Shown here: one piece after another, positions 1-64,000 of the stretch
How positions within the stretch are numbered: the stretch's first letter is position 1
Layout of the letters: each line of letters opens with the position of its first letter
Position numbers and translations under genes: made by a program
DNA from: an uncultured Poribacteria bacterium
Lineage (GTDB): Bacteria; Poribacteria; WGA-4E; WGA-3G
Length of the DNA: 64,000 nt
Direction: 5' to 3'
NCBI GenBank assembly: GCA_951813565.1
Contig: OX638351.1
Location: forward strand, 2,912,001-2,976,000
Notes under the pieces: generated by a model
Databases searched by the model: none
The model's input: the letters and a program-made list of their open reading frames with translations, nothing else
What the model was told of the DNA's origin: nothing

Positions 1-1441
1 TGTGAATTTCCTTTGGATTACCCACGTCAAAAAGAAACAGATATCCCCATTCATTCACTCCTGCAAGCCATTTTCCAGAGGAACTGAAGGAAGCATGATC
101 AAGAAGACCAAAGTGATCTCGGTATTGCGCTTCAACGTTACCGGTTTGAATATCTGCCACTTCAACCCAAGGATATTTGCTATAAGCAATTCGTTTGCTA
201 TCTGGAGAAATGGCAACACCTTTTTCAAAAAAATAAAATCCAGAAATCAAAAAACGTATATGTTGTGAGGGAATATCCCAGACTTTAATAAAATTGGAAT
301 CAACAGTGACCATTGTTTGACCGTCAGGACTTAGCTTAGGTACCCCACCCACAAAATCAGTGAATACTTTCAACTGCTGTCTGGTTTCGGTTTTCCAGAG
401 TTCAATAACGCCTCCCCACCAAAAACTCCCGTCATATTGAAGAAGCATGGTTTTTCCGTCTGGTGATAATATCATCTGTTGCAATGCCATAAAATCGTTT
501 CCGAATGTGTCAATTTGTTGACCTGATTTAACATCCCATATATATACATTTTTATCCGCAGCATATAGGTGTTGACTGTTTGCACTAAATACCACATCTG
601 AAATTCTGGTTTCATCAATCGGTTCTCTCCATAACAGTTGTCTTGTCGCGATATCCCACATATACACAAGGTCCGATTTGCTTTCAAATGAAGCGAGGTA
701 TATTCCATCTGGACTGATAGCCAATCCATCAACCCAATTACCTGTATGTCCCTCAAAATGTCCTACCAATTGACGTGCTTCAACATCCCATAACTCTATA
801 TCTGGCCGTTTGGATGCGACGATGAGGTGCTTTCCGTCTGGAGTAAACACCATATCATCATTCGTTTCAGGTCTTGAACAATACTTAGCAATACCGTTCC
901 CGTTTAATTCCTTAACCACATAACAAGGTTCGCGCTTGCGTCGATTGCCTGCCATTGTTCCAACAAGTTCTCCGGTTTGCCAATTCCATAAATGAATCTC
1001 ATTATTATAGGTGGTGGCAAACAAGAGATGAGTGGGGCTAAATGCTGCTATCTCCGTTCTGTGTCCTATTTCCCATTCGGATATTTGTTCTTGTGTATTG
1101 ACATCCCAAATGTTTACGGTAGTTGATTTTGAAGCAGAAGAGTAGTCCAGGGTGGCTAAATGTGTAGCATTTGGACTAAACACAATATCGCTACCTCTGG
1201 TGCGGTTACCGAACTCGTCAATTATTTTTCCCGTTTCACGGTCAACAATCTGGAAATTTGGACCTAAATATGGAACACGCAAAATGGTCTGATCAGTGAG
1301 AAAGGCGTGTTTTTCTGGAGGTCGCTGCCCAAGCGTGGCGATAGGTTCAATCGCTTGCACCAAACAGGGAACACAAGCAATGCAAATCAGAGCAACATAG
1401 AAATGAAGGTTTTGTCTGAAATGAGCAATAAGTGTTTTCAT
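1..1441 (-). CDS. Exported WD40-repeat protein (3' end runs off the window)
   Basis: Not in the ORF track. Manual translation from ATG 1441 (alternative 1447): MKTLIAHFRQNLHFYVALICIACVPCLVQAIEPIATLGQRPPEKHAFL..., with repeated FSPDG/IWDV motifs and no stop found toward the window edge. Paralog of the 1767-4056 gene. Confidence 0.85.
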   Translation of the reverse strand, partial: MKTLIAHFRQNLHFYVALICIACVPCLVQAIEPIATLGQRPPEKHAFLTDQTILRVPYLGPNFQIVDRETGKIIDEFGNRTRGSDIVFSPNATHLATLDYSSASKSTTVNIWDVNTQEQISEWEIGHRTEIAAFSPTHLLFATTYNNEIHLWNWQTGELVGTMAGNRRKREPCYVVKELNGNGIAKYCSRPETNDDMVFTPDGKHLIVASKRPDIELWDVEARQLVGHFEGHTGNWVDGLAISPDGIYLASFESKSDLVYMWDIATRQLLWREPIDETRISDVVFSANSQHLYAADKNVYIWDVKSGQQIDTFGNDFMALQQMILSPDGKTMLLQYDGSFWWGGVIELWKTETRQQLKVFTDFVGGVPKLSPDGQTMVTVDSNFIKVWDIPSQHIRFLISGFYFFEKGVAISPDSKRIAYSKYPWVEVADIQTGNVEAQYRDHFGLLDHASFSSSGKWLAGVNEWGYLFLFDVGNPKEIH

Positions 1442-1552
1442 GTTCATGTGTATCTCCAAATTTGTAGATTAACATCTAACACAATCCAATTTCATCTGCT
1501 GAGAAGCTTGGCTGAAAAGAGTTCTTTGTTGTTACATGTATTGATAACAGGC

Positions 1553-1567
1553 GCAATTTTTGTGCCA
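1553..1567 (-). promoter_or_regulatory. Sigma54 (-24/-12) promoter
   Basis: TGGCAC-AAAAA-TTGC on the minus strand, ~110 bp upstream of the WD40 gene. Confidence 0.65.
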
Positions 1568-1766
1568 AAGACAATTGACGGGAGAAGCGCAGAAATACAA
1601 TGCAAGGAAGGATTGAATACGAATAGCCTGCACAAGAACGTGCAACGGCACCTGACATTGCACAATTTTGGGCATCCACTGACCACCCGCCAATTCTCAA
1701 TCAACCAAACGGGTGATGTTGCAACCATTGAGTGCAAAGATGTATTGGTACGCTGCCAAATCCATC

Positions 1767-4056
1767 TCATTTCCGAATTAGCATTTTGCGTGTAGCGGAG
1801 AAGTCACCTGTATTGATGGTATAGAGATAAACACCACTGCTCACCGGTTCGCCTTTATCATTGCGTCCATCCCAAGGCACTGCTTGCGATTGTGAGGAAT
1901 AATCCCCCGCAGACAAGATTCCAGGGGATAGTGAGCGGACTAACTTACCTGTTGGGGTATAGATGCGAATTGTGACATGGCGCTCATCTGCGAGTCTGAA
2001 CGGAATCCAAGTTTCTGGATTGAATGGGTTAGGAAAGTTTTGTAGCAGCTGGTTACGCTTTATTTGTCCGAGTGTAACGAACTTCTTACCTTTAGGTTCA
2101 ACAGCGGTAGGTTGAGGTTGTGGAGGTAAGAGTTTTGTTGCATCCCATATCTGAATTTGTCCCGAATCATCGTAAGATGCCAGAACAGCGCCATTCTGAC
2201 TGAGGTCAAAATATTCGGATATCGGCTGGTGGTCAATTTGTGTATTTGTCTGCCAGTTCCAGATTTGAAGGATGCGATCTTGTTCACCTAATAGATACCA
2301 ACCATCTGGGCTAAAGTGTACTGGAAAACCTACTTCTAAAGTTGTCGCAAGTTGTGGATTATCTGGTAGTAGTTCCCAAATTTGGATTTCTTCTCGTCTG
2401 GGAACTGCCAAAACTATTGAACCATTTGCGTCAGATACAAACGCTGCTCTTGAATATGAAAAACTATCAAGTTTAGGTGCCTGCCATGTATATTGAAAGT
2501 GGAAAATATCTCCCTCGCGTTTCCATAATAATATCCAATATTGCCAACCTTGATTGTTGTACGTGCGTGTTGAAGCTGCCAAATATTCGTCATTTTCACT
2601 GAAGGTAAAATATGAGCTGATGTCAATATCAGGTGCATCGCCCGTAGAAACTATCTGATTCATTTCTGGATTTTCAACATTGAAGAGTTGGATATTGCTA
2701 TGCCTCCTTACTGCCACCCATTTACCAGATGAACTGAATGTAATGTCAGTAATTCCTTGGTGGTACTTAAATTGCGTAACAACTTTCCCTGTCTGTAGAT
2801 CGCGCACCTCAATCCAAGGGTCCCGACCAACCGCCAGTTTTTGCCCGTCAGGAGAGATGGAAAATTCTCGGAATAGGCTATTTTCAACAGAAGTGAATAG
2901 ACGCATCTGTTGTGAAGAGATGTCCCATGCCTTTATTGAGTTTCGAGATACAGAGACTAAGGACCTACCGTCAGGTGTTAAAGCATTATCCCAGCCACTG
3001 ATATAATCAGTCCACACTTTCAACTGCTTCCTTTTTTCAACATCCCATAATACAACAGCATCTTGATAATGCAGGATCGCTGTTTTCCCGTTTGGCGATA
3101 GCGTCATTGACTTTAACGACCGAAACTCGCTACCGAATGTATCAATCTGTTGTCCTGATTTGACATCCCAGACGCGCACCTGATCGTCCCATCCTCGCCA
3201 ACCACCCTTGCCATTTCCTTGTAACGCACTTGTCCGGTTCGCAACATATAAATGTCTACTGTTCAGAACTAAATGCTATAGCAACAACATGCCCCGTGCC
3301 ACCTCCTTTGTGCCATAACATCTGTTGCGTATTAAAATCCCATGCATAAAATGAACCTGAATTTAACGTGTACATTGCAATGGTCGTGTCATCAGGACTG
3401 ATGACTAATGCTTCAGCACTGCTAACGTTTTCCCCTACAAACTGTGCCTCTAAGCTGCGTGTTTCAATGTTCCATAACTCAAGCTTAGAATTGTTTGCAG
3501 CAACAATGAGATGACGACCGTCTTTACTAAAAACCATTGCCCGATCTGATGGCAAATCCTCACGTATCAACTTTCCAATAGTTTCCCCATTTTGCCAGTT
3601 CCATAGATGTATTTCACGAGCGATAGCAGTCGCAAATATAGGTTGTGTAGGACTAAACGCTGTTTCATCATCAGATATGCGAGCTGCTATCTCCCATCGG
3701 GCTATAAGTTGCCTGTTATTGACATCCCAGATGTTTACGGTGGTCATCAATGAATTTATCGTGCGATTCAAAATTGCTAAATGTTCCGCAGTCGGACTAA
3801 ATACTACACTGCTATAACGCGTCCGCTCACCGAATTCGTCTGTGACCGCACCTGTTTTGACATTTATGACCTGAATATGTGTTGGTACAACGCGTACAAT
3901 CGTTTCATTGTTAAGAAACGCGTGCTGTTCTGGAATCGGTTGTCCAATTGTGCCAATAGGTTCAATACCAAATGTAACAGGCGGAATCCCTGCAATGCTA
4001 ATAAGGATAAGAAAAGCCAGCAAGTTTTGTTTAAAAAGGGCGGTAAATGTTTTCAT
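1767..4056 (-). pseudogene. Exported WD40-repeat protein with C-terminal FlgD-Ig/T9SS-CTD-like domain, split by a +1 frameshift
   Basis: ORFs 3256-4056 and 1767-3179 join into ~762 aa if one extra base at ~3262 is removed (FSS-D-SRHLYVAN; the paralog reads FSANSQHLYAAD). Tail LLQNFPNPFNPETWIPF...SATRKMLIRK. Could be a sequencing indel. Confidence 0.8.
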
Positions 4057-4585
4057 GATGTCTACAAATTACTTTGATGTCTGATTTCGTATCGGATGAA
4101 TCTAACTGTCTATTTGAAGAATTCAGCGTTTAAGCTCTCCCCACATAGTTGTAAGTTTCCCCACTGGCTCAACAGAAAGTGCAGAAACATCTGCCCAAGT
4201 CAAACCATAAGCGGCATTAGGTATTTCAACGAGGCGTCGCATTTTAGAAGTGTGTCGAGAAATAGTATATAGGACGCTTGACCGAGTTTCATGGTAATAG
4301 GAAAAAAATGCGATATAATTATCATCAGGTGACCACGCTACACGATACGTTCGATATGAACCATTTGGATTTAACCTACGATGATTGGTGCTATTCGCCT
4401 TGGCAACGTAAACACCCCCATCACCTGCTGCTGAACCGTATGCAATATGCTTACCATCGTGTGAAAAGCTAAAGAAAGCACCGGGTGTGCCGAGGAATGC
4501 GGCACCTTTGTGAAATAGATTATACTCTTTGGGCCTTCTTGGTTTTGGAATATCAACCTCCCAATATTTTGTCCGACTCGTATTA

Positions 4586-5493
4586 TAGTAAATCCCGTAA
4601 TTACTTATACACTTTTATAATATCATCAATAGAGGTCTCAGCGTTGTATTGACGTATCCGCTTGATGTTGGCGAAATCCTTCTCAATCGGGTTCAACTCC
4701 GGTGAATACGGCGGTAAAAACAACAAACTCGCACCGCAATCCCGGATCAATGCCGCCGTCTGTGAACCTTTGTGGAAAGACGCATTATCCATAATCACAA
4801 CATGGCTATCGTCAAGCAATGGACACAACATTTCCGAAAGCCAACTGTTGAAGGCGACCGCGTCGCAACTGCCCTCGAAAAGCACAGGTGCTGTGAAACA
4901 TCCATCAAGCCTTGCAGCAATCAGCGTCGTGGTGGTATACCGATGGCTTGGCACTTTATCTTCAACACGGACACCTTTCGGGGCATAAGCATACCGACGG
5001 AAAGTGGTTTCAGTGAAACCACTTTCGTCAAGATAAACCGGTGTTTTGCCATGCGCCTGTGTCTCTTGTTGAAGTGCCGAAAGATACTCTTGGCGTTTTA
5101 TCGGACACTGTTCTTTGTAGGTCGTGGTCTTTTTTTTCGCGTGATATTGAGTTTTGAGAAGGCATAAAAGATGCCATTTGTTGAAACACCGAAGTGTTTA
5201 GCACGTTCGGCGAGTGTGGAATCTGGGAAATCGGCAACATGTTGCTGAAGTGCGTCATAATCAATATCTCGGGGCCCTTTGGGTCCCGGTTTTTCACAGG
5301 CGAAGGGGTCTTCTGCTTCCAACCAGTTATAGATCGTTCTTCTTGAGACACGAAAAGTGCGTTCTGCGGCGGCTTTACTGCCACCATTATTGATGAAATC
5401 AAGCACGCGTTTGCGTAAATCTGTTGAATATGCCATAATTATAAAGGCTAGCATAAATCCCAGAAAATGTAAACTTATTTTCAATATCTACTA
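4586..5493 (-). mobile_element. IS630-family insertion sequence (908 bp)
   Basis: TA duplication (4584-4585 and 5494-5495); imperfect TIRs TAGTAAATCCCGTAATTA / TAGTAGATATTGAAAATA; contains a transposase. Confidence 0.92.
4601..5436 (-). CDS. IS630 transposase, two frames joined by a -1 frameshift at A8G
   Basis: HTH frame MAYSTDLRKRVL...; slippery AAAAAAAAG at 5137-5129; the -1 frame carries the DDE motifs YLDESGF, IMDNASFH, SPELNPIE. Confidence 0.88.
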
Positions 5494-5970
5494 TAAAATC
5501 CATATAAAAAATCGAACGTGAATCTGGTGCCCATACGAGCCGTCGTAGACGTCGTTGATGGGATGTTAATTGGCGGACTTCTCCACTTTGAACGGAGATA
5601 AGAAAGATTTCAGAAATCCCAGGGCTAAGGCCGAGATACGCAATCCACTTTCCATCAGGAGACCATGCGAAATCCCAATATAGTTGAACATCAAGTCTTA
5701 TTTCTTTGATACGCTTACCAGTTCCTGTTTCACATATCTCAAGTACCTGTCCCGGTCGCCACACGGCTAAATATCGACCATCATGTGATGGTCGGGCGGC
5801 AGGTGCGTCAAACAACTTGGTGGGTTTGGTTCCGTTAGTCTTGATTGCATAGACACCGTCGCCTCCGATAGTATAGATTATATAGTCTTTTGCCCAAGAT
5901 AAATTGGCAATGAGTAAACAACCGATTACAGACCAAAATATAACTGTTAGAAGGATTCTTTTTGAAGATT

Positions 5971-6852
5971 TCATTTTTTAAGTTGTCCCCATGTAGTTGT
6001 GAGTTTGACTTGTGCATTAACTGCAAGCGGGATAGTAGTCTTTGCGCCATTTTTACCCATCAGATGATACCCATTTTCCGATGAATCTAAGAACATCCGC
6101 TCCCTACTCGGTTCATCAAAATGCCATAACGCGACAGTCTTTCCATCATTTCTAAACTTTTCTTCAGGTAAAAATCTCTTTTTGTCAATGTCGTAACGAG
6201 CATCAGTTGAAATGCGTACCTCATCAATATATCCTGTAAAGGAATGCCAAAAGAAGCCACCTAAATTGGGTGGTTGAATTTGCTTCCCAAAACCACCGAG
6301 CGTAAAGTCCTTTGGACGCCAGAATTTTGATAAATCATCTCCAATAATTGTTCCTTGTCCCATCGTTTTGACAACTTCATTAACGATGGTCGACGTCCGT
6401 TTTCCTTTTGCCTGAAAAGCGATGTGATGCCACTGATTCAAACTGAGGGTGATCGGAAAAAACGGTGTTACTGCATCCCCACCCCATCCGGCAACATGTG
6501 CATCGGTTATTAGGAGCAGGTCCCCTTTCTTCCAATCAATACGATTCTTTACGAACTGATATCCGGCATAATCATCGCTTACAACGCGCATTCGCACTTG
6601 TTGACTGAGGATGATTGCGGTAATATTGTCGTCAGGGGGCTTTGTCGGATAAACCCACGCTTCAACGGTGAATTCATCTGTGTCTGCAGGTAAAAGTATA
6701 CCAAATGTTTCAAAGTCCAATTCAGCGTAATCATCTACACCGTCAAGAACTAAATAGTTGCCACCTGCCGGCGAAGGTGGTGCTGCTTTGGCACGGAACG
6801 GAATCATCAATGTAAGAAATAGTACACATGTAAATATACGTAGATATATCAT
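5971..6852 (-). CDS. Exported LamG/concanavalin-like domain protein
   Basis: Signal peptide; FTVEAWVYP, QWHHIAF, FTGYIDEVRIS; tail AVNAQVKLTTTWGQLKK. Confidence 0.85.
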   Translation of the reverse strand: MIYLRIFTCVLFLTLMIPFRAKAAPPSPAGGNYLVLDGVDDYAELDFETFGILLPADTDEFTVEAWVYPTKPPDDNITAIILSQQVRMRVVSDDYAGYQFVKNRIDWKKGDLLLITDAHVAGWGGDAVTPFFPITLSLNQWHHIAFQAKGKRTSTIVNEVVKTMGQGTIIGDDLSKFWRPKDFTLGGFGKQIQPPNLGGFFWHSFTGYIDEVRISTDARYDIDKKRFLPEEKFRNDGKTVALWHFDEPSRERMFLDSSENGYHLMGKNGAKTTIPLAVNAQVKLTTTWGQLKK

Positions 6853-7250
6853 TTATTTTCCTCCTTTTTGTCTGTAATCGTGTAAAACTGGACTGTATCA
6901 ATATGGCCCGTCCCCGTCGTTGTAGGTTTGATGATTTTGATAGCGTCTGTCTCAGCAATAAGAAAAATTTCATACGGAAACCTAATTCCCCCTGGTATTT
7001 TCTTCTTCGGTTCCCATCGATTGCGTTTGTCACGCACATAAATCTCAATGTTTTGGGTCTTTCCCCTGCCGAGCAGCACAATTTTGCGCACATCTGCTTT
7101 TTCTGGCATAGAAAAAATCATCCCGTAGAATACCGCCTTTTCGTCAACTGGCTGCTCAATCAAGACATATTCCTGTTCTGTAAAAAGTGCAGCGCAGCCG
7201 ATAACCGGTAAATAGATCGGTATAAAGAGTAGGTATTTCCATCTAATCAT
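6849..7250 (-). CDS. Hypothetical lipoprotein
   Basis: Lipobox-like VIGC after a hydrophobic stretch; 4-nt overlap with the LamG gene. Confidence 0.7.
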   Translation of the reverse strand: MIRWKYLLFIPIYLPVIGCAALFTEQEYVLIEQPVDEKAVFYGMIFSMPEKADVRKIVLLGRGKTQNIEIYVRDKRNRWEPKKKIPGGIRFPYEIFLIAETDAIKIIKPTTTGTGHIDTVQFYTITDKKEENK

Positions 7251-7320
7251 AATTCACCCTCTGCTATATAGTTTTTTAATAAGAGGAACGATTTCGTAGT
7301 TCTATACTTGGCAACACAGC

Positions 7321-7335
7321 GCAATTTTTATGCCA
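7321..7335 (-). promoter_or_regulatory. Sigma54 (-24/-12) promoter
   Basis: TGGCAT-AAAAA-TTGC, 70 bp upstream of the lipoprotein-LamG-TolB-WD40 cluster. Confidence 0.65.
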
Positions 7336-7587
7336 AAGATAATGTTATGGTAAAACAGGCTAAATCAGGATTTTTTGCCAATTCGTATAACAGAGTATCA
7401 GGTTACTGTTCAATTTCTGGACAAGTATGTTTAAAAAGTAGTCTTAACTTCAGATCGGGTGCGTCAGAATTTCTTGACGCACGTTGATTTTTCAAGTATA
7501 CTTGAGCAGCGTAATAGATATTGTCTTCGGAAGAGAAACCTCGTTATCTTATCGCTAAGTCTCAGTAACTTGATAACTGGAGGTTGG

Positions 7588-10020
7588 ATGTTGAAACAGA
7601 TTTTTTCTATAGTAACCCTCATTGGAATCATTTTGGTTGGGGATACTTTGGCACAGTTGACACAAGACAAGGAGGAGTCTATGGTTGAACGTTGGGGAAT
7701 ATATGAATTGACACTGAATGGACAAAATACGGAAAACCCGTTTATTGAGGTAGAATTAACAGCAGAATTTAAACGCTGTGATATAAAAGGGGGTCGCACT
7801 TTTGAACCACACGGGTTCTACGATGGAGACGGAATATACAAAATCCGATTCATGCCTGATGAAGTCGGGGAATGGACCTATACTACAAAAAGCAACAGCG
7901 CTGAACTCAACGGCAAAACGGGGCAGTTTACATGCATTGAACCGTCCGATAAAAACCACGGACCGGTACAAGTGCATAAGGATTTCTACCTAAAATATGC
8001 TGACGGTACGCCGTATCATCAGTTTGGAACGACGTGCTACGCATGGACACATCAGGGAGAGGCGATGGAGGAACAGACCCTCAAAACCCTCGCTAAAGCC
8101 CCCTTCAACAAGATGCGAATGTGTATCTTTCCGAAGGATTACGTCTACAACAAAAATGAACCTGTCTACTACCCGTATGAAGGAAAACCACTAAAAGATT
8201 GGGATTTCACAAAATTCAACCCCGAATTCTGGCAGCATTTTGAGCAACGCGTACAAGACCTATTAGACCTTGGTATTGAAGCGGATATTATCCTTTTCCA
8301 CACCTATGATCGATGGGATTTTGAGAATATGGATGCTGAAAGCGATGATCGGTATATCCGTTATGCCGTTGCGCGCTTGGCGGCTTTCCGTAATGTTTGG
8401 TGGTCACTGGCAAATGAATATGACATTATGCCTGCGAAAGAGGAATCTGATTGGGATCGGTTTTTCCAGATTATCCGTGACCATGACCCGTATCAGCGCT
8501 TACGTGGAATTCACAACTGCAGAGGTTGGTATGACCACAGTAAACCTTGGGTGACGCATACCAGTATCCAAACTTCTAATATGGCACAAGGTATCCGTTA
8601 TCGCACCCAATACGGCAAACCTGTTATCTACGATGAATGTCGTTATGAAGGGGATATTCCACACGGATGGGGAAATATCACCGCACGGCAGATGGTGCAA
8701 CACTTTTGGGCAGGAACTGTTTCAGGGTGCTACGTCGGACATGGCGAAACATACAAACATCCTGAAGACCTGCTGTGGTGGGCGAAAGGTGGTGTCCTAC
8801 GCGGTGAAAGTCCACCTCGGATAGCATTTCTCAAAGATTTCATGGCAGATGCACCACCATTTGATACGCTTGAACCGGTTGGGGATGACGCGGGGCGATA
8901 CGTCCTCGCTAAACAGGGAGAATACTACCTTGTTTACACTACCGAACCGCAAACGATAACAGTCCAACTGCCCGGAGACCGACCTTATAAAATTGATGGT
9001 GTTGATACGTGGAACATGAAGGTCCTACCTATCGGCACTGCACAACCAGGCGAATATACGTTCGCTTCCCCGCAAAGTGATTTTGCATACCGTTTTACGC
9101 CTTACGCACCGGGTGAGAAAATCCGTCCTGAAGCAAAAGCATCCGCTGATGTTCTGCAAGGCAGCGCACCGCTAACAGTTGCTTTCTCGGCTGCAGGCGA
9201 TTTAACACAGCACTGGGATTTCGGTGATGGCACAACATCCGATGAATCGAATCCAACACACATCTATGAAAAACTTGGGCAATACACAGCCACGCTTCAG
9301 GTTACCGACGCTGAAGGCATATCGTCAACGACAGCGCTGACAATTAATGTGTTACCAGCCGTTCCCGCTAATATAGGGACTCACACAGAATTTCCTGGTT
9401 CACGCGATGATCTCATTATTCTCTGTTATGACCCATTTTATAGCAGCGAACTTGAAACACGTGGTGGCGCAAAATTCACTGAAGATGGACAGATGAATCT
9501 AACCGGTGGCTCGTTCGTAGTTAAGAATGAGAATGGGACGCTACTTGCTGCCTGCCAGCAAAGCAATCAATTAACGATTGAATGTCTTGTTACCACAGAT
9601 AACCTCAATCAGAGCGGTCCAGCACGTATCATCTCATTTTCAAAGGATGTTACCCATCGGAACTTTACCCTCGGACAAGATGGTAATCGCTTTGCTGTTA
9701 GGATCCGCACACCGCGAACTGGTACAAATGGCATGGGCGGCGAATTCTCTTTCGGTAAAATTGAATCGGGGAAACCAACGCATGTTATCGTGAGTTATTT
9801 TGCTGGGAACGTCTACTGCTATGTTGACGGAGAGTTAGTCCACTCTGGCAGCGGAATACAGGGTGACTTCAGCAATTGGGAGTTATACCCACTCCTTTTC
9901 GGTGACGAAGCAAGTGGTGGTAGAAATTGGGAAGGCAAACTGAGTCACGTGGCGATTTATAGTCGTTTTGTTGGTTTGGAAGAAGCTGCGCATAAGTTTA
10001 AGATTATTCAAGGTGAATGA
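7588..10020 (+). CDS. Exported DUF5060/DUF4038 (apiosidase-like glycoside hydrolase) protein with PKD and LamG domains
   Basis: GGAGG RBS before ATG 7588; FYDGDG..YKIRFMP, WSLANEY catalytic-type motif, PKD (WDFGDG), C-terminal LamG. Confidence 0.75.
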   Translation: MLKQIFSIVTLIGIILVGDTLAQLTQDKEESMVERWGIYELTLNGQNTENPFIEVELTAEFKRCDIKGGRTFEPHGFYDGDGIYKIRFMPDEVGEWTYTTKSNSAELNGKTGQFTCIEPSDKNHGPVQVHKDFYLKYADGTPYHQFGTTCYAWTHQGEAMEEQTLKTLAKAPFNKMRMCIFPKDYVYNKNEPVYYPYEGKPLKDWDFTKFNPEFWQHFEQRVQDLLDLGIEADIILFHTYDRWDFENMDAESDDRYIRYAVARLAAFRNVWWSLANEYDIMPAKEESDWDRFFQIIRDHDPYQRLRGIHNCRGWYDHSKPWVTHTSIQTSNMAQGIRYRTQYGKPVIYDECRYEGDIPHGWGNITARQMVQHFWAGTVSGCYVGHGETYKHPEDLLWWAKGGVLRGESPPRIAFLKDFMADAPPFDTLEPVGDDAGRYVLAKQGEYYLVYTTEPQTITVQLPGDRPYKIDGVDTWNMKVLPIGTAQPGEYTFASPQSDFAYRFTPYAPGEKIRPEAKASADVLQGSAPLTVAFSAAGDLTQHWDFGDGTTSDESNPTHIYEKLGQYTATLQVTDAEGISSTTALTINVLPAVPANIGTHTEFPGSRDDLIILCYDPFYSSELETRGGAKFTEDGQMNLTGGSFVVKNENGTLLAACQQSNQLTIECLVTTDNLNQSGPARIISFSKDVTHRNFTLGQDGNRFAVRIRTPRTGTNGMGGEFSFGKIESGKPTHVIVSYFAGNVYCYVDGELVHSGSGIQGDFSNWELYPLLFGDEASGGRNWEGKLSHVAIYSRFVGLEEAAHKFKIIQGE

Positions 10021-10090
10021 AATCTTTGCAATGTAGGGTGAGGTGTCTGGACCTGGCCATCTACCTATACCGATGCGCTACATTTGAATT

Positions 10091-11062
10091 TTAATCTGAA
10101 TCGAAAAGTGATTGCTGGACGGCATTATTGTGTCCTGCAATCTCAATAGACTCATCTGTTTTAGTGGAAATACATTTAACAATCTGTTCTGCGCCATTAA
10201 CTGGATTCAGACAATTCCCTCCTAACGCGATCAGCTCCGCGTTTCCACGTGGTGAATTGTCAAGGAGACTCGGATCAAGGACAAAAAGCGGTAGATCCAT
10301 GTCTAAAGTGGTTTTGGCAGCACTGAAGGTCCCACTCATTTTACCCTTTTCGTCTCGTTCAGTACCAGATTCAATCACTACAACTGCTTTAGAGAGTGCA
10401 CATACAAGTTTATTCCGAATCATTGCGTTGCTTGCTAACCACTTCACAGCGGGGTCAAATTGTGACACCACCAGTACATCTCGTTTCCAGTCAAATTCCT
10501 TAAATGACTTTTTCTGCTGCAATTCCTTGATGCCGTAAGGCAGCACTATTGTTGTTGTCCCTTCTACTTCTAACGCTCCTAAATGTGCTTCGGAATCTAC
10601 CCCTTTAGCGTATCCAGAGACAACATTTATACCTTTGTTCGCAAGATCACCAGCCAACTTTCTTGCAACGCTACTTCCTTTATCGGACACATTTCGTGCT
10701 CCAACAATTGCAACACTATCAAACATAAGACGTTTTCTTTGACCTTTAGTGAACAATACAGGAGAGATTTCAAGAAGATTAGGTGGAAAATCGGAATGCC
10801 CTGGATATATAATTTCAATTCCCAAATTTTTAAGTTGCTCATACTCCTCCAACACCTTCTCTCTATCCTCGTCGCGAATTTTACCGTTCAAAATTTTCGC
10901 CAATCCTGGAAATTGTGTTGAAAGGTCGTTTTGGTTACGCGGCAACATTTCAGGGTCAAGTTGCTGTGTTTCCAACATCTTGGCAATTGATGTGAGAGAT
11001 TTCGGACCAATACCCCGTGTCTTAAAGAGACGGAACCAAAAATAATCTCTGTTAATACTCAT
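10091..11062 (-). CDS. DprA/Smf-family DNA-processing protein
   Basis: VAIVGAR, VVSGYAKGVD, RNKLVCALSKAVVVIES motifs. Confidence 0.88.
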   Translation of the reverse strand: MSINRDYFWFRLFKTRGIGPKSLTSIAKMLETQQLDPEMLPRNQNDLSTQFPGLAKILNGKIRDEDREKVLEEYEQLKNLGIEIIYPGHSDFPPNLLEISPVLFTKGQRKRLMFDSVAIVGARNVSDKGSSVARKLAGDLANKGINVVSGYAKGVDSEAHLGALEVEGTTTIVLPYGIKELQQKKSFKEFDWKRDVLVVSQFDPAVKWLASNAMIRNKLVCALSKAVVVIESGTERDEKGKMSGTFSAAKTTLDMDLPLFVLDPSLLDNSPRGNAELIALGGNCLNPVNGAEQIVKCISTKTDESIEIAGHNNAVQQSLFDSD

Positions 11063-11703
11063 CTTTTCGTCCTTGTGTAGGTAAGCGTTAAAACAAGTAC
11101 ACGGGATATATTGCCTTGTTTCTGAAGAACATGAGTAATTTCGGTCAAGGTTTCACCAGATCTATAGATATCATCAAACAGAAGAACACAAGAATATGTC
11201 CTGTTTTTCGTATGAACAGCAAATGCCGCTTGTAGTTGTTCTTTTCTGCTATCTTCGCTCTCAATGCTTTTATGTTGTTTAGTTTCTTTTATCTTGATTA
11301 AATAGTCAACAGGTACCGGCAAACCCAGAATTTTACCCATTTTCACTGCAATTTCGATCACTGGTTGAAAATATCGATCTTGATCTGATGGTGGAGTCGG
11401 GATAATTGCTTTAACATAATCATAGACATAATGGTCATTAACCTTGAATTTCTTTTTGACAAATTTTGACGCAACTTCTGCTATAGGTTGAATGTTGGTA
11501 CGGTCATTAGTTTTTTTCGCATCATGATTTTTCAACCTATAAACCAATTCGCCAAGTTCTGTCCGAGTTGTGTCGAATTTCCCATCACCCAAGTGACGAC
11601 TTGAGATCGTATGGATATCCAAAGCCCAACCAGACCTCCAATTGCCGCGAATTTCTTGTGGATTGATACTTGACTTTTGGTCGGAACTATGAGTAGCCTC
11701 CAT
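11059..11703 (-). CDS. ComF-like phosphoribosyltransferase
   Basis: PRPP-binding motif VLLFDDIYRSGETL; IIPTPPS; ATGA overlap with the DprA gene. Confidence 0.82.
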   Translation of the reverse strand: MEATHSSDQKSSINPQEIRGNWRSGWALDIHTISSRHLGDGKFDTTRTELGELVYRLKNHDAKKTNDRTNIQPIAEVASKFVKKKFKVNDHYVYDYVKAIIPTPPSDQDRYFQPVIEIAVKMGKILGLPVPVDYLIKIKETKQHKSIESEDSRKEQLQAAFAVHTKNRTYSCVLLFDDIYRSGETLTEITHVLQKQGNISRVLVLTLTYTRTKR

Positions 11704-11824
11704 AGATTAGTTTCTTTTTAGTTCGGTTTCACGCATAACCCTGAATATTTTTAAGAATACTCTAAAATTCATTTAGTGTCAAGGTTTTGTAAATCAAGCA
11801 GTTGTAATCACGATACAAGGTAAA

Positions 11825-12142
11825 CTATGCTTTTTTGTCTCTGCCGTGGTAAGGCTTTAGTTCTTGCCACTTGTTTTCATACCAAACCTCAAAACGAGTG
11901 ACCTCTATCCAATGGAGGAACATGGAAATAGTTTGTCTAAGCATGTCGTAATAAACCCATATTGAGTTTCCCCATTTCTTGATGTTCTTTGGATCTGCTT
12001 TGGCAATATTAAATCGGGTATTACTTTCTCGGAAAACTTTTGCCCTTGTGCCGGTTTTTGCCCATTTTTGTTCGTACACGCTATATAACATGTTAACGTT
12101 TATTTTCTCATAATGGTATAAAAATTTCAGATAATTGACCAA
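11825..12142 (-). CDS. Hypothetical protein (start uncertain)
   Basis: AT-rich ORF upstream of and co-oriented with PRTase-DprA; no recognisable motif. Confidence 0.45.
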   Translation of the reverse strand: MVNYLKFLYHYEKINVNMLYSVYEQKWAKTGTRAKVFRESNTRFNIAKADPKNIKKWGNSIWVYYDMLRQTISMFLHWIEVTRFEVWYENKWQELKPYHGRDKKA

Positions 12143-12317
12143 TACAAAGCATTACTCTGCTATGTAATTACGTTCTTATAGGATGGTGAACGAAAATTCA
12201 AGATTTCTATACTGGACATCAAGAAGATTTTTGTTAAACTGCGGACAATTTTAAGCGTCTAATTAAGAAACTCATATCTGAAATGTGTACTCATAACAAT
12301 TCTTTCTCCCATTTTAG

Positions 12318-15300
12318 TTGGAGTGTGTAACCCGCATGCGAAAAATAATGAAAAAATCAGATGAAAGCGATCCTCCCTCAATAGTTTGTAAACGCAAATG
12401 TTTGTCCACTCCTACAGTAGCATATATCTTGTTACTGATACCTCTACTTCTGATTATCGGCTGTGGTCCATTAGGAATAACTGACCCGCAATCCGATACG
12501 CCCTACGCAGATTCCCGCCCAAATTCAAAACCGAAAAAGACATGGCCAGTGAAACGCACGCTTATCAGCAACGAAGTCAACTGTATCGCTGCCGATTCAG
12601 ACAATGTATGGATTGCAACAGCGAGAGGAGTTTCTCGCTGGGAACGCACACAAGACAGATGGCTCCACTACACAATGGAAGACGGATTAGCAAATGATAT
12701 GGTCAACGCTGTTGCGGTTGATGGAAAATGGGTTTGGTTTGCAACAGATGAAGGTGTGAGTCGATACGACAGCGAAACCGACACCTTTTCAACTTTTCGT
12801 AGCATAGACGGACTCGCAAGTGATCAGGTTTCCTCCATCGCTGTGGATGGGAACTACGTCTGGTTCGGAACATCTGACGGACTGAACCGATATGATAAAA
12901 CGATTGACAGTTGGGCAGTCCGCACGAGAAAAGATGGCTTAGTTAGCAGGATAATTACAACAATCGCTGTCGAGCCTGAGTATGTCTGGGTCGGCACTGA
13001 CAGAGAAATAAACCCTGATCCGCACGGATGGGATGAAGATCCGAGATTCAGCAAAGGTGGTGTGAGTCGGTATCACCGAGACACCGATTCTTGGAATAAC
13101 TATACAAGATCAGATGGTTTGATAGACAATGAAATCGCCACCATTGCTGTGGATGATGACAGTGTTTGGTTTGGCACACAACATAGAGGTGTTAGTCAAT
13201 ACAATCAGGTTGACCAAACTTTCGTGAAAACGTTCACCAAAACCGATCTGCTGAAAAGCAATTTCATCTCCTCTATCCGTGCTGACGGGTTTCAGGTTTG
13301 GTTTGGGACTGCCAATGCGGGCGTGCATCGCTTCATCAAACCTGTCAATACTTGGGTACATTATACTAAAGTAGACGGGTTGGCGAGTAATAATGTGAGC
13401 TGGATTACCACACAAGGTAATGATGTTTGGTTTGCAAGTAAAGAAGATGGCGTGAGCCGTTTTGATAAGGTAACCGGTAAATGGACAATTTACAAGCAAG
13501 CGGATTTTCTGGCGGATAACGATGTTCGGGATATAGCACGTGATGCCGATGGAAACCTCTGGATAGCAACAGTCGCTGGAGTCTCGGTTTACACTCCCGA
13601 AACGCGTAGTTGGGAGGTTATCTCTAAAGAAGATGGACTGCCAACCCCTTACGTCATGGCAGTAGATATAGTGTCACAATCGTCTGAATCTAAATTGAGC
13701 AAGTTAAGCAAAATATCAAAGGGACAGATATGGATCGGCACAGCGCGAGGACTCGGTTCATGCACACACTTTGGTGGTCAGTGGACATTCCACCGTCCCG
13801 CTCAAGGGGAAGCCTTTGTAACAGTAGTCGCTACTGGCAGGGGTTCAGACAATATCATTGACGCAGGACAGATATGGCTTGGAACGAATTTAGGTCCTGC
13901 AATGTATGACACAAACTCTCAAGAATGGACACAACTAACGTTACCAGATGCCCCCAAGAATCCGCTTATATTGTCTCTTCTTATTCATGATGAAAATGTC
14001 TGGTTCAGTGGTGTAGAAGGTGTTTGGCGATATTCAGTTGTGGATAAACAGATGCATCAAGTTACTGAAGGACTAAAAAACCCTTACGTTAACGTGCTGC
14101 TTGCTGTAGACAACGTGCTTTGGGCGGGGACCCAGGAAGGTCTCGCAAAATATGGCAACAAACAACAGCGTTGGACACTTGTTTCCTTTGAGGATGAATC
14201 GAAAGAACAATCACCATCTCCAAGTATCACAGCACTTGCATATCAAGAAGGCGTGCTTTGGGTTGGAACACCGCAAGGATTAGGAAGTTACACGATAGCA
14301 ACTGAAAAGTGGAATCCTCCCAAAAAATCACACAATATTCGCGACATTATGTGTGATGAAGATGGCAAACTTTGGTTAGCAACCTCTACAGGTCTCGTTG
14401 AATATCACATATCAAGTGGTGAAAAGGTGACACACCTATCCCGTCCGGTGCGGGAACCCTTACTTGAAACGAGGATTTCACACATCAAATTTGATGGGGA
14501 TTACATCTGGTTTTCTAACTGGAGGACTTCGCGAAACGGCGGAATTCTAAGGTTTCACCGTCCAACAAAAACTTGGCAGCGTTTCACACGATTAGATATT
14601 TTTCAGTCTACTCAGAAAAAAACGATGACAGTGTTGCGTTGGACTTATATAGATAAAGATGCTGTTTGGTTCACAACAGACTACGGTGTGCTTCGCTACG
14701 ATAAATCAAGGGATACATGGCAACATTTTACAATGAAAGACGGGCTTTCTGTGGACGATTTGGACAAGATTGCTGTCAGTGAAAAGAGTGTATGGGTAGT
14801 TCCGATGATGGGTATGGAGTTGAACCGTTACGATAAAGCAACTGACACATGGGAGATTATCACCCAACCTGAAAGGAGAGAACATAGGGAAAGCTTAAGA
14901 GGATTTGCTGTTGATGGACCGGAGGTATGGTTCGGTTCAGGAGACGCTCTCACGCGCTACAATGATGATACTAAAGAGTGGAAGGAATATAGACCGGCAG
15001 ATGGTTTGGCAGGCAGGGGTGCCGAATGGATTACAATTGACAAAGATTTCGTCTGGGTTGCGCGATCCGAATGGGATAGAGGCAGCAATCGTCCATTGTC
15101 ACGATACGATAAGAAAACAAAGAAATGGGCGACGTTCTCCACAAATGACGTGCTTGCTGCAAAAAACATTAAACGTATTATCGCAACAGAGAACGATGTT
15201 TGGATACAATACAGACCTTGGGATAACGTTGTAACCCGATATGATAGGCGCAATAAGGAATGGACTACCATCACCTCTGGTCGTGGAACGCTTGAACTTG

Positions 15301-16550
15301 CTGCAGATGATGACTATCTCTGGTTAGCCGCACCGAATGAGGGGCTGCGGCGGTTTCATTTTTCTTCAGGCACTTGGACAACATTCAAAGATGTCAAAGG
15401 ATTGCTGCATAATCATGTTGGCGAGTATGGACTTGCAGTCGATGAAGATTATGTATGGGTTGGAACAATACGTGGGCTTTCTCGTTATGACAAACATCGG
15501 GAATCCTGGATGCCTCTTGCGCCTTTGCCGACTCTTTCAGGACGTACCGTCCGCACAGTGGATACAGATGAGCGTTTCGTGTGGGTTGGAACGGATAGGG
15601 GGTTGTCTCGATATGATAAGGATTTGGGCACGTGGAAAAACTATAAACAGACGGGTGGATCCGAGGAAATAGCAACGCACAATGGACACTGGCATCGCCA
15701 TAGACCCAAATCACGCGGTATGCTCTCCGATAATGCTGTGAGTTCTATCGTTGCTGATGAACAATATGTGTGGGTAGGCACCCGAGACGGTGCGAACCGA
15801 TTTGATAAAATCGCACTTCGATGGGACCAATACAAAACTGAACATGGTTTACCCGCTAACAATGTGACATCTGTCAGCACCGATGGAAACAACATCTGGG
15901 TTGGTACACATTCTGGGATAGGAAAGTATCCGCGAACCGCTGATGACCTCAATGCTTGGATTGCTTATACTTCTGGGACTGAAATTCAACCTTCTGCTGT
16001 GTCTAAGGAGTTTGCTGAGTCATTGGTTACCGATGAAATATGGTGTATCACAGCGAGTAAAAGACATGTCTGGGTTGGCACACGCCGAGGCGTGAGTAAA
16101 TACGATATTGGTCGGGACATCTGGAAAACAATCACAGCAGTAGATGGTCTTGCCAGCGATGAGGTCAGTTGTATCGCCGTTGATGGTGAACGCATCTGGT
16201 TTGGTAGTGATCGCGGGGTAACGTTTTACAATGAAAAAACAGAAGATTGGCGCGCCTATACAACCAAGGACGGTCTCGCAAGTGACAAGATTACGACTAT
16301 CGGTGTTGATGGGACTGATGTATGGATCGGCACTTACAACGCTGGGATCAGTCGGTACGACCAACTGAAAAATAGCTGGGCAACTTACACACGAGAAGAT
16401 GGCTTGGCACATAACGGCATACTTTCTATGGCAATCGGTAGTACGTACGTATGGTTTGGTACCTATCGCGGATTGAGCCGTTTTGATAAACGCACAGGCA
16501 TTTGGACAACCTTCACAGAGGCTTACGGTCCAGAGGACATTTTAAGATAG
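12318..16550 (+). CDS. Large multi-beta-propeller (two-component-regulator propeller-like) lipoprotein
   Basis: Many DGLxSNxV..IAVD..VWFGT..GVSRYD repeats; lipobox-like IIGC; true start may be 12336/12348. Confidence 0.85.
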   Translation: MECVTRMRKIMKKSDESDPPSIVCKRKCLSTPTVAYILLLIPLLLIIGCGPLGITDPQSDTPYADSRPNSKPKKTWPVKRTLISNEVNCIAADSDNVWIATARGVSRWERTQDRWLHYTMEDGLANDMVNAVAVDGKWVWFATDEGVSRYDSETDTFSTFRSIDGLASDQVSSIAVDGNYVWFGTSDGLNRYDKTIDSWAVRTRKDGLVSRIITTIAVEPEYVWVGTDREINPDPHGWDEDPRFSKGGVSRYHRDTDSWNNYTRSDGLIDNEIATIAVDDDSVWFGTQHRGVSQYNQVDQTFVKTFTKTDLLKSNFISSIRADGFQVWFGTANAGVHRFIKPVNTWVHYTKVDGLASNNVSWITTQGNDVWFASKEDGVSRFDKVTGKWTIYKQADFLADNDVRDIARDADGNLWIATVAGVSVYTPETRSWEVISKEDGLPTPYVMAVDIVSQSSESKLSKLSKISKGQIWIGTARGLGSCTHFGGQWTFHRPAQGEAFVTVVATGRGSDNIIDAGQIWLGTNLGPAMYDTNSQEWTQLTLPDAPKNPLILSLLIHDENVWFSGVEGVWRYSVVDKQMHQVTEGLKNPYVNVLLAVDNVLWAGTQEGLAKYGNKQQRWTLVSFEDESKEQSPSPSITALAYQEGVLWVGTPQGLGSYTIATEKWNPPKKSHNIRDIMCDEDGKLWLATSTGLVEYHISSGEKVTHLSRPVREPLLETRISHIKFDGDYIWFSNWRTSRNGGILRFHRPTKTWQRFTRLDIFQSTQKKTMTVLRWTYIDKDAVWFTTDYGVLRYDKSRDTWQHFTMKDGLSVDDLDKIAVSEKSVWVVPMMGMELNRYDKATDTWEIITQPERREHRESLRGFAVDGPEVWFGSGDALTRYNDDTKEWKEYRPADGLAGRGAEWITIDKDFVWVARSEWDRGSNRPLSRYDKKTKKWATFSTNDVLAAKNIKRIIATENDVWIQYRPWDNVVTRYDRRNKEWTTITSGRGTLELAADDDYLWLAAPNEGLRRFHFSSGTWTTFKDVKGLLHNHVGEYGLAVDEDYVWVGTIRGLSRYDKHRESWMPLAPLPTLSGRTVRTVDTDERFVWVGTDRGLSRYDKDLGTWKNYKQTGGSEEIATHNGHWHRHRPKSRGMLSDNAVSSIVADEQYVWVGTRDGANRFDKIALRWDQYKTEHGLPANNVTSVSTDGNNIWVGTHSGIGKYPRTADDLNAWIAYTSGTEIQPSAVSKEFAESLVTDEIWCITASKRHVWVGTRRGVSKYDIGRDIWKTITAVDGLASDEVSCIAVDGERIWFGSDRGVTFYNEKTEDWRAYTTKDGLASDKITTIGVDGTDVWIGTYNAGISRYDQLKNSWATYTREDGLAHNGILSMAIGSTYVWFGTYRGLSRFDKRTGIWTTFTEAYGPEDILR

Positions 16551-16559
16551 CCAATAGTG

Positions 16560-17500
16560 TCAGTCTATTTAGTGTATTATATCTTTTGTAGGAGGGCTTT
16601 CTAAGCCCGATTTTATAGGGTGAGACTTACAAAGGTTTCCACACCTCCTGGTAGGCGCGTTTTGTAAACGCGCCGTTTATGGTGTCTTAAGTCAGTCTGG
16701 GTTGGACTCGGCGCGTTTACATGGAGATTAAGAAAATATTTCGGTAATTCTAATTTTTCCCAAACCCGGTAGGTGCGTTTTCCCAACCGCACTGGATCTT
16801 TCTCCAAAATTACCGAATTAATAAATTAATCTTCATCAAAGCGCGCCTACCGCTTGCGTATTTTACACGTAAGGTGGGTGTGTAAATATTTTAGCATTAA
16901 CCATGTTGCTTTTCTTGTAGGAGGGCTTTGTCCGCCCGATAAATTCAAATCAACGATGAATAGACTTGTAGTATTCATCGGGGTTGAAAACCCGCCAAAT
17001 GCCAAAAAGCGCATTTGGCGTTGATTTGGCAGCATGCCGGACGGGGAATGCCAAATGGTATTCATACCCGGTGAATGCCTAAAGACGAATGCGCCAAATC
17101 AACGGTCCGAATGCGCTTTGGCATTCCCCGTATGGCATTCGCCATGATTCATACCGTTGATTTCTTGATTTGGCGCATGCTGCGTTGATTTGGCTAAATG
17201 CCAAAGCGCATTTAGCGTTGATTCACTCCCACAAGAGGATATATCGATATATCCTAAAATTGACACCTATGGGTAGAGCGAAGCGAAACCCAACGATATA
17301 GGAGGCGCAATGAATCGCTCGACTACAAACGTTTCGCGAGCTGGAGCTTGTTCCTACAGGAAGAAAGAGGCGCAATGAATTGCGCGACTACAAACGCTGA
17401 TACTCTTAAAATCCGCGCCATCTGCGTAACCCGCGCTAATCCGTGATTCAGACAAAATTGAATTTCGCTTACGCTCTACCTAACCTACGAACTGCTTAGA
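16560..17500. repeat. Nested mosaic of REP-like palindromes and MITE-like elements
   Basis: GTAGGAGGGCTTTCTAAGCCCGA, GTAGGCGCGTTTTGTAAACGCGCC, GTAGGTGCGTTTTCCCAACCGCAC, GGCGCAATGAATTGCGCGACTAC, GGGTAGAGCGAAGCGAAACCCAAC, CCAAATGCCAAAAAGCGCATTTGGCGTTGATT; related copies recur elsewhere in the window. Confidence 0.85.
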
Positions 17501-17511
17501 CCAAGAAAAAT

Positions 17512-19257
17512 ATGTCTTTAGTAACAATAAACCGTGTAACAAAACGTTATGACCCAGACTTAATTCTGGACGATATTTCAGCCGCAATTGCGCCTGGAGA
17601 CCGAATTGGGTTAATTGGCCGTAACGGATGTGGAAAAACAACGTTACTTAAAATTATAGGCGGTATGCTCACCGATTTCAAAGGGAATGTCGTTCTGGCA
17701 AAGGGGCGACGTATGGGATACTTAAGCCAAGAACCGGAGTTGGAACATGACTGCACGTTACGCCAGGAAATGCTTAAGGTTTTTGAAGAACGGCTTGCCC
17801 TTGAAGATAAAATGCTCATGCTTGCAGAGGAGATGGAAAAACAAGAAACGCCACACTTCTTAGCGCAGTACGCGCGCATTCAGGAAAAGCATGAACAACT
17901 CGGCGGTTACGACTATGAACATCGGATAAATCGCGTACTTGGTGGTTTAGGTTTTATCGAACAGGACTTCAATTTACCGGTCAGCGTCCTGAGTGGCGGC
18001 CAAAAGAGTAGGGCGACGTTAGCAAAACTGCTCCTTGAAGAACCAGACTTGTTGCTTCTTGACGAACCGACGAATCACCTTGACATCAACGGAATTGAAT
18101 GGCTGGAAAATTATCTCAATACCGAATATAACGGTGGAGTCCTCGTTGTTTCTCACGATAGATTTTTTTTGGATAAAGTCGTTCGAAAGGTGTGGGAACT
18201 CACTGAAAATAAAATAAATATCTATCGAGGCAACTATTCCAAGTTCTTGGAAATTAAAAATGTTGAGCGACTCGTTGACCAACGCGCATTCAAAATACAA
18301 CAGGCGTTTATTGCACAGGAAGATAAGTTCATTGAGCGTAATATAGCCGGACAGCGGACTCGCGAAGCACAGGGAAGACGGAAAAAACTGGAACGGTTGG
18401 AAAAAGTTGAAAAACCGAAACCCGATGCGCCAACGTTGAAACTCAACTTCACACGAGGAACACGCGGTGGAGATGATATTCTACGTTGTCAAAACGTTAG
18501 CAAACAGTTTGGCGATAAGGTGTTATTCAAAAACCTGAGTTTTGACATCTACCGTGGTGATGTTGTCGGGATCATGGGACCGAACGGTACCGGAAAAACG
18601 ACACTTTTCCGAATGATTTTGGGGCAGGAACAACCCACGCAAGGCGACCTTTGGGTCGGTCCCGGCCTTAAACTTGGATATTATACGCAAGAATTGGAAG
18701 GGCTCAATCTGGATAATGAAATCATGCACGAAGTCTGGGCACTTTGTCCAGAGCAGACACAGCAGCAGGTTAGGAGTTTTTTAGCAAAATTCCTCTTTCG
18801 CGGGGATGACGTGTTTAAACAGATTGGAATCTTGAGTGGAGGTGAACAGAGCCGCGTTCAACTTGCGAAACTGCTATTGGAAAACGCTAATGTGCTTCTA
18901 CTTGATGAACCAACAAATCATCTGGATATTCCAGCACGCGAGGCACTCGAAAAAGCACTCGCCAGCTATCCCGCCACACAATTTATTATCTCTCATGACC
19001 GCTACCTTTTGAATAGTTTAGCGACTAAACTACTAATTTTTGACATCACAAAAGAGGGAACAGAAACACGCTTTTTCGAAGGCACCTATGCCGAATATGA
19101 AGCAGAGCAACAGAGACAAGTTGTTGATACAGAGCAGGAACACCAAGAGAATCAGCAATCTGAAAGTGTTCAAAACAGGACAACACCGAAACGAAATAAG
19201 TCAAAATCTAAGCGAAAACGGAAAATGAAGGCACAACGTTTGGTTGGAAGCAATTAA
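17512..19257 (+). CDS. ABC-F family ATP-binding protein
   Basis: Two ABC domains (GRNGCGKT, LSGGQ, LLDEPTNHLD; GPNGTGKT, LSGGE) and no TM segments. Confidence 0.92.
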   Translation: MSLVTINRVTKRYDPDLILDDISAAIAPGDRIGLIGRNGCGKTTLLKIIGGMLTDFKGNVVLAKGRRMGYLSQEPELEHDCTLRQEMLKVFEERLALEDKMLMLAEEMEKQETPHFLAQYARIQEKHEQLGGYDYEHRINRVLGGLGFIEQDFNLPVSVLSGGQKSRATLAKLLLEEPDLLLLDEPTNHLDINGIEWLENYLNTEYNGGVLVVSHDRFFLDKVVRKVWELTENKINIYRGNYSKFLEIKNVERLVDQRAFKIQQAFIAQEDKFIERNIAGQRTREAQGRRKKLERLEKVEKPKPDAPTLKLNFTRGTRGGDDILRCQNVSKQFGDKVLFKNLSFDIYRGDVVGIMGPNGTGKTTLFRMILGQEQPTQGDLWVGPGLKLGYYTQELEGLNLDNEIMHEVWALCPEQTQQQVRSFLAKFLFRGDDVFKQIGILSGGEQSRVQLAKLLLENANVLLLDEPTNHLDIPAREALEKALASYPATQFIISHDRYLLNSLATKLLIFDITKEGTETRFFEGTYAEYEAEQQRQVVDTEQEHQENQQSESVQNRTTPKRNKSKSKRKRKMKAQRLVGSN

Positions 19258-19301
19258 ATTCGGTAATTTTCTATAAAATTCCTCTTTTTCACACTTTTAA
19301 T

Positions 19302-19346
19302 TTGACATTCGTGAAAAATTAATATATAATTTATGTCGTATACGAC
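19302..19346 (+). promoter_or_regulatory. Sigma70 promoter with palindromic operator
   Basis: TTGACA(19302)-N17-TATAAT(19325), then the perfect palindrome GTCGTATACGAC (19335-19346) before the MarR gene. Confidence 0.75.
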
Positions 19347-19379
19347 GGAATATACCTCTGACATAGGACGTATTTGAAA

Positions 19380-20258
19380 ATGTCTAAAAACCATGAGTTT
19401 AATCAAGAAATTGATGTTGTCATGCGTGTGATGCGTCATGCGCAAGCGGCAGTCAAATCAAGGTTTATACAGGAAGTTGTCCCCAGTCGCCTGACAATTG
19501 TCCAGTTCAATGCATTACAACATCTTCATTGGTATGGTCGAGAATCAGGCATGTCCGTCAGTGAGTTAGGTGAGCATTTAGGCCTTGCCCACAATACAGT
19601 CTCAGGCTTAGTCAGTCGGCTTGAGAAACATGGTTGGGTTGTCCGTCGTAAATGTGATAAAGATCGGAGGCGCGCCCGCATTCAACTAACACCGCAATCT
19701 GAACAACTTTTCCGAGAACGGGTGAAACACGCTACAGACTTTTGGCAACACACCTTTGGTCAACTTTCCACTGCAGATCAGGAAAACCTGATTGGGAGTC
19801 TAAAAAAGCTGAAACAGGTGATGGCAAAACCGGTGTGGCCAAGTTATGCACAGTTACACCCACGCGATGCGGACCATTTACGAGAAAAGTTTGAAACGGA
19901 ACTTGACGAACTTGCGCAAGCAAAACTAAAACTCGTCGGAATACGTTTAATTCTCGCCCGAATCGCGGAAAAACGGAATGAACACGAACTTGCTGCGTAC
20001 CTGAACCAAGCTGCCTCCGAAGAGATTCGACATACAAACCAGTTGTTCACACTACTCGGTCATGGTGAACATTTTGACAGACTTCTCTCGGCACTTATTG
20101 ATGAAGACCAGATTGTCTATGAGGAGTTGTTAACCTTACTTGATAATGCCCCATGTACAGAGGATGATGAAGAATTAAACCTGCTTCAACAAATGCTTCA
20201 AGATAGCCACAGATATAGACGATGGTTTCGCGATGTTCACAAGCAAACAAATCGGTGA
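19380..20258 (+). CDS. MarR-family regulator fused to a ferritin/rubrerythrin-like domain
   Basis: wHTH (LTIVQF..MSVSELGEHLGL..TVSGLVSRLE..DRRRARIQLT); C-terminal helical bundle with EEIRH. Confidence 0.75.
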   Translation: MSKNHEFNQEIDVVMRVMRHAQAAVKSRFIQEVVPSRLTIVQFNALQHLHWYGRESGMSVSELGEHLGLAHNTVSGLVSRLEKHGWVVRRKCDKDRRRARIQLTPQSEQLFRERVKHATDFWQHTFGQLSTADQENLIGSLKKLKQVMAKPVWPSYAQLHPRDADHLREKFETELDELAQAKLKLVGIRLILARIAEKRNEHELAAYLNQAASEEIRHTNQLFTLLGHGEHFDRLLSALIDEDQIVYEELLTLLDNAPCTEDDEELNLLQQMLQDSHRYRRWFRDVHKQTNR

Positions 20259-20321
20259 CTTCTATTCTATCAACGGCGGTCTGAGTTTCAGTTTCCGGCC
20301 GATGACACTTAAGAGGAGAAC

Positions 20322-20936
20322 ATGCAGTCCCAAAGCCCCGAAAGTATTCCTCCAGCATGTAATGATGATGCCCAACTGATAGAACAATTTCAGAGCGGCG
20401 ATACGGATGTGTTTAATACACTCTTTACTCGCTACCAGAAACGCACTTATCGGTTAGTTCAGCGTTTTGTTCCTAATCATGAAGATGCCCTTGATATTAC
20501 GCAAGATGCGTTTATTCGCGCTTACCAAGGGCTGAGTGATTTTAAGAGCCAGTGCCAGTTCTATAGTTGGCTTTACCGAATTACAGTCAATCTCTGCATT
20601 GATTTTTTACGGAAAAAAGCGCGCTCGGAAGTGATGGTATACGAATCCGACGAATCGGATGAATTGCCGATGGCAAATTTCCCCGATTTACGTTCAGATT
20701 CTCCTGCCAAAGCTGCTGAGAATAAAGAACTCAGAGTCCAGATTCGGAAGGCGATTCGTCAGTTGCCGCCGAAGCAACGGCAAATTTTTATCCTGCGTCA
20801 CTGGGACGGATTATCCCTAAAAGATATTGCAACTGCGGTTGGCAGATCGGATGGAACAGTCAAAGCCCACCTGTTCCATGCACATCGTAATCTCCGCAAA
20901 CATCTACGTTCTTACCTGAAGGAATCAGATGTTTAA
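20322..20936 (+). CDS. ECF sigma-70 factor
   Basis: DALDITQDAFIRAY, FYSWLYRITVNLCID, region 4 LPPKQRQIFILRH..GTVKAHL. Confidence 0.92.
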   Translation: MQSQSPESIPPACNDDAQLIEQFQSGDTDVFNTLFTRYQKRTYRLVQRFVPNHEDALDITQDAFIRAYQGLSDFKSQCQFYSWLYRITVNLCIDFLRKKARSEVMVYESDESDELPMANFPDLRSDSPAKAAENKELRVQIRKAIRQLPPKQRQIFILRHWDGLSLKDIATAVGRSDGTVKAHLFHAHRNLRKHLRSYLKESDV

Positions 20937-21137
20937 ATTGTTAGGATAAAAAGACATTTGTCCTCATTCTCCTAACCTTCCATGTTAATCCAAGATATGG
21001 AAGGTTAGAAGAAGTCTATTCGCTTTTCCCTCCTTAAATTTATAGTGTTGTCCAGATTCTGAACCACAACTATTATTATTTGGACAGTTGACCCATCTAT
21101 CATAAGCAAGAATTACGATTGTTCTGCGATCCCGCGT

Positions 21138-21152
21138 TGGCACGAAATTTGC
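21138..21152 (+). promoter_or_regulatory. Sigma54 (-24/-12) promoter
   Basis: TGGCAC-GAAAT-TTGC; separated from the TolB-like gene by repeat insertions. Confidence 0.6.
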
Positions 21153-21175
21153 TCTACCTTATAGCAATTAGTTTA

Positions 21176-21285
21176 TAGTAAAATCCGAAAATATGTTTAC
21201 ATTTCAATGAACAACAATCCCGACACACTCGCGTTGGCGAGGTTTCCTAACCTCGCTAATGTTCAGGTAATTGTGGGTTTTACTA
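21176..21285. mobile_element. 110-bp IS630-type MITE (copy 1)
   Basis: TA-flanked; TAGTAAAATCC...GGGTTTTACTA ends; internal GCGAGGTTTCCTAACCTCGC hairpin; a same-length copy lies at 36747-36856. Confidence 0.8.
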
Positions 21286-21482
21286 TAATAAATCCAAGTT
21301 GCTACCTATTTCGTAAATTCTCTTGTAGGAGGGGTTTCTAACCCCGACAAATGCCAAAAAGCGCATTTGGCGTTGATTTGGATTTATAACAAAAGACATC
21401 CAGAATCAACGAAAAACCCTTGTTTTTTTAGGAAAACATCGTCTTTTGTTCAAAATTTTGCAAGTAGCAACTTGAGTTATAA

Positions 21483-21708
21483 TAACGTGAATTTGATAAT
21501 TAGACCCAATGTAGATGTCCGTTGGGTAGAGCGAGCGAAACCCAACAATTCAACCGTCTTGGAAGTAATTTAAAGTTGGGTTTCACTCACTTTTCTGTTA
21601 TTTCGGCATCAAATGGAGAAAAAATCTCTCTTTTATGTCCGATTTTTTGTTTATTCCGTTCTACCCAACGGACAGTGGATATTGAATTTTATTATCAAAC
21701 TCACGTTA
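21483..21708. mobile_element. MITE-like element carrying a REP pair
   Basis: TIRs TAACGTGAATTTGATAAT / ATTATCAAACTCACGTTA; internal GTTGGGTAGAGCG..AAACCCAAC palindromes. Confidence 0.65.
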
Positions 21709-21733
21709 TAATAGCCATTTCAAGGAGATAAAA

Positions 21734-22702
21734 GTGAAACATATTCATACAGTGTTTGGGATAACGTTACTATTCAGTTTATTCCTGCTTGCTATAAACG
21801 CTTGGGGAGAACCATATATTTCTTTCTATTCTAACCGCACAGGGAATAGGGACATCTACATCATTGATACGAATGGTGAGAATCTCCGCAACCTCACAAA
21901 TCACCCCGCAAGCGATTGTTGTGCAACGTGGGCGCCAGATGGCCGATCTTTCGCTTTTATGTCGAGACGGGATGGAAAAGGTAATATCTATATCATGAAA
22001 GTTGGTGAAACTGAAGCGCGTCGATTGACAAACCATCCGGAGCAAGATTCGGCTCCTGCTTGGTCACCTGATGGGAAATGGATTGCTTTTCAATCCAATA
22101 GAACAGGGAAAAGTCAAATCTACAAAATAGATATCAATGGTAAGAATCTACAGCGGTTGACAAACCAGGGAAATAATTACACCCCGGCATGGTCTCCAGA
22201 CGGGAAATTAATTGCATTCTATTCTGATCAGAATGAATGGGGTGATGTCTATGTGATGGATTCAGACGGAAAAGGTGTCAGACGCATTAAAAACGAACAT
22301 GGTGGTGGGTCTCGGTCTCCTGCTTGGTCTCCTGATGGGAAACAAATTGCCTTTGATATTTCCAGACAAGGAAACGGTATCTTCATTATGGATGTAGATG
22401 GAGGAAATTCCCGCCGCATGTCACCGCCTTTGAATTGGAGCTACAATCCTGCGTGGTCTCCTGATGATAAGTGGATTGCCTACGAGGCAGAAATTGAAAA
22501 TCCTTGGGGAAACCCCAATGTGGATAAAAATATATATATTGTCTCTGTCAAGAGTGGCAAGCGGCTACAAATCACACACCATCCTGGGCAAAATGGTGAG
22601 CCTGCATGGGTCCCCGAAGGTTTTTTCTCCGTTTCCCCTACTGCAAACACTAAAACGACACTTTGGGGTAGATTAAAGCAAACTGAACCTGTGGCGCAGT
22701 AA
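21734..22702 (+). CDS. Exported TolB-like (PD40 repeat) protein
   Basis: Repeated PAWSPDGK motifs; signal peptide; tail SVSPTANTKTTLWGRLKQ. Confidence 0.9.
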   Translation: MKHIHTVFGITLLFSLFLLAINAWGEPYISFYSNRTGNRDIYIIDTNGENLRNLTNHPASDCCATWAPDGRSFAFMSRRDGKGNIYIMKVGETEARRLTNHPEQDSAPAWSPDGKWIAFQSNRTGKSQIYKIDINGKNLQRLTNQGNNYTPAWSPDGKLIAFYSDQNEWGDVYVMDSDGKGVRRIKNEHGGGSRSPAWSPDGKQIAFDISRQGNGIFIMDVDGGNSRRMSPPLNWSYNPAWSPDDKWIAYEAEIENPWGNPNVDKNIYIVSVKSGKRLQITHHPGQNGEPAWVPEGFFSVSPTANTKTTLWGRLKQTEPVAQ

Positions 22703-23019
22703 GATCGATCTTATATCAATTGATCCCACTTTGTAAGCGCGCTTACTGTCCTGATAAATAACCCACATGTGTCAATTAACGGTACTCCACCCCGGTAGAT
22801 GCGGTTTCCTAACCGCATCGGGCTTATGCAAGTGCTGTTAGCCTCAGTTTTCTGTTTTTACACCACTGTTTGAAGGATGCTAAAGATGGAAGGTTTTCGT
22901 GTCCGATACGGAGCGGTTAGGAACCACTCCTACCGGGCCTAGGGTTGAGCGTGTTGTGTTTTTTAAATTGATGCCTATGGTTTGCAAAAATGCAGCACAT
23001 ATACAAACGAAATTGTCGG

Positions 23020-24015
23020 CTACGTTTCCACGGTCTCTTCTGTTGCAAAGAGTGCTTCAACGAAATCAGCACCTGCGAAATCACGTAAGTCATCAAGTTT
23101 TTCACCAATTCCGATTAATTTGACAGGAGCACCGAGTTCGGCTTTTACCGCTAACACTATCCCGCCTTTAGCTGTGCCATCCAGTTTTGTAATTGCTACA
23201 CCTGTAATCGGTACAGCTTCGTTGAAAATTTTTGCTTGCATCAGTGCGTTTTGTCCCACTGTGCCGTCAATGACAAGTAACACCTCGTGAGGCGCGCCTG
23301 TATGTGCTTGCTCCATCACCCGTCCGATTTTTGATAGTTCATCCATCAACGGTTTTTTGGTATGGAGTCTGCCTGCTGTATCCACAATCAGCACATCGGT
23401 TTCTCTATTTTTTGCAGCGTGAACTGCATCAAAAATCACCGAAGCGGGTTCAGCTTTTTCCCCACCACGAATTATTTCTGCTCCCGCGCGTTCGCACCAA
23501 ATTGCCAATTGATCTTCTGCAGCAGCACGAAATGTATCGCCTGCGGCAACAAGAACACGGTTACCATCAGCCTTGAATCGACTTGCGAGTTTACCGATAG
23601 TTGTCGTTTTTCCTGCCCCGTTAACACCGAGGACTAAAATCGTATAAGGCGGTTCACCTTCAAACTCCAACGGAACGTCTTCACCGAGTAGATTAAGAAT
23701 TTCCTCTTTTATGACTGTTTCCAATTCGGAAGAATCACCCAACCCTCTTGCTTTCACAGTCTCTCTAACGTTGTCCATTAGCGTCAGCGTCGTGTCAACC
23801 CCCACGTCTGCTTGGATTAAAATTTCTTCGATCTCCTCCATTAGTTCTTCGTCAATTTTTCTACCAACACGAAGTAGCCCCGACAGCTGAGAGAGAAAAC
23901 GGTTTCGCGTTTTCGCCAAACCAGACTTGAGGCGATTAAACCAATTCTCTTTTTCCTCTGTAGCCTCCGGTTCAACGGGGTTTTTATCACCACCTTTAAA
24001 TAAGTTCCTGAGCAT
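23020..24015 (-). CDS. ftsY: Signal recognition particle receptor FtsY
   Basis: GVNGAGKTTTIGKLA, DTFRAAA, DTAGR, TKLDGTAKGG. Confidence 0.97.
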   Translation of the reverse strand: MLRNLFKGGDKNPVEPEATEEKENWFNRLKSGLAKTRNRFLSQLSGLLRVGRKIDEELMEEIEEILIQADVGVDTTLTLMDNVRETVKARGLGDSSELETVIKEEILNLLGEDVPLEFEGEPPYTILVLGVNGAGKTTTIGKLASRFKADGNRVLVAAGDTFRAAAEDQLAIWCERAGAEIIRGGEKAEPASVIFDAVHAAKNRETDVLIVDTAGRLHTKKPLMDELSKIGRVMEQAHTGAPHEVLLVIDGTVGQNALMQAKIFNEAVPITGVAITKLDGTAKGGIVLAVKAELGAPVKLIGIGEKLDDLRDFAGADFVEALFATEETVET

Positions 24016-24291
24016 CCATTTCTCCTTTATTCAAATGACCTATTTTTTACACATTATCTGGCTATGTTTGGTTTGAATGTATCCATATCATATAATACAG
24101 TAACAGATGTCTGAATGACAAATAAAAATAGATGTACCTGGTAATCGACTTACGGTTATGATATTGAAATGTAAAACAATTTGTAGCCTTTGACGTTGTA
24201 GTTCAAAACTCAGATACAGAATATAAATTATCTATTGCTATAATTGCCTTTTTGTAGTATATTAAAGGCATGTTAAATGAGGAGGCTTACA

Positions 24292-24879
24292 ATGAAAAGC
24301 AGAAGACTTGATAGTTCATTTCTGAGCGCGTTTTTCGGTATTGCTATTGTGCTAATTCCTTGCATGATCTTGACTTCCTGTGTGGAGGAACAGCAATTAG
24401 AGGAACTTGTTCAGGAAACGAATAAGGAAGAAATAGAGCAGGAGATTGTTGAACCTGAAGAACCGGTTGTCGCACTTCCGGGGCTCCCTGAAGATGTCGC
24501 AGGTTATGAACGTTGGCTTAAATTAAACGCCGAACCAATTCCGCCGGTAGCAGGCGGTGATCCACACAACGGCACAAAGAATGTATATGTTAACCAAGCA
24601 CGGGATACTATTGCACCTGATGGCGAGCAACAATTCCCATATCCTGATGGAAGCATAGTCGTAAAAGAAGCATTCCGACCAAATAAGGACTATGTGGGAC
24701 TCATCGCAATTATGCGCAAAAAAGCAGGAACTGATCCAGACCATAATGATTGGGAGTTCATTGAATATACCCGAAACGACCCTGATGCCGATTTTAACGT
24801 TATAGCCTCCGGCAGAATATGTTGGAGTTGTCATGCCAGAGTCGAAGACATAGACTATGTTTTTACGGAACTTGACTGA
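24292..24879 (+). CDS. Cytochrome P460-family lipoprotein
   Basis: Lipobox LTSC; NVYVN, YPDGSIVVKE, AIMRK, C-terminal CWSCH; GAGGAGG RBS. Confidence 0.75.
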   Translation: MKSRRLDSSFLSAFFGIAIVLIPCMILTSCVEEQQLEELVQETNKEEIEQEIVEPEEPVVALPGLPEDVAGYERWLKLNAEPIPPVAGGDPHNGTKNVYVNQARDTIAPDGEQQFPYPDGSIVVKEAFRPNKDYVGLIAIMRKKAGTDPDHNDWEFIEYTRNDPDADFNVIASGRICWSCHARVEDIDYVFTELD

Positions 24880-24884
24880 TATCA

Positions 24885-25465
24885 TAGTGAATTATAAAGA
24901 TAAATTGACATGTTGCCGCTACATACAGCGGGAATTCCATTTTGGTAGGCGAGGTTTCCTAACCTCGCTTGTTCAGAGTGTCTCGTTAATTCTAAAATCT
25001 ACTACAAATAAGGGTGTGCATAAATATTTGGCGCATCAACACAGACAGGGACAGACGCCATGTGCCGCTTGATTTATAGAAATGCGTTTGTAGTCGCGCA
25101 ATTCATTGCCAAATCAACGCAGCATGCGCCAAATCAACGGTCCGAATGCCTTATGGCATTCCCCGTGTGGCATGCTGCGCCTCTTTGAACTTGTGGGCGG
25201 AAACCCACGGCGTATGCGGACTACCTTTAAGCGCATATTTAACATCGGAATTATTTATGCACACCTCTCACTATAAATAAGGAGTCTTGAAAAAACACGA
25301 AGATTGCTAGAGTGTATCTCATAAATCCGATTTTTGGGTTTTACTCGTTATTTGCACTGAAGTTCACTTGTATTGTAGGGGCGGGTCCCTGTGCCCGCCC
25401 GTTGTTTCGATCCTGAGACATGGCGAGGCACAGAGACCTCGCCCTACAAGTAATTTATGAGATAG
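24885..25465. repeat. Nested MITE/REP cluster including a GTAG REPIN
   Basis: TIR pairs GGTGTGCATAAATA/TATTTATGCACACC and ATCTCATAAAT/ATTTATGAGAT; REPIN GTAGGGGCGGGTCCCTGTGCCCGCCC...GGCGAGGCACAGAGACCTCGCCCTAC (25375-25447). Confidence 0.75.
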
Positions 25466-25483
25466 GTTGTAATAAAAAGGAGA

Positions 25484-26707
25484 ATGCTTTTGAAGATATA
25501 TCACAATAGATTTGCAATACACTTACACTACAATACTGTGCTGCGAAAATGCTTTCGTGTGTTGTTCATTTTTGCCTTGATGGTTAATTTCTCTTTGGTT
25601 CTTTTTTTGGCAAATTCTGCTGAGGCGCGTCCTGAGTTTGCAGCTGAATTAGATAAGGACTGTAATTTCTGTCACATTGACCCAGCAGGTGGAGGACCCC
25701 GAAATCGCATCGGTGAGATTTTTGAAGAGAACTATTTTGAGTTCCCCGAAGATTTTGACATGGATGCTGTTACAGAAGAAGCAAAGGAGGTCGTCAAGCA
25801 ACTTACTACCTCACTTGATCTCCAGACAGCTTTTATTAAAACAACCCATGTAGATGAAGAGGAAGGCACGGTCGCTGGGTGTAACTCATGTCATACCTCA
25901 GTTGACAGGTTCCTCCTTATGCAAGCTGAGGTAACATTCAATGCCCAAGCATCAGAACGCGTTCGGTTAACCCTTTCTAACAACGTTGGTACTACACTCA
26001 ACGCTTTTGCAACAGTAGATGCTATTCCAAAACATCTCTACGTTAAAGTCGGACAATTTCGCCTACCGTTCGGTATCAAACAGAAAGATCATAATATCCT
26101 TGTCCGGGAAGGTTATGGGCTTGGTTCTAACAAGCGAGACGTTGGACTTGAACTCGGTGGGAGTTTAGGAAAAGTGTTCTACAACGGTGCATTTTTCAAC
26201 GCTGGTAATGCGACTGCGAAGGGAGCACTCGGCACTGTCGGAGGACAACTCGGTCCAATTCGTGCAGGTGTCTCATGCATTTTTGAGCAACCTGGCGAAG
26301 AATGGGAACGTTTGATCGGCGCATTCGTGACTGCCTCTTACGGCGGTTTGAGTTTAGAAGGCGAATTCAACTTTGAAAATAATGGAGAGGTCGCATCTTT
26401 TGCCACCGATGCTGTTGACTCCAAAGGATACTATTTCGGTGCAAAGTACCGTGTCCTACCACAGTTTACTGTTGCAGGACGCTACGGTTTGTTTGATCCG
26501 GATAGAACTGTTTTAGGCGATGCTGGCAAGCGGTTGACATTCATCGCGCAATATAATTTTATGGAAAATGGCGCAATTTCGTTGTTCTATTGGGCGAACC
26601 TGCCTAATGCTGACCGGCAACCTGATGAAAAAATAACAAGTAAGGGGACGTTAAGACAACTTGAAGGGACAAATCAGGTTATTTTAATGTCACGATTCTG
26701 GTTTTAG
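25484..26707 (+). CDS. Cytochrome c-porin fusion (Cyc2-like N-terminus, two CxxCH)
   Basis: AEA|RPEFAAELDKDCNFCH..; second motif CNSCH; porin-like LYVKVGQFRLPFG and RDVG; C-terminal aromatic FWF; start uncertain. Confidence 0.7.
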   Translation: MLLKIYHNRFAIHLHYNTVLRKCFRVLFIFALMVNFSLVLFLANSAEARPEFAAELDKDCNFCHIDPAGGGPRNRIGEIFEENYFEFPEDFDMDAVTEEAKEVVKQLTTSLDLQTAFIKTTHVDEEEGTVAGCNSCHTSVDRFLLMQAEVTFNAQASERVRLTLSNNVGTTLNAFATVDAIPKHLYVKVGQFRLPFGIKQKDHNILVREGYGLGSNKRDVGLELGGSLGKVFYNGAFFNAGNATAKGALGTVGGQLGPIRAGVSCIFEQPGEEWERLIGAFVTASYGGLSLEGEFNFENNGEVASFATDAVDSKGYYFGAKYRVLPQFTVAGRYGLFDPDRTVLGDAGKRLTFIAQYNFMENGAISLFYWANLPNADRQPDEKITSKGTLRQLEGTNQVILMSRFWF

Positions 26708-27003
26708 GTTGTTAGCAATTTCTATATGTTTAGAAGATGGTGTGTTTATTTTAACACATGACAAAACGTTTACGCTGGTTCTTCTTAAGATTCTGTTTAG
26801 AACCGTGGAACGTTAATATGGAACAGAATATATTTACTTTTGAAGACTATAATAAAGGCAACATGTGTTGTGAGGTAGCGTAAGGAACTGATACATGTTG
26901 CCTAAACACCTTGATTTAAGCGTCCTGCCGTGTTTGTGATAAAGGAGAATAAAGTTCAAAAAACTAAATAATTTTTGAATAGCGTTGATAACAACGCAAA
27001 TTT

Positions 27004-27018
27004 TGGCACGAAAATTGC
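27004..27018 (+). promoter_or_regulatory. Sigma54 (-24/-12) promoter
   Basis: TGGCAC-GAAAA-TTGC, ~70 bp upstream of the A2M gene. Confidence 0.7.
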
Positions 27019-27090
27019 TCAATTCCTAACAAACGATAAAATGACCTTCAGATTTGGACGAAATTAACAAACTTTAGGAGACATTTTACG

Positions 27091-30000
27091 ATGGAATCAA
27101 AAAAACTTTTAATTGGAATTGTCGCATTTCTTTCTTTACTCGTTTTAATTATCGGTTCGCTCTATATTAATAGTTTAATATCAGGAGCAAAAACGCGTGT
27201 CATCGTCAAATCTATTACGCCGAAAGGCGAAAAAGTTTCGCCATGGGCTGATTTTACGTTTACGTTTTCGGAACCATTAGTTGATAATTCACTGATTAAT
27301 ACTGAATTGCCGGATCGTGCAGTTCAATTCACTCCTACTGTTAAGGGAACGGCGCGTTGGATAGCGCGCGACACAGTCCGCTTCTATTTAGAGAGTCCCT
27401 TAGCCCCCTCCGCAAGTTACACCGTGGAACTCGCCTCTAAATTACGACAAAGCTCACTTGGCTTTGCCATTACCGGTGATCGAAAATTTACTTTCGCAAC
27501 AGAACCTTTCCACATACAAAGCAGACGCCTTGAATTTAAATATACTAAAACACACGCAAAGGCTGTTGGAAGCATAACCTTTAATTATCCTGTTAACATC
27601 GCTGATTTGCGCGCTAATCTATCTATCCGACTTCAAGAGAATATTGAGATTCCCTATACGCTTCAACCGCAAAATGGTGTTGCCAGAGAAATTAAATTAG
27701 AAACTGAAGAAATACCGCGCCTGCTTGGAAACCAAAACCTAAAAGTCCGAATTGAGAAAGGGTTCAAATGCACTGGTGGACAAATCGGGTTAAAAGAAGC
27801 AAGCATTAGATCAATGACCTTGACAGGACGTGGCACGCTCGGTGTTACCTATGCAAATGTACGAGAGAGTTCCGGAAGACCTCATATAAAACTCCGGTTT
27901 AGTTCTCCTATTCCTGTTGACACAGTGCAACCGTATATTCATATTAAACCTGAATTAAATACCCAAATTATCACTCGCTACGGTGAGCTTGAAATTCATG
28001 GTGATTTCAAGCGGCGAAGTAAATACGAAGTCACGGTACAGGAAGGCTTGACAGCACCCGACGGTTCTGTGTTAAGGAAACCATATTCTGTTCGACTTAC
28101 GATTCCAGATGTCCGCCCTCAGGTTCGTTTTGTTGGAAAAGGTTTTTTCCTAACCCGAAATCAGAATATGAACCTCGGCTTGGCAACGACTAATGTGCAT
28201 AACGTGAAAGTCCAAATTGAAAAGGTCTTCGGTAACAACCTTGTTTACGCATCTAAAGTAAGAAACTGGGGTTCTTGGACAGAAAATTTAGGTAAGCCAA
28301 TTCATTCCGGCACGCTTGCGATTACCTCAAAGTTGAATGAAGAGGTAACAACACCTATTGATTTAGGGCAATATCTTAACGATAAACACGTAGGCATCTT
28401 TAAAGTAAATGTTCAAGGCAATAATGATTATTGGCTTCGTGCAACACAATGGGTGATGTTGACGGACATCGGCACCGTTGCTAAAAGATCAGGGGATGAG
28501 TTATGGGTTTGGGTCAATTCTCTCTCCGACTTAAAACCTATTTCACAAGCAACAGTAAAACTGATTAGTGATAACAATCAAACACTACTGAGTGGAAAAA
28601 CAAATTGGCAAGGCTTCATCAAGTTTTCCGCTGTAGCACAAAAAACTGATGGTTTTACTCCGTTTATGTTGACAGTGGAGAAAGGGAACGACCTTTCGTT
28701 CATTCAGTTCAACCGACATCAACTTTCCACTGGTGACTTCAACGTCGGCGGTTCAGCCTATTTAGCGACAGGATATGAGGCTTTTCTCTATACGAGTCGC
28801 GGGGTTTACCGTCCTGGCGAAAAAGTCTCGCTCGCTGCAATTGTGCGTGGAAAGCGAAATACAACGCCGCCTTCGCTTCCAACAAACATACAGATATTAG
28901 CACCTGACGGTCGAGTTATCAATGACTTTAAACAAAATACGGATAGACGTGGTGGTTGTGAGGTGACAATCCCTTTACCCGCTTACGCACAGACAGGTAG
29001 CTATATCGCTAAAATGAATGTTGCTGGTAAAGAGATTGGACGTGTCCCGTTTCAGGTAGAAGAGTTTATGCCTGACCGAATGAAAGTCACCGTTGCAGCA
29101 GAAAAATCTGAATATGATTTAGGTGCTGAGGTCGTAATGGATGTGTCGGCAGTGAACCTCTTTGGACCACCTGCTGCTAATCGAAAAGTCAAGGCAGCTT
29201 ATGCGCTTGAGGCTGTGCCTTATGTCCCAACTGATAAGTGGCGTTCATTCCACTTTGCAAGTGCTATACCGTTTGAGAAACAGCGAATTACTTTGGAAGA
29301 AACCAAGACAGATGCTGAGGGTAAGGTACAATATAAAATCCTCTTACCGGAAACTGTCAAGGCGCCTTCTCAGTTAAATGCGGTTCTAACAGCAACAGTG
29401 AGCGAACCCGGCGGTAGAGCCGTTACGGCTGCACACCGCGTAGTTGTTCATCCGTATTCGCATTATATTGGTATCAAACGTTCAAGTAGCGGGCGTATCA
29501 AACGCAATCAAGATGTTTCCTTTAACTATATTGCTCTGGATAAGAACGGAAATGCGATAGCAGGCAGAGATTTAGGACTCACTGTTTATAAAGTTCACTG
29601 GAACACTATACTACGCCGGAACGCTCGAGGTCGTTATGAATACGTGTCAGATGACCAGCTCACTACCTTAGAATCGCATCAACTTATTTCAACAGCAGAG
29701 ATCGGGACATTCACTTTTACGCCTTCCGAATACGGGCAATATCGTATACACATAGAAGATATCGCTTCTGGTGCTAAAACAGAGCTTAAAGTAGAAACTA
29801 CTGGTTGGGGAAACGTTCCTTTGTCAATGGAAAATCCGAACCTGCTTGAGATGACATTAGATAAACCCGCATACCAACCTGGGGAAACTGCGAAACTTCA
29901 GATTAAAGCACCATTTCCCGGCAAATTAATATTGACAATGGAACGGGAAAAGATTTTAAGTTACCGAACTGTTAACTTAAGAGGGAATACCGCCAGTTTA

Positions 30001-32532
30001 AATATTCCAATTCAATATAATTATAAACCGAACATTTATCTTTCTGGGACTTTGATTCGGTCGACAGATTCATTAGAAGAACACGCCCCGGCGCGTGCTT
30101 TCGGTATCATCCCACTGAAGCTGGACGCTAAACCCAACCGTCTCAATATTGAGTTTGATGTCCCAGAAGAAATTCGACCAAATAGCGATGTAAACGTCAA
30201 GTTTCGTGTGCGCGGTAGACAAAGCGCGTTCTCACATGTTACCATTGCTGCAGTGGATGAGGGGATACTTCAGTTAACCGATTTTCAAGCACCTGATCCG
30301 CACCGTTACTTCTACCGTCAGCGTGGGTTGAAAACACGCGCTTATGATCTTTACTCCGCGATTTTGCCTGAAATTGATGCTGTTTTGGGTGACTCCAGCC
30401 CGGGCGGAGATGCGGCAAGTCTTGCAAACGGACGGGGTAAACGGCTTAACACTGCCAGCGTCATGCGTGTGAAACCGGTATCGCTTTGGTCAGGTATTCT
30501 GAGAACAGATCGTTACGGGAGAGGAACAGCAAGTTTTCATATCCCGCAGTTCAACGGCACATTACGGTTGATGGCTGTCGCTTTTTCCAATGAATATTAC
30601 GGTTCTGCAGAGAAGTTTACAGTAGTACGTGAACCGGTAGTTTTAACGCCGACGTTTCCGCGTTTCCTCTCTGGAGGAGATCATATCCAATTTCCTATAA
30701 GCGTCCACAATGGTACTGGCAAAGATGGTAAATTCGATGTAGAAATTCAAGCGACAGGCGACGTTCAATTCTTCTCTTCAGGTCCAGTAGCGGAAGGTGA
30801 AGTCCAAGAACATCTTGTCAAAAAACAGGTGCAAATCGCTGCTGGCGGTGAGGAACAACTTATATTTGAACTGCTTGCCCACGATTCAATAGGTAAAGCC
30901 ACCTTTAAGTTGTCCGCTGTTGGGAACGACGAAAGCACACAGTTGACCGTCCAACTTCCACTCCGCTCAGCTGCGCCTCCAGTAACTGAAACAGGGCATG
31001 GAACAGTCAGTGTAGGTAATGCTGCAGATTTCGTTTTACCTTCGAATTTTATAGCCGAGTCCTCTGAATTTGCTCTTACCGTATCGCCGTTCCCCGCGAT
31101 TGAATTTGCCGGTGGAATTCGCTACCTGCTTAAGTACCCTTATGGGTGTCTTGAGCAAACCACAAGTAAAGTATTTCCGTTGCTCTATTATAGCGATGTT
31201 GCACGTGTTGTTGACCCAGAACTTGCCTCTGATGATCGAATTGACCACTACATCACTGCCGGTATCAACAAACTTGAAGGTATGCTCACGCCCCAACAGC
31301 ATTTCTCATATTGGCCGGGTGGAAGTTATATCAACCACTGGAGTAGTGTATATGCTTCACACTTTTTGGTTGAAGCGCGGAAGGCAGGCTACGAAGTCTC
31401 TGATCGTGTTTACAACGGATTGCTTAACGGGTTAAGGAATCAGGCAAAACAGATATCAAGCACGCAAAAGTCCGTTAATGATTCCAATAAATACAAAGTT
31501 GAACGAGCAGTTTATGCATGCTATGTGTTAGCAGCAGCGGGAGAACCTGAAAAAGGTGTAATGCACTATTTTAAAAATAATCTCCTTAGTAGTCTTACAA
31601 ACTACAGTCAGTTTCAATTGGCGGGTGCCTTCGCACTCAGTGGCGACTTAGAAACAGCGCTCTCTATGCTACCTATTTCTATTCCATCTCAAAATGGTGG
31701 AAACCGCCAATCCGGTCATAACTTCAATTCACCTACCCGATCACAGGCTATTATTCTTGACGTGCTGGCGGAAGTCAACGAAAACCATCCGTCAATTCCG
31801 ATGCTTGTTAGCAACCTTAGTAACGCTGCGTCTAAAAGAAAACGGTGGGGCACAACCCAAGAGAATGCGTTTGCTTTCCTTGCCCTCGGTAAAATCCTGA
31901 AAAAGCAAATGGATGGCAACTATACGGGTAGAATTACCCTTAATGGGACGCATCTTGCTGATTTCGATTCAACAACACCTTCAATTCGGTTAGCAAATAA
32001 GGATTGGGATGGGGTGCAAGTAAAGATATCTATTCAAGGTAAAGGTAATTGCTACTACTATTGGTCAGCATTCGGTATTCGTCGTGATTCCTATATTGAG
32101 GAGTATGATCGGGATTTAGAGGTGCGCCGCCGCTATCTTAACCAAGATGGAGTGCCTTATGATGGGGAATTTCGGCATGGCGATTTAGTGATAGCCGAGG
32201 TTACGGTGAAAGCACTTAACTGGAACCTTGAAAACGTCGTCGTTGTAGATATGTTACCAGCAGGCTTTGAAATAGAGAACGCGAGGTTAGCGTCTCGTGC
32301 AGGAATTCCGTGGTTGAAAGCACAGGATTTCAAGCCGGATTACGTTGATATTCGTGATGATCGACTTATCTTTTTCGGTGCATTCCCACGTCAGCGGGAG
32401 CGTAAATTTCACTACGCACTTAGAGCCGTAACCCGCGGGGAATTTACCTTACCCCCTGTTTCAGCAGAGGCGATGTATGATCCCGCGAATTCTTCGGTTG
32501 CTGGTAGTGGTAAGATCAAGGTGGTCGAGTAA
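27091..32532 (+). CDS. Bacterial alpha-2-macroglobulin
   Basis: RGVYRPGE, VEEFMPDR, AAVDEGIL, thioester YPYGCLEQ, DIRDDRL, AEAMYDP. Confidence 0.95.
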   Translation: MESKKLLIGIVAFLSLLVLIIGSLYINSLISGAKTRVIVKSITPKGEKVSPWADFTFTFSEPLVDNSLINTELPDRAVQFTPTVKGTARWIARDTVRFYLESPLAPSASYTVELASKLRQSSLGFAITGDRKFTFATEPFHIQSRRLEFKYTKTHAKAVGSITFNYPVNIADLRANLSIRLQENIEIPYTLQPQNGVAREIKLETEEIPRLLGNQNLKVRIEKGFKCTGGQIGLKEASIRSMTLTGRGTLGVTYANVRESSGRPHIKLRFSSPIPVDTVQPYIHIKPELNTQIITRYGELEIHGDFKRRSKYEVTVQEGLTAPDGSVLRKPYSVRLTIPDVRPQVRFVGKGFFLTRNQNMNLGLATTNVHNVKVQIEKVFGNNLVYASKVRNWGSWTENLGKPIHSGTLAITSKLNEEVTTPIDLGQYLNDKHVGIFKVNVQGNNDYWLRATQWVMLTDIGTVAKRSGDELWVWVNSLSDLKPISQATVKLISDNNQTLLSGKTNWQGFIKFSAVAQKTDGFTPFMLTVEKGNDLSFIQFNRHQLSTGDFNVGGSAYLATGYEAFLYTSRGVYRPGEKVSLAAIVRGKRNTTPPSLPTNIQILAPDGRVINDFKQNTDRRGGCEVTIPLPAYAQTGSYIAKMNVAGKEIGRVPFQVEEFMPDRMKVTVAAEKSEYDLGAEVVMDVSAVNLFGPPAANRKVKAAYALEAVPYVPTDKWRSFHFASAIPFEKQRITLEETKTDAEGKVQYKILLPETVKAPSQLNAVLTATVSEPGGRAVTAAHRVVVHPYSHYIGIKRSSSGRIKRNQDVSFNYIALDKNGNAIAGRDLGLTVYKVHWNTILRRNARGRYEYVSDDQLTTLESHQLISTAEIGTFTFTPSEYGQYRIHIEDIASGAKTELKVETTGWGNVPLSMENPNLLEMTLDKPAYQPGETAKLQIKAPFPGKLILTMEREKILSYRTVNLRGNTASLNIPIQYNYKPNIYLSGTLIRSTDSLEEHAPARAFGIIPLKLDAKPNRLNIEFDVPEEIRPNSDVNVKFRVRGRQSAFSHVTIAAVDEGILQLTDFQAPDPHRYFYRQRGLKTRAYDLYSAILPEIDAVLGDSSPGGDAASLANGRGKRLNTASVMRVKPVSLWSGILRTDRYGRGTASFHIPQFNGTLRLMAVAFSNEYYGSAEKFTVVREPVVLTPTFPRFLSGGDHIQFPISVHNGTGKDGKFDVEIQATGDVQFFSSGPVAEGEVQEHLVKKQVQIAAGGEEQLIFELLAHDSIGKATFKLSAVGNDESTQLTVQLPLRSAAPPVTETGHGTVSVGNAADFVLPSNFIAESSEFALTVSPFPAIEFAGGIRYLLKYPYGCLEQTTSKVFPLLYYSDVARVVDPELASDDRIDHYITAGINKLEGMLTPQQHFSYWPGGSYINHWSSVYASHFLVEARKAGYEVSDRVYNGLLNGLRNQAKQISSTQKSVNDSNKYKVERAVYACYVLAAAGEPEKGVMHYFKNNLLSSLTNYSQFQLAGAFALSGDLETALSMLPISIPSQNGGNRQSGHNFNSPTRSQAIILDVLAEVNENHPSIPMLVSNLSNAASKRKRWGTTQENAFAFLALGKILKKQMDGNYTGRITLNGTHLADFDSTTPSIRLANKDWDGVQVKISIQGKGNCYYYWSAFGIRRDSYIEEYDRDLEVRRRYLNQDGVPYDGEFRHGDLVIAEVTVKALNWNLENVVVVDMLPAGFEIENARLASRAGIPWLKAQDFKPDYVDIRDDRLIFFGAFPRQRERKFHYALRAVTRGEFTLPPVSAEAMYDPANSSVAGSGKIKVVE

Positions 32533-32639
32533 TTTTGTGAGCAAGATTCATATTTATTTTACGCTTAATTCGTAGGGCAAAGCATGGAAGATTGGAGGGT
32601 TTTCCTCTTCCATCCAATCTTCCATCATAATAGTTAACG

Positions 32640-35066
32640 ATGAAACTGACAAAATCCTATCTTTCCCATTTGTTGACTCCTCTACTTCTCAAATTTGTAA
32701 AAACCTTAAAGAAAAGGTGGTATATCTTCGCGTTACCGCTGATCCCAATCTGTCTCTTTTTGCTTGTTAATTGGTGTTTCCCACTTCCCAAGGAAAAACT
32801 TCAACCTCCAACATCAACTGTTGTGCTTGACAGAAATGGTGAATGGCTTCGCGCTTTTACCGCGCCAGACGACATGTGGCGGTTGCCTGAAACATCCCTT
32901 GATGCTATCTCTCCTCGATTCCAAACAGCTATGCTAACTTATGAAGACCAGTGGTTTTACCATCATTGGGGTATCAATCCGGTTGCACTCACAGGTGCCG
33001 CATTTGACAATCTCAAAGCAGGCAAAATTGTGCGCGGTGGTTCTACGATCACTATGCAATTAGCAAGACTTATGGAGCCAAAGGATCGCACTTTGCCGAA
33101 TAAACTCATCGAAATGTTTCGTGCGCTTCAACTGGAACTGACCTACACGAAATCGGAGATTTTGACGTACTACTTCAATATGTTACCCTATGGTGGAAAC
33201 ATTGTCGGTTCAGCTGCAGCATCACGCCTTTATTTCAATAAACCGCAAAGCGCGCTCAGCCTTGGAGAAGCTGCGCTTTTAGCAGCAATACCGAATTCAC
33301 CGGAACGCTTACGGCCTGACCGATTTCCTGAACGTGCGCGTAAAGCGAGGAAAAAGGTGTTGCTACGCATGAAAGACGCTGGAGAAATATCCGAACAACG
33401 ACTCCAAGAAGCACTACAAGAACCGATTCCAGCGGAACGATATCCGCTCCCTTTCAAGGCACCACACCTTTCTCGACTCCTTACTAACAAACAATCATCT
33501 ATTGTATCTGAACATGTCGAGAATCAGTGGATACACACGACAATAGATCAACGTTATCAAGATACCGCTGAACGTATTTTGCGTGAACGCCTACGACCAT
33601 TGCAGGGACAAGGTGTCTCAACTGGCGCAGTTGTTATCATTGATACGAAAAGCCACGAAGTGCTTGCAATGGTCGGGTCACATGATTTTTTTGATAAGCC
33701 GTCTGCAGGGCAAGTCAACGGTACGCTTGCACTACGATCCCCCGGTTCAACGCTCAAACCCTTTATCTACGCGCTCGCAATTGATAAAGGACTTATAACC
33801 CCACAAACATTGGTATTTGATGTGCCGGTTGATTATGTCGGATATTCGCCTGTGAATTATGATGAAAAATTCACAGGATATATTACGGCCCGAGAAGCGT
33901 TAGCACGTTCCCTCAACGTGCCTGCTGTCAATCTTTATGCAAAGATGGGGAAAAATCAACTTTACGGTTTTCTTAAACAGGCGGGTATTTCTACCTTGTC
34001 CGATCAAGAAGAATATGGGCTTTCGCTTATACTTGGGGGATGCGGTATCAATCTGCTTGAATTGACAAATCTCTACGCGGGATTAGCAAATATGGGTGAG
34101 TTTGCACCATATCACTTGATAGTAAACAGAGATACAAAAGGTAAAAAAAGAAAAAAGGCATCTACCTCGCGCCTATTGCAACCAGAGACCAGTTGGATTG
34201 TTACTGAAATGTTGACGACCTTGAAACGCCCCGATTTTCCCGAATCTTTTGAGCATACTGGTACTATGCCGAGGGTAGCATGGAAAACAGGCACGTCTTA
34301 TGGACACAGAGATGCGTGGAGTATCGGCTATTCACCAGAACTGACTATTGGTGTATGGATCGGCAATTTCAACGGTACTGGCGCACCTATTCTCAGTGGA
34401 GCTGAAGCAGCAGCGCCGATTCTTTTCGCACTTTTCACAGCACTTTCAGGAGAAAAGGCGCATCAATGGTTTACAGAACCTGCCAACCTCAAAACCCGTT
34501 TAGTCTGTGCCCTCACCGGTCTGCCTGTGTCCCCTCACTGTCTAACATCTGTTTCAGACATATATATTCCCGGCGTCTCCGCTGTACGTGAGTGCCACAT
34601 ACACAAAAGTATTCAGGTTGATATAGCTACAGGTGAACGCCTCTGTTCATCGTGCCGACCCGGAAGGCAGTTCCGTGAAGAAACGATTGCGTTGTGGCCC
34701 GCAGAGGTGGCGACATGGTTAAATGCAAACGGATTTGCTGTATCTGAACTTCCAGCACATAATGCCGATTGCACTCGTCCACTTGCTGGCACACAACCAG
34801 TTATTCTGTCTCCAGCACGCGACACTGTGTATAAAATCCGTTCTAACGTTCCAACAGAATATCAAAAGATTCGGTTGTCTGCTTCAGTTTCGGGTGATAC
34901 GCAGGAGATTTTCTGGTTTCTGAATGGTGAACTTATTTTCAAAGGACAAGCGGTGGAACCTACTTTCCTAACCCCTGTCGTCGGAAAACATGAATTGACC
35001 TGTATTGATGGTGCTGGCAGGTCAACGAGTCTTCCTCTTACGATTACCGCGTCGAAACAGAAATAG
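32640..35066 (+). CDS. pbpC: Penicillin-binding protein 1C
   Basis: Transglycosylase EDQWF/GGSTITMQLAR; transpeptidase STLK, SLN, KTG; lies directly after A2M. Confidence 0.93.
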   Translation: MKLTKSYLSHLLTPLLLKFVKTLKKRWYIFALPLIPICLFLLVNWCFPLPKEKLQPPTSTVVLDRNGEWLRAFTAPDDMWRLPETSLDAISPRFQTAMLTYEDQWFYHHWGINPVALTGAAFDNLKAGKIVRGGSTITMQLARLMEPKDRTLPNKLIEMFRALQLELTYTKSEILTYYFNMLPYGGNIVGSAAASRLYFNKPQSALSLGEAALLAAIPNSPERLRPDRFPERARKARKKVLLRMKDAGEISEQRLQEALQEPIPAERYPLPFKAPHLSRLLTNKQSSIVSEHVENQWIHTTIDQRYQDTAERILRERLRPLQGQGVSTGAVVIIDTKSHEVLAMVGSHDFFDKPSAGQVNGTLALRSPGSTLKPFIYALAIDKGLITPQTLVFDVPVDYVGYSPVNYDEKFTGYITAREALARSLNVPAVNLYAKMGKNQLYGFLKQAGISTLSDQEEYGLSLILGGCGINLLELTNLYAGLANMGEFAPYHLIVNRDTKGKKRKKASTSRLLQPETSWIVTEMLTTLKRPDFPESFEHTGTMPRVAWKTGTSYGHRDAWSIGYSPELTIGVWIGNFNGTGAPILSGAEAAAPILFALFTALSGEKAHQWFTEPANLKTRLVCALTGLPVSPHCLTSVSDIYIPGVSAVRECHIHKSIQVDIATGERLCSSCRPGRQFREETIALWPAEVATWLNANGFAVSELPAHNADCTRPLAGTQPVILSPARDTVYKIRSNVPTEYQKIRLSASVSGDTQEIFWFLNGELIFKGQAVEPTFLTPVVGKHELTCIDGAGRSTSLPLTITASKQK

Positions 35067-35263
35067 GCTATTCCGCTAATCCCTTCCTTTAGATCTCCTT
35101 AAACAGTTGAATGTTCTCTCAATCTTCAGAGCATTCAACTGTCACAAAGCATCTTTGTTGGAGGGGTTTCTAACCCCGAATTTTCATGCTGGGTATCTGA
35201 AATCCAAATCAACGATGAATGCGCGTATGGCATTCATCGGGGTTGGAAACCCCTCCAACAATA

Positions 35264-36720
35264 GGGTGTGTAAAGTTTTTGGCATGAATATCACGCTGCT
35301 TTTGTGTTTGTATACCAATAATTATTCCATGCTTCATTTTTCAACAAACACCTCCACTTCAGCACAGCATTGATACCCGGTTTCTCCCATCTCATAGCAG
35401 CTTGTTTGCATCTTTGTCCGACAACATGTTTACACGCACTTTCAATCACACCACTGCCAATCTGATACCCTTTTTCTCTAAACGCTTTATACTGCATTCG
35501 CTTCGCGTGTTTTTCGAAATACCGCGCTTCTCTTTCTAAAATATCCGATACTTCCGGGGTCTGTGTGTCTAAGCCACGAATGCGTGCGGCTACTTCTGTA
35601 ATGTTGCCATCATAAAGGATAGGTTCTGTCGTTTTTACCCAGTCTTGTATCGCCTCTGTTTCAGTCTCTCCGAACGCAACTTTAGCAACATCATATAGAT
35701 GAGACTTCGCATGCATATAATCCACAATCTCTACAGCATTGGGGAAGTATTCATCCGCTAAGTTCCATATCCACGCTGCACCATCACCAAGAAACACAAT
35801 CTCTTGCGTATCTATCGCTTCTTGGTAGATGCCACTATTGGTTGCTAACGCATATAACTCCTTACCAAAATGTGCCGCATCATTACGCGTTGCGACATAA
35901 CGGATACTTGTCTCTCTCGCACTTGACACCGCATCAGAACCACATTGTGGATAATCTCTGTAAACACAACCGACTTTTGTCTCTTTCCACCCATCAGGGG
36001 AGTTGGTATGACACCCATCACAACTCACATGCCATCGCTCATTTTCTGCGAGTTTTTGAGGTGCCACTTGTTCACAGACGCTCAAATCTTCTGACCATTC
36101 ACTCACTTTGTGTTGGAGCGTCGTGTGGCTGACTTCTATACCTTGATGCGACAACTCCGATGCCGCTTCTCTATAGTCAAGAAGGGCAGACAGACGACAC
36201 ATCGCTTCAGCAACACGACGCGTGTATTGACCCAATAACTTCTGTTTGACCTCCCACGGCGCGTGACGATGTCCTTGTTCACAACAATACACCCAACGAT
36301 TTACGCTTGTTTTTCCACAAAGTGTTGTGAAATAACGCGCACGCATACGCAATGGACGACAAAGTTCTTGACACGCTGGACATTCAACTGGTTCACGCTC
36401 TTTCTTATTTGACTTTTTAGAAACACACATTTCTAAAAACTTTTGTTTAAAAGAACAAAATGCTTCGGAAACACGGACTTCAACATCACCTAAAGATAAA
36501 CCCTCGTCAGAATTGATGTCTACATAAAGATCGTTGATCTCTTTTACAAACTCGTTAAAATCTGCTTTGTAATCGTTGCCTTCACAAGGACTTAATGATA
36601 TACTTGGCATTGGTATCCTCTCCTATAATAGTGATAATTATTAGGGTAGGATACCATTTATATACATTTTCTACAAGAACTCCATTCATTTCAATTTCAT
36701 GCCAAAAACTTTACACACCC
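35264..36720 (-). mobile_element. ISKra4/ISLre2-type insertion sequence (1457 bp)
   Basis: Perfect 25-bp TIRs GGGTGTGTAAAGTTTTTGGCATGAA; 9-bp target duplication CCAACAATA (35255-35263 and 36721-36729). Confidence 0.92.
35291..36610 (-). CDS. ISKra4/UPF0236-like DDE transposase
   Basis: SCDG, LGDGAAWIW, DYMHA, GSGVIESACKHVVGQRCK..MRW. Confidence 0.9.
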   Translation of the reverse strand: MPSISLSPCEGNDYKADFNEFVKEINDLYVDINSDEGLSLGDVEVRVSEAFCSFKQKFLEMCVSKKSNKKEREPVECPACQELCRPLRMRARYFTTLCGKTSVNRWVYCCEQGHRHAPWEVKQKLLGQYTRRVAEAMCRLSALLDYREAASELSHQGIEVSHTTLQHKVSEWSEDLSVCEQVAPQKLAENERWHVSCDGCHTNSPDGWKETKVGCVYRDYPQCGSDAVSSARETSIRYVATRNDAAHFGKELYALATNSGIYQEAIDTQEIVFLGDGAAWIWNLADEYFPNAVEIVDYMHAKSHLYDVAKVAFGETETEAIQDWVKTTEPILYDGNITEVAARIRGLDTQTPEVSDILEREARYFEKHAKRMQYKAFREKGYQIGSGVIESACKHVVGQRCKQAAMRWEKPGINAVLKWRCLLKNEAWNNYWYTNTKAA

Positions 36721-36746
36721 CCAACAATAGTGAAACTTGACAATTA

Positions 36747-36856
36747 TAGTAAAATCCAATAATATGTTCACATTTCAATGAACAGCAATTCCCACACGCA
36801 TGCGCTGGCGAGGTTTCCTAACCTCGCCAATGTAAAGGTAATTGTGAATTTTACTA
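36747..36856. mobile_element. 110-bp IS630-type MITE (copy 2)
   Basis: TA-flanked; colinear with 21176-21285. Confidence 0.8.
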
Positions 36857-36945
36857 TAAATGGCTCTGTTCAATCTTCAAAACATTATGTTTTTAACATG
36901 TTTTGTGGTAAACTATCAGAAATTACGGTGCAAAGGAACTTGAAC

Positions 36946-38985
36946 ATGAAAGTCTCACGTATCATTTTTGTAATACTGGAAGTTGTATTCGCCATCATTG
37001 CGGTGGCTATATTGGTTCGTTGGATAACGAATCGGGATTCAACCGAATTGTTACCTCAGCCATCAAATGTTGAGTATACTCGATGGGAGTTGCCAGAAGG
37101 CGCGAAAGCACGTTTAGGCAAAGGCAGCATAAATGACATCAAGTTTTCATCGGATGGGACTCGGTTTGCAGTTGCAACCACTATCGGTGTTTGGATGTAT
37201 GATGCAAAGACTGGGAAAGAAATTTCCTTATTCAAAGGGGAGAGACAAGACATTAAAGGTATTGCTTTTTCAGCGGGCGGGAGTGTGATCGTTGGGGCAA
37301 ATTCTACGGGAGGGATACCGCGATGGGATACAATTACTGGAGAACTTCACACCATTCTTGCAGATGAAAAGGTTAAAACCTTAAAATCAGCGGTCTTCTC
37401 TGAAGATGGAGCGAAACTTGTTAGTGTAGGTAGGCATGATAAAATTCACGTGTGGAACCTCGGGGACGAAACAACATCACCAAGTATTACAGACATAGAT
37501 CCGAACTTTAAAAACGGACAGCTCACAGTTACTGCACTTTCACCAGATAGCCGTTTTCTTGCAACCGCAATACATGAATGGAAAAAAGTTTATCCAATTC
37601 AAATGTGGAATGCTGATACAGGATCCCATTTGTTATCATTGACAGGGCATTCACAAAGGATCAAATCCTTAGCTCTTTCACCTGACGGAAAAACACTGGC
37701 AAGTTGTGATTATGAATCAATTCATTTGTGGGACGTGGACACTGCTACACGTCGGGCAACTTTCAAAGCACCAGGTACAGGTTTCTCTGTGTTGGCTTTT
37801 TCACCGAATGGCAAATTACTTGCGAGCGGTTGTAGTGATGGGAGTGTCCGTTTGTGGAATGCGACTGCTGAACAACGTGGATTAGGTGGAAAAGTAGGTC
37901 AATATCTCTCTACCTTAATGCTCAAGAAACATAAAAACGAGGTCTCTGCGTTGGCATTTTCGCCGGATGGGAAAATGCTCCTTACTGGCAGCGACGATGG
38001 AACAATTCGAGCATGGGACTCAATCACTGGTCGTCAACAATTCGCATGCCCAGGACATACAAGCGAAATCTCAGGGTTAGCCGTTTCTGATGGCGGAAAA
38101 GCATTAGTTAGTGTTCATTCATGGGAAAATCAACTACTGCGTTGGGATATTAATGTAGGGCACCATCTATCAGGATACTACTTCAGAAATAAAAAGCCAA
38201 AAGCAATTTCATCGGATGGTAAAATACTTGCTATTAAGGATTGGAATGCAAAAAATACGATAAAATTGTGGAATCCGTCCAAAAAACGTATTAAAGCTAC
38301 TTTAAAGGGGCATGAAGATTCGCCGGCGAAAATTCCGAATTTCGAATTTTCTTTAGATGGTAATAAGTTAGCAACTACAGATTCGCAGCAGGAAATCAGT
38401 TTAATTCATCTGTGGAATATTTCAAATCAGTCACAACCTTTCTTGAAAAGACTTTTCTTGAATTCCAAAACAGTACGTCCGATTTATACACTTAAAGGTG
38501 CGGGGTTTGTATTAAGGTTCTCACCAGACGGAAAAAGGTTGGCAAGCGGCGGCAGTGACCGCACAATACGCTTGTGGGAAGTGGAGACAGGTAACGCACT
38601 TTTTACACTTACAGGACACAAACAAACAATCAGAGCGTTAGCATTCTCACCGGACGGAAAAATTCTTGCAAGCGGAGAAAATTATCGGACAATTTATTTA
38701 TGGGACGTAACAATAGGTCAGCAGATAACTAACAGTCAAACTGCGGAAACTGCGAAAATTCTGCGATTTTCGCCAGATGGTAAAATTGTTGTAAGTGGAA
38801 CTCACAGCGGTAAAATCCAATTGTTGGACGCACACACACTTCGGCTTTTATCTACACACATAGGACACACCAGTTGGGTTAACGCATTGGTATTTATAGA
38901 GGACGGAAAGACCTTAGCCAGTGCAAGCAGAGATGGCACTATTCTGCTGTGGGATTGGGAGAAAATAGCGCAAGTAAATAATTAA
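36946..38985 (+). CDS. Membrane-anchored WD40-repeat protein
   Basis: N-terminal TM helix; LPEGAKARLGKG; many AFSPDGK..LASG..IRLWD repeats. The track's longer N-terminus is MITE-derived. Confidence 0.9.
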   Translation: MKVSRIIFVILEVVFAIIAVAILVRWITNRDSTELLPQPSNVEYTRWELPEGAKARLGKGSINDIKFSSDGTRFAVATTIGVWMYDAKTGKEISLFKGERQDIKGIAFSAGGSVIVGANSTGGIPRWDTITGELHTILADEKVKTLKSAVFSEDGAKLVSVGRHDKIHVWNLGDETTSPSITDIDPNFKNGQLTVTALSPDSRFLATAIHEWKKVYPIQMWNADTGSHLLSLTGHSQRIKSLALSPDGKTLASCDYESIHLWDVDTATRRATFKAPGTGFSVLAFSPNGKLLASGCSDGSVRLWNATAEQRGLGGKVGQYLSTLMLKKHKNEVSALAFSPDGKMLLTGSDDGTIRAWDSITGRQQFACPGHTSEISGLAVSDGGKALVSVHSWENQLLRWDINVGHHLSGYYFRNKKPKAISSDGKILAIKDWNAKNTIKLWNPSKKRIKATLKGHEDSPAKIPNFEFSLDGNKLATTDSQQEISLIHLWNISNQSQPFLKRLFLNSKTVRPIYTLKGAGFVLRFSPDGKRLASGGSDRTIRLWEVETGNALFTLTGHKQTIRALAFSPDGKILASGENYRTIYLWDVTIGQQITNSQTAETAKILRFSPDGKIVVSGTHSGKIQLLDAHTLRLLSTHIGHTSWVNALVFIEDGKTLASASRDGTILLWDWEKIAQVNN

Positions 38986-38990
38986 CATTC

Positions 38991-39359
38991 TCACTGCCGA
39001 AACACCGCCATTATCAAACATCCCCACCCAGCAATAAATGCTAATCCGCCAATCGGTGTAATTGCACCAAGCCAAGGGGTGTTCGTCAAACTAAGAATAT
39101 AAAGACTACCTGAAAAGATGAGGATGCCAGCAACAAAACACCATCCCGCCGCTGTTGTCAGTGAGTTTTGCCATTGCGACAACGCCCACGCCACGACAAT
39201 CAACCCTATTCCGTGATACATTTGATACCGCACGCCAACTTCAAATATGTCTAACATCTCCTTGGATAGTTTCTCCTTAAGTGCGTGCGCACCGAAAGCG
39301 CCGAATACCACACCAAGTAAACTGAATGCTGAACCGAGTGCAAAGAAAAAGTTTTTCAT
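38991..39359 (-). CDS. DUF423 (YgdD/TMEM256-like) membrane protein
   Basis: GAFGAHAL, YQMYH, IFSGSLY, ITPIGG. Confidence 0.9.
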   Translation of the reverse strand: MKNFFFALGSAFSLLGVVFGAFGAHALKEKLSKEMLDIFEVGVRYQMYHGIGLIVVAWALSQWQNSLTTAAGWCFVAGILIFSGSLYILSLTNTPWLGAITPIGGLAFIAGWGCLIMAVFRQ

Positions 39360-39435
39360 AGTTCCTGCCTTTCATAAGTTTATGGTAATAGTCCATTATA
39401 ACCGATACAGATAGAATTTTGGTAATAAATTCCTA

Positions 39436-39739
39436 CTATAGTTTGGACAATTTTTCATACGTGAGTTCAATATAAGAGATCGGTTTATACATCTGTTAAC
39501 AATTCTGACGCAACACATAAAACAGAAACCCTCTTTGCTCCAGCGGAGCAATATGTTTATAGCAACAGTATTAACCGTCATCTCCGCTCCAGCGGAGCGG
39601 TCCGTAGTGAAACTGACACATAGCACTCCGCTGGAGTGCAGCATTTTCGCGGTTTCCACTGATATGAGAAACTTGCAAAAAAAATAGATCCTCCGTTGAA
39701 AACGCAACTATCACTGAACAAGAATTGTCCAAACTTTAG
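39436..39739. mobile_element. 304-bp MITE with 10-bp target duplication
   Basis: TSD TAAATTCCTA (39426-39435 and 39740-39749); TIRs CTATAGTTTGGACAAT / ATTGTCCAAACTTTAG; internal GCTCCAGCGGAGC palindromes. Confidence 0.82.
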
Positions 39740-39893
39740 TAAATTCCTAATACACGACCTTTTAAACTAACGCGAATTTCCCTTTATTACGGATTTTGTT
39801 GAAATTTTTTTGTCATATATGCTAAAATAGTATATCTTAATAACGGCATAGTTGACCTATTCCGTGTGGTTACAAAGGAGAACTTAGTAGAAG

Positions 39894-41969
39894 ATGAGAC
39901 AATACAGAACAGAAGAGATTCGGAATATCGGAATTATCGCTCACTCTGGGGCTGGCAAGACATCCCTAATTGAAGCAATGCTCTATAACGGCGGTGCCAT
40001 TGAGCGAATGGGGTCCGTGGATGACGGAAGCACGGTAGCTGACTATGCCTCTGACGAGATAGAACGCAAAACTTCACTCAATTGTTCAGTGTGTATTGCG
40101 GAATGGGCGGAACATAAACTCAACCTTATTGATACACCTGGTGCCGAGGATTTTTACGGCGACCTTCACGGTGTGCTGCGAGTCGTTGACGCAGTTATCG
40201 TAGTCGTAGATGCTACTACGGGAGTGGAGGGCGGAACAGAGAAAGTCTGGGAAGTAGCGAATAAATATGATCTGCCACGGATCCTCTTCATCAACAAGAT
40301 GGATAAAGAAAACGCGAGTTTTGAAAACGCTCTCGCAAGTATTACAGATATTTTAGAGACACGAGCTATCCCAGTTCAAATCCCTATCGGCAAAGAAGAC
40401 CAGTTTACCGGTGTCGTTGATGTGATTCAGAATGCTGCGTTTCTTGAACCGAATGGAAACGCATCTGTCGCGAAATCTGATGTTCCTGATGACTTAGCAG
40501 GTGCAGCAGAAGAATCCAGAGAAGCACTTGTTGAAGTCGCAGCTGAAAGCGATGACGAACTCATTGAAAAGTTTTTTGAAGGCGAACTCTCTGAAGAGGA
40601 GATTCAGAATGGGTTACAAACTGGGATTCTTGAAAATCAGTTTGTGCCAGTATTGTGCGGATCGGCATTGAAAAACATCGGTGTGCAGCAGTTGATGGAT
40701 ATGCTTATTAGTTGCTGTCCATCTCCAGTTCAGGCTGGCCCAGTGCAGGATGCTGAAGATGAATCTAAAACGCGTGAACCTTCAACAGAAGCACCACTAT
40801 CTGCGGTTGTATTCAAGACTATCGCAGATCCATTTTCAGGACAACTTAGCCTTTTCCGTGTCTACTCTGGAACATTGGCAGGTGATTTACAGGTGAGCAA
40901 TTCGACACGAGGACAGGCGGAACGGCTTGGAAAACCTACCTTCATGAATGGTAAGCAAGCCATCAATACATCTCAGGTAACGGCTGGCGATATCGGCGCG
41001 CTGACTAAACTCAGCGCTACGCGAACAGGAGATACGTTGTGCGATAGAGACGCACCTATTAAACTTCCGGACATTGAGTTTCCAAATACGGTTATCTCTT
41101 ATGCTATTAGCCCGGCGCGCGAGGGTGATGATGAAAAACTTATCACCGCACTGACACGGATAGGTGAGGAAGACCCATCTTTCCAAATTGAACGGAATGA
41201 CGTTACAAAGCAACTATTAGTTTCCGGTTTAGGTGAACTTCACATTAATGTCAATCGTCAGCGAATTGTCGAAAAATTTGGTGTTGAAACACAGGTTGTC
41301 CCTCCAAAAGTGCCTTATCGCGAAACAGTTCGCAGACGTGTGGCTGGTGTCCAAGAAAGACACAAAAAACAGTCGGGTGGTAAGGGACAATTTGGAGATG
41401 TCACGATCAACCTGGCACCGTTAGAACGCGGTGAAGGGTTTGAGTTTGTTGACAACATTAAAGGGGGAGTGATTCCGAGCAACTACATTCCCGCTGTAGA
41501 AAAAGGCATCCGTCAAAGAATGGATCGTGGGGTGTTGGCAGGCTACCCATTAGTGGATATCCAGATTGATCTAAATGATGGTAAATATCATCCTGTTGAT
41601 TCTTCAGATATGGCATTCCAAATCGCGGGATCCATGGCTTTTGCTACTGCCGTACAACAAGCGGATCCATGCTTGCTGGAACCGATTATGAACGTCTCAA
41701 TATCGGTGCCAGATCAGTTTATGGGAAATATCATCGGTGACCTCAATGGACGACGTGGTCAGGTGATGGGTGTTGAACAAGTAGGGAAACGCCAAGAAAT
41801 TAGCGCCTTAGTGCCGCTTGCGGAGATGCTCCGCTATTCCATTGATCTAAGATCCATGACAAGTGCAAGGGGCAAATTTACAATGGAATTTGAACGTTAC
41901 GAGATTGTTCCGGATGACGTTGCGCATAAGGTAATCGCTGCATCAAAAACGGAAGAGGAAGAGGCGTAA
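39894..41969 (+). CDS. Elongation factor G-like protein (EF-G2 type)
   Basis: AHSGAGKTS, DTPGAED, NKMD, KKQSGGKGQFG, YHPVDSS; divergent switch I/II. Confidence 0.9.
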   Translation: MRQYRTEEIRNIGIIAHSGAGKTSLIEAMLYNGGAIERMGSVDDGSTVADYASDEIERKTSLNCSVCIAEWAEHKLNLIDTPGAEDFYGDLHGVLRVVDAVIVVVDATTGVEGGTEKVWEVANKYDLPRILFINKMDKENASFENALASITDILETRAIPVQIPIGKEDQFTGVVDVIQNAAFLEPNGNASVAKSDVPDDLAGAAEESREALVEVAAESDDELIEKFFEGELSEEEIQNGLQTGILENQFVPVLCGSALKNIGVQQLMDMLISCCPSPVQAGPVQDAEDESKTREPSTEAPLSAVVFKTIADPFSGQLSLFRVYSGTLAGDLQVSNSTRGQAERLGKPTFMNGKQAINTSQVTAGDIGALTKLSATRTGDTLCDRDAPIKLPDIEFPNTVISYAISPAREGDDEKLITALTRIGEEDPSFQIERNDVTKQLLVSGLGELHINVNRQRIVEKFGVETQVVPPKVPYRETVRRRVAGVQERHKKQSGGKGQFGDVTINLAPLERGEGFEFVDNIKGGVIPSNYIPAVEKGIRQRMDRGVLAGYPLVDIQIDLNDGKYHPVDSSDMAFQIAGSMAFATAVQQADPCLLEPIMNVSISVPDQFMGNIIGDLNGRRGQVMGVEQVGKRQEISALVPLAEMLRYSIDLRSMTSARGKFTMEFERYEIVPDDVAHKVIAASKTEEEEA

Positions 41970-42013
41970 ACCGCTGTTCAGTTCTCTTTCTGTAGACACA
42001 CGTTTTATTTTTA

Positions 42014-42046
42014 GTAGGCGTACTCTTGTATAGGGTGCGCCTATTG
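42014..42046 (+). terminator. Probable intrinsic terminator after the EF-G-like gene
   Basis: Hairpin TAGGCGTACTCT-TGTAT-AGGGTGCGCCTA followed by TTGTT. Confidence 0.55.
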
Positions 42047-42351
42047 TTGTAATAAAATCCGTGATTATATTACGCTGTGGTAGGACGGTAGAGAAAGCAC
42101 TCTATAGGGTCAATTTAGGATATATTTCTTGTGGGAGGGAGACCTTGTCCGCCCGATTTTTGGGATATATTTCTTGTGGGAGGGTTTTCTAAGCCCGATT
42201 TTTACATCTTGAGTTCCGTGAATCAACACCAAACGCGCTTTTGGCATTTGGCGGGTATGAATCATGGCGAATGCCAAAAGCGCATTCCCGTGGGTATTCG
42301 GTGGGTCGCTCCTACAGAATGTCCGAGGCGCCAAAGGAATTGCAGGGTTAA

Positions 42352-43299
42352 TTATAGGCGTATTGAGTGCCAATCTGCGCTACGGACAATCATCTCTTGA
42401 TATATATCTGCGCGATGGACATCTGGATGACGGATATTGTACTGTCTGAATCGCCAAAACGCGATCGCCAATGCTGCATAGTGAACAAAACCATCGAGAC
42501 TGTCCCATTCCTCACTTGTCAAAGGACGCAATGCATTGTAAGCCTCCAAGAAACTTTGGACAGATGCCACATCCAACTGATGTTGTGCTGTATAACAACA
42601 CCCAATAATTGTCATTCCTACATCAATTAGCAAAGTATCGTGACACCCTTCCTCAAAGTCAAGGATTGCTACCATCTGGTCGCCGTCAAAAAGGGTATTG
42701 TCTAAAAATAGATCGCCATGCAGAAGTCCTGTGCGGAGAGGTTTTTCTAATTCCGGTCTTATCCATTCAAGTTCTGATTTTAGCCATATTACAAACGGAT
42801 GTGTGGCAAATTGTGTATTTTTGACCTCTTTTAGAAAAGGTGTTATTTGTGCCATCCCCATCGGGAAACGCGGAAGTTCTAATAGCGGAGAAATGCGATG
42901 TAACTCTGCTAATGCTTCGCCAATCTGCGTCAAAACGCGTTGCGAAGGCTGCGGTGTTTTTCCATTCAAAAATGGATAGAGCATCACGCGATAGTTCGAA
43001 GTTAGGTGAAGTGCATCACCGTTTTTCTGTAAAATCGGGTACACTGTCGGGTAGGCATGTCGGTGAAGATGTGTCAACAGCGCGATTTGTATCTGAAGTT
43101 CTTCGAGATTCTTCTCATCACATATTTTTAGCAGATACGTATTATCGGTAGTTGTTAACTTAAAGTTGCTATTTCCAAACCCACCCGGAATTCCCTCAAA
43201 CTTCACAGGTGTACCGATTACGTAATGTGATACTATGTCCGCGAGTTCTTCAGGTGAGAGGTTTGTATAGCGCGCCATGTGATGTAACGTGAGGATCAC
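42352..43299 (-). CDS. Homoserine kinase type II (APH/phosphotransferase fold)
   Basis: MARYTNLS, GFGNSNF, LHGDLFLDN, ILDFE; start may be 43278. Confidence 0.8.
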   Translation of the reverse strand: MILTLHHMARYTNLSPEELADIVSHYVIGTPVKFEGIPGGFGNSNFKLTTTDNTYLLKICDEKNLEELQIQIALLTHLHRHAYPTVYPILQKNGDALHLTSNYRVMLYPFLNGKTPQPSQRVLTQIGEALAELHRISPLLELPRFPMGMAQITPFLKEVKNTQFATHPFVIWLKSELEWIRPELEKPLRTGLLHGDLFLDNTLFDGDQMVAILDFEEGCHDTLLIDVGMTIIGCCYTAQHQLDVASVQSFLEAYNALRPLTSEEWDSLDGFVHYAALAIAFWRFRQYNIRHPDVHRADIYQEMIVRSADWHSIRL

Positions 43300-43832
43300 T
43301 GTATCGGTTCAGGGTCTTGGACTAATTCTTTATATTCAGGTAGATCACGTATTTTATCAAATGCAGGTTCCGTTTTTGCAGCAGAAAGTGTTGTTTTATC
43401 TATCCGAATTGCCTCGCGCAGAGATGCGATTGATTTTTCAATATCCGCAACTTGCGACCCATCTTCTAAAGATTCCTCTGATCGTAGTGAATACGCAACA
43501 GCAAGGTTATAGTATGCCTTTACAAAATCTGTATCCAATTGTGTAGCGCGTTCCCACGCAAGGATAGCTTGTTCAAGGTCCCCCATATTGCCATGCACAG
43601 CACCGAGATTGAAATAAGGGATTGCCCAGCCCGGTTCATTGTGGATTGCCAATTTAAACTCGGTGACTGCTTGTGCAAGATTTCCTTTCTTGGCATAATC
43701 AAGTCCCCAATTGTAGTGAGATCGTGCTGCCTTATTCGGTTCAGGTGCATCTGTGCTTTGTGAATACGGAATGCTTTTAAGCCCACATCCGGTCAGCAAT
43801 ACTGTTAAGCAGAATATTAGGAGCGGTTTCAT
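43296..43832 (-). CDS. TPR-repeat lipoprotein
   Basis: Lipobox LTGC; YFNLG/YYNLA TPR helices. Confidence 0.85.
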   Translation of the reverse strand: MKPLLIFCLTVLLTGCGLKSIPYSQSTDAPEPNKAARSHYNWGLDYAKKGNLAQAVTEFKLAIHNEPGWAIPYFNLGAVHGNMGDLEQAILAWERATQLDTDFVKAYYNLAVAYSLRSEESLEDGSQVADIEKSIASLREAIRIDKTTLSAAKTEPAFDKIRDLPEYKELVQDPEPIQ

Positions 43833-43926
43833 TTTTCTCTCTCCACGTGTTTTTATAACACTTTACCCGAATTTAGGTTGTCAGTCAACTGGTTTGTGGT
43901 GAACAGAATTTTGTTTCCACTTGTTT

Positions 43927-44478
43927 TTATTGTTGCAAATTCCTTTTTGCTTCGTCTATAGTAAGATTCCACAGCAGCACTGTGCCATCTTCACTACCAC
44001 TCACAAGCATAGCACTGTCCGGACAAAAGAAAACACTCTGAACAGATGCTGTATGTCCAGCGAACGTTTCCAATTGCTTACCTGTAACAATATCCCAAAG
44101 ACGAATTGTATTATCACCACTTCCACTTGCAAGTATCAGTCCATCAGGACTGAACGCAACGCTCGAAACAAAAGCGGTATGCCCTACGAGTATTTTTAGC
44201 TGTTGACCTATGGCAGCGTCCCAGAGACGAATCGTGTTGTCGCCTCCTCCACCGCTACCTGCAAGTGCCGTACCATCGGGACTAAATGCAAAACTTGTGA
44301 CAGCATCCGTATACTTCGTGAGCAGCGCGATCTCTTGATATGTCTCGGTATCGTATATCCAAATACCGATACTACTCGCAACTGCAAGGACATTGCTATT
44401 AGGAGAAAACTGGACCTGATAGATGATGCCTTTTCCGAAACGCGTTTTAGCACCTTCGGGTAAATGTCTTAAACTCAC
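43927..44478 (-). CDS. Short WD40-repeat protein
   Basis: LPEGAKTRFGKG plus 3-4 WD40 repeats; GTG start overlaps the upstream stop. Confidence 0.8.
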   Translation of the reverse strand: MSLRHLPEGAKTRFGKGIIYQVQFSPNSNVLAVASSIGIWIYDTETYQEIALLTKYTDAVTSFAFSPDGTALAGSGGGGDNTIRLWDAAIGQQLKILVGHTAFVSSVAFSPDGLILASGSGDNTIRLWDIVTGKQLETFAGHTASVQSVFFCPDSAMLVSGSEDGTVLLWNLTIDEAKRNLQQ

Positions 44479-45425
44479 TCTCTGCGCCACCAACTCTTTT
44501 TATTTTGATAAGACGCGAGGAGTTTTGAAATCGCTTTATCTTTTTTGTCCAGACGTAACACAGCCTCACATGCCGCTATGACTTTTTGTTTGTCGGAATC
44601 AGCACCGGTTTCTTGGTAAGTGTGGTGATAACTTTCCGCAACAGCAGCGTAGTATGCTACCTGATCAACCTCTTTAGGTATATCAGAAGGGAGTTCGGTG
44701 ATGACAGCGATTGCCTCATCCCACGCCTCAAGAGATGCATAACAGATTACCTTTTGATATAATGGCGCGAGTTGCGAACAGTCAAGCCAATACGCTTGAT
44801 CATAGCAGTTTATAGCATCCGAATACGCGGAATTATCAACGTGCAGTTGGGCAAGCGCAGTATAAAAAGCGTCTAATCCACTATCAGCGATGGTGTAAAG
44901 TTCAACACCGGTGTTGACAAGCCACTCTCTTTCTATGAGAAATTCAATGGCAGAGTTACGTTCCTCGTCTGTAATGCTAATGTCAGTAAGGAGATGTTTT
45001 GCGACGGCAGCGTTTGGGAAAATCTTCGTCCGGCTTTTCATCAGCGGATACGCCTGCACTGGTTTATCCATTGCTATCAGTTTGATACCCGTCGCGATGC
45101 GAAAGAGTGAAACGATTTGATCGCTGTTTTGACGTGACATCTGGTCGGCAATCTGCTCTCTATTTTCAGAGAAATGTTGGTTGAGCGTATCAATCGCATC
45201 TTGTATGTCAGTATTTTCTGGATCGAGTTGATGTGCTTGCGATAAAAACCGCTGTGCGGCAAAAAGTTCGCCCCATTCTTGATAAATGTGTCCAATGCAA
45301 AAGTTCGCATAGGCAAGCGTCTCCGAGCCGCTTTGGCTGCGGAGAACATCATCGTAGGCTTGGATAGCTTCGGCTATACTCCCGTCAGATTCTAATGTTT
45401 TGGCGTGTTCAATCAGGTTTGACAT
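44475..45425 (-). CDS. TPR-repeat protein
   Basis: Helical TPR-like repeats (AIQAYD, AHQLDPEN, AINCYDQA). Confidence 0.75.
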   Translation of the reverse strand: MSNLIEHAKTLESDGSIAEAIQAYDDVLRSQSGSETLAYANFCIGHIYQEWGELFAAQRFLSQAHQLDPENTDIQDAIDTLNQHFSENREQIADQMSRQNSDQIVSLFRIATGIKLIAMDKPVQAYPLMKSRTKIFPNAAVAKHLLTDISITDEERNSAIEFLIEREWLVNTGVELYTIADSGLDAFYTALAQLHVDNSAYSDAINCYDQAYWLDCSQLAPLYQKVICYASLEAWDEAIAVITELPSDIPKEVDQVAYYAAVAESYHHTYQETGADSDKQKVIAACEAVLRLDKKDKAISKLLASYQNKKSWWRRE

Positions 45426-45516
45426 AGAGTTTTACTTTATAGATTTAATCTCGTGAATGGCTGTTCTTGTACCATTTCCAATTGACAAATTGCCATAACA
45501 TATCGTTCAACCAAAT

Positions 45517-46488
45517 TTATTTGCCTTGTAATAACTTGAGACACATAACCTCAAGCGCAAAGATTTTGGTAACGTTTGTTCTTTTGAGTAGTTCCTTCGT
45601 TTCAAAAACGGTTTTGATAGCTTGTTGAAGTCGTATGCGAGAGTAGCGTGGTACAAGTGTTTGGAGTTTGTCTACTGCGCTGGTGTGTGTCATCAATTCT
45701 ACAGGTGCACCTTGTTGTAGAAAAAGGAGATCACGATACCACGTTATCAATTCGTCTAAGCTATCCAGATTTTTTTCAAATTGCTCCGCCAACCTGAAGG
45801 CAGCTAACGGGTCAGTTTCCTCAAGGATTTCTGGCACCTCTTCGCTTTCGGTAATTCCTTTTTCGATAAGCGTGATAGCTTTTCCCACAACACCGCGTGA
45901 CAATATGGCAGCAGCAGCGGCTGCCTCTTTATCAATAGAAAAGTGATCTATTAATGCTACTGTTAATTCTTCAATAGGCATCGGGTAAAATGGGAAAATC
46001 TGACAGCGTGATTGGATTGTTAACAAAATGGATTCAATGTTTTCCGTCAATAAGATTAAAGTAGATGCAGCGGGTGGTTCTTCAAGTGTTTTGAGTAGTG
46101 CATTTGCTGCAGGATTGTTCGGATTGTTCATCCTTTCGGTGTTTGCTAAAATGTAGATTTTCCGTGGTCCTTCAAGTGGTCTATAGACAATTTGCTGTTG
46201 AAGTTCACGAATTTGGTCAATCTTAATTTGCGCGCCATCAGGTCGGATAATTCGTAGGTCTGGATGGTTACCGTTTTTTATTGTACGACACGCGCGGCAT
46301 TCCCCACAAGGTGAAAACTCTTCCGTCCTGTGATCACACAGAATTAGATTCGCAAAGTAAAGAGCGACAGTCTCTTTGCCAATCCCTTGCACGCCTGAAA
46401 AAAGGTATGCCCCAGCAACGCGTTCTGAAGCAACTGCGTTTTGAAGTTGGGTTACGATGTTTTGATGACCGAGTATAGCGTTTTTCAT
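45517..46488 (-). CDS. holB: DNA polymerase III delta' subunit
   Basis: GAYLFSG..GIGK, PCGECRAC, HPDL, ANALLKTLEEPP, TIQSRC; follows tmk. Confidence 0.93.
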   Translation of the reverse strand: MKNAILGHQNIVTQLQNAVASERVAGAYLFSGVQGIGKETVALYFANLILCDHRTEEFSPCGECRACRTIKNGNHPDLRIIRPDGAQIKIDQIRELQQQIVYRPLEGPRKIYILANTERMNNPNNPAANALLKTLEEPPAASTLILLTENIESILLTIQSRCQIFPFYPMPIEELTVALIDHFSIDKEAAAAAAILSRGVVGKAITLIEKGITESEEVPEILEETDPLAAFRLAEQFEKNLDSLDELITWYRDLLFLQQGAPVELMTHTSAVDKLQTLVPRYSRIRLQQAIKTVFETKELLKRTNVTKIFALEVMCLKLLQGK

Positions 46489-46517
46489 TTTCTAATGTGT
46501 TGTGGTCTTCAAGACGT

Positions 46518-47138
46518 TTATGATAATTGAATTCTTTTTTTGCATTCCGTTACGATAAGGTTGTGGATAGTGTCTGTATCAAGTTGTGCATCGATTAATT
46601 TAACACGCTGCGGTTCAGCTTCTGCGACTGCTAAATACCCTTCTCTCACTTTTTCGTGCGAAGCAAGCGTTTCATGTTCAAGACGAGTGAGGGGTTCATC
46701 TGAATCACGTTTGCGTTGGAGTCCGATATCTGGGGGTAGGTCAAGAAGAAAAGTAACGTGAGGTGTTAATCCTCCTGTTGCAATGCGGTTAACTTGTTCT
46801 ATCAGTTTTAGATCAATGCCCTTGCGATAGCCTTGGTAAGCGATAGTAGCATCGCTAAATCGATCGCAGATAACGATCTGTCCAGCATTTAATGCAGGTA
46901 GAATACGTTCGGTGACGTGTTGCGCCCGTGCGGCAGCAATCAACATCAATTCAGTTGTTGCTGACATATTAGAAGCGGTTAAGAAAATGTCTCGAATCTG
47001 TTCTGAAACTGGTGTGCCACCCGGTTCACGCGTAATAAGAACAGTGCCACCGAGCGCATCTGCTAATCGTTGGACCTGTGTTGTTTTGCCTGCACCTTCT
47101 ACGCCTTCAAGTGTAATAAAAAAGCCTTTATGGTTCAT
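46518..47138 (-). CDS. tmk: Thymidylate kinase
   Basis: EGVEGAGKTTQ, TREPGGT, CDRF, AYQG. Confidence 0.95.
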   Translation of the reverse strand: MNHKGFFITLEGVEGAGKTTQVQRLADALGGTVLITREPGGTPVSEQIRDIFLTASNMSATTELMLIAAARAQHVTERILPALNAGQIVICDRFSDATIAYQGYRKGIDLKLIEQVNRIATGGLTPHVTFLLDLPPDIGLQRKRDSDEPLTRLEHETLASHEKVREGYLAVAEAEPQRVKLIDAQLDTDTIHNLIVTECKKRIQLS

Positions 47139-47909
47139 TATTTTAATAATATCACGTTGTGGACGCAGTATCAAGTGGAATTACATGGATTTCAGGGTTA
47201 TTTATACCATCTCTAAATTATAACTTCCCATTTACAAAAAACGCGTTTAATGTGAATGTCGGACGCACATTCACCAAGCGCAATTCATTGCGCCTCGGAC
47301 ATTCAACATAAGATAAGTTTCAAAATCTCATAGAATCTTCGTAATGGTATTTTATTTATTAGAATTGGTATTAGTTTTCGGGTTTTCTGCTATATTTTTT
47401 CACATTTCTATATAAACTAATACGTATGCAAAGTAGTAGGCACACTCCGTGGGTTTCCGTCCACCCAAAATGTAAAGCGGACGGAAACCCACGCCGCGTG
47501 CCTGCTACCTTTAAATCAACTTAAAGATTTTCGTGATAATGGAATGTTCTCTTTAGTCCCGTGAATCAACGCCAAATACGCCAAATGCCATACGCGCATT
47601 TGGCGTATTTGGCGTTTGGTATTTGTCGGGGCTTGATGTTTATAGTAACCAAGCAATTCAATCTCCTCGCGCCGTAGGTGCGATATGTTTATTCCGTTTT
47701 TGTTTACATATCGCATCTACGGCGCGAAAGAGACTTATCATACTTCTTTCTATAAACGAACTCATAGCGAGTACGAGCTATGAGTTCATTATTAACACGC
47801 ATCAACTGATAATTTTTAAAACTAAATAGCCCTACATGGATTCTATCCATTCAATTCTTTAGCAGTCCCATGATTTTTATGTCAATGTGGAAGGGTTTTG
47901 ATAAAAGAA

Positions 47910-47940
47910 CAGGCAGATACCCAAAACGGATATCTGCCTG
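47910..47940 (-). terminator. Intrinsic terminator
   Basis: Minus-strand CAGGCAGATATCCG-TTT-TGGGTATCTGCCTG followed by TTCTTTT. Confidence 0.75.
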
Positions 47941-47966
47941 TAAAATAGGTGATTGAAGATAGAAAC

Positions 47967-49226
47967 CTAATCAGAAGCCCAATGATAGTTATGTGTTCCC
48001 CAATCACTTGTGCAACTACCATTGCTGCAGCGCGTGAAAGAGACACCGCATCCAGGACGTCTACACGTAAATGTTGTCGTGTGATTGTGCGTAGCACCTG
48101 ATACACACGTCCAATAGGTATGCCCATAAGCACAGGTTTGCCTATGGTCTAACCTGTTACTTACTGTCTGCCCACACGCCGCACGCGCACAGATCGCACC
48201 GGGTGGCGGATCCGGTTCAGACGGAGGGGACGGTGCTGGCGTAGGTGTCGGTGTCGGTGTGTTGTAATCACTACCACTGCCACTACTATGCGTGGGGGAC
48301 GGGAAGTTATGGGAATGCGTGGACTCCTGACACAGATAATATCCCTGGCAATAAACAGTCCCGCCATCTTGTGTAATGCTTGCGGGGCAAGAAAGATATT
48401 CATGTGAAGACGCGTACATTCTCACGTTGCTTTTGCTATCCTCGTGGATGCCACACGCATGAACAGCAGCGTGCATATAATCAAGCGGACATATAGTTGT
48501 TTGACAACTATAGTATTCTCTGCCACACTTGGTTCTACGATTTACGCCGGTAAGCCACCGATCCTCTTCACAAATCACGCGATGATGGTATTTGTCAGGC
48601 AGCGCAACCTCACAGCTCTCATGTTCACATTCATACGACTTCGGATATTCCGGTTTCACCGTAAGTGTATGCGTTACGGTATCAGCAGTCTCGGTTGTAT
48701 GAAATGTTATACTGCCAGAACCAGAAAAACCTGTGCCTTGCACCTTTATGCCACCACCACCGGCAACTGCCATAATTTCTGCACTGCCTGTTAACGTATA
48801 AGTGCCCGGTTCTTCTGCATACTTAGAGTTTTTGGACTTCATCCCTGTTGTATCATTATCCCCAAAAATGAAACCGACACCTCTCATTTCAAATTCTTTT
48901 GGTAAGGTCATAGAAAAATTAGGGCCTGAGACGGAACCACTTGGCATGACTCCCACTGTGCCATACCCCCAAGTTTTTTGATACGCTGAAACTTTGGCCC
49001 AAATCTTTGCATCTTGATACCCGACACTCACGATACGCGGATTTGGCGTATCGGTATCTGTCCACTCAAATTTCTCTATGATCTCGGTATCAGATTTACC
49101 TTCAAAATCCCAAATACTGCCAAAAAACGTACCGGAACAATCTCTACCTATTGACTGTAAAGCTACCGTAACATGTAAAAATGTCATCATAAGGACGACT
49201 ATTAAAAGACTCACACGAAATTTCAT
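47967..49226 (-). CDS. Exported Cys/His-rich hypothetical protein
   Basis: AGGAG RBS before MKFRVSLL; signal peptide; Cys/His clusters separated by a PTPTPTPAPSPP linker. Confidence 0.8.
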   Translation of the reverse strand: MKFRVSLLIVVLMMTFLHVTVALQSIGRDCSGTFFGSIWDFEGKSDTEIIEKFEWTDTDTPNPRIVSVGYQDAKIWAKVSAYQKTWGYGTVGVMPSGSVSGPNFSMTLPKEFEMRGVGFIFGDNDTTGMKSKNSKYAEEPGTYTLTGSAEIMAVAGGGGIKVQGTGFSGSGSITFHTTETADTVTHTLTVKPEYPKSYECEHESCEVALPDKYHHRVICEEDRWLTGVNRRTKCGREYYSCQTTICPLDYMHAAVHACGIHEDSKSNVRMYASSHEYLSCPASITQDGGTVYCQGYYLCQESTHSHNFPSPTHSSGSGSDYNTPTPTPTPAPSPPSEPDPPPGAICARAACGQTVSNRLDHRQTCAYGHTYWTCVSGATHNHTTTFTCRRPGCGVSFTRCSNGSCTSDWGTHNYHWASD

Positions 49227-49230
49227 GTTT

Positions 49231-50073
49231 TTATCTCCTTTTTTCAACTTCGGATTCAAGTTCTTTAACAATTGATTCTACGAAAGGTTGCCATTCTGGA
49301 CGCGGACGTTTGGGGCGCTCCATAGATTTCAGCAACTCGTTTTCTTTTCTCGCTATTTCCTCCAACTCGACTCGCTTGGGCTCCCTATTCCATGATATGC
49401 TTGTCGTCACATAGGGGGTCGAACCAGACGCTTTGTATCTAAGTTTATTCAATAACTCACGTGCAAGGTCCTGAACCCCCGGTGCGTAGGTTGCCTTCGG
49501 AAGCGTCTCACCCGCCATCATCCGCTTGATCAGCGGTTGATCTAAATAAAGCAAACTGCCACCCACAATATGCCGTAATGCATGGTATCGGATCCATTCC
49601 GTTTCTGAGAGTTTTGTGTAATCTTGTCCAGGCGACTCTTCTGACCACCCAACTTTAAATCTGGGTTCATTATACTTATACAAACCAGCGACACTTCCAT
49701 CGGCATTATACCGATAGTTGTGGCCATCTGGTGGCGGATCAAGACCTTGCTCTTTCCAATACTTTTCCCATTCCGCTCTTTGAGCATCGGTCACTGGTGG
49801 CGATGGGGCATCAACAGCATGCGGTGCATCGTGCCATTCCCCGTTATGCCAGTGTCCCCCGCCTTCAAACGTTTTGCCGGGCGGTGGCTTGGTGAAATCA
49901 ATAGGCGTTTGTGCCACGACTTCTGGCTTATTCTTGTCTTCAAGCAGTTTTTCGTCTTGTGCAAGCTGTTCTTTGAACTGCTGCACTTCTGACCACTGGT
50001 AATAAATAAAACCACCAGCAGCAATCAATATAACAATGAGGGCTGCTATTCCCCAGTGAAGTTTGCGTTGCAT
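49231..50073 (-). CDS. Membrane-anchored hypothetical protein with GGHWHxxEWH motif
   Basis: N-terminal TM helix; KPPPGKTFEGGGHWHNGEWHDAPH; AGGAGG RBS. Confidence 0.8.
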   Translation of the reverse strand: MQRKLHWGIAALIVILIAAGGFIYYQWSEVQQFKEQLAQDEKLLEDKNKPEVVAQTPIDFTKPPPGKTFEGGGHWHNGEWHDAPHAVDAPSPPVTDAQRAEWEKYWKEQGLDPPPDGHNYRYNADGSVAGLYKYNEPRFKVGWSEESPGQDYTKLSETEWIRYHALRHIVGGSLLYLDQPLIKRMMAGETLPKATYAPGVQDLARELLNKLRYKASGSTPYVTTSISWNREPKRVELEEIARKENELLKSMERPKRPRPEWQPFVESIVKELESEVEKRR

Positions 50074-50331
50074 CTAACGGTCCTCCTGTCTAAGATTCTT
50101 GTTATCCCTGCTATTCGTTGTGTCCAGTGTGCAAGGCTGTCTCGGACTTGGACAGATCAAGCCCGGTTTCAGTACCTCTTTTCTCGACATACATTCGCGT
50201 TTGAATTGTTGTTCGCAAGCAGGCGTATCAATCTGCGTGGCATCTATTGTGCCAAACAGCAAGAAACCGCTTCCGATGATGAATGCGAAAGTAAGAATGG
50301 AGAGAAGAAGTACTTTGTAGTCTCGTCTCAT
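50074..50331 (-). CDS. Small membrane/exported protein (LLFGTI)
   Basis: GAGGAGG RBS; hydrophobic helix; four Cys; stop codon abuts the next ATG. Confidence 0.65.
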   Translation of the reverse strand: MRRDYKVLLLSILTFAFIIGSGFLLFGTIDATQIDTPACEQQFKRECMSRKEVLKPGLICPSPRQPCTLDTTNSRDNKNLRQEDR

Positions 50332-50446
50332 CTTGTGCCTCCTCATTATTTGAGTAGGTTAATTGTTTTGACAGACTACAGAAATGGCAGGTCTGAAATG
50401 AGAAAGTTTTGCTATCCCTGTAGAGGCCGCTGGTCTCTAAAGTGCA

Positions 50447-50475
50447 TTGACACTTCAGAAGGTCTATGCTAAAAT
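50447..50475 (+). promoter_or_regulatory. Sigma70 promoter of the candidate antisense RNA
   Basis: TTGACA-N17-TAAAAT with extended TG. Confidence 0.7.
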
Positions 50476-50481
50476 AGACAC

Positions 50482-50590
50482 CAGCGCTGTCAGATATTTC
50501 CTGGCAGTGCTTCGCATCGGCAGTGGTTTCAGCACTGTCGGTGCATCTAAAAAGCACCTCCGACGTAATCCACGCGAGGCGGATTTTTTT
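50482..50590 (+). ncRNA. Candidate structured antisense small RNA (~110 nt)
   Basis: Own promoter; hairpins AGCGCTGTCAG/CTGGCAGTGCT and GCATCGGCAGTG/CACTGTCGGTGC with G-U pairs favouring the + strand; AATCC..GGATT hairpin plus T7 at the end. Confidence 0.55.
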
Positions 50591-50604
50591 AACGTCTACG
50601 AGAT

Positions 50605-50633
50605 ATTATAAAACTTTTTGCATTTTTTGTCAA
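50605..50633 (-). promoter_or_regulatory. Consensus sigma70 promoter of the three-gene operon
   Basis: TTGACA-AAAAATGCAAAAAGTTT(17)-TATAAT on the minus strand. Confidence 0.75.
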
Positions 50634-51151
50634 CAACTTTTTTGAATTTTATCAAAAAATATAATTTACAGGACTTATAGTGAGCTTTGAAATTGTGGTA
50701 GGCGCGTTTTCTAAACCCGCCTCGGACATTGTTGGAGAGCTTGTAAGCCCGATAATTGTCTGAACCAGGATTACCAGATTTTCAGGATTGTTTGGTGTCC
50801 GAATATATTTTACCCAGATAATCGCTTCTGTTTATCTCAATCTTTTGTGTAATCTTGCTAATCGCATAATCCTGAAAATCCTGGTTCAGAGACAATACAG
50901 CGCGTTTACAAAACGCACCTACCAGTGGGTAAATGTCCAAAAACGCCAAATGCCTAAAAGCGCATTTGGCGTTGATTCACTGGTCGCGATCTTTCGACTA
51001 AAACAGGTAATAAATCGACAATTGAATGCCTCTGACATGGATCCCCAGATTCCTTGACATCGCAAAACATTTCGTGATATATTATTTATATAACGAACTG
51101 ACAGGAATTACGGTATCTGTTGAAAATGAATATAAAAGAGAGTCCAATTCT

Positions 51152-53725
51152 ATGAGACTACCACCCTCAAAAATATGGCAATACCAAAATCCCGATATTG
51201 ATATGAGTCTCACGCTTGCGGCAGGACTTGGTGTCTCACCACTGGTTGCACGCCTTCTTGTTAATCGCGAAATTAAGTCAGTTGAGGAAGGCAAAGTCTA
51301 TCTATACCCAACGTATTCTGATCTGCACTCTCCGTTTGACATGGCAGATATGGAAAAAGCAGTTGAACGAATTCAGCAAGCAATAAAAAAGGATGAGCAG
51401 ATATGCATTTATGGTGATTATGACGCGGATGGAACAACAGCAACGGCACTGTTGATGAATGCATTTCGTTTTATGGGTTACGCTGCTAAATACTACATTC
51501 CCCACCGATATGACGAAGGATATGGTCTCAATGAAGATGCAGTCCGAGAAGTTAAAAAAGATGGTTGCTCATTGATGATTACTGTCGATTGTGGTATTAC
51601 TTCTGTTAATGAGGTCAAACTGGCAAATGAACTCGGCATGGATGTGATTCTCACTGATCATCATCAGCCGCCTGTAGATAATCCGCCACCTGCTTACGCT
51701 ATCATTTCACCGAAGGTGCCTGGAAATGAATACCCGTATACAGATTTAGCAGGTGTCGGATTGGCATTCAAAGTCGCACAAGCTTTGATAGACGATGAAG
51801 CATTTCTTACTTCATTGCTTGATCTTGTGGCGTTAGGGACAGTCGTTGACCTCGCACCGATCACAGGTGAAAATAGAACGTTGAGCCGACTCGGCTTGGC
51901 AGAGATCAACAAACAATCCCGTATCGGTATTCAAAAACTATGTGATGTTGCTGGTTTCACAGATAAGCCGCTCGTTGGTCGATCACTATCATTCGGGTTA
52001 GGACCACGCCTGAACGCAGCAGGACGGATGGATACTGCACGTACAGTAGTAAAGTTGCTGACAACCGAGTCAAGCAGTGAAGCAGAGCAATTTGCTAAGG
52101 AATTAGACACCTATAATATAGAAAGAAAAAATATTGAAAATCATATCCAAGAAAAGGCTGTTGGACTTCTTAGCAGAGATGTAGACCTTGAGGAAACTAA
52201 AGGTTTGGTGGTTGCAAGTGACGCATGGGGTGATCAGGCAAAAGGTGTTGTTGGGATTGTCGCATCACGGTTGCTTGAACAGTTTTACCGTCCTATTTTT
52301 GTACTTGCAATTGATGGTGATGAAGCAACAGGGTCCGGACGTTGTATTGAAGGGATGAATCTTGCGGATAGTTTGAACAGCTGCTCTAATCTGCTGATCA
52401 AACATGGTGGACACAAGGCGGCTGCTGGACTTACATTGAAGACAAAGAATATACCTAAATTTAAAAAGGTTTTTAATGAATATGCATGTGAAAATCTCAC
52501 CGAAAATGACTTGATCCCGACACTTGCTTTGGACTTTGAAACAAATCTATCGTCTCTAACGTTAGAAACATTAGGACAGCTTGAAATCTTAGAGCCGTTT
52601 GGAATGGAAAACCGATCTCCTCGTTTTGTAAGTAAAAACATAACAGTAAAAGGACAACCCTCTTTGATGGGAGCTGAGAAACAACATTTCTTAATGCATG
52701 TCAGTGACGGATCAAAACCAAAAAAGACGATTGGATGGCGGAAAGCCGAACACGTAACGACACTCAGTAGACCAAATATCTCGTTAGACATCGCATTTTC
52801 ACCTGAAATCAATGAGTACAACGGTTTGCGGTCAGTCCAACTTATCCTTGAAGAATTTCGGGTTCAAGAACGCACACCGAACCTTGTTGTTTTTCCACCC
52901 AGTGACGTCCCTTCTTCTGGCAGAGTTGTTGACAGTCGCAACGAAAATAAAAAGGAATGCCTTTTGTCCTTGCTAAACAAGGATGTGCCATGTATAATAT
53001 ATGTCTTAGGCACTGAGAAAATCGACCAATTGTTGACACACGTCATTCCCAAAAAAGCGTCAGTAATTGGTAGACATGATGAAGCAACAACGAGAACAGA
53101 AGAGATTGAACTTCTGGAAAAACTGAGGCGTGGTGAATTCATTGGGATTGTTTCTTCTGCTGCATTTTCAACAGCCGCGTTAGAAGCTGTCCCTGTGGTA
53201 GAACATGTCGCCTTTTGTCACCTTGGGGCACAACCCAGCGATTTTTTCATGCGGTGTAACCCTGTAGTAAACTCCGAAAATACGACATCCCTTCATCTCC
53301 TCTACAACAAGGAATCAGATGTGAGGTTGCTGCAAGAATATTTAGAGCGGACATATCCTGACAGAAAGTCGCTCACTGTGCTCTACCGAAAATTACAAGA
53401 AACAGCCAGCACGGATTTTATTGAGTTACGGACACTTGCAGATACGTTTGAGATTAGTTCAAAACAAGCAATCGAAACAGGATTAACCATTTTTGAAGAA
53501 TTAGCGTTTATTGAAAGAGATACTGAGTCTGGACGACATTACGTCAAACTTTTACCAACCCGTAAAGGTAATTTAGAGAGATCACAAACATTTCTGAAGT
53601 GTCAATGGTTAAAGCAAGCAAGTCAAGACTTTCTGAAATTTCAACTTCAGGAAAACATCCAGCGAATTTGGGAACAAATAAAAGATGAGTGTGAAATCCC
53701 TGATTCAAAAAATTCAGAAACATAA
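51152..53725 (+). CDS. recJ: ssDNA exonuclease RecJ with long C-terminal extension
   Basis: YGDYDADG, TVDCG, TDHH, PRLNAAGR, GGHKAAAG, EPFGMEN. Confidence 0.95.
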   Translation: MRLPPSKIWQYQNPDIDMSLTLAAGLGVSPLVARLLVNREIKSVEEGKVYLYPTYSDLHSPFDMADMEKAVERIQQAIKKDEQICIYGDYDADGTTATALLMNAFRFMGYAAKYYIPHRYDEGYGLNEDAVREVKKDGCSLMITVDCGITSVNEVKLANELGMDVILTDHHQPPVDNPPPAYAIISPKVPGNEYPYTDLAGVGLAFKVAQALIDDEAFLTSLLDLVALGTVVDLAPITGENRTLSRLGLAEINKQSRIGIQKLCDVAGFTDKPLVGRSLSFGLGPRLNAAGRMDTARTVVKLLTTESSSEAEQFAKELDTYNIERKNIENHIQEKAVGLLSRDVDLEETKGLVVASDAWGDQAKGVVGIVASRLLEQFYRPIFVLAIDGDEATGSGRCIEGMNLADSLNSCSNLLIKHGGHKAAAGLTLKTKNIPKFKKVFNEYACENLTENDLIPTLALDFETNLSSLTLETLGQLEILEPFGMENRSPRFVSKNITVKGQPSLMGAEKQHFLMHVSDGSKPKKTIGWRKAEHVTTLSRPNISLDIAFSPEINEYNGLRSVQLILEEFRVQERTPNLVVFPPSDVPSSGRVVDSRNENKKECLLSLLNKDVPCIIYVLGTEKIDQLLTHVIPKKASVIGRHDEATTRTEEIELLEKLRRGEFIGIVSSAAFSTAALEAVPVVEHVAFCHLGAQPSDFFMRCNPVVNSENTTSLHLLYNKESDVRLLQEYLERTYPDRKSLTVLYRKLQETASTDFIELRTLADTFEISSKQAIETGLTIFEELAFIERDTESGRHYVKLLPTRKGNLERSQTFLKCQWLKQASQDFLKFQLQENIQRIWEQIKDECEIPDSKNSET

Positions 53726-55817
53726 TCCAGAGGCAGAAACCGATTTTGATTTTCTCAAAACGTGTTATAGTTTTGCCGAGAACGCGCACAGAAAGCAACT
53801 GCGAAAATCTGGCGATCCGTATTTCATGCATTGTGTGAGAACTGCCGAAATACTCGCCCAATTGCAGTTGGATATGGATACAATCTGTGCGGGATTAATG
53901 CACGATGTGTTAGAAGATACCGGTATTACGCGTTCTGAGTTGGAAAAGCAGTTTGGGAGAAATATCGCCCACTTGGTTGAGGGCGTAACAAAAATTGGTC
54001 GGTATAAATTTAGTGGCGGTCAGCGGAAGCGGCAAGCTGACACATACAGAAAACTATTATTAGCAACCGCCGAAGATATGCGCGTTATCCTGATTAAACT
54101 GGCTGATAGACTCCATAATATGGAGACTCTGGAACACTTATCTCCTGAACAACAGCAACGGATTTCTAAAGAAACACTCGAAATTTACGCACCTATCGCA
54201 CATCGGCTTGGTATTTGGTCGATGATGAGCCGCTTGGAAGACCTCTCATTCAAATATCTCCTGCCTGAAGCATATAGAGAAATTGCTGATCTTCTCAACG
54301 AAAAACTGGATGAACGACAAGCATATTGTAAAAAAATGGAAGCTATAATTCATGCTGAGCTGAAGAAACACGGAATATCAGCAAACGTAAGGGGACGAAC
54401 GAAGCATATTTATAGTATCTACCAAAAGATGTATCAGAAAGGGACTCCGTTTAAAGATATTTGTGATTTGGTTGGACTCCGCATTCTTGTTGAAGACGAC
54501 TGGAATTGTTATAGCGCACTCGGTGTGTTGCATCTGAGATGGAATTATCTCCCAGATCGCGTCCGAGATTGGATAGGACAACCGAAAAAAAATGGATATC
54601 AATCCTTACATACCACTATTTTAGATGACGGAAAACCGATTGAGATTCAGATTCGGAGTAGAGGGATGCATCAAGTTGCAGAAAACGGAATCGCCGCACA
54701 TTGGAGTTATAAGGAAGGCGTGCCGACAACTAAGGAAGCACTCTCGATTTTTACGAATTATAAAGAGATGCTTGAAGATATACAAGATACGCAAGATGTT
54801 CCTGATCGCTTTATTGAATCCATGAAATTGGAACTCTTCCAAGATGAGGTATACGTGTTCACACCGAAAGGTGATATCCATGCACTGCCTGTAGGTTCAA
54901 CAGCGATTGATTTTGCCTACAAAATCCACACCGACATCGGAAACACATGTTGTGGTGCAGAAGTTAACAACGTGCTTACACCGATACGTGAACCGCTTCA
55001 AAACGGGGACCGTGTGTATATTCTGACTCACCCCAAAACTACACCGAGCAGGGCATGGCTACGGATGGTAAAAACAGCGAATGCTCGGACCAAAATACGG
55101 CATTGGTTCCGTGAAAAAGACAGGACAGATGCGATTGAATTAGGCAAAACTTTTCTCAAGGCGGAACTGCAAGTTTCATACCTTAACGCCAACGATTATC
55201 TGAAATCCCCTAAACTACTTGAGATTGCGAAACAACTCGGACTTGAGAATGTTGAAGAACTTTGCATTCGGATCGGTAATGGGAGTGAATCTGCCACACA
55301 AATCGTAAATCGGTTGAAACCAGAAAAGGTAGAAGTAGCAGAAGAAGAACGAACAGCAAGACGTCCAGAACCCACTATCCAACTTGAAAATGGCATTGAT
55401 TTAGGTATGGTTCGCGTTATGAAATGCTGTAACCCCATCCCTGGAGACGACATTGTGGGCTACCTGACGCGCGGACGTGGTGTTTCTGTTCATCGGGCGG
55501 GATGTATCCGACTACTTGATGAACCTGAGCGGTTCGTGGTTGTTAATTGGCAACCCGAAGAAGGAACAAACTATCCTACTCAAATTTTCATTGAATGTGA
55601 CGATAAACCTGGGATGTTAGGTGAGATTACAACTGCCATCGCTAAATTCCAAGTAAATATTCGAGAAGGGAACTTTAAAGCCTCCAACATCACCAGAATT
55701 GATGATATAGCTGCGGATTACTTTACATTGGATGTAACTGGCGTTGAACAGTTAAAAGAGGTAATGGATGCAGTTAAAAGTTTAAAAGGTGTGGAGAGTG
55801 TCGTCCGAAAAATGTAA
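53685..55817 (+). CDS. relA: Bifunctional (p)ppGpp synthetase/hydrolase
   Basis: HDVLED hydrolase, KNGYQSLHT/EIQIR synthetase, TGS, CC and ACT domains. Confidence 0.95.
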   Translation: MSVKSLIQKIQKHNPEAETDFDFLKTCYSFAENAHRKQLRKSGDPYFMHCVRTAEILAQLQLDMDTICAGLMHDVLEDTGITRSELEKQFGRNIAHLVEGVTKIGRYKFSGGQRKRQADTYRKLLLATAEDMRVILIKLADRLHNMETLEHLSPEQQQRISKETLEIYAPIAHRLGIWSMMSRLEDLSFKYLLPEAYREIADLLNEKLDERQAYCKKMEAIIHAELKKHGISANVRGRTKHIYSIYQKMYQKGTPFKDICDLVGLRILVEDDWNCYSALGVLHLRWNYLPDRVRDWIGQPKKNGYQSLHTTILDDGKPIEIQIRSRGMHQVAENGIAAHWSYKEGVPTTKEALSIFTNYKEMLEDIQDTQDVPDRFIESMKLELFQDEVYVFTPKGDIHALPVGSTAIDFAYKIHTDIGNTCCGAEVNNVLTPIREPLQNGDRVYILTHPKTTPSRAWLRMVKTANARTKIRHWFREKDRTDAIELGKTFLKAELQVSYLNANDYLKSPKLLEIAKQLGLENVEELCIRIGNGSESATQIVNRLKPEKVEVAEEERTARRPEPTIQLENGIDLGMVRVMKCCNPIPGDDIVGYLTRGRGVSVHRAGCIRLLDEPERFVVVNWQPEEGTNYPTQIFIECDDKPGMLGEITTAIAKFQVNIREGNFKASNITRIDDIAADYFTLDVTGVEQLKEVMDAVKSLKGVESVVRKM

Positions 55818-55821
55818 GGTT

Positions 55822-56034
55822 TTACACATCAGACGACATACGAGAAATAACTTTCGTAACTTTTCCGCTTCGAATGCAGGACGTACAGACACGAATTCGC
55901 CTCGGTCCTTCTTCAGTCATAGTTCGAACACGTTGAAGGTTCGGAAGCCAGCGGCGTTTTGTGTGGTGGTCTGAATCACTGATCTGATTGCCTGTTCGTG
56001 GTCTTTTTCCACATAGGGTACATACGCGTGCCAA
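55822..56034 (-). CDS. rpmB: 50S ribosomal protein L28
   Basis: MARVCTLCGK..TKRRWLPNLQ..VCTSCIRSG; AGGAGG RBS with TTG start. Confidence 0.95.
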   Translation of the reverse strand: MARVCTLCGKRPRTGNQISDSDHHTKRRWLPNLQRVRTMTEEGPRRIRVCTSCIRSGKVTKVISRMSSDV

Positions 56035-56116
56035 TTTAAACGCCTCCTTTCTTTTGAATGTTTGAATTTTGGTGTAAATTTAGCACTTATAAAGAATATC
56101 ACATTTGGGTAGGCAA

Positions 56117-56908
56117 ATGCAAATTTTTCTTTTAAAAAATCGGATTTTCCTATTTTTACTAATAATCATCACTTTTTTGGGTTGCAGGCAAGTGGAAGAT
56201 GAAACACCAAAACCGATAGCTCAACCAGAACCCACACTATACGGCACGGTATCAGGAAAAGTCACTGATGCGAAAACGAACAACCCAATTCCTGGTGCCG
56301 TAGTAAAGTTATTTGGTTTAGAAGTCAAGACTGAAGTTGATGGTATCTTTGTGTTTCACGGAATACCTTACTTTGATGAACAAAACTTAACTGTTCTTGA
56401 TCCTGATTATCAAGCATACACTTTTGCTTTCACGCTCAATCAAGAACGCATGACAGTAAATGTAGCCCTGACACCTCTCAAAGACCCTACAGACGAATTG
56501 AATGCGTTTCTTGAAAACTTATCGCAACTGCTTGAGTCATTAGATTCGGAGAAGCTTGAGGCAATTGAGGCACTCTTCTCCGAGTCTTATGTTGCATCTG
56601 ATGATCCCGTTACAACTTTTGGTATATTATCCGGTGTAATCCCTCCAAATTACGAAGGCGTAATCCCAACTTTCACAGAGGTGTTTCAAAAATATTCTTG
56701 GTTAGAATTCGTGTTTAGAGACAGAGTGATGAATATAACCCATGCAAGGAAAGCGTCAATTGAACTATTTTTGGATGTAGACTCTGAAAACGCGGAAGAC
56801 GGGAATTTGAGCCACCTTGAAGCGAAATGCAATTTTGAATTTCGGCGTGAAGGGTCTGATTGGAAGATCGTTTACTGGCAACTTTTGACTTTAGACGTTC
56901 GCTTGTAA
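56117..56908 (+). CDS. Lipoprotein with carboxypeptidase-regulatory-like domain
   Basis: FLGC lipobox; GTVSGKVTDAKTNNPIPGAVV. Confidence 0.75.
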   Translation: MQIFLLKNRIFLFLLIIITFLGCRQVEDETPKPIAQPEPTLYGTVSGKVTDAKTNNPIPGAVVKLFGLEVKTEVDGIFVFHGIPYFDEQNLTVLDPDYQAYTFAFTLNQERMTVNVALTPLKDPTDELNAFLENLSQLLESLDSEKLEAIEALFSESYVASDDPVTTFGILSGVIPPNYEGVIPTFTEVFQKYSWLEFVFRDRVMNITHARKASIELFLDVDSENAEDGNLSHLEAKCNFEFRREGSDWKIVYWQLLTLDVRL

Positions 56909-57775
56909 CAGATTTGCTAATGCAGCAAATTCGATAATATCTAACGTTTCAGCACGCCGTTGCGGGGCAATGTTTAATTCGGCAAATGCTGTGCTTAGTA
57001 TTTCTGGCGATGCGAATCGGCGCAACGAATTTTTGAGCATCTTTCGCCTTCCCCTAAACGCCTCCCTAACAACCCGAAAAAAATACGCTTCATCGTTTAC
57101 TAAGACCCTCGGTTTCTCACGCATTGTTAGTTTCAGCAACGCAGAATCCACTTGTGGTGCGGGGAAAAAATTATCTGGTGAGAGTATCCCAATTAACGCT
57201 GTATCGACGTAATAGGAAACACCAATAGTCAATGCACCGTAGTCCTTCCCACCGGGTGGGGCGACAATCCGTTCTGCAACCTCACGTTGCATCATTAAGA
57301 CACAGCTGCTGAGTTGGTCTGTGTGTTCCAGAAGTCTCGACAAGATTGGCGTAGTTATACCGTACGGGAGATTCGCGATAACCTTTGGGCGGGTGTTCGG
57401 AGGGAAAAGCGATGAGAACTCTAATTTGAGAACATCAGCTTGGATAATTTGGACAGCCGCATCAGTTGAAAATTGGGATTCTAATTCGGCATATAATAGG
57501 GGATCAACCTCAATCGCTATAACAGTTTTCGCTTGTTCAGCCAACGCTGCTGTAAGGCATCCGAGTCCCGCACCGATTTCTATGACGACATCTGTATCTG
57601 TTACACCGCCGGCTTCAATGATAACTGATAAAACATCGGGATTGATGAGGAAGTGCTGCCCTAACTGTTTTTTAGGACGTGTTCGATTTGTCTTCAGAAA
57701 TGCTTTTGCCTGTTGCAGAAGTGTCATCCGTTCATGATGTGACTTATTTTTATTCATGTGAGTAGAATCTACCAA
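56891..57775 (-). CDS. rsmA: 16S rRNA m6,2A dimethyltransferase
   Basis: LGQHFL, EIGAGLG, ANLPY, MMQREVA; exact start uncertain. Confidence 0.95.
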   Translation of the reverse strand: MVDSTHMNKNKSHHERMTLLQQAKAFLKTNRTRPKKQLGQHFLINPDVLSVIIEAGGVTDTDVVIEIGAGLGCLTAALAEQAKTVIAIEVDPLLYAELESQFSTDAAVQIIQADVLKLEFSSLFPPNTRPKVIANLPYGITTPILSRLLEHTDQLSSCVLMMQREVAERIVAPPGGKDYGALTIGVSYYVDTALIGILSPDNFFPAPQVDSALLKLTMREKPRVLVNDEAYFFRVVREAFRGRRKMLKNSLRRFASPEILSTAFAELNIAPQRRAETLDIIEFAALANLLQANV

Positions 57776-57974
57776 GCAGACATTGAGGTTACGTTCGGAA
57801 TAGATATCATGCCATTTCTGAATGATGGTTTTCCATTAACAGAACAAGTGTTTGTAGTCGCGCAATTCATTGCGCCTCTTATCTACCTGTAGGAGTGCCC
57901 ATTTAGTCACAACCTTTGTGAATCAAATACAGATGAATTAGATTGTAAGGTAAACTATACAAATAGAAGTGATA

Positions 57975-59174
57975 CTATTTTTTCATCAACTTCACGACAC
58001 GATCTAATATAGCATTTGCCACTTCTTGTTTAGAAAGGAGTGGGAGTTGCTCACAATTGCCTGCCTTGTCAAGCAGCGTTACAATATTTGTATCGCCTGC
58101 GAATCCAGCACCTTCAGCGAGGATGTCATTTGCAACAATCAGATCACAGTTTTTTCGGATTAACTTTTCTTTAGCGTTTTCAAGCACATCATTCGTTTCG
58201 GCAGCAAAACAGACGGTTAACTGATGCTTTTTATTTTTACCGATCGTTTCTGCAGTATCTGGATTTTTCTGTAAAGCGATGTTTAATGTGTCGGTCCGTT
58301 TCTTGATTTTATGTGGTGTCCATTCTGCTGGACGATAATCGGCAGGCGCAGCCGCCATAATGGCGATGTCTGTTTCCTCAAACTTTTGTAGGACTGCCTC
58401 GTGCATTTCCTGTGTCGTTTGGACATTGCAGATTTCAATTCCCGAAGGCGGTAGCACTGTCGCATGTCCGCTAACCAGCTGAACAGTTGCACCTCGTCGC
58501 GCTGCCACCGCTGCAAGCGCATAGCCCATCTTTCCGCTTGAGCTGTTTGTAATAAACCTGACGGGATCAATATATTCGCGAGTAGCCCCCGCTGTAACAA
58601 GGATTCGCTTCCCATGCAAATCTTGTTGCAGGTTCAGAATCGCTTTCGTGCGTTCGAGAATTACATCTACCTCATTCAAGCGCCCAACACCTTCATAACC
58701 GCACGCAAGATCACCGCTTGCAGGTTCTACGAATTCAACACCGTGCTTGCTGAGTGTATCTATATTCTGTTGAACAAATGGGTTTTCATACATGTGTCCG
58801 TTCATCGCAGGGGCAATAAGAATGGGACAATGGACAGAGACAGCAACAGTAGAAAGCGCATCATCAGCGATGCCGTTTGCCATTTTTCCGAGGACGTTCG
58901 CAGTCGCGGGGACAATGGCGAGTAAGTCTGCTTGGTCAGCAAGATCGATATGAGGAGGTTTCCAATCTTCACCAGTGTCAAACAAGTCAAGTAGCACGGA
59001 ATTCCGTGATATGACTTGAAATTGCAGCGGGTTTATCAGGCGAGTGGCGTTTTTTGTCATTACGACGTGAACAGAAGCACCCCATTTGACCAATTGACTC
59101 GCATAATCAAGCGATTTATGGATGGCAATTCCACCGGCAACGCCTAAAAGGATAGTTCGGTCTTTGAGTTCCAT
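57975..59174 (-). CDS. coaBC: Phosphopantothenoylcysteine decarboxylase/synthetase
   Basis: PATAN, APAMN, LACG, TAGATREYIDPVRFITNSSSGKMG, FAAET. Confidence 0.96.
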   Translation of the reverse strand: MELKDRTILLGVAGGIAIHKSLDYASQLVKWGASVHVVMTKNATRLINPLQFQVISRNSVLLDLFDTGEDWKPPHIDLADQADLLAIVPATANVLGKMANGIADDALSTVAVSVHCPILIAPAMNGHMYENPFVQQNIDTLSKHGVEFVEPASGDLACGYEGVGRLNEVDVILERTKAILNLQQDLHGKRILVTAGATREYIDPVRFITNSSSGKMGYALAAVAARRGATVQLVSGHATVLPPSGIEICNVQTTQEMHEAVLQKFEETDIAIMAAAPADYRPAEWTPHKIKKRTDTLNIALQKNPDTAETIGKNKKHQLTVCFAAETNDVLENAKEKLIRKNCDLIVANDILAEGAGFAGDTNIVTLLDKAGNCEQLPLLSKQEVANAILDRVVKLMKK

Positions 59175-59186
59175 GGAAAATCGGGA

Positions 59187-59846
59187 TTACGAATCCCGCC
59201 TATTGGGAATACTAAAAGATTCGATAAAAGTTGCTGTCTGTTCAGGAGTAATACGGCACCGTTCTGCAGAGATGATCGCTTGAATTTGGCACACTGCCTG
59301 CTCTACCGCGTTTTCAGGGTTGATAACACAGTAATCGTAATGTGTTATCTGGCTAATTTCGGTTTCAGCAATCTCTAAACGTTTTATGAGTTCTGCCTCT
59401 GATTCGGTTTCTCTGCCCCGTAAACGTTTCTCCAGAATAGCAAACGATGCTGGAATCAGGAAAATCAGAACACTTCTTGCAGGGGTGAGGTCCTGTTTTC
59501 GGACTTGTAACGCGCCGTTCACCTCGATTTCTAAAATTGTATCTTTTCCTTCTTGACGCGCTGCCGCTATCTCAGACTTAGGCGTTCCATAAAAGCTTTC
59601 GCCATATTTTGCCCATTCTAAAAATGCGTTTTGTTGAATGCGTTCCTCAAACTGTGCGGACGTCAAAAAATGGTAATCAACACCGTCAACTTCATGGGGA
59701 CGAGCAGTGCGTGTTGTTGCTGAAATAGAGAGCCGTAATGTGTCATCTACTTCGCACAACGCAGTAGCAACAGTGCTTTTACCACACCCAGAAGGACCTG
59801 AGATGACAACGACTAAATTATGGTTTTTAAACGGTGTGGAAACCAT
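59187..59846 (-). CDS. gmk: Guanylate kinase
   Basis: ISGPSGCGKST, SATTR, GVDYHF, YGT. Confidence 0.95.
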   Translation of the reverse strand: MVSTPFKNHNLVVVISGPSGCGKSTVATALCEVDDTLRLSISATTRTARPHEVDGVDYHFLTSAQFEERIQQNAFLEWAKYGESFYGTPKSEIAAARQEGKDTILEIEVNGALQVRKQDLTPARSVLIFLIPASFAILEKRLRGRETESEAELIKRLEIAETEISQITHYDYCVINPENAVEQAVCQIQAIISAERCRITPEQTATFIESFSIPNRRDS

Positions 59847-59864
59847 TTCGGAATTCAATAAAAG

Positions 59865-60323
59865 TTAATCTGCTGCTTCAGCGAGTTCTAATAGCACGGG
59901 TGATTCAACGCGGATTGCGTCCTTGATACATACCTCTTCGCATAACTTACAGCCAACGCAGTCCTTCGGTTTGACTAATTCACAAATACCGAAGAAACTT
60001 TCAGCATGTTCGCCAGTTTCCGGGTCTTTGAGTTCAAGACATTCCCACGGACAGATATGGACGCAGAAATCGCACCCAGAGCAAAGTTCTTCGTAGATAA
60101 CAGCGATAGGTCTATGTGTTGGACGACGAATAAATTTGCATACCTCACCAAACTGATCACGGATTGCTTCTACCGGACACACCATACCGCACGCTGTACA
60201 ATCAATACAGACATTCGGGTCAATAATGTGCAGCATATTCCGGTCGCCTGTAATCGCATCCACAGGGCAATTGGTTAAACATGCCATACACCCGATGCAT
60301 TCGTCAGTAATATAATACGCCAT
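59865..60323 (-). CDS. Polyferredoxin with four [4Fe-4S] motifs
   Basis: CIGCMAC..CP, CIDCTAC..CP, CSGCDFC..CP, CVGCKLC..C. Confidence 0.9.
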   Translation of the reverse strand: MAYYITDECIGCMACLTNCPVDAITGDRNMLHIIDPNVCIDCTACGMVCPVEAIRDQFGEVCKFIRRPTHRPIAVIYEELCSGCDFCVHICPWECLELKDPETGEHAESFFGICELVKPKDCVGCKLCEEVCIKDAIRVESPVLLELAEAAD

Positions 60324-60539
60324 AGAAACGACACCTCCAGATTTCTTTTATTTTAACATAACGTGGTGAAAATGTCAAATTCAAATATTTTAAACTTTTT
60401 TCGTGCCATGCACCCTTTCCCACAAAATACTGTGTCTTAACTTATAAAGGGCATCTTATATTGATGTTCTGGAAAATTCATGTCAAATATTTTACGTAAG
60501 TTCTGTTATTTGACAAATCTTAAAGGAGGACATATAATT

Positions 60540-60668
60540 GTGAAAAAGAAACTTTGGAAACTACAACCGAAAAAGCAACGGTGGCGAAAGATAGGGTTCA
60601 CCGTGGCACTTATTGCTTTCATGGGTGGCGGACTGCTGTTTGGCACAATCAGAAAAAGTGTAGTATAG
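60540..60668 (+). CDS. Small membrane peptide (LLFGTI), possibly truncated
   Basis: AAGGAGG RBS, GTG start; IAFMGGGLLFGTI resembles the 50074-50331 protein; stop at the edge of a MITE. Confidence 0.5.
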   Translation: MKKKLWKLQPKKQRWRKIGFTVALIAFMGGGLLFGTIRKSVV

Positions 60669-60674
60669 TGAATT

Positions 60675-60764
60675 ATACCAAATTAACGCGATTCGTCTCG
60701 GTAGATGCGGTTCCTAACCGCACCTGACTCCAACAAAACAAGATAAATCCTGTTAATTTGGTAT
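60675..60764. mobile_element. Short MITE-like element with REP hairpin
   Basis: 13-bp IR ATACCAAATTAAC/GTTAATTTGGTAT around GTAGATGCGGTTCCTAACCGCAC. Confidence 0.6.
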
Positions 60765-60779
60765 TATAGGAGGTTCATA

Positions 60780-61604
60780 ATGTCTATTCATAGACCTGAA
60801 AAATCATTTTGGCAGAAATACTGGACATATATTGTCATCTGTGCTGTAATGGTTTCGTTGCTGGGATTTCTTGGCGTATATAACTCACACCTACAACTTT
60901 TAGCACGCAAAGAATTCGGTAATAGACTCACAATGTTTAAAAAACCACCAAAGGATGCTGTTGAAGGCGGACACTGGCATGCAGATGGCACTTGGCACAA
61001 TGAGGCACACCCAAATGGGAATATCCTTCAGAAACCACCAAGACGTAAACGACCCATTACACAAGAACCGCACCCACACGATCTATTATCTGATGAGGAA
61101 CACGAGGATGTACATCGTCATGAACGCGAAAAAATAGAACTTGAACTTGAACAGAGTATGAGATATCTTGAGGATTCATGGTCAGTAATGGGTGAGGATC
61201 TAAGAGCCGATATGGAACAGCAGGAATTTGAAAGACTAATTCCAAACTTCCAAAGACAAATTCTCCACTATGAAGATTACGATTTTATTTTAACCTATCC
61301 GACACCTGAAGACATTTTGCGGCAGTATTCAGACCCTGAATCACTCGCTGCATTTTGCAATCGTTTCGCAGAATTTCAATCTCTTTTAAGAGAACTTTCA
61401 GATGAAATTAATAAACGCCCCGCATTCGCAAAAAGAATAGTGAGGTATTTTCCTGAATTTATGGAAAAGCTTGACAAAGTTTCAAAATTAGAGATTCCGC
61501 AATTCAACGTTGGAAGGACAAATGATAACCAAGACAGCGGTCCCAACGATGATGAAGGAAGCCCCAACGACGATGAAGGGGGTCCGAATACGGATGACGA
61601 CTAA
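60780..61604 (+). CDS. Membrane-anchored hypothetical protein with GGHWHxxxxWH motif
   Basis: TM helix; KPPKDAVEGGHWHADGTWHNEAH; acidic PNDDEG repeat tail; AGGAGG RBS. Confidence 0.8.
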   Translation: MSIHRPEKSFWQKYWTYIVICAVMVSLLGFLGVYNSHLQLLARKEFGNRLTMFKKPPKDAVEGGHWHADGTWHNEAHPNGNILQKPPRRKRPITQEPHPHDLLSDEEHEDVHRHEREKIELELEQSMRYLEDSWSVMGEDLRADMEQQEFERLIPNFQRQILHYEDYDFILTYPTPEDILRQYSDPESLAAFCNRFAEFQSLLRELSDEINKRPAFAKRIVRYFPEFMEKLDKVSKLEIPQFNVGRTNDNQDSGPNDDEGSPNDDEGGPNTDDD

Positions 61605-61691
61605 AATCAGTTTAGTTATAAACAGGTAGATATCAATTAAGTGCCTGTCTATGTCTTTGTACATCCGAAGATTTTATGCTTGTCCCTCGCC

Positions 61692-62897
61692 CTACAACCG
61701 ATCAACAGTATACGCCTCCAGCAACGCCGCATCAATATCCACACCAAAACCTGGCGCATCATTGAGTGTAAAAGAACCTTCGCGAGGGGAAGGACGTAAG
61801 CGTCGATAGAGTTCATTTTCAACATCATTTCGGGAGGGACCGAATGTCTCCGCCATACACGGCATCGGCAAACAGGCAGTGAGATGCAAACCCCACGGTG
61901 TGCCTGCTTGGTGAAGCCATGTTGGGATACCAAGTTCCGCTGCTTCGCGTGCAATGCGGAGGCATTCTGTAAAACCACCTGCCCAGCTCACATCAGGCTG
62001 AATCATATCTGCTGCTTGCCATCGCAAAAGTTCACGAAATCCATATCGGGTGAATTCGTGTTCACCAGAAACAATCCATGTCGGATTTACCTCTTTCACT
62101 AACTGTGCCATACCAGCATAATCGTCAAGTGGAATCGGTTCCTCAATCCATTTGAGGTTAGCGTCACTTGCTGCGTCAGCAAAACGGAGGGTATAATCCA
62201 CATCCCAACGGAGATAGATGTCTGTCATCAGTTCCACATCGGGGCCGATAGCCTCGCGTGCGGCGTGTATCATTTCAAGGTTTTGTGTGAATCCATCTTC
62301 GCCTTCCGCGAGTCCGTTTTTAAGAGGAATCTTGCATGCAGTGAATCCGTTTTCCGCATAATAACCGACATCTCCTCCCGTTGCATACGCGAGAAACTGA
62401 AGCCGCGGTATATCAGTGAAAAGGCTATAGACAGGCGCGCCTATTATCTTGCCACACAGGTCAACGAGGGCAAGTTCTATACCACTTAACGCGTAGATGA
62501 CAAGTCCGCGCCGCCCATAAATTGAGGTAACGTGATATAGGTGTTCCCAAATGTTTTCAACATCCAGTGGGTCGCATCCGAGGACGAAGTGTTGAAGATG
62601 TTTGTCAATAATCATCGCACCCGCGAGTCCACCACCACCGAGTCCGTATCCCTTTAAGCCTTTATCAGTTGTGATTTGGACGATTAACGCGCCTGCTTGT
62701 GCTGCGAAAGGACCGCGCCAATCCACATGCACATTTTGGGTTGTAGTCTGCCCGGGCATATCGCCTTTGGCAAAACCGAGCGTTGGCATTGCGCGCGGGT
62801 TTAGATTGACATGCCATGTGCGGATACCTGCTACGGTGTGGCGGGTTTTGGCACGTGTTTTCCATTGTGTAGAGAGACTTTCTTCGCTGGTTTGCAT
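61692..62897 (-). CDS. Mandelate racemase/enolase-superfamily dehydratase (rhamnonate dehydratase-like)
   Basis: ALSGIELALVDL, LMTD, WIEEP, GEHE, IQPD..WAGG. Confidence 0.85.
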   Translation of the reverse strand: MQTSEESLSTQWKTRAKTRHTVAGIRTWHVNLNPRAMPTLGFAKGDMPGQTTTQNVHVDWRGPFAAQAGALIVQITTDKGLKGYGLGGGGLAGAMIIDKHLQHFVLGCDPLDVENIWEHLYHVTSIYGRRGLVIYALSGIELALVDLCGKIIGAPVYSLFTDIPRLQFLAYATGGDVGYYAENGFTACKIPLKNGLAEGEDGFTQNLEMIHAAREAIGPDVELMTDIYLRWDVDYTLRFADAASDANLKWIEEPIPLDDYAGMAQLVKEVNPTWIVSGEHEFTRYGFRELLRWQAADMIQPDVSWAGGFTECLRIAREAAELGIPTWLHQAGTPWGLHLTACLPMPCMAETFGPSRNDVENELYRRLRPSPREGSFTLNDAPGFGVDIDAALLEAYTVDRL

Positions 62898-63136
62898 GAT
62901 ACGATTCCTATGTAATGGAACTTATATTTTCCTTAAGATTTGCAGTGTTTGTAGTCGCGCAATTCATTGCGCCTCTTTTCTTCCTGTAGGAGCGACCTCC
63001 TGGTCGCGACTTTACTGGTAAAACTTTAGGAGGCTTTGTAAACACTCCGAGCAACACATGTGAACATCTTGTAATCCCGTCAAATACCAAAAGCGTATTT
63101 GACGTTGATTCGTAAATCCTGGTTCAGACAATTAGA

Positions 63137-64000
63137 CTAACGAGGTAGCGCATGATAGCCTATGCCACTGAAAAATCCAACTACCATCCAGATGCCTACC
63201 ATCACATACTCACCAAAAATCAATCCAAATGCGATAGGACGAATCCGCCGATAGGTCATTGGACCGCCGAACTTAAGCGTGACGTATTTTATCATCCATC
63301 CGACAAAAATAGAAGACCATAGATGGAACGCAGGATAGGTAGCACCTAATAGGTATCCAATCGGATGCAATGACCACCAGACAAAACTTTGACGCATCAA
63401 GAGCATGAAGCCAGTAAAACCTGCTCCCGCAATCATACTGTAGACCTCAAGCCAATTTGTTTCAACAGAAAATTGAATGAGTCTGTTCATCTTGTTGAAA
63501 TAGCCACGCGGGGCACCGACAAATGACGAGCCTTGTAAAAACAGCGCGCCTTTGTCATAGACAAGCGTCAACGATGCGTAAACGGAAACGAGGATAGCAA
63601 CAACGAGTGAGATACCGAGTATCGGCACGATTCGGCGGCGGACCAATTGAACTTCATCGGCAGCCTTGAAACTGTGCAAGAAGTTCGGCATCATGAATTC
63701 TCCCCAATCCCGTAGAAAAGTACGCTGGAAACTGAGAACAGCCAGACTTTTTTGGCCCATTACTCCCGATCCGAGCGTAAAATTGATGTAATCCGATGGG
63801 AAGAAAGGGGCTTGCACAAGCAGTAGTCCACCGTTTACCACCATCCATGATAACACAACAGAGGTGACAAAGATTGAGAGCAGCGTGACCACTGCCACCC
63901 AAGTGGTTATGCCAGCAATCACAAAGAATACCACAAGGGTAACAAATCCGAGTAGAAATCCGAGCAGTGCCAAACGATACGGCAACGGTTCATCAGAATC
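63137..64000 (-). CDS. Polytopic membrane protein (DUF6785/DUF6784-like), 5' end outside the window
   Basis: Many TM helices; WWSLHPIGY, SIFVGWMIK..GG..YRRIRP..GLIFGE. Confidence 0.65.
   Translation of the reverse strand, partial: DSDEPLPYRLALLGFLLGFVTLVVFFVIAGITTWVAVVTLLSIFVTSVVLSWMVVNGGLLLVQAPFFPSDYINFTLGSGVMGQKSLAVLSFQRTFLRDWGEFMMPNFLHSFKAADEVQLVRRRIVPILGISLVVAILVSVYASLTLVYDKGALFLQGSSFVGAPRGYFNKMNRLIQFSVETNWLEVYSMIAGAGFTGFMLLMRQSFVWWSLHPIGYLLGATYPAFHLWSSIFVGWMIKYVTLKFGGPMTYRRIRPIAFGLIFGEYVMVGIWMVVGFFSGIGYHALPR

Follow-up and report, generated by a model that had tools for sequence, protein, structure and literature searches.

A 64,000-nt window of contig OX638351.1, from an uncultured Poribacteria bacterium, carries one copy of what is probably a portable, multi-copy regulatory cassette of a single Poribacteria family, made of a strong promoter, a structured ~270-nt leader and a counter-transcribed RNA, which together would act as a translational refolding switch. 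That the antisense/leader RNA pair is real appears very likely. Comparison of homologues establishes, at the level of predicted features, both promoters, the folds of the antisense RNA and of the mRNA leader, an alternative helix and the fast change of the loops; that the antisense RNA is transcribed and represses the leader is what we infer. Such a family-restricted pairing of a cis-antisense RNA with a leader is a mechanism of a known kind in a new setting. An earlier note on this DNA had proposed that an operon of exported proteins on the chromosome is controlled by an undescribed antisense switch, and this is supported by conserved promoters, covarying antisense hairpins and a switchable mRNA fold, whereas the multi-copy family, the variable loops and the unrelated cargo had been missed and a terminator and one pairing had been misassigned. 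The features referred to below are, in positions of the window:

50605..50633, minus strand: mRNA promoter TTGACA-17-TATAAT, predicted start ~50598
50562..50596, minus strand: mRNA 5' hairpin (the earlier note's 'terminator'), with T7 at 50584-50590 on the plus strand
50514..50544, plus strand: antisense hairpin 2, 12 bp, with GGCAGTG and a variable 7-nt loop at 50526-50532
50483..50511, plus strand: antisense hairpin 1, 11 bp, with GGCAGTG and a variable 7-nt loop at 50494-50500
50487..50492, minus strand: segment Z, read UGACAG in the mRNA, partner of D' and part of the stretch that the antisense RNA covers
50447..50475, plus strand: antisense promoter TTGACA-17-TGnTAAAAT, predicted antisense RNA 5' end ~50481-50483
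50429..50485, minus strand: helix A:B (50485-50474 with 50439-50429), enclosing the antisense promoter sequence
50415..50423, minus strand: segment C, partner of D in the three-way junction
50369..50384, minus strand: switch segment D/D', pairs upstream (Z, C) or downstream (F)
50338..50358, minus strand: SD hairpin, CCUACUC with GAGGAGG
50316..50331, minus strand: segment F, the other partner of D, spanning the orf1 start codon and first five codons
50074..50331, minus strand: orf1, 85 aa, with four Cys and a signal-peptide-like N-terminus; the orf2 start abuts its stop
49231..50073, minus strand: orf2, 280 aa, N-terminal membrane anchor, His-rich linker and polymorphic C-terminal part
47967..49226, minus strand: orf3, ~419 aa, secreted, variable N-terminal domain and Cys/His-rich C-terminal repeats shared with the family
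47903..47938, minus strand: intrinsic-terminator-like hairpin closing the operon; same motif downstream of 36/102 elements, within the DNA available
47195..51045, no strand: approximate extent of the insertion (module and flanking repeats), between the tmk and recJ promoters

Seven close copies, each ahead of an orf1 and an orf2 homologue, were found in this genome by BLAST, and a covariance model built from 21 homologues found 12 copies. In 151 genomes drawn from the phylum the model gave 417 matches, the element being present in 83/99 genomes of family f1 and in 0/51 genomes of other families, with 1 to 17 matches per positive genome, counts which may be low because 22 candidates were scored per genome. 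An exact-pattern scan of species-representative genomes gave 100 stretches and, among the 80 listed, 74 bore the label Poribacteria and 6 'uncultured bacterium'. The statistics given here are from 102 elements of 38 genomes, chosen from the best matches and not at random, and they overstate independence because the sequences are related. To arrive at this set, the pattern gave 117 hits in 111 loci, with 6 loci giving none, an anchor filter removed 13 hits, which were mostly off-target and included at least one real divergent copy (L047), after which a further off-target hit was taken out together with L143, a copy that had not been parsed. Rfam, from which the RNA family is absent, returned nothing at the gathering threshold in the window; around the element it gave no more than sub-threshold noise. 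Judged by title or the opening of the abstract, none of the papers listed in a library with few subscription journals deals with a Poribacteria antisense element of this kind; supplements of large RNA-motif screens could include it.

The two convergent promoters lie where they had been reported. Indeed, a scan of 5 kb gave only three sites scoring at least 11, two of which are the mRNA promoter (12/12) and the antisense promoter (11/12, TG extension present), both of the sigma-70 consensus type. The likely start of orf1 is ATG 50331 with the SD GAGGAGG at 50344-50338, and the leader is therefore ~267 nt long, close to the ~265 nt first claimed; ATG 50346 was rejected as a start, being absent from most homologues. 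Among the 102 elements, the best mRNA promoter site scores 11-12 of 12 in 52 and at least 9 in 101, with spacers that vary, and 11-12 of 12 is also reached in 25/40 held-out copies. The antisense -10 is TATAAT, TAAAAT, TATGAT or TACAAT in 98/102 elements, the anchor used to collect them having fixed its last two bases, and the TG extension is present in 96/102, with a -35 looser than the -10; in held-out copies TAnnnT was found in 42/42 and TG in 40/42. On both strands, boxes are conserved and spacers are variable. Conservation of promoter and hairpins upstream of homologues, on which the earlier note had staked its proposal, was observed. The mRNA promoter and 5' hairpin are tandemly duplicated upstream of the element in L014, L029 and L086-L088. 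An ATG or GTG stands at the foot of hairpin 2 in 95/102 mRNAs, behind GGAGG in subtype A, and could open an upstream ORF of 3 to 69 codons.

The 11- and 12-bp hairpins sharing GGCAGTG are present as described. On the plus strand, 50483-50590 folds at -45.7 kcal/mol (z -5.2, 0/200 shuffles as stable) compared with -35.8 kcal/mol (z -3.0) on the minus strand, and in 102/102 copies it is the plus strand that gives the more stable hairpins, by 12.1 kcal/mol on average. In an alignment of 21 sequences 95.4% of cells are paired and 7/23 pairs show two-sided changes, a covariation counted among related sequences and with most two-sided changes separating subtypes; this level was reached by 0/500 shuffles, and slid registers pair only 20-53%. 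Hairpin 1 has 92.1% of cells paired and 3 pairs with a two-sided change, and hairpin 2 has 98.4% and 4 pairs. Four subtypes of different sequence share the same antisense fold.

The 3' end of the antisense RNA is less well defined by the alignment than had been supposed, since the hairpin followed by T7 that had been taken as its terminator is present here and a conserved terminator role was not upheld. This third hairpin is weak in the present copy (-7 kcal/mol, z -0.26, no better than shuffles), and because the mRNA strand gives it the greater stability in 88/94 homologues and only 6/94 have a T6 run, it reads as mostly an mRNA 5' hairpin and was rejected as a conserved antisense terminator. 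No other conserved one was found, at least four T following hairpin 2 in only 18/102 elements. The antisense RNA is predicted as two stem-loops of at least 62 nt. Two sequencing runs, X1 and X8, from one sample and of guessed RNA nature, yielded single contigs of paralogous leaders (50412-50574 and 50420-50584), X8 also giving a short repeat piece; these carry no evidential weight, as strand and ends are unreadable from contigs and the region is multi-copy.

On the mRNA strand, three helices (Z:D', A:B and C:D) together form a three-way junction. In 50 aligned leaders Z:D' is paired in 247/250 cells with one two-sided change, and corresponds to the pairing of TGACAG with CTGTCA that had been suggested as part of an alternative fold. 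Helix A:B is paired in 578/599 cells and, with 68 G-U cells versus 4 C-A cells, is kept on the mRNA strand. C:D is paired in 295/297 cells in subtype A and in 111/112 in the 14 of 17 subtype-B rows that are in register. The other pairing suggested, of CTGAAA with TTTCAG, is attributed to chance and was rejected: among the seven close copies CTGAAA stands at that place in only two, one of which has a different loop 2, and the remaining five carry an insertion there. Repeat-derived insertions of ~35-95 nt were observed in the C:D loop of the G000 copies 4797900, 3488200, 3449400, 2484100 and 1775900, with the junction intact.

Segment D has a second partner downstream. D:F is paired in 346/360 cells (19 G-U) of 33 subtype-A rows; in subtype B, where F is different, 119/135 cells pair. 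The middle base of D is T with the A-type partner in 47 copies and A with the B-type partner in 21, a matched change which is probably a single evolutionary event. When growing transcripts of this copy were folded, the junction was seen at 236-270 nt and again at 300 nt, D:F at 285 nt and the 5' hairpin in every modelled transcript. The stretch covered by the antisense RNA was then blocked in silico in 54 copies, 27 others being left out without a promoter call and 21 without a D or F call. D:F rose by more than 0.2 in 19/54 copies and fell in 1, the loss of Z:D' being built into the model; in this copy it went from 0.00 to 0.66. The shift stayed below 0.2 in 34/54 copies and the modelled switch is not universal. 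The mean unpaired probability of the initiation region was unchanged on blocking (in subtype A, 0.36 before and 0.38 after). With transcripts that extend 20 nt beyond the start, opening the ribosome site became costlier by a mean of 1.9 kcal/mol over 43 copies, going up by more than 1 kcal/mol in 29/43 and down in 5, compared with +0.4 kcal/mol when hairpin 2 alone was blocked as a control. At 40 nt past the start the effect was nearly gone (mean 0.5 kcal/mol; 14 up, 10 down) and in this copy it was reversed (14.1 to 12.6). The proposed switch is thus structurally well founded, but its translational output has only moderate support.

The same RNA pair could instead act mainly on transcription, by antisense-induced attenuation at a Rho-dependent or unrecognised terminator or by collision from the convergent promoters, which we consider improbable. 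Subtype B keeps D:F with no conserved SD or start at F and, with the pattern used, the D motif was found in only 12/39 held-out copies, so that the output of subtype B must differ or be looser. Moreover, Rho is encoded in the genome, the sequence after F is pyrimidine-rich, and attenuation is what pT181 and pIP501 use (PMC5703833). However, the alignments show no U-tract after the D:F helix in either subtype, no terminator was flagged there in the 5-kb scan, the subtype-A helix covers exactly the start codon of an orf1 that is coupled to orf2, and collision alone would leave the conserved hairpins and the loop length unexplained. The translational refolding switch is thus the reading followed below.

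The loops of the antisense hairpins diverge far faster than silent sites. They are 6-7 nt long, loop 1 being 7 nt in 69/102, and 204/206 within-genome pairs differ in at least one loop, both loops being shared by only 2/206, among them the pair L147/L148 of this genome. In the seven close copies stems are identical, whereas identity is 0.63 and 0.41 for the two loops and 0.94 for the promoter spacer next to them. For 30 pairs with orf1 at least 90% identical, identity is 0.92 at four-fold sites, 0.73-0.76 in promoter spacers and 0.50-0.51 in the loops, near the ~0.45 of unrelated pairs. A fixed loop size with a free sequence is as predicted by loop-loop recognition of the RNA's own complement and, given the loop differences between copies, every set of genes is probably turned off by a switch of its own. 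We infer selection for loop orthogonality; hypermutation or recombination could be the cause of the fast loop change instead. In L075 and L110 combinations of loop 1 and loop 2 are swapped between neighbouring and orthologous copies, a sign of recombination. Kissing-loop antisense systems have a YUNR U-turn motif in the recognition loop; raw counts of this motif, taken without a null, are 32/102 and 47/102 in the antisense loops and 18/102 and 31/102 in the mRNA loops.

A fixed scaffold with two variable 7-nt segments, in modules lying at many unrelated sites, could also suggest a guide or trans-acting RNA with loops directed at some distant target, such as an insertion site, the cargo or foreign DNA. 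In bridge, seek and TIGR guide RNAs, variable segments match a target or donor and the gene of a cognate recombinase or nuclease lies alongside. Neither feature was found: in 98 loci the loop cores match the flanks within 1.4 kb no more than the loops of other copies do (largest excess ~2 sd in 32 comparisons), loops pair with each other no more than controls, paired loop matches have no shared spacing in this genome, and no integrase, recombinase or nuclease gene was seen to recur beside the element. We regard a guide function as very improbable, and loop-loop recognition within the antisense/leader pair as the better reading of the loops.

Among 48 homologues, orf1 varies from 11 to 110 aa. 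It encodes 70-110 aa with a signal-peptide-like N-terminus and a Cys motif in 34/48 copies and is replaced by an unrelated 11-37-aa peptide in 13/48; its homologues are named in their sources as Poribacteria hypothetical proteins and it has no Pfam family. The orf2 start lies within -11..+1 of the orf1 stop in 28/40 copies and, this spacing being held despite the varying length, orf1 is probably a coupling leader. Type I toxins are small, hydrophobic proteins of under ~60 aa. In a type I toxin-antitoxin family, as the earlier note had likened this locus to, orf1 would act as a membrane toxin countered by the antisense RNA as antitoxin, and adjacent cargo would be stabilised by the module. The hydrophobic helix at the start of orf1 fits this, as does the discrimination of paralogues through two variable regions known from Sib/ibs (PMC2943612). 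The conserved small hydrophobic toxin is nevertheless what fails here, with orf1 in two unrelated size classes which both keep the coupling to orf2, a subtype B that has no intact orf1 in the alignment and yet keeps the RNA, no Pfam toxin family for orf1, and no recognised toxin seen in the cargo. The analogy was dropped and we hold a toxin-antitoxin role to be quite unlikely; a coupling leader under antisense control accounts for orf1 better.

The cargo differs between subtypes. We scanned 110 proteins (subtype A, 61 of 118 candidates; subtype B, 49 of 66) and found no rep gene or Rep family. Subtype A heads a three-gene unit of a small secreted peptide, a membrane-anchored polymorphic protein and a secreted polymorphic Cys/His-rich protein, closed by a conserved terminator, and 57/61 of its scanned proteins have no Pfam family. 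Subtype B heads unrelated genes, with methylase, restriction, UvrD-nuclease or SNF2-PLD domains in 12/33 loci scanned and cadherin, LRR, WD40, cohesin or NPCBM domains in 10/33. No usable Atlas match was obtained for orf2 or for an orf3 paralogue. The AlphaFold model of the orf3 paralogue L146 (pLDDT 62.9, pTM 0.48, 22 sequences) consists of small Cys-rich domains and, at the N-terminus, a long helical hairpin that is hydrophobic in its middle; Foldseek found no match to it at E 0.001 or better, and a pore-forming or toxin role for orf3 is therefore unsupported. In L087/L103 and L124/L146, the C-terminal type of orf2 and the type of orf3 seem to travel between genomes as matched pairs, like cognate partners.

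The present module is an insertion. No element lies within 1.5 kb of recJ in 29/29 relatives, and 47190 joins 51047 directly in L163, with similar joints in L152, L155 and L157. The flanks at 50640-51045 and 47195-47900 are full of high-copy palindromic repeats as well as probable IS or MITE ends, the upstream one giving 242 BLAST pieces. An empty site and abundant flanking repeats are what a DNA-level hairpin site, attC-, REP- or MITE-like, would show if it marked or mobilised cassettes and its promoters were incidental. This is scarcely probable, as two promoters conserved box by box, strand-specific helices and start-codon coupling point to RNA, and inspection of the module ends by eye showed neither a terminal repeat in common nor a target duplication. 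The RNA reading is kept for what follows.

By analogy, the cassette would work most like RNAI of pSK41, with two-loop recognition as in MRB RNA I and discrimination of paralogues as in the Sib RNAs. RNAI of pSK41, from the staphylococcal RepA_N plasmids, is a ~80-nt two-stem-loop antisense RNA against the rep leader, ~100 nt upstream of the initiation region, and its binding is proposed to induce a stem hiding the ribosome site (PMC5703833). The cassette likewise combines a predicted two-stem-loop antisense RNA against a leader with a proposed start-occluding stem. Unlike pSK41, it is chromosomal with up to 17 matches per genome, it has unrelated cargo and no rep gene, its three-way junction is conserved and its leader ORF is coupled, and it has no plasmid sequence match. 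The comparison with pT181 RNAI and pIP501 RNAIII, made in the earlier note, holds for the antisense promoter, which by its sequence lies counter-transcribed inside the long leader of the controlled gene, and for the proposed course of events, in which binding removes an upstream partner and a downstream stem forms (PMC5703833). It does not extend to the induced stem, which has no U-tract terminator before the start codon and covers that codon instead, nor to Rep and Cop, which are absent, the flanks being chromosomal genes and not a replication initiator beside a plasmid origin.

MRB RNA I of Vibrionaceae plasmids is a ~68-nt two-stem-loop RNA with loop-dependent recognition, an incompatibility determinant found with unrelated cargo, and MRB RNA II serves replication and encodes no ORF (PMC3035462). 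The cassette resembles it in structure and variability, with two stem-loops, short variable loops that may give specificity, and unrelated cargo. The resemblance extends to ColE1 RNA I. Convergent promoters ~130 nt apart and a two-stem-loop RNA, with no rep and with unrelated cargo, are indeed reminiscent of MRB replicons (PMC3035462) and of a Rep-less, RNA-primed origin, ColE1- or MRB-like, of integrated mobile elements. The long transcript reads here as an mRNA leader, however, which continues through an SD into coupled ORFs as far as a conserved terminator. In addition, no match was found among 72,556 plasmids, a loose pattern gave at least 118 stretches in viral contigs of which 0 of the 80 checked matched the model, and in two DNA runs the module has the depth of its flanks, as a single copy, with no joint skipping the whole module listed. 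Such an origin has very little probability, and the leader of a chromosomal operon is the reading retained.

In Sib/ibs of E. coli, cis-encoded RNAs of chromosomal paralogues discriminate cognate targets via two variable recognition regions (PMC2943612). The cassettes are likewise paralogous units with two variable regions but, where Sib covers the toxin ORF and its initiation region directly, the RNA here sits 150-210 nt upstream of the start, action through refolding is proposed, and no small toxin is conserved. In R1 CopA/tap-repA and in hok/sok with mok, an antisense RNA controls a leader ORF, and translation of the real target is coupled to that ORF. The cassette too has a leader ORF coupled to the target gene, with no rep or Hok-family protein and with a long-range junction. 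Phage P1 C4 and P4 CI are short structured immunity-type RNAs with specificity in short segments, lying on the same strand as their target and pairing with separate complementary sites. The likeness to these that the earlier note had drawn fails, since the RNA here is counter-transcribed, its loops match no separate site, Rfam has no match, and the CTGAAA/TTTCAG pairing is not conserved.

The following mechanism can be proposed. The nascent leader would briefly show two loops complementary to the antisense loops. When no antisense RNA binds, Z:D' and C:D would form the three-way junction and leave the start region F out, orf1 would be translated, and its translation would carry into orf2 by coupling. 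When the antisense RNA binds, loop to loop, it would zip up and take Z, whereupon D would pair with F and enclose the SD hairpin and start codon, turning off orf1 and the coupled genes, possibly with Rho polarity. The loops may serve as locus barcodes, each antisense RNA controlling mainly its own locus despite near-identical stems, as do plasmid incompatibility loops. As to purpose, which is speculation, the likely one would be to control costly or polymorphic cargo independently and with fast relaxation, for instance through a burst when a new cell is entered or a release once transcription is shut down.

Leaders under antisense control whose specificity lies in loops have been described chiefly for plasmid origins, along with a small number of toxin loci. 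In this family the arrangement would be a general chromosomal control module placed before restriction-modification, helicase-nuclease, adhesin-like and polymorphic secreted-protein genes. The RNA family offers an approach, open to testing, to the control of defence and surface genes in Poribacteria and, with more than 400 natural loop variants on one scaffold, material for studies of RNA recognition specificity and for orthogonal switches. A wider reading, which we consider rather doubtful, is that of plasmid-style incompatibility on the chromosome, with hundreds of orthogonal antisense switches barcoding gene cassettes. If so, an incoming cassette with new loops (e.g. a methylase or a surface protein) would be expressed at once, one whose loops match a resident copy would be silenced in trans, and selection would drive loops apart; being unstable, the RNA could also free defence cargo once the host ceases to transcribe. 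It would amount to an RNA-based layer of self/non-self recognition and allele counting over the defence and secreted-protein loci of a sponge symbiont.

The upstream neighbours of the copies are many different chromosomal genes, and four module copies lie within ~75 kb (G012:C100) and within ~55 kb (G053:C15) on single contigs. At G000:C1:205300-217700 (seven units) and 3723500-3726400 (two), there are tandem arrays in which a membrane-anchored gene resembling orf2 is followed by a secreted gene that differs every time and by the same terminator, each unit with its own conserved promoter and a short leader giving no antisense-model match; this looks like a polymorphic cassette array related to the subtype-A modules. 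Five divergent copies of two further subtypes (G000:C1:1985455, 4563058, 1679635, 4864334 and 4866945) stand ahead of secreted proteins and, in most cases, PD40-like beta-propeller genes come next. Finally, an orf3 variant at L097:727-2682 (minus strand), with no Pfam match, carries a His/Asp motif reminiscent of a zinc peptidase.
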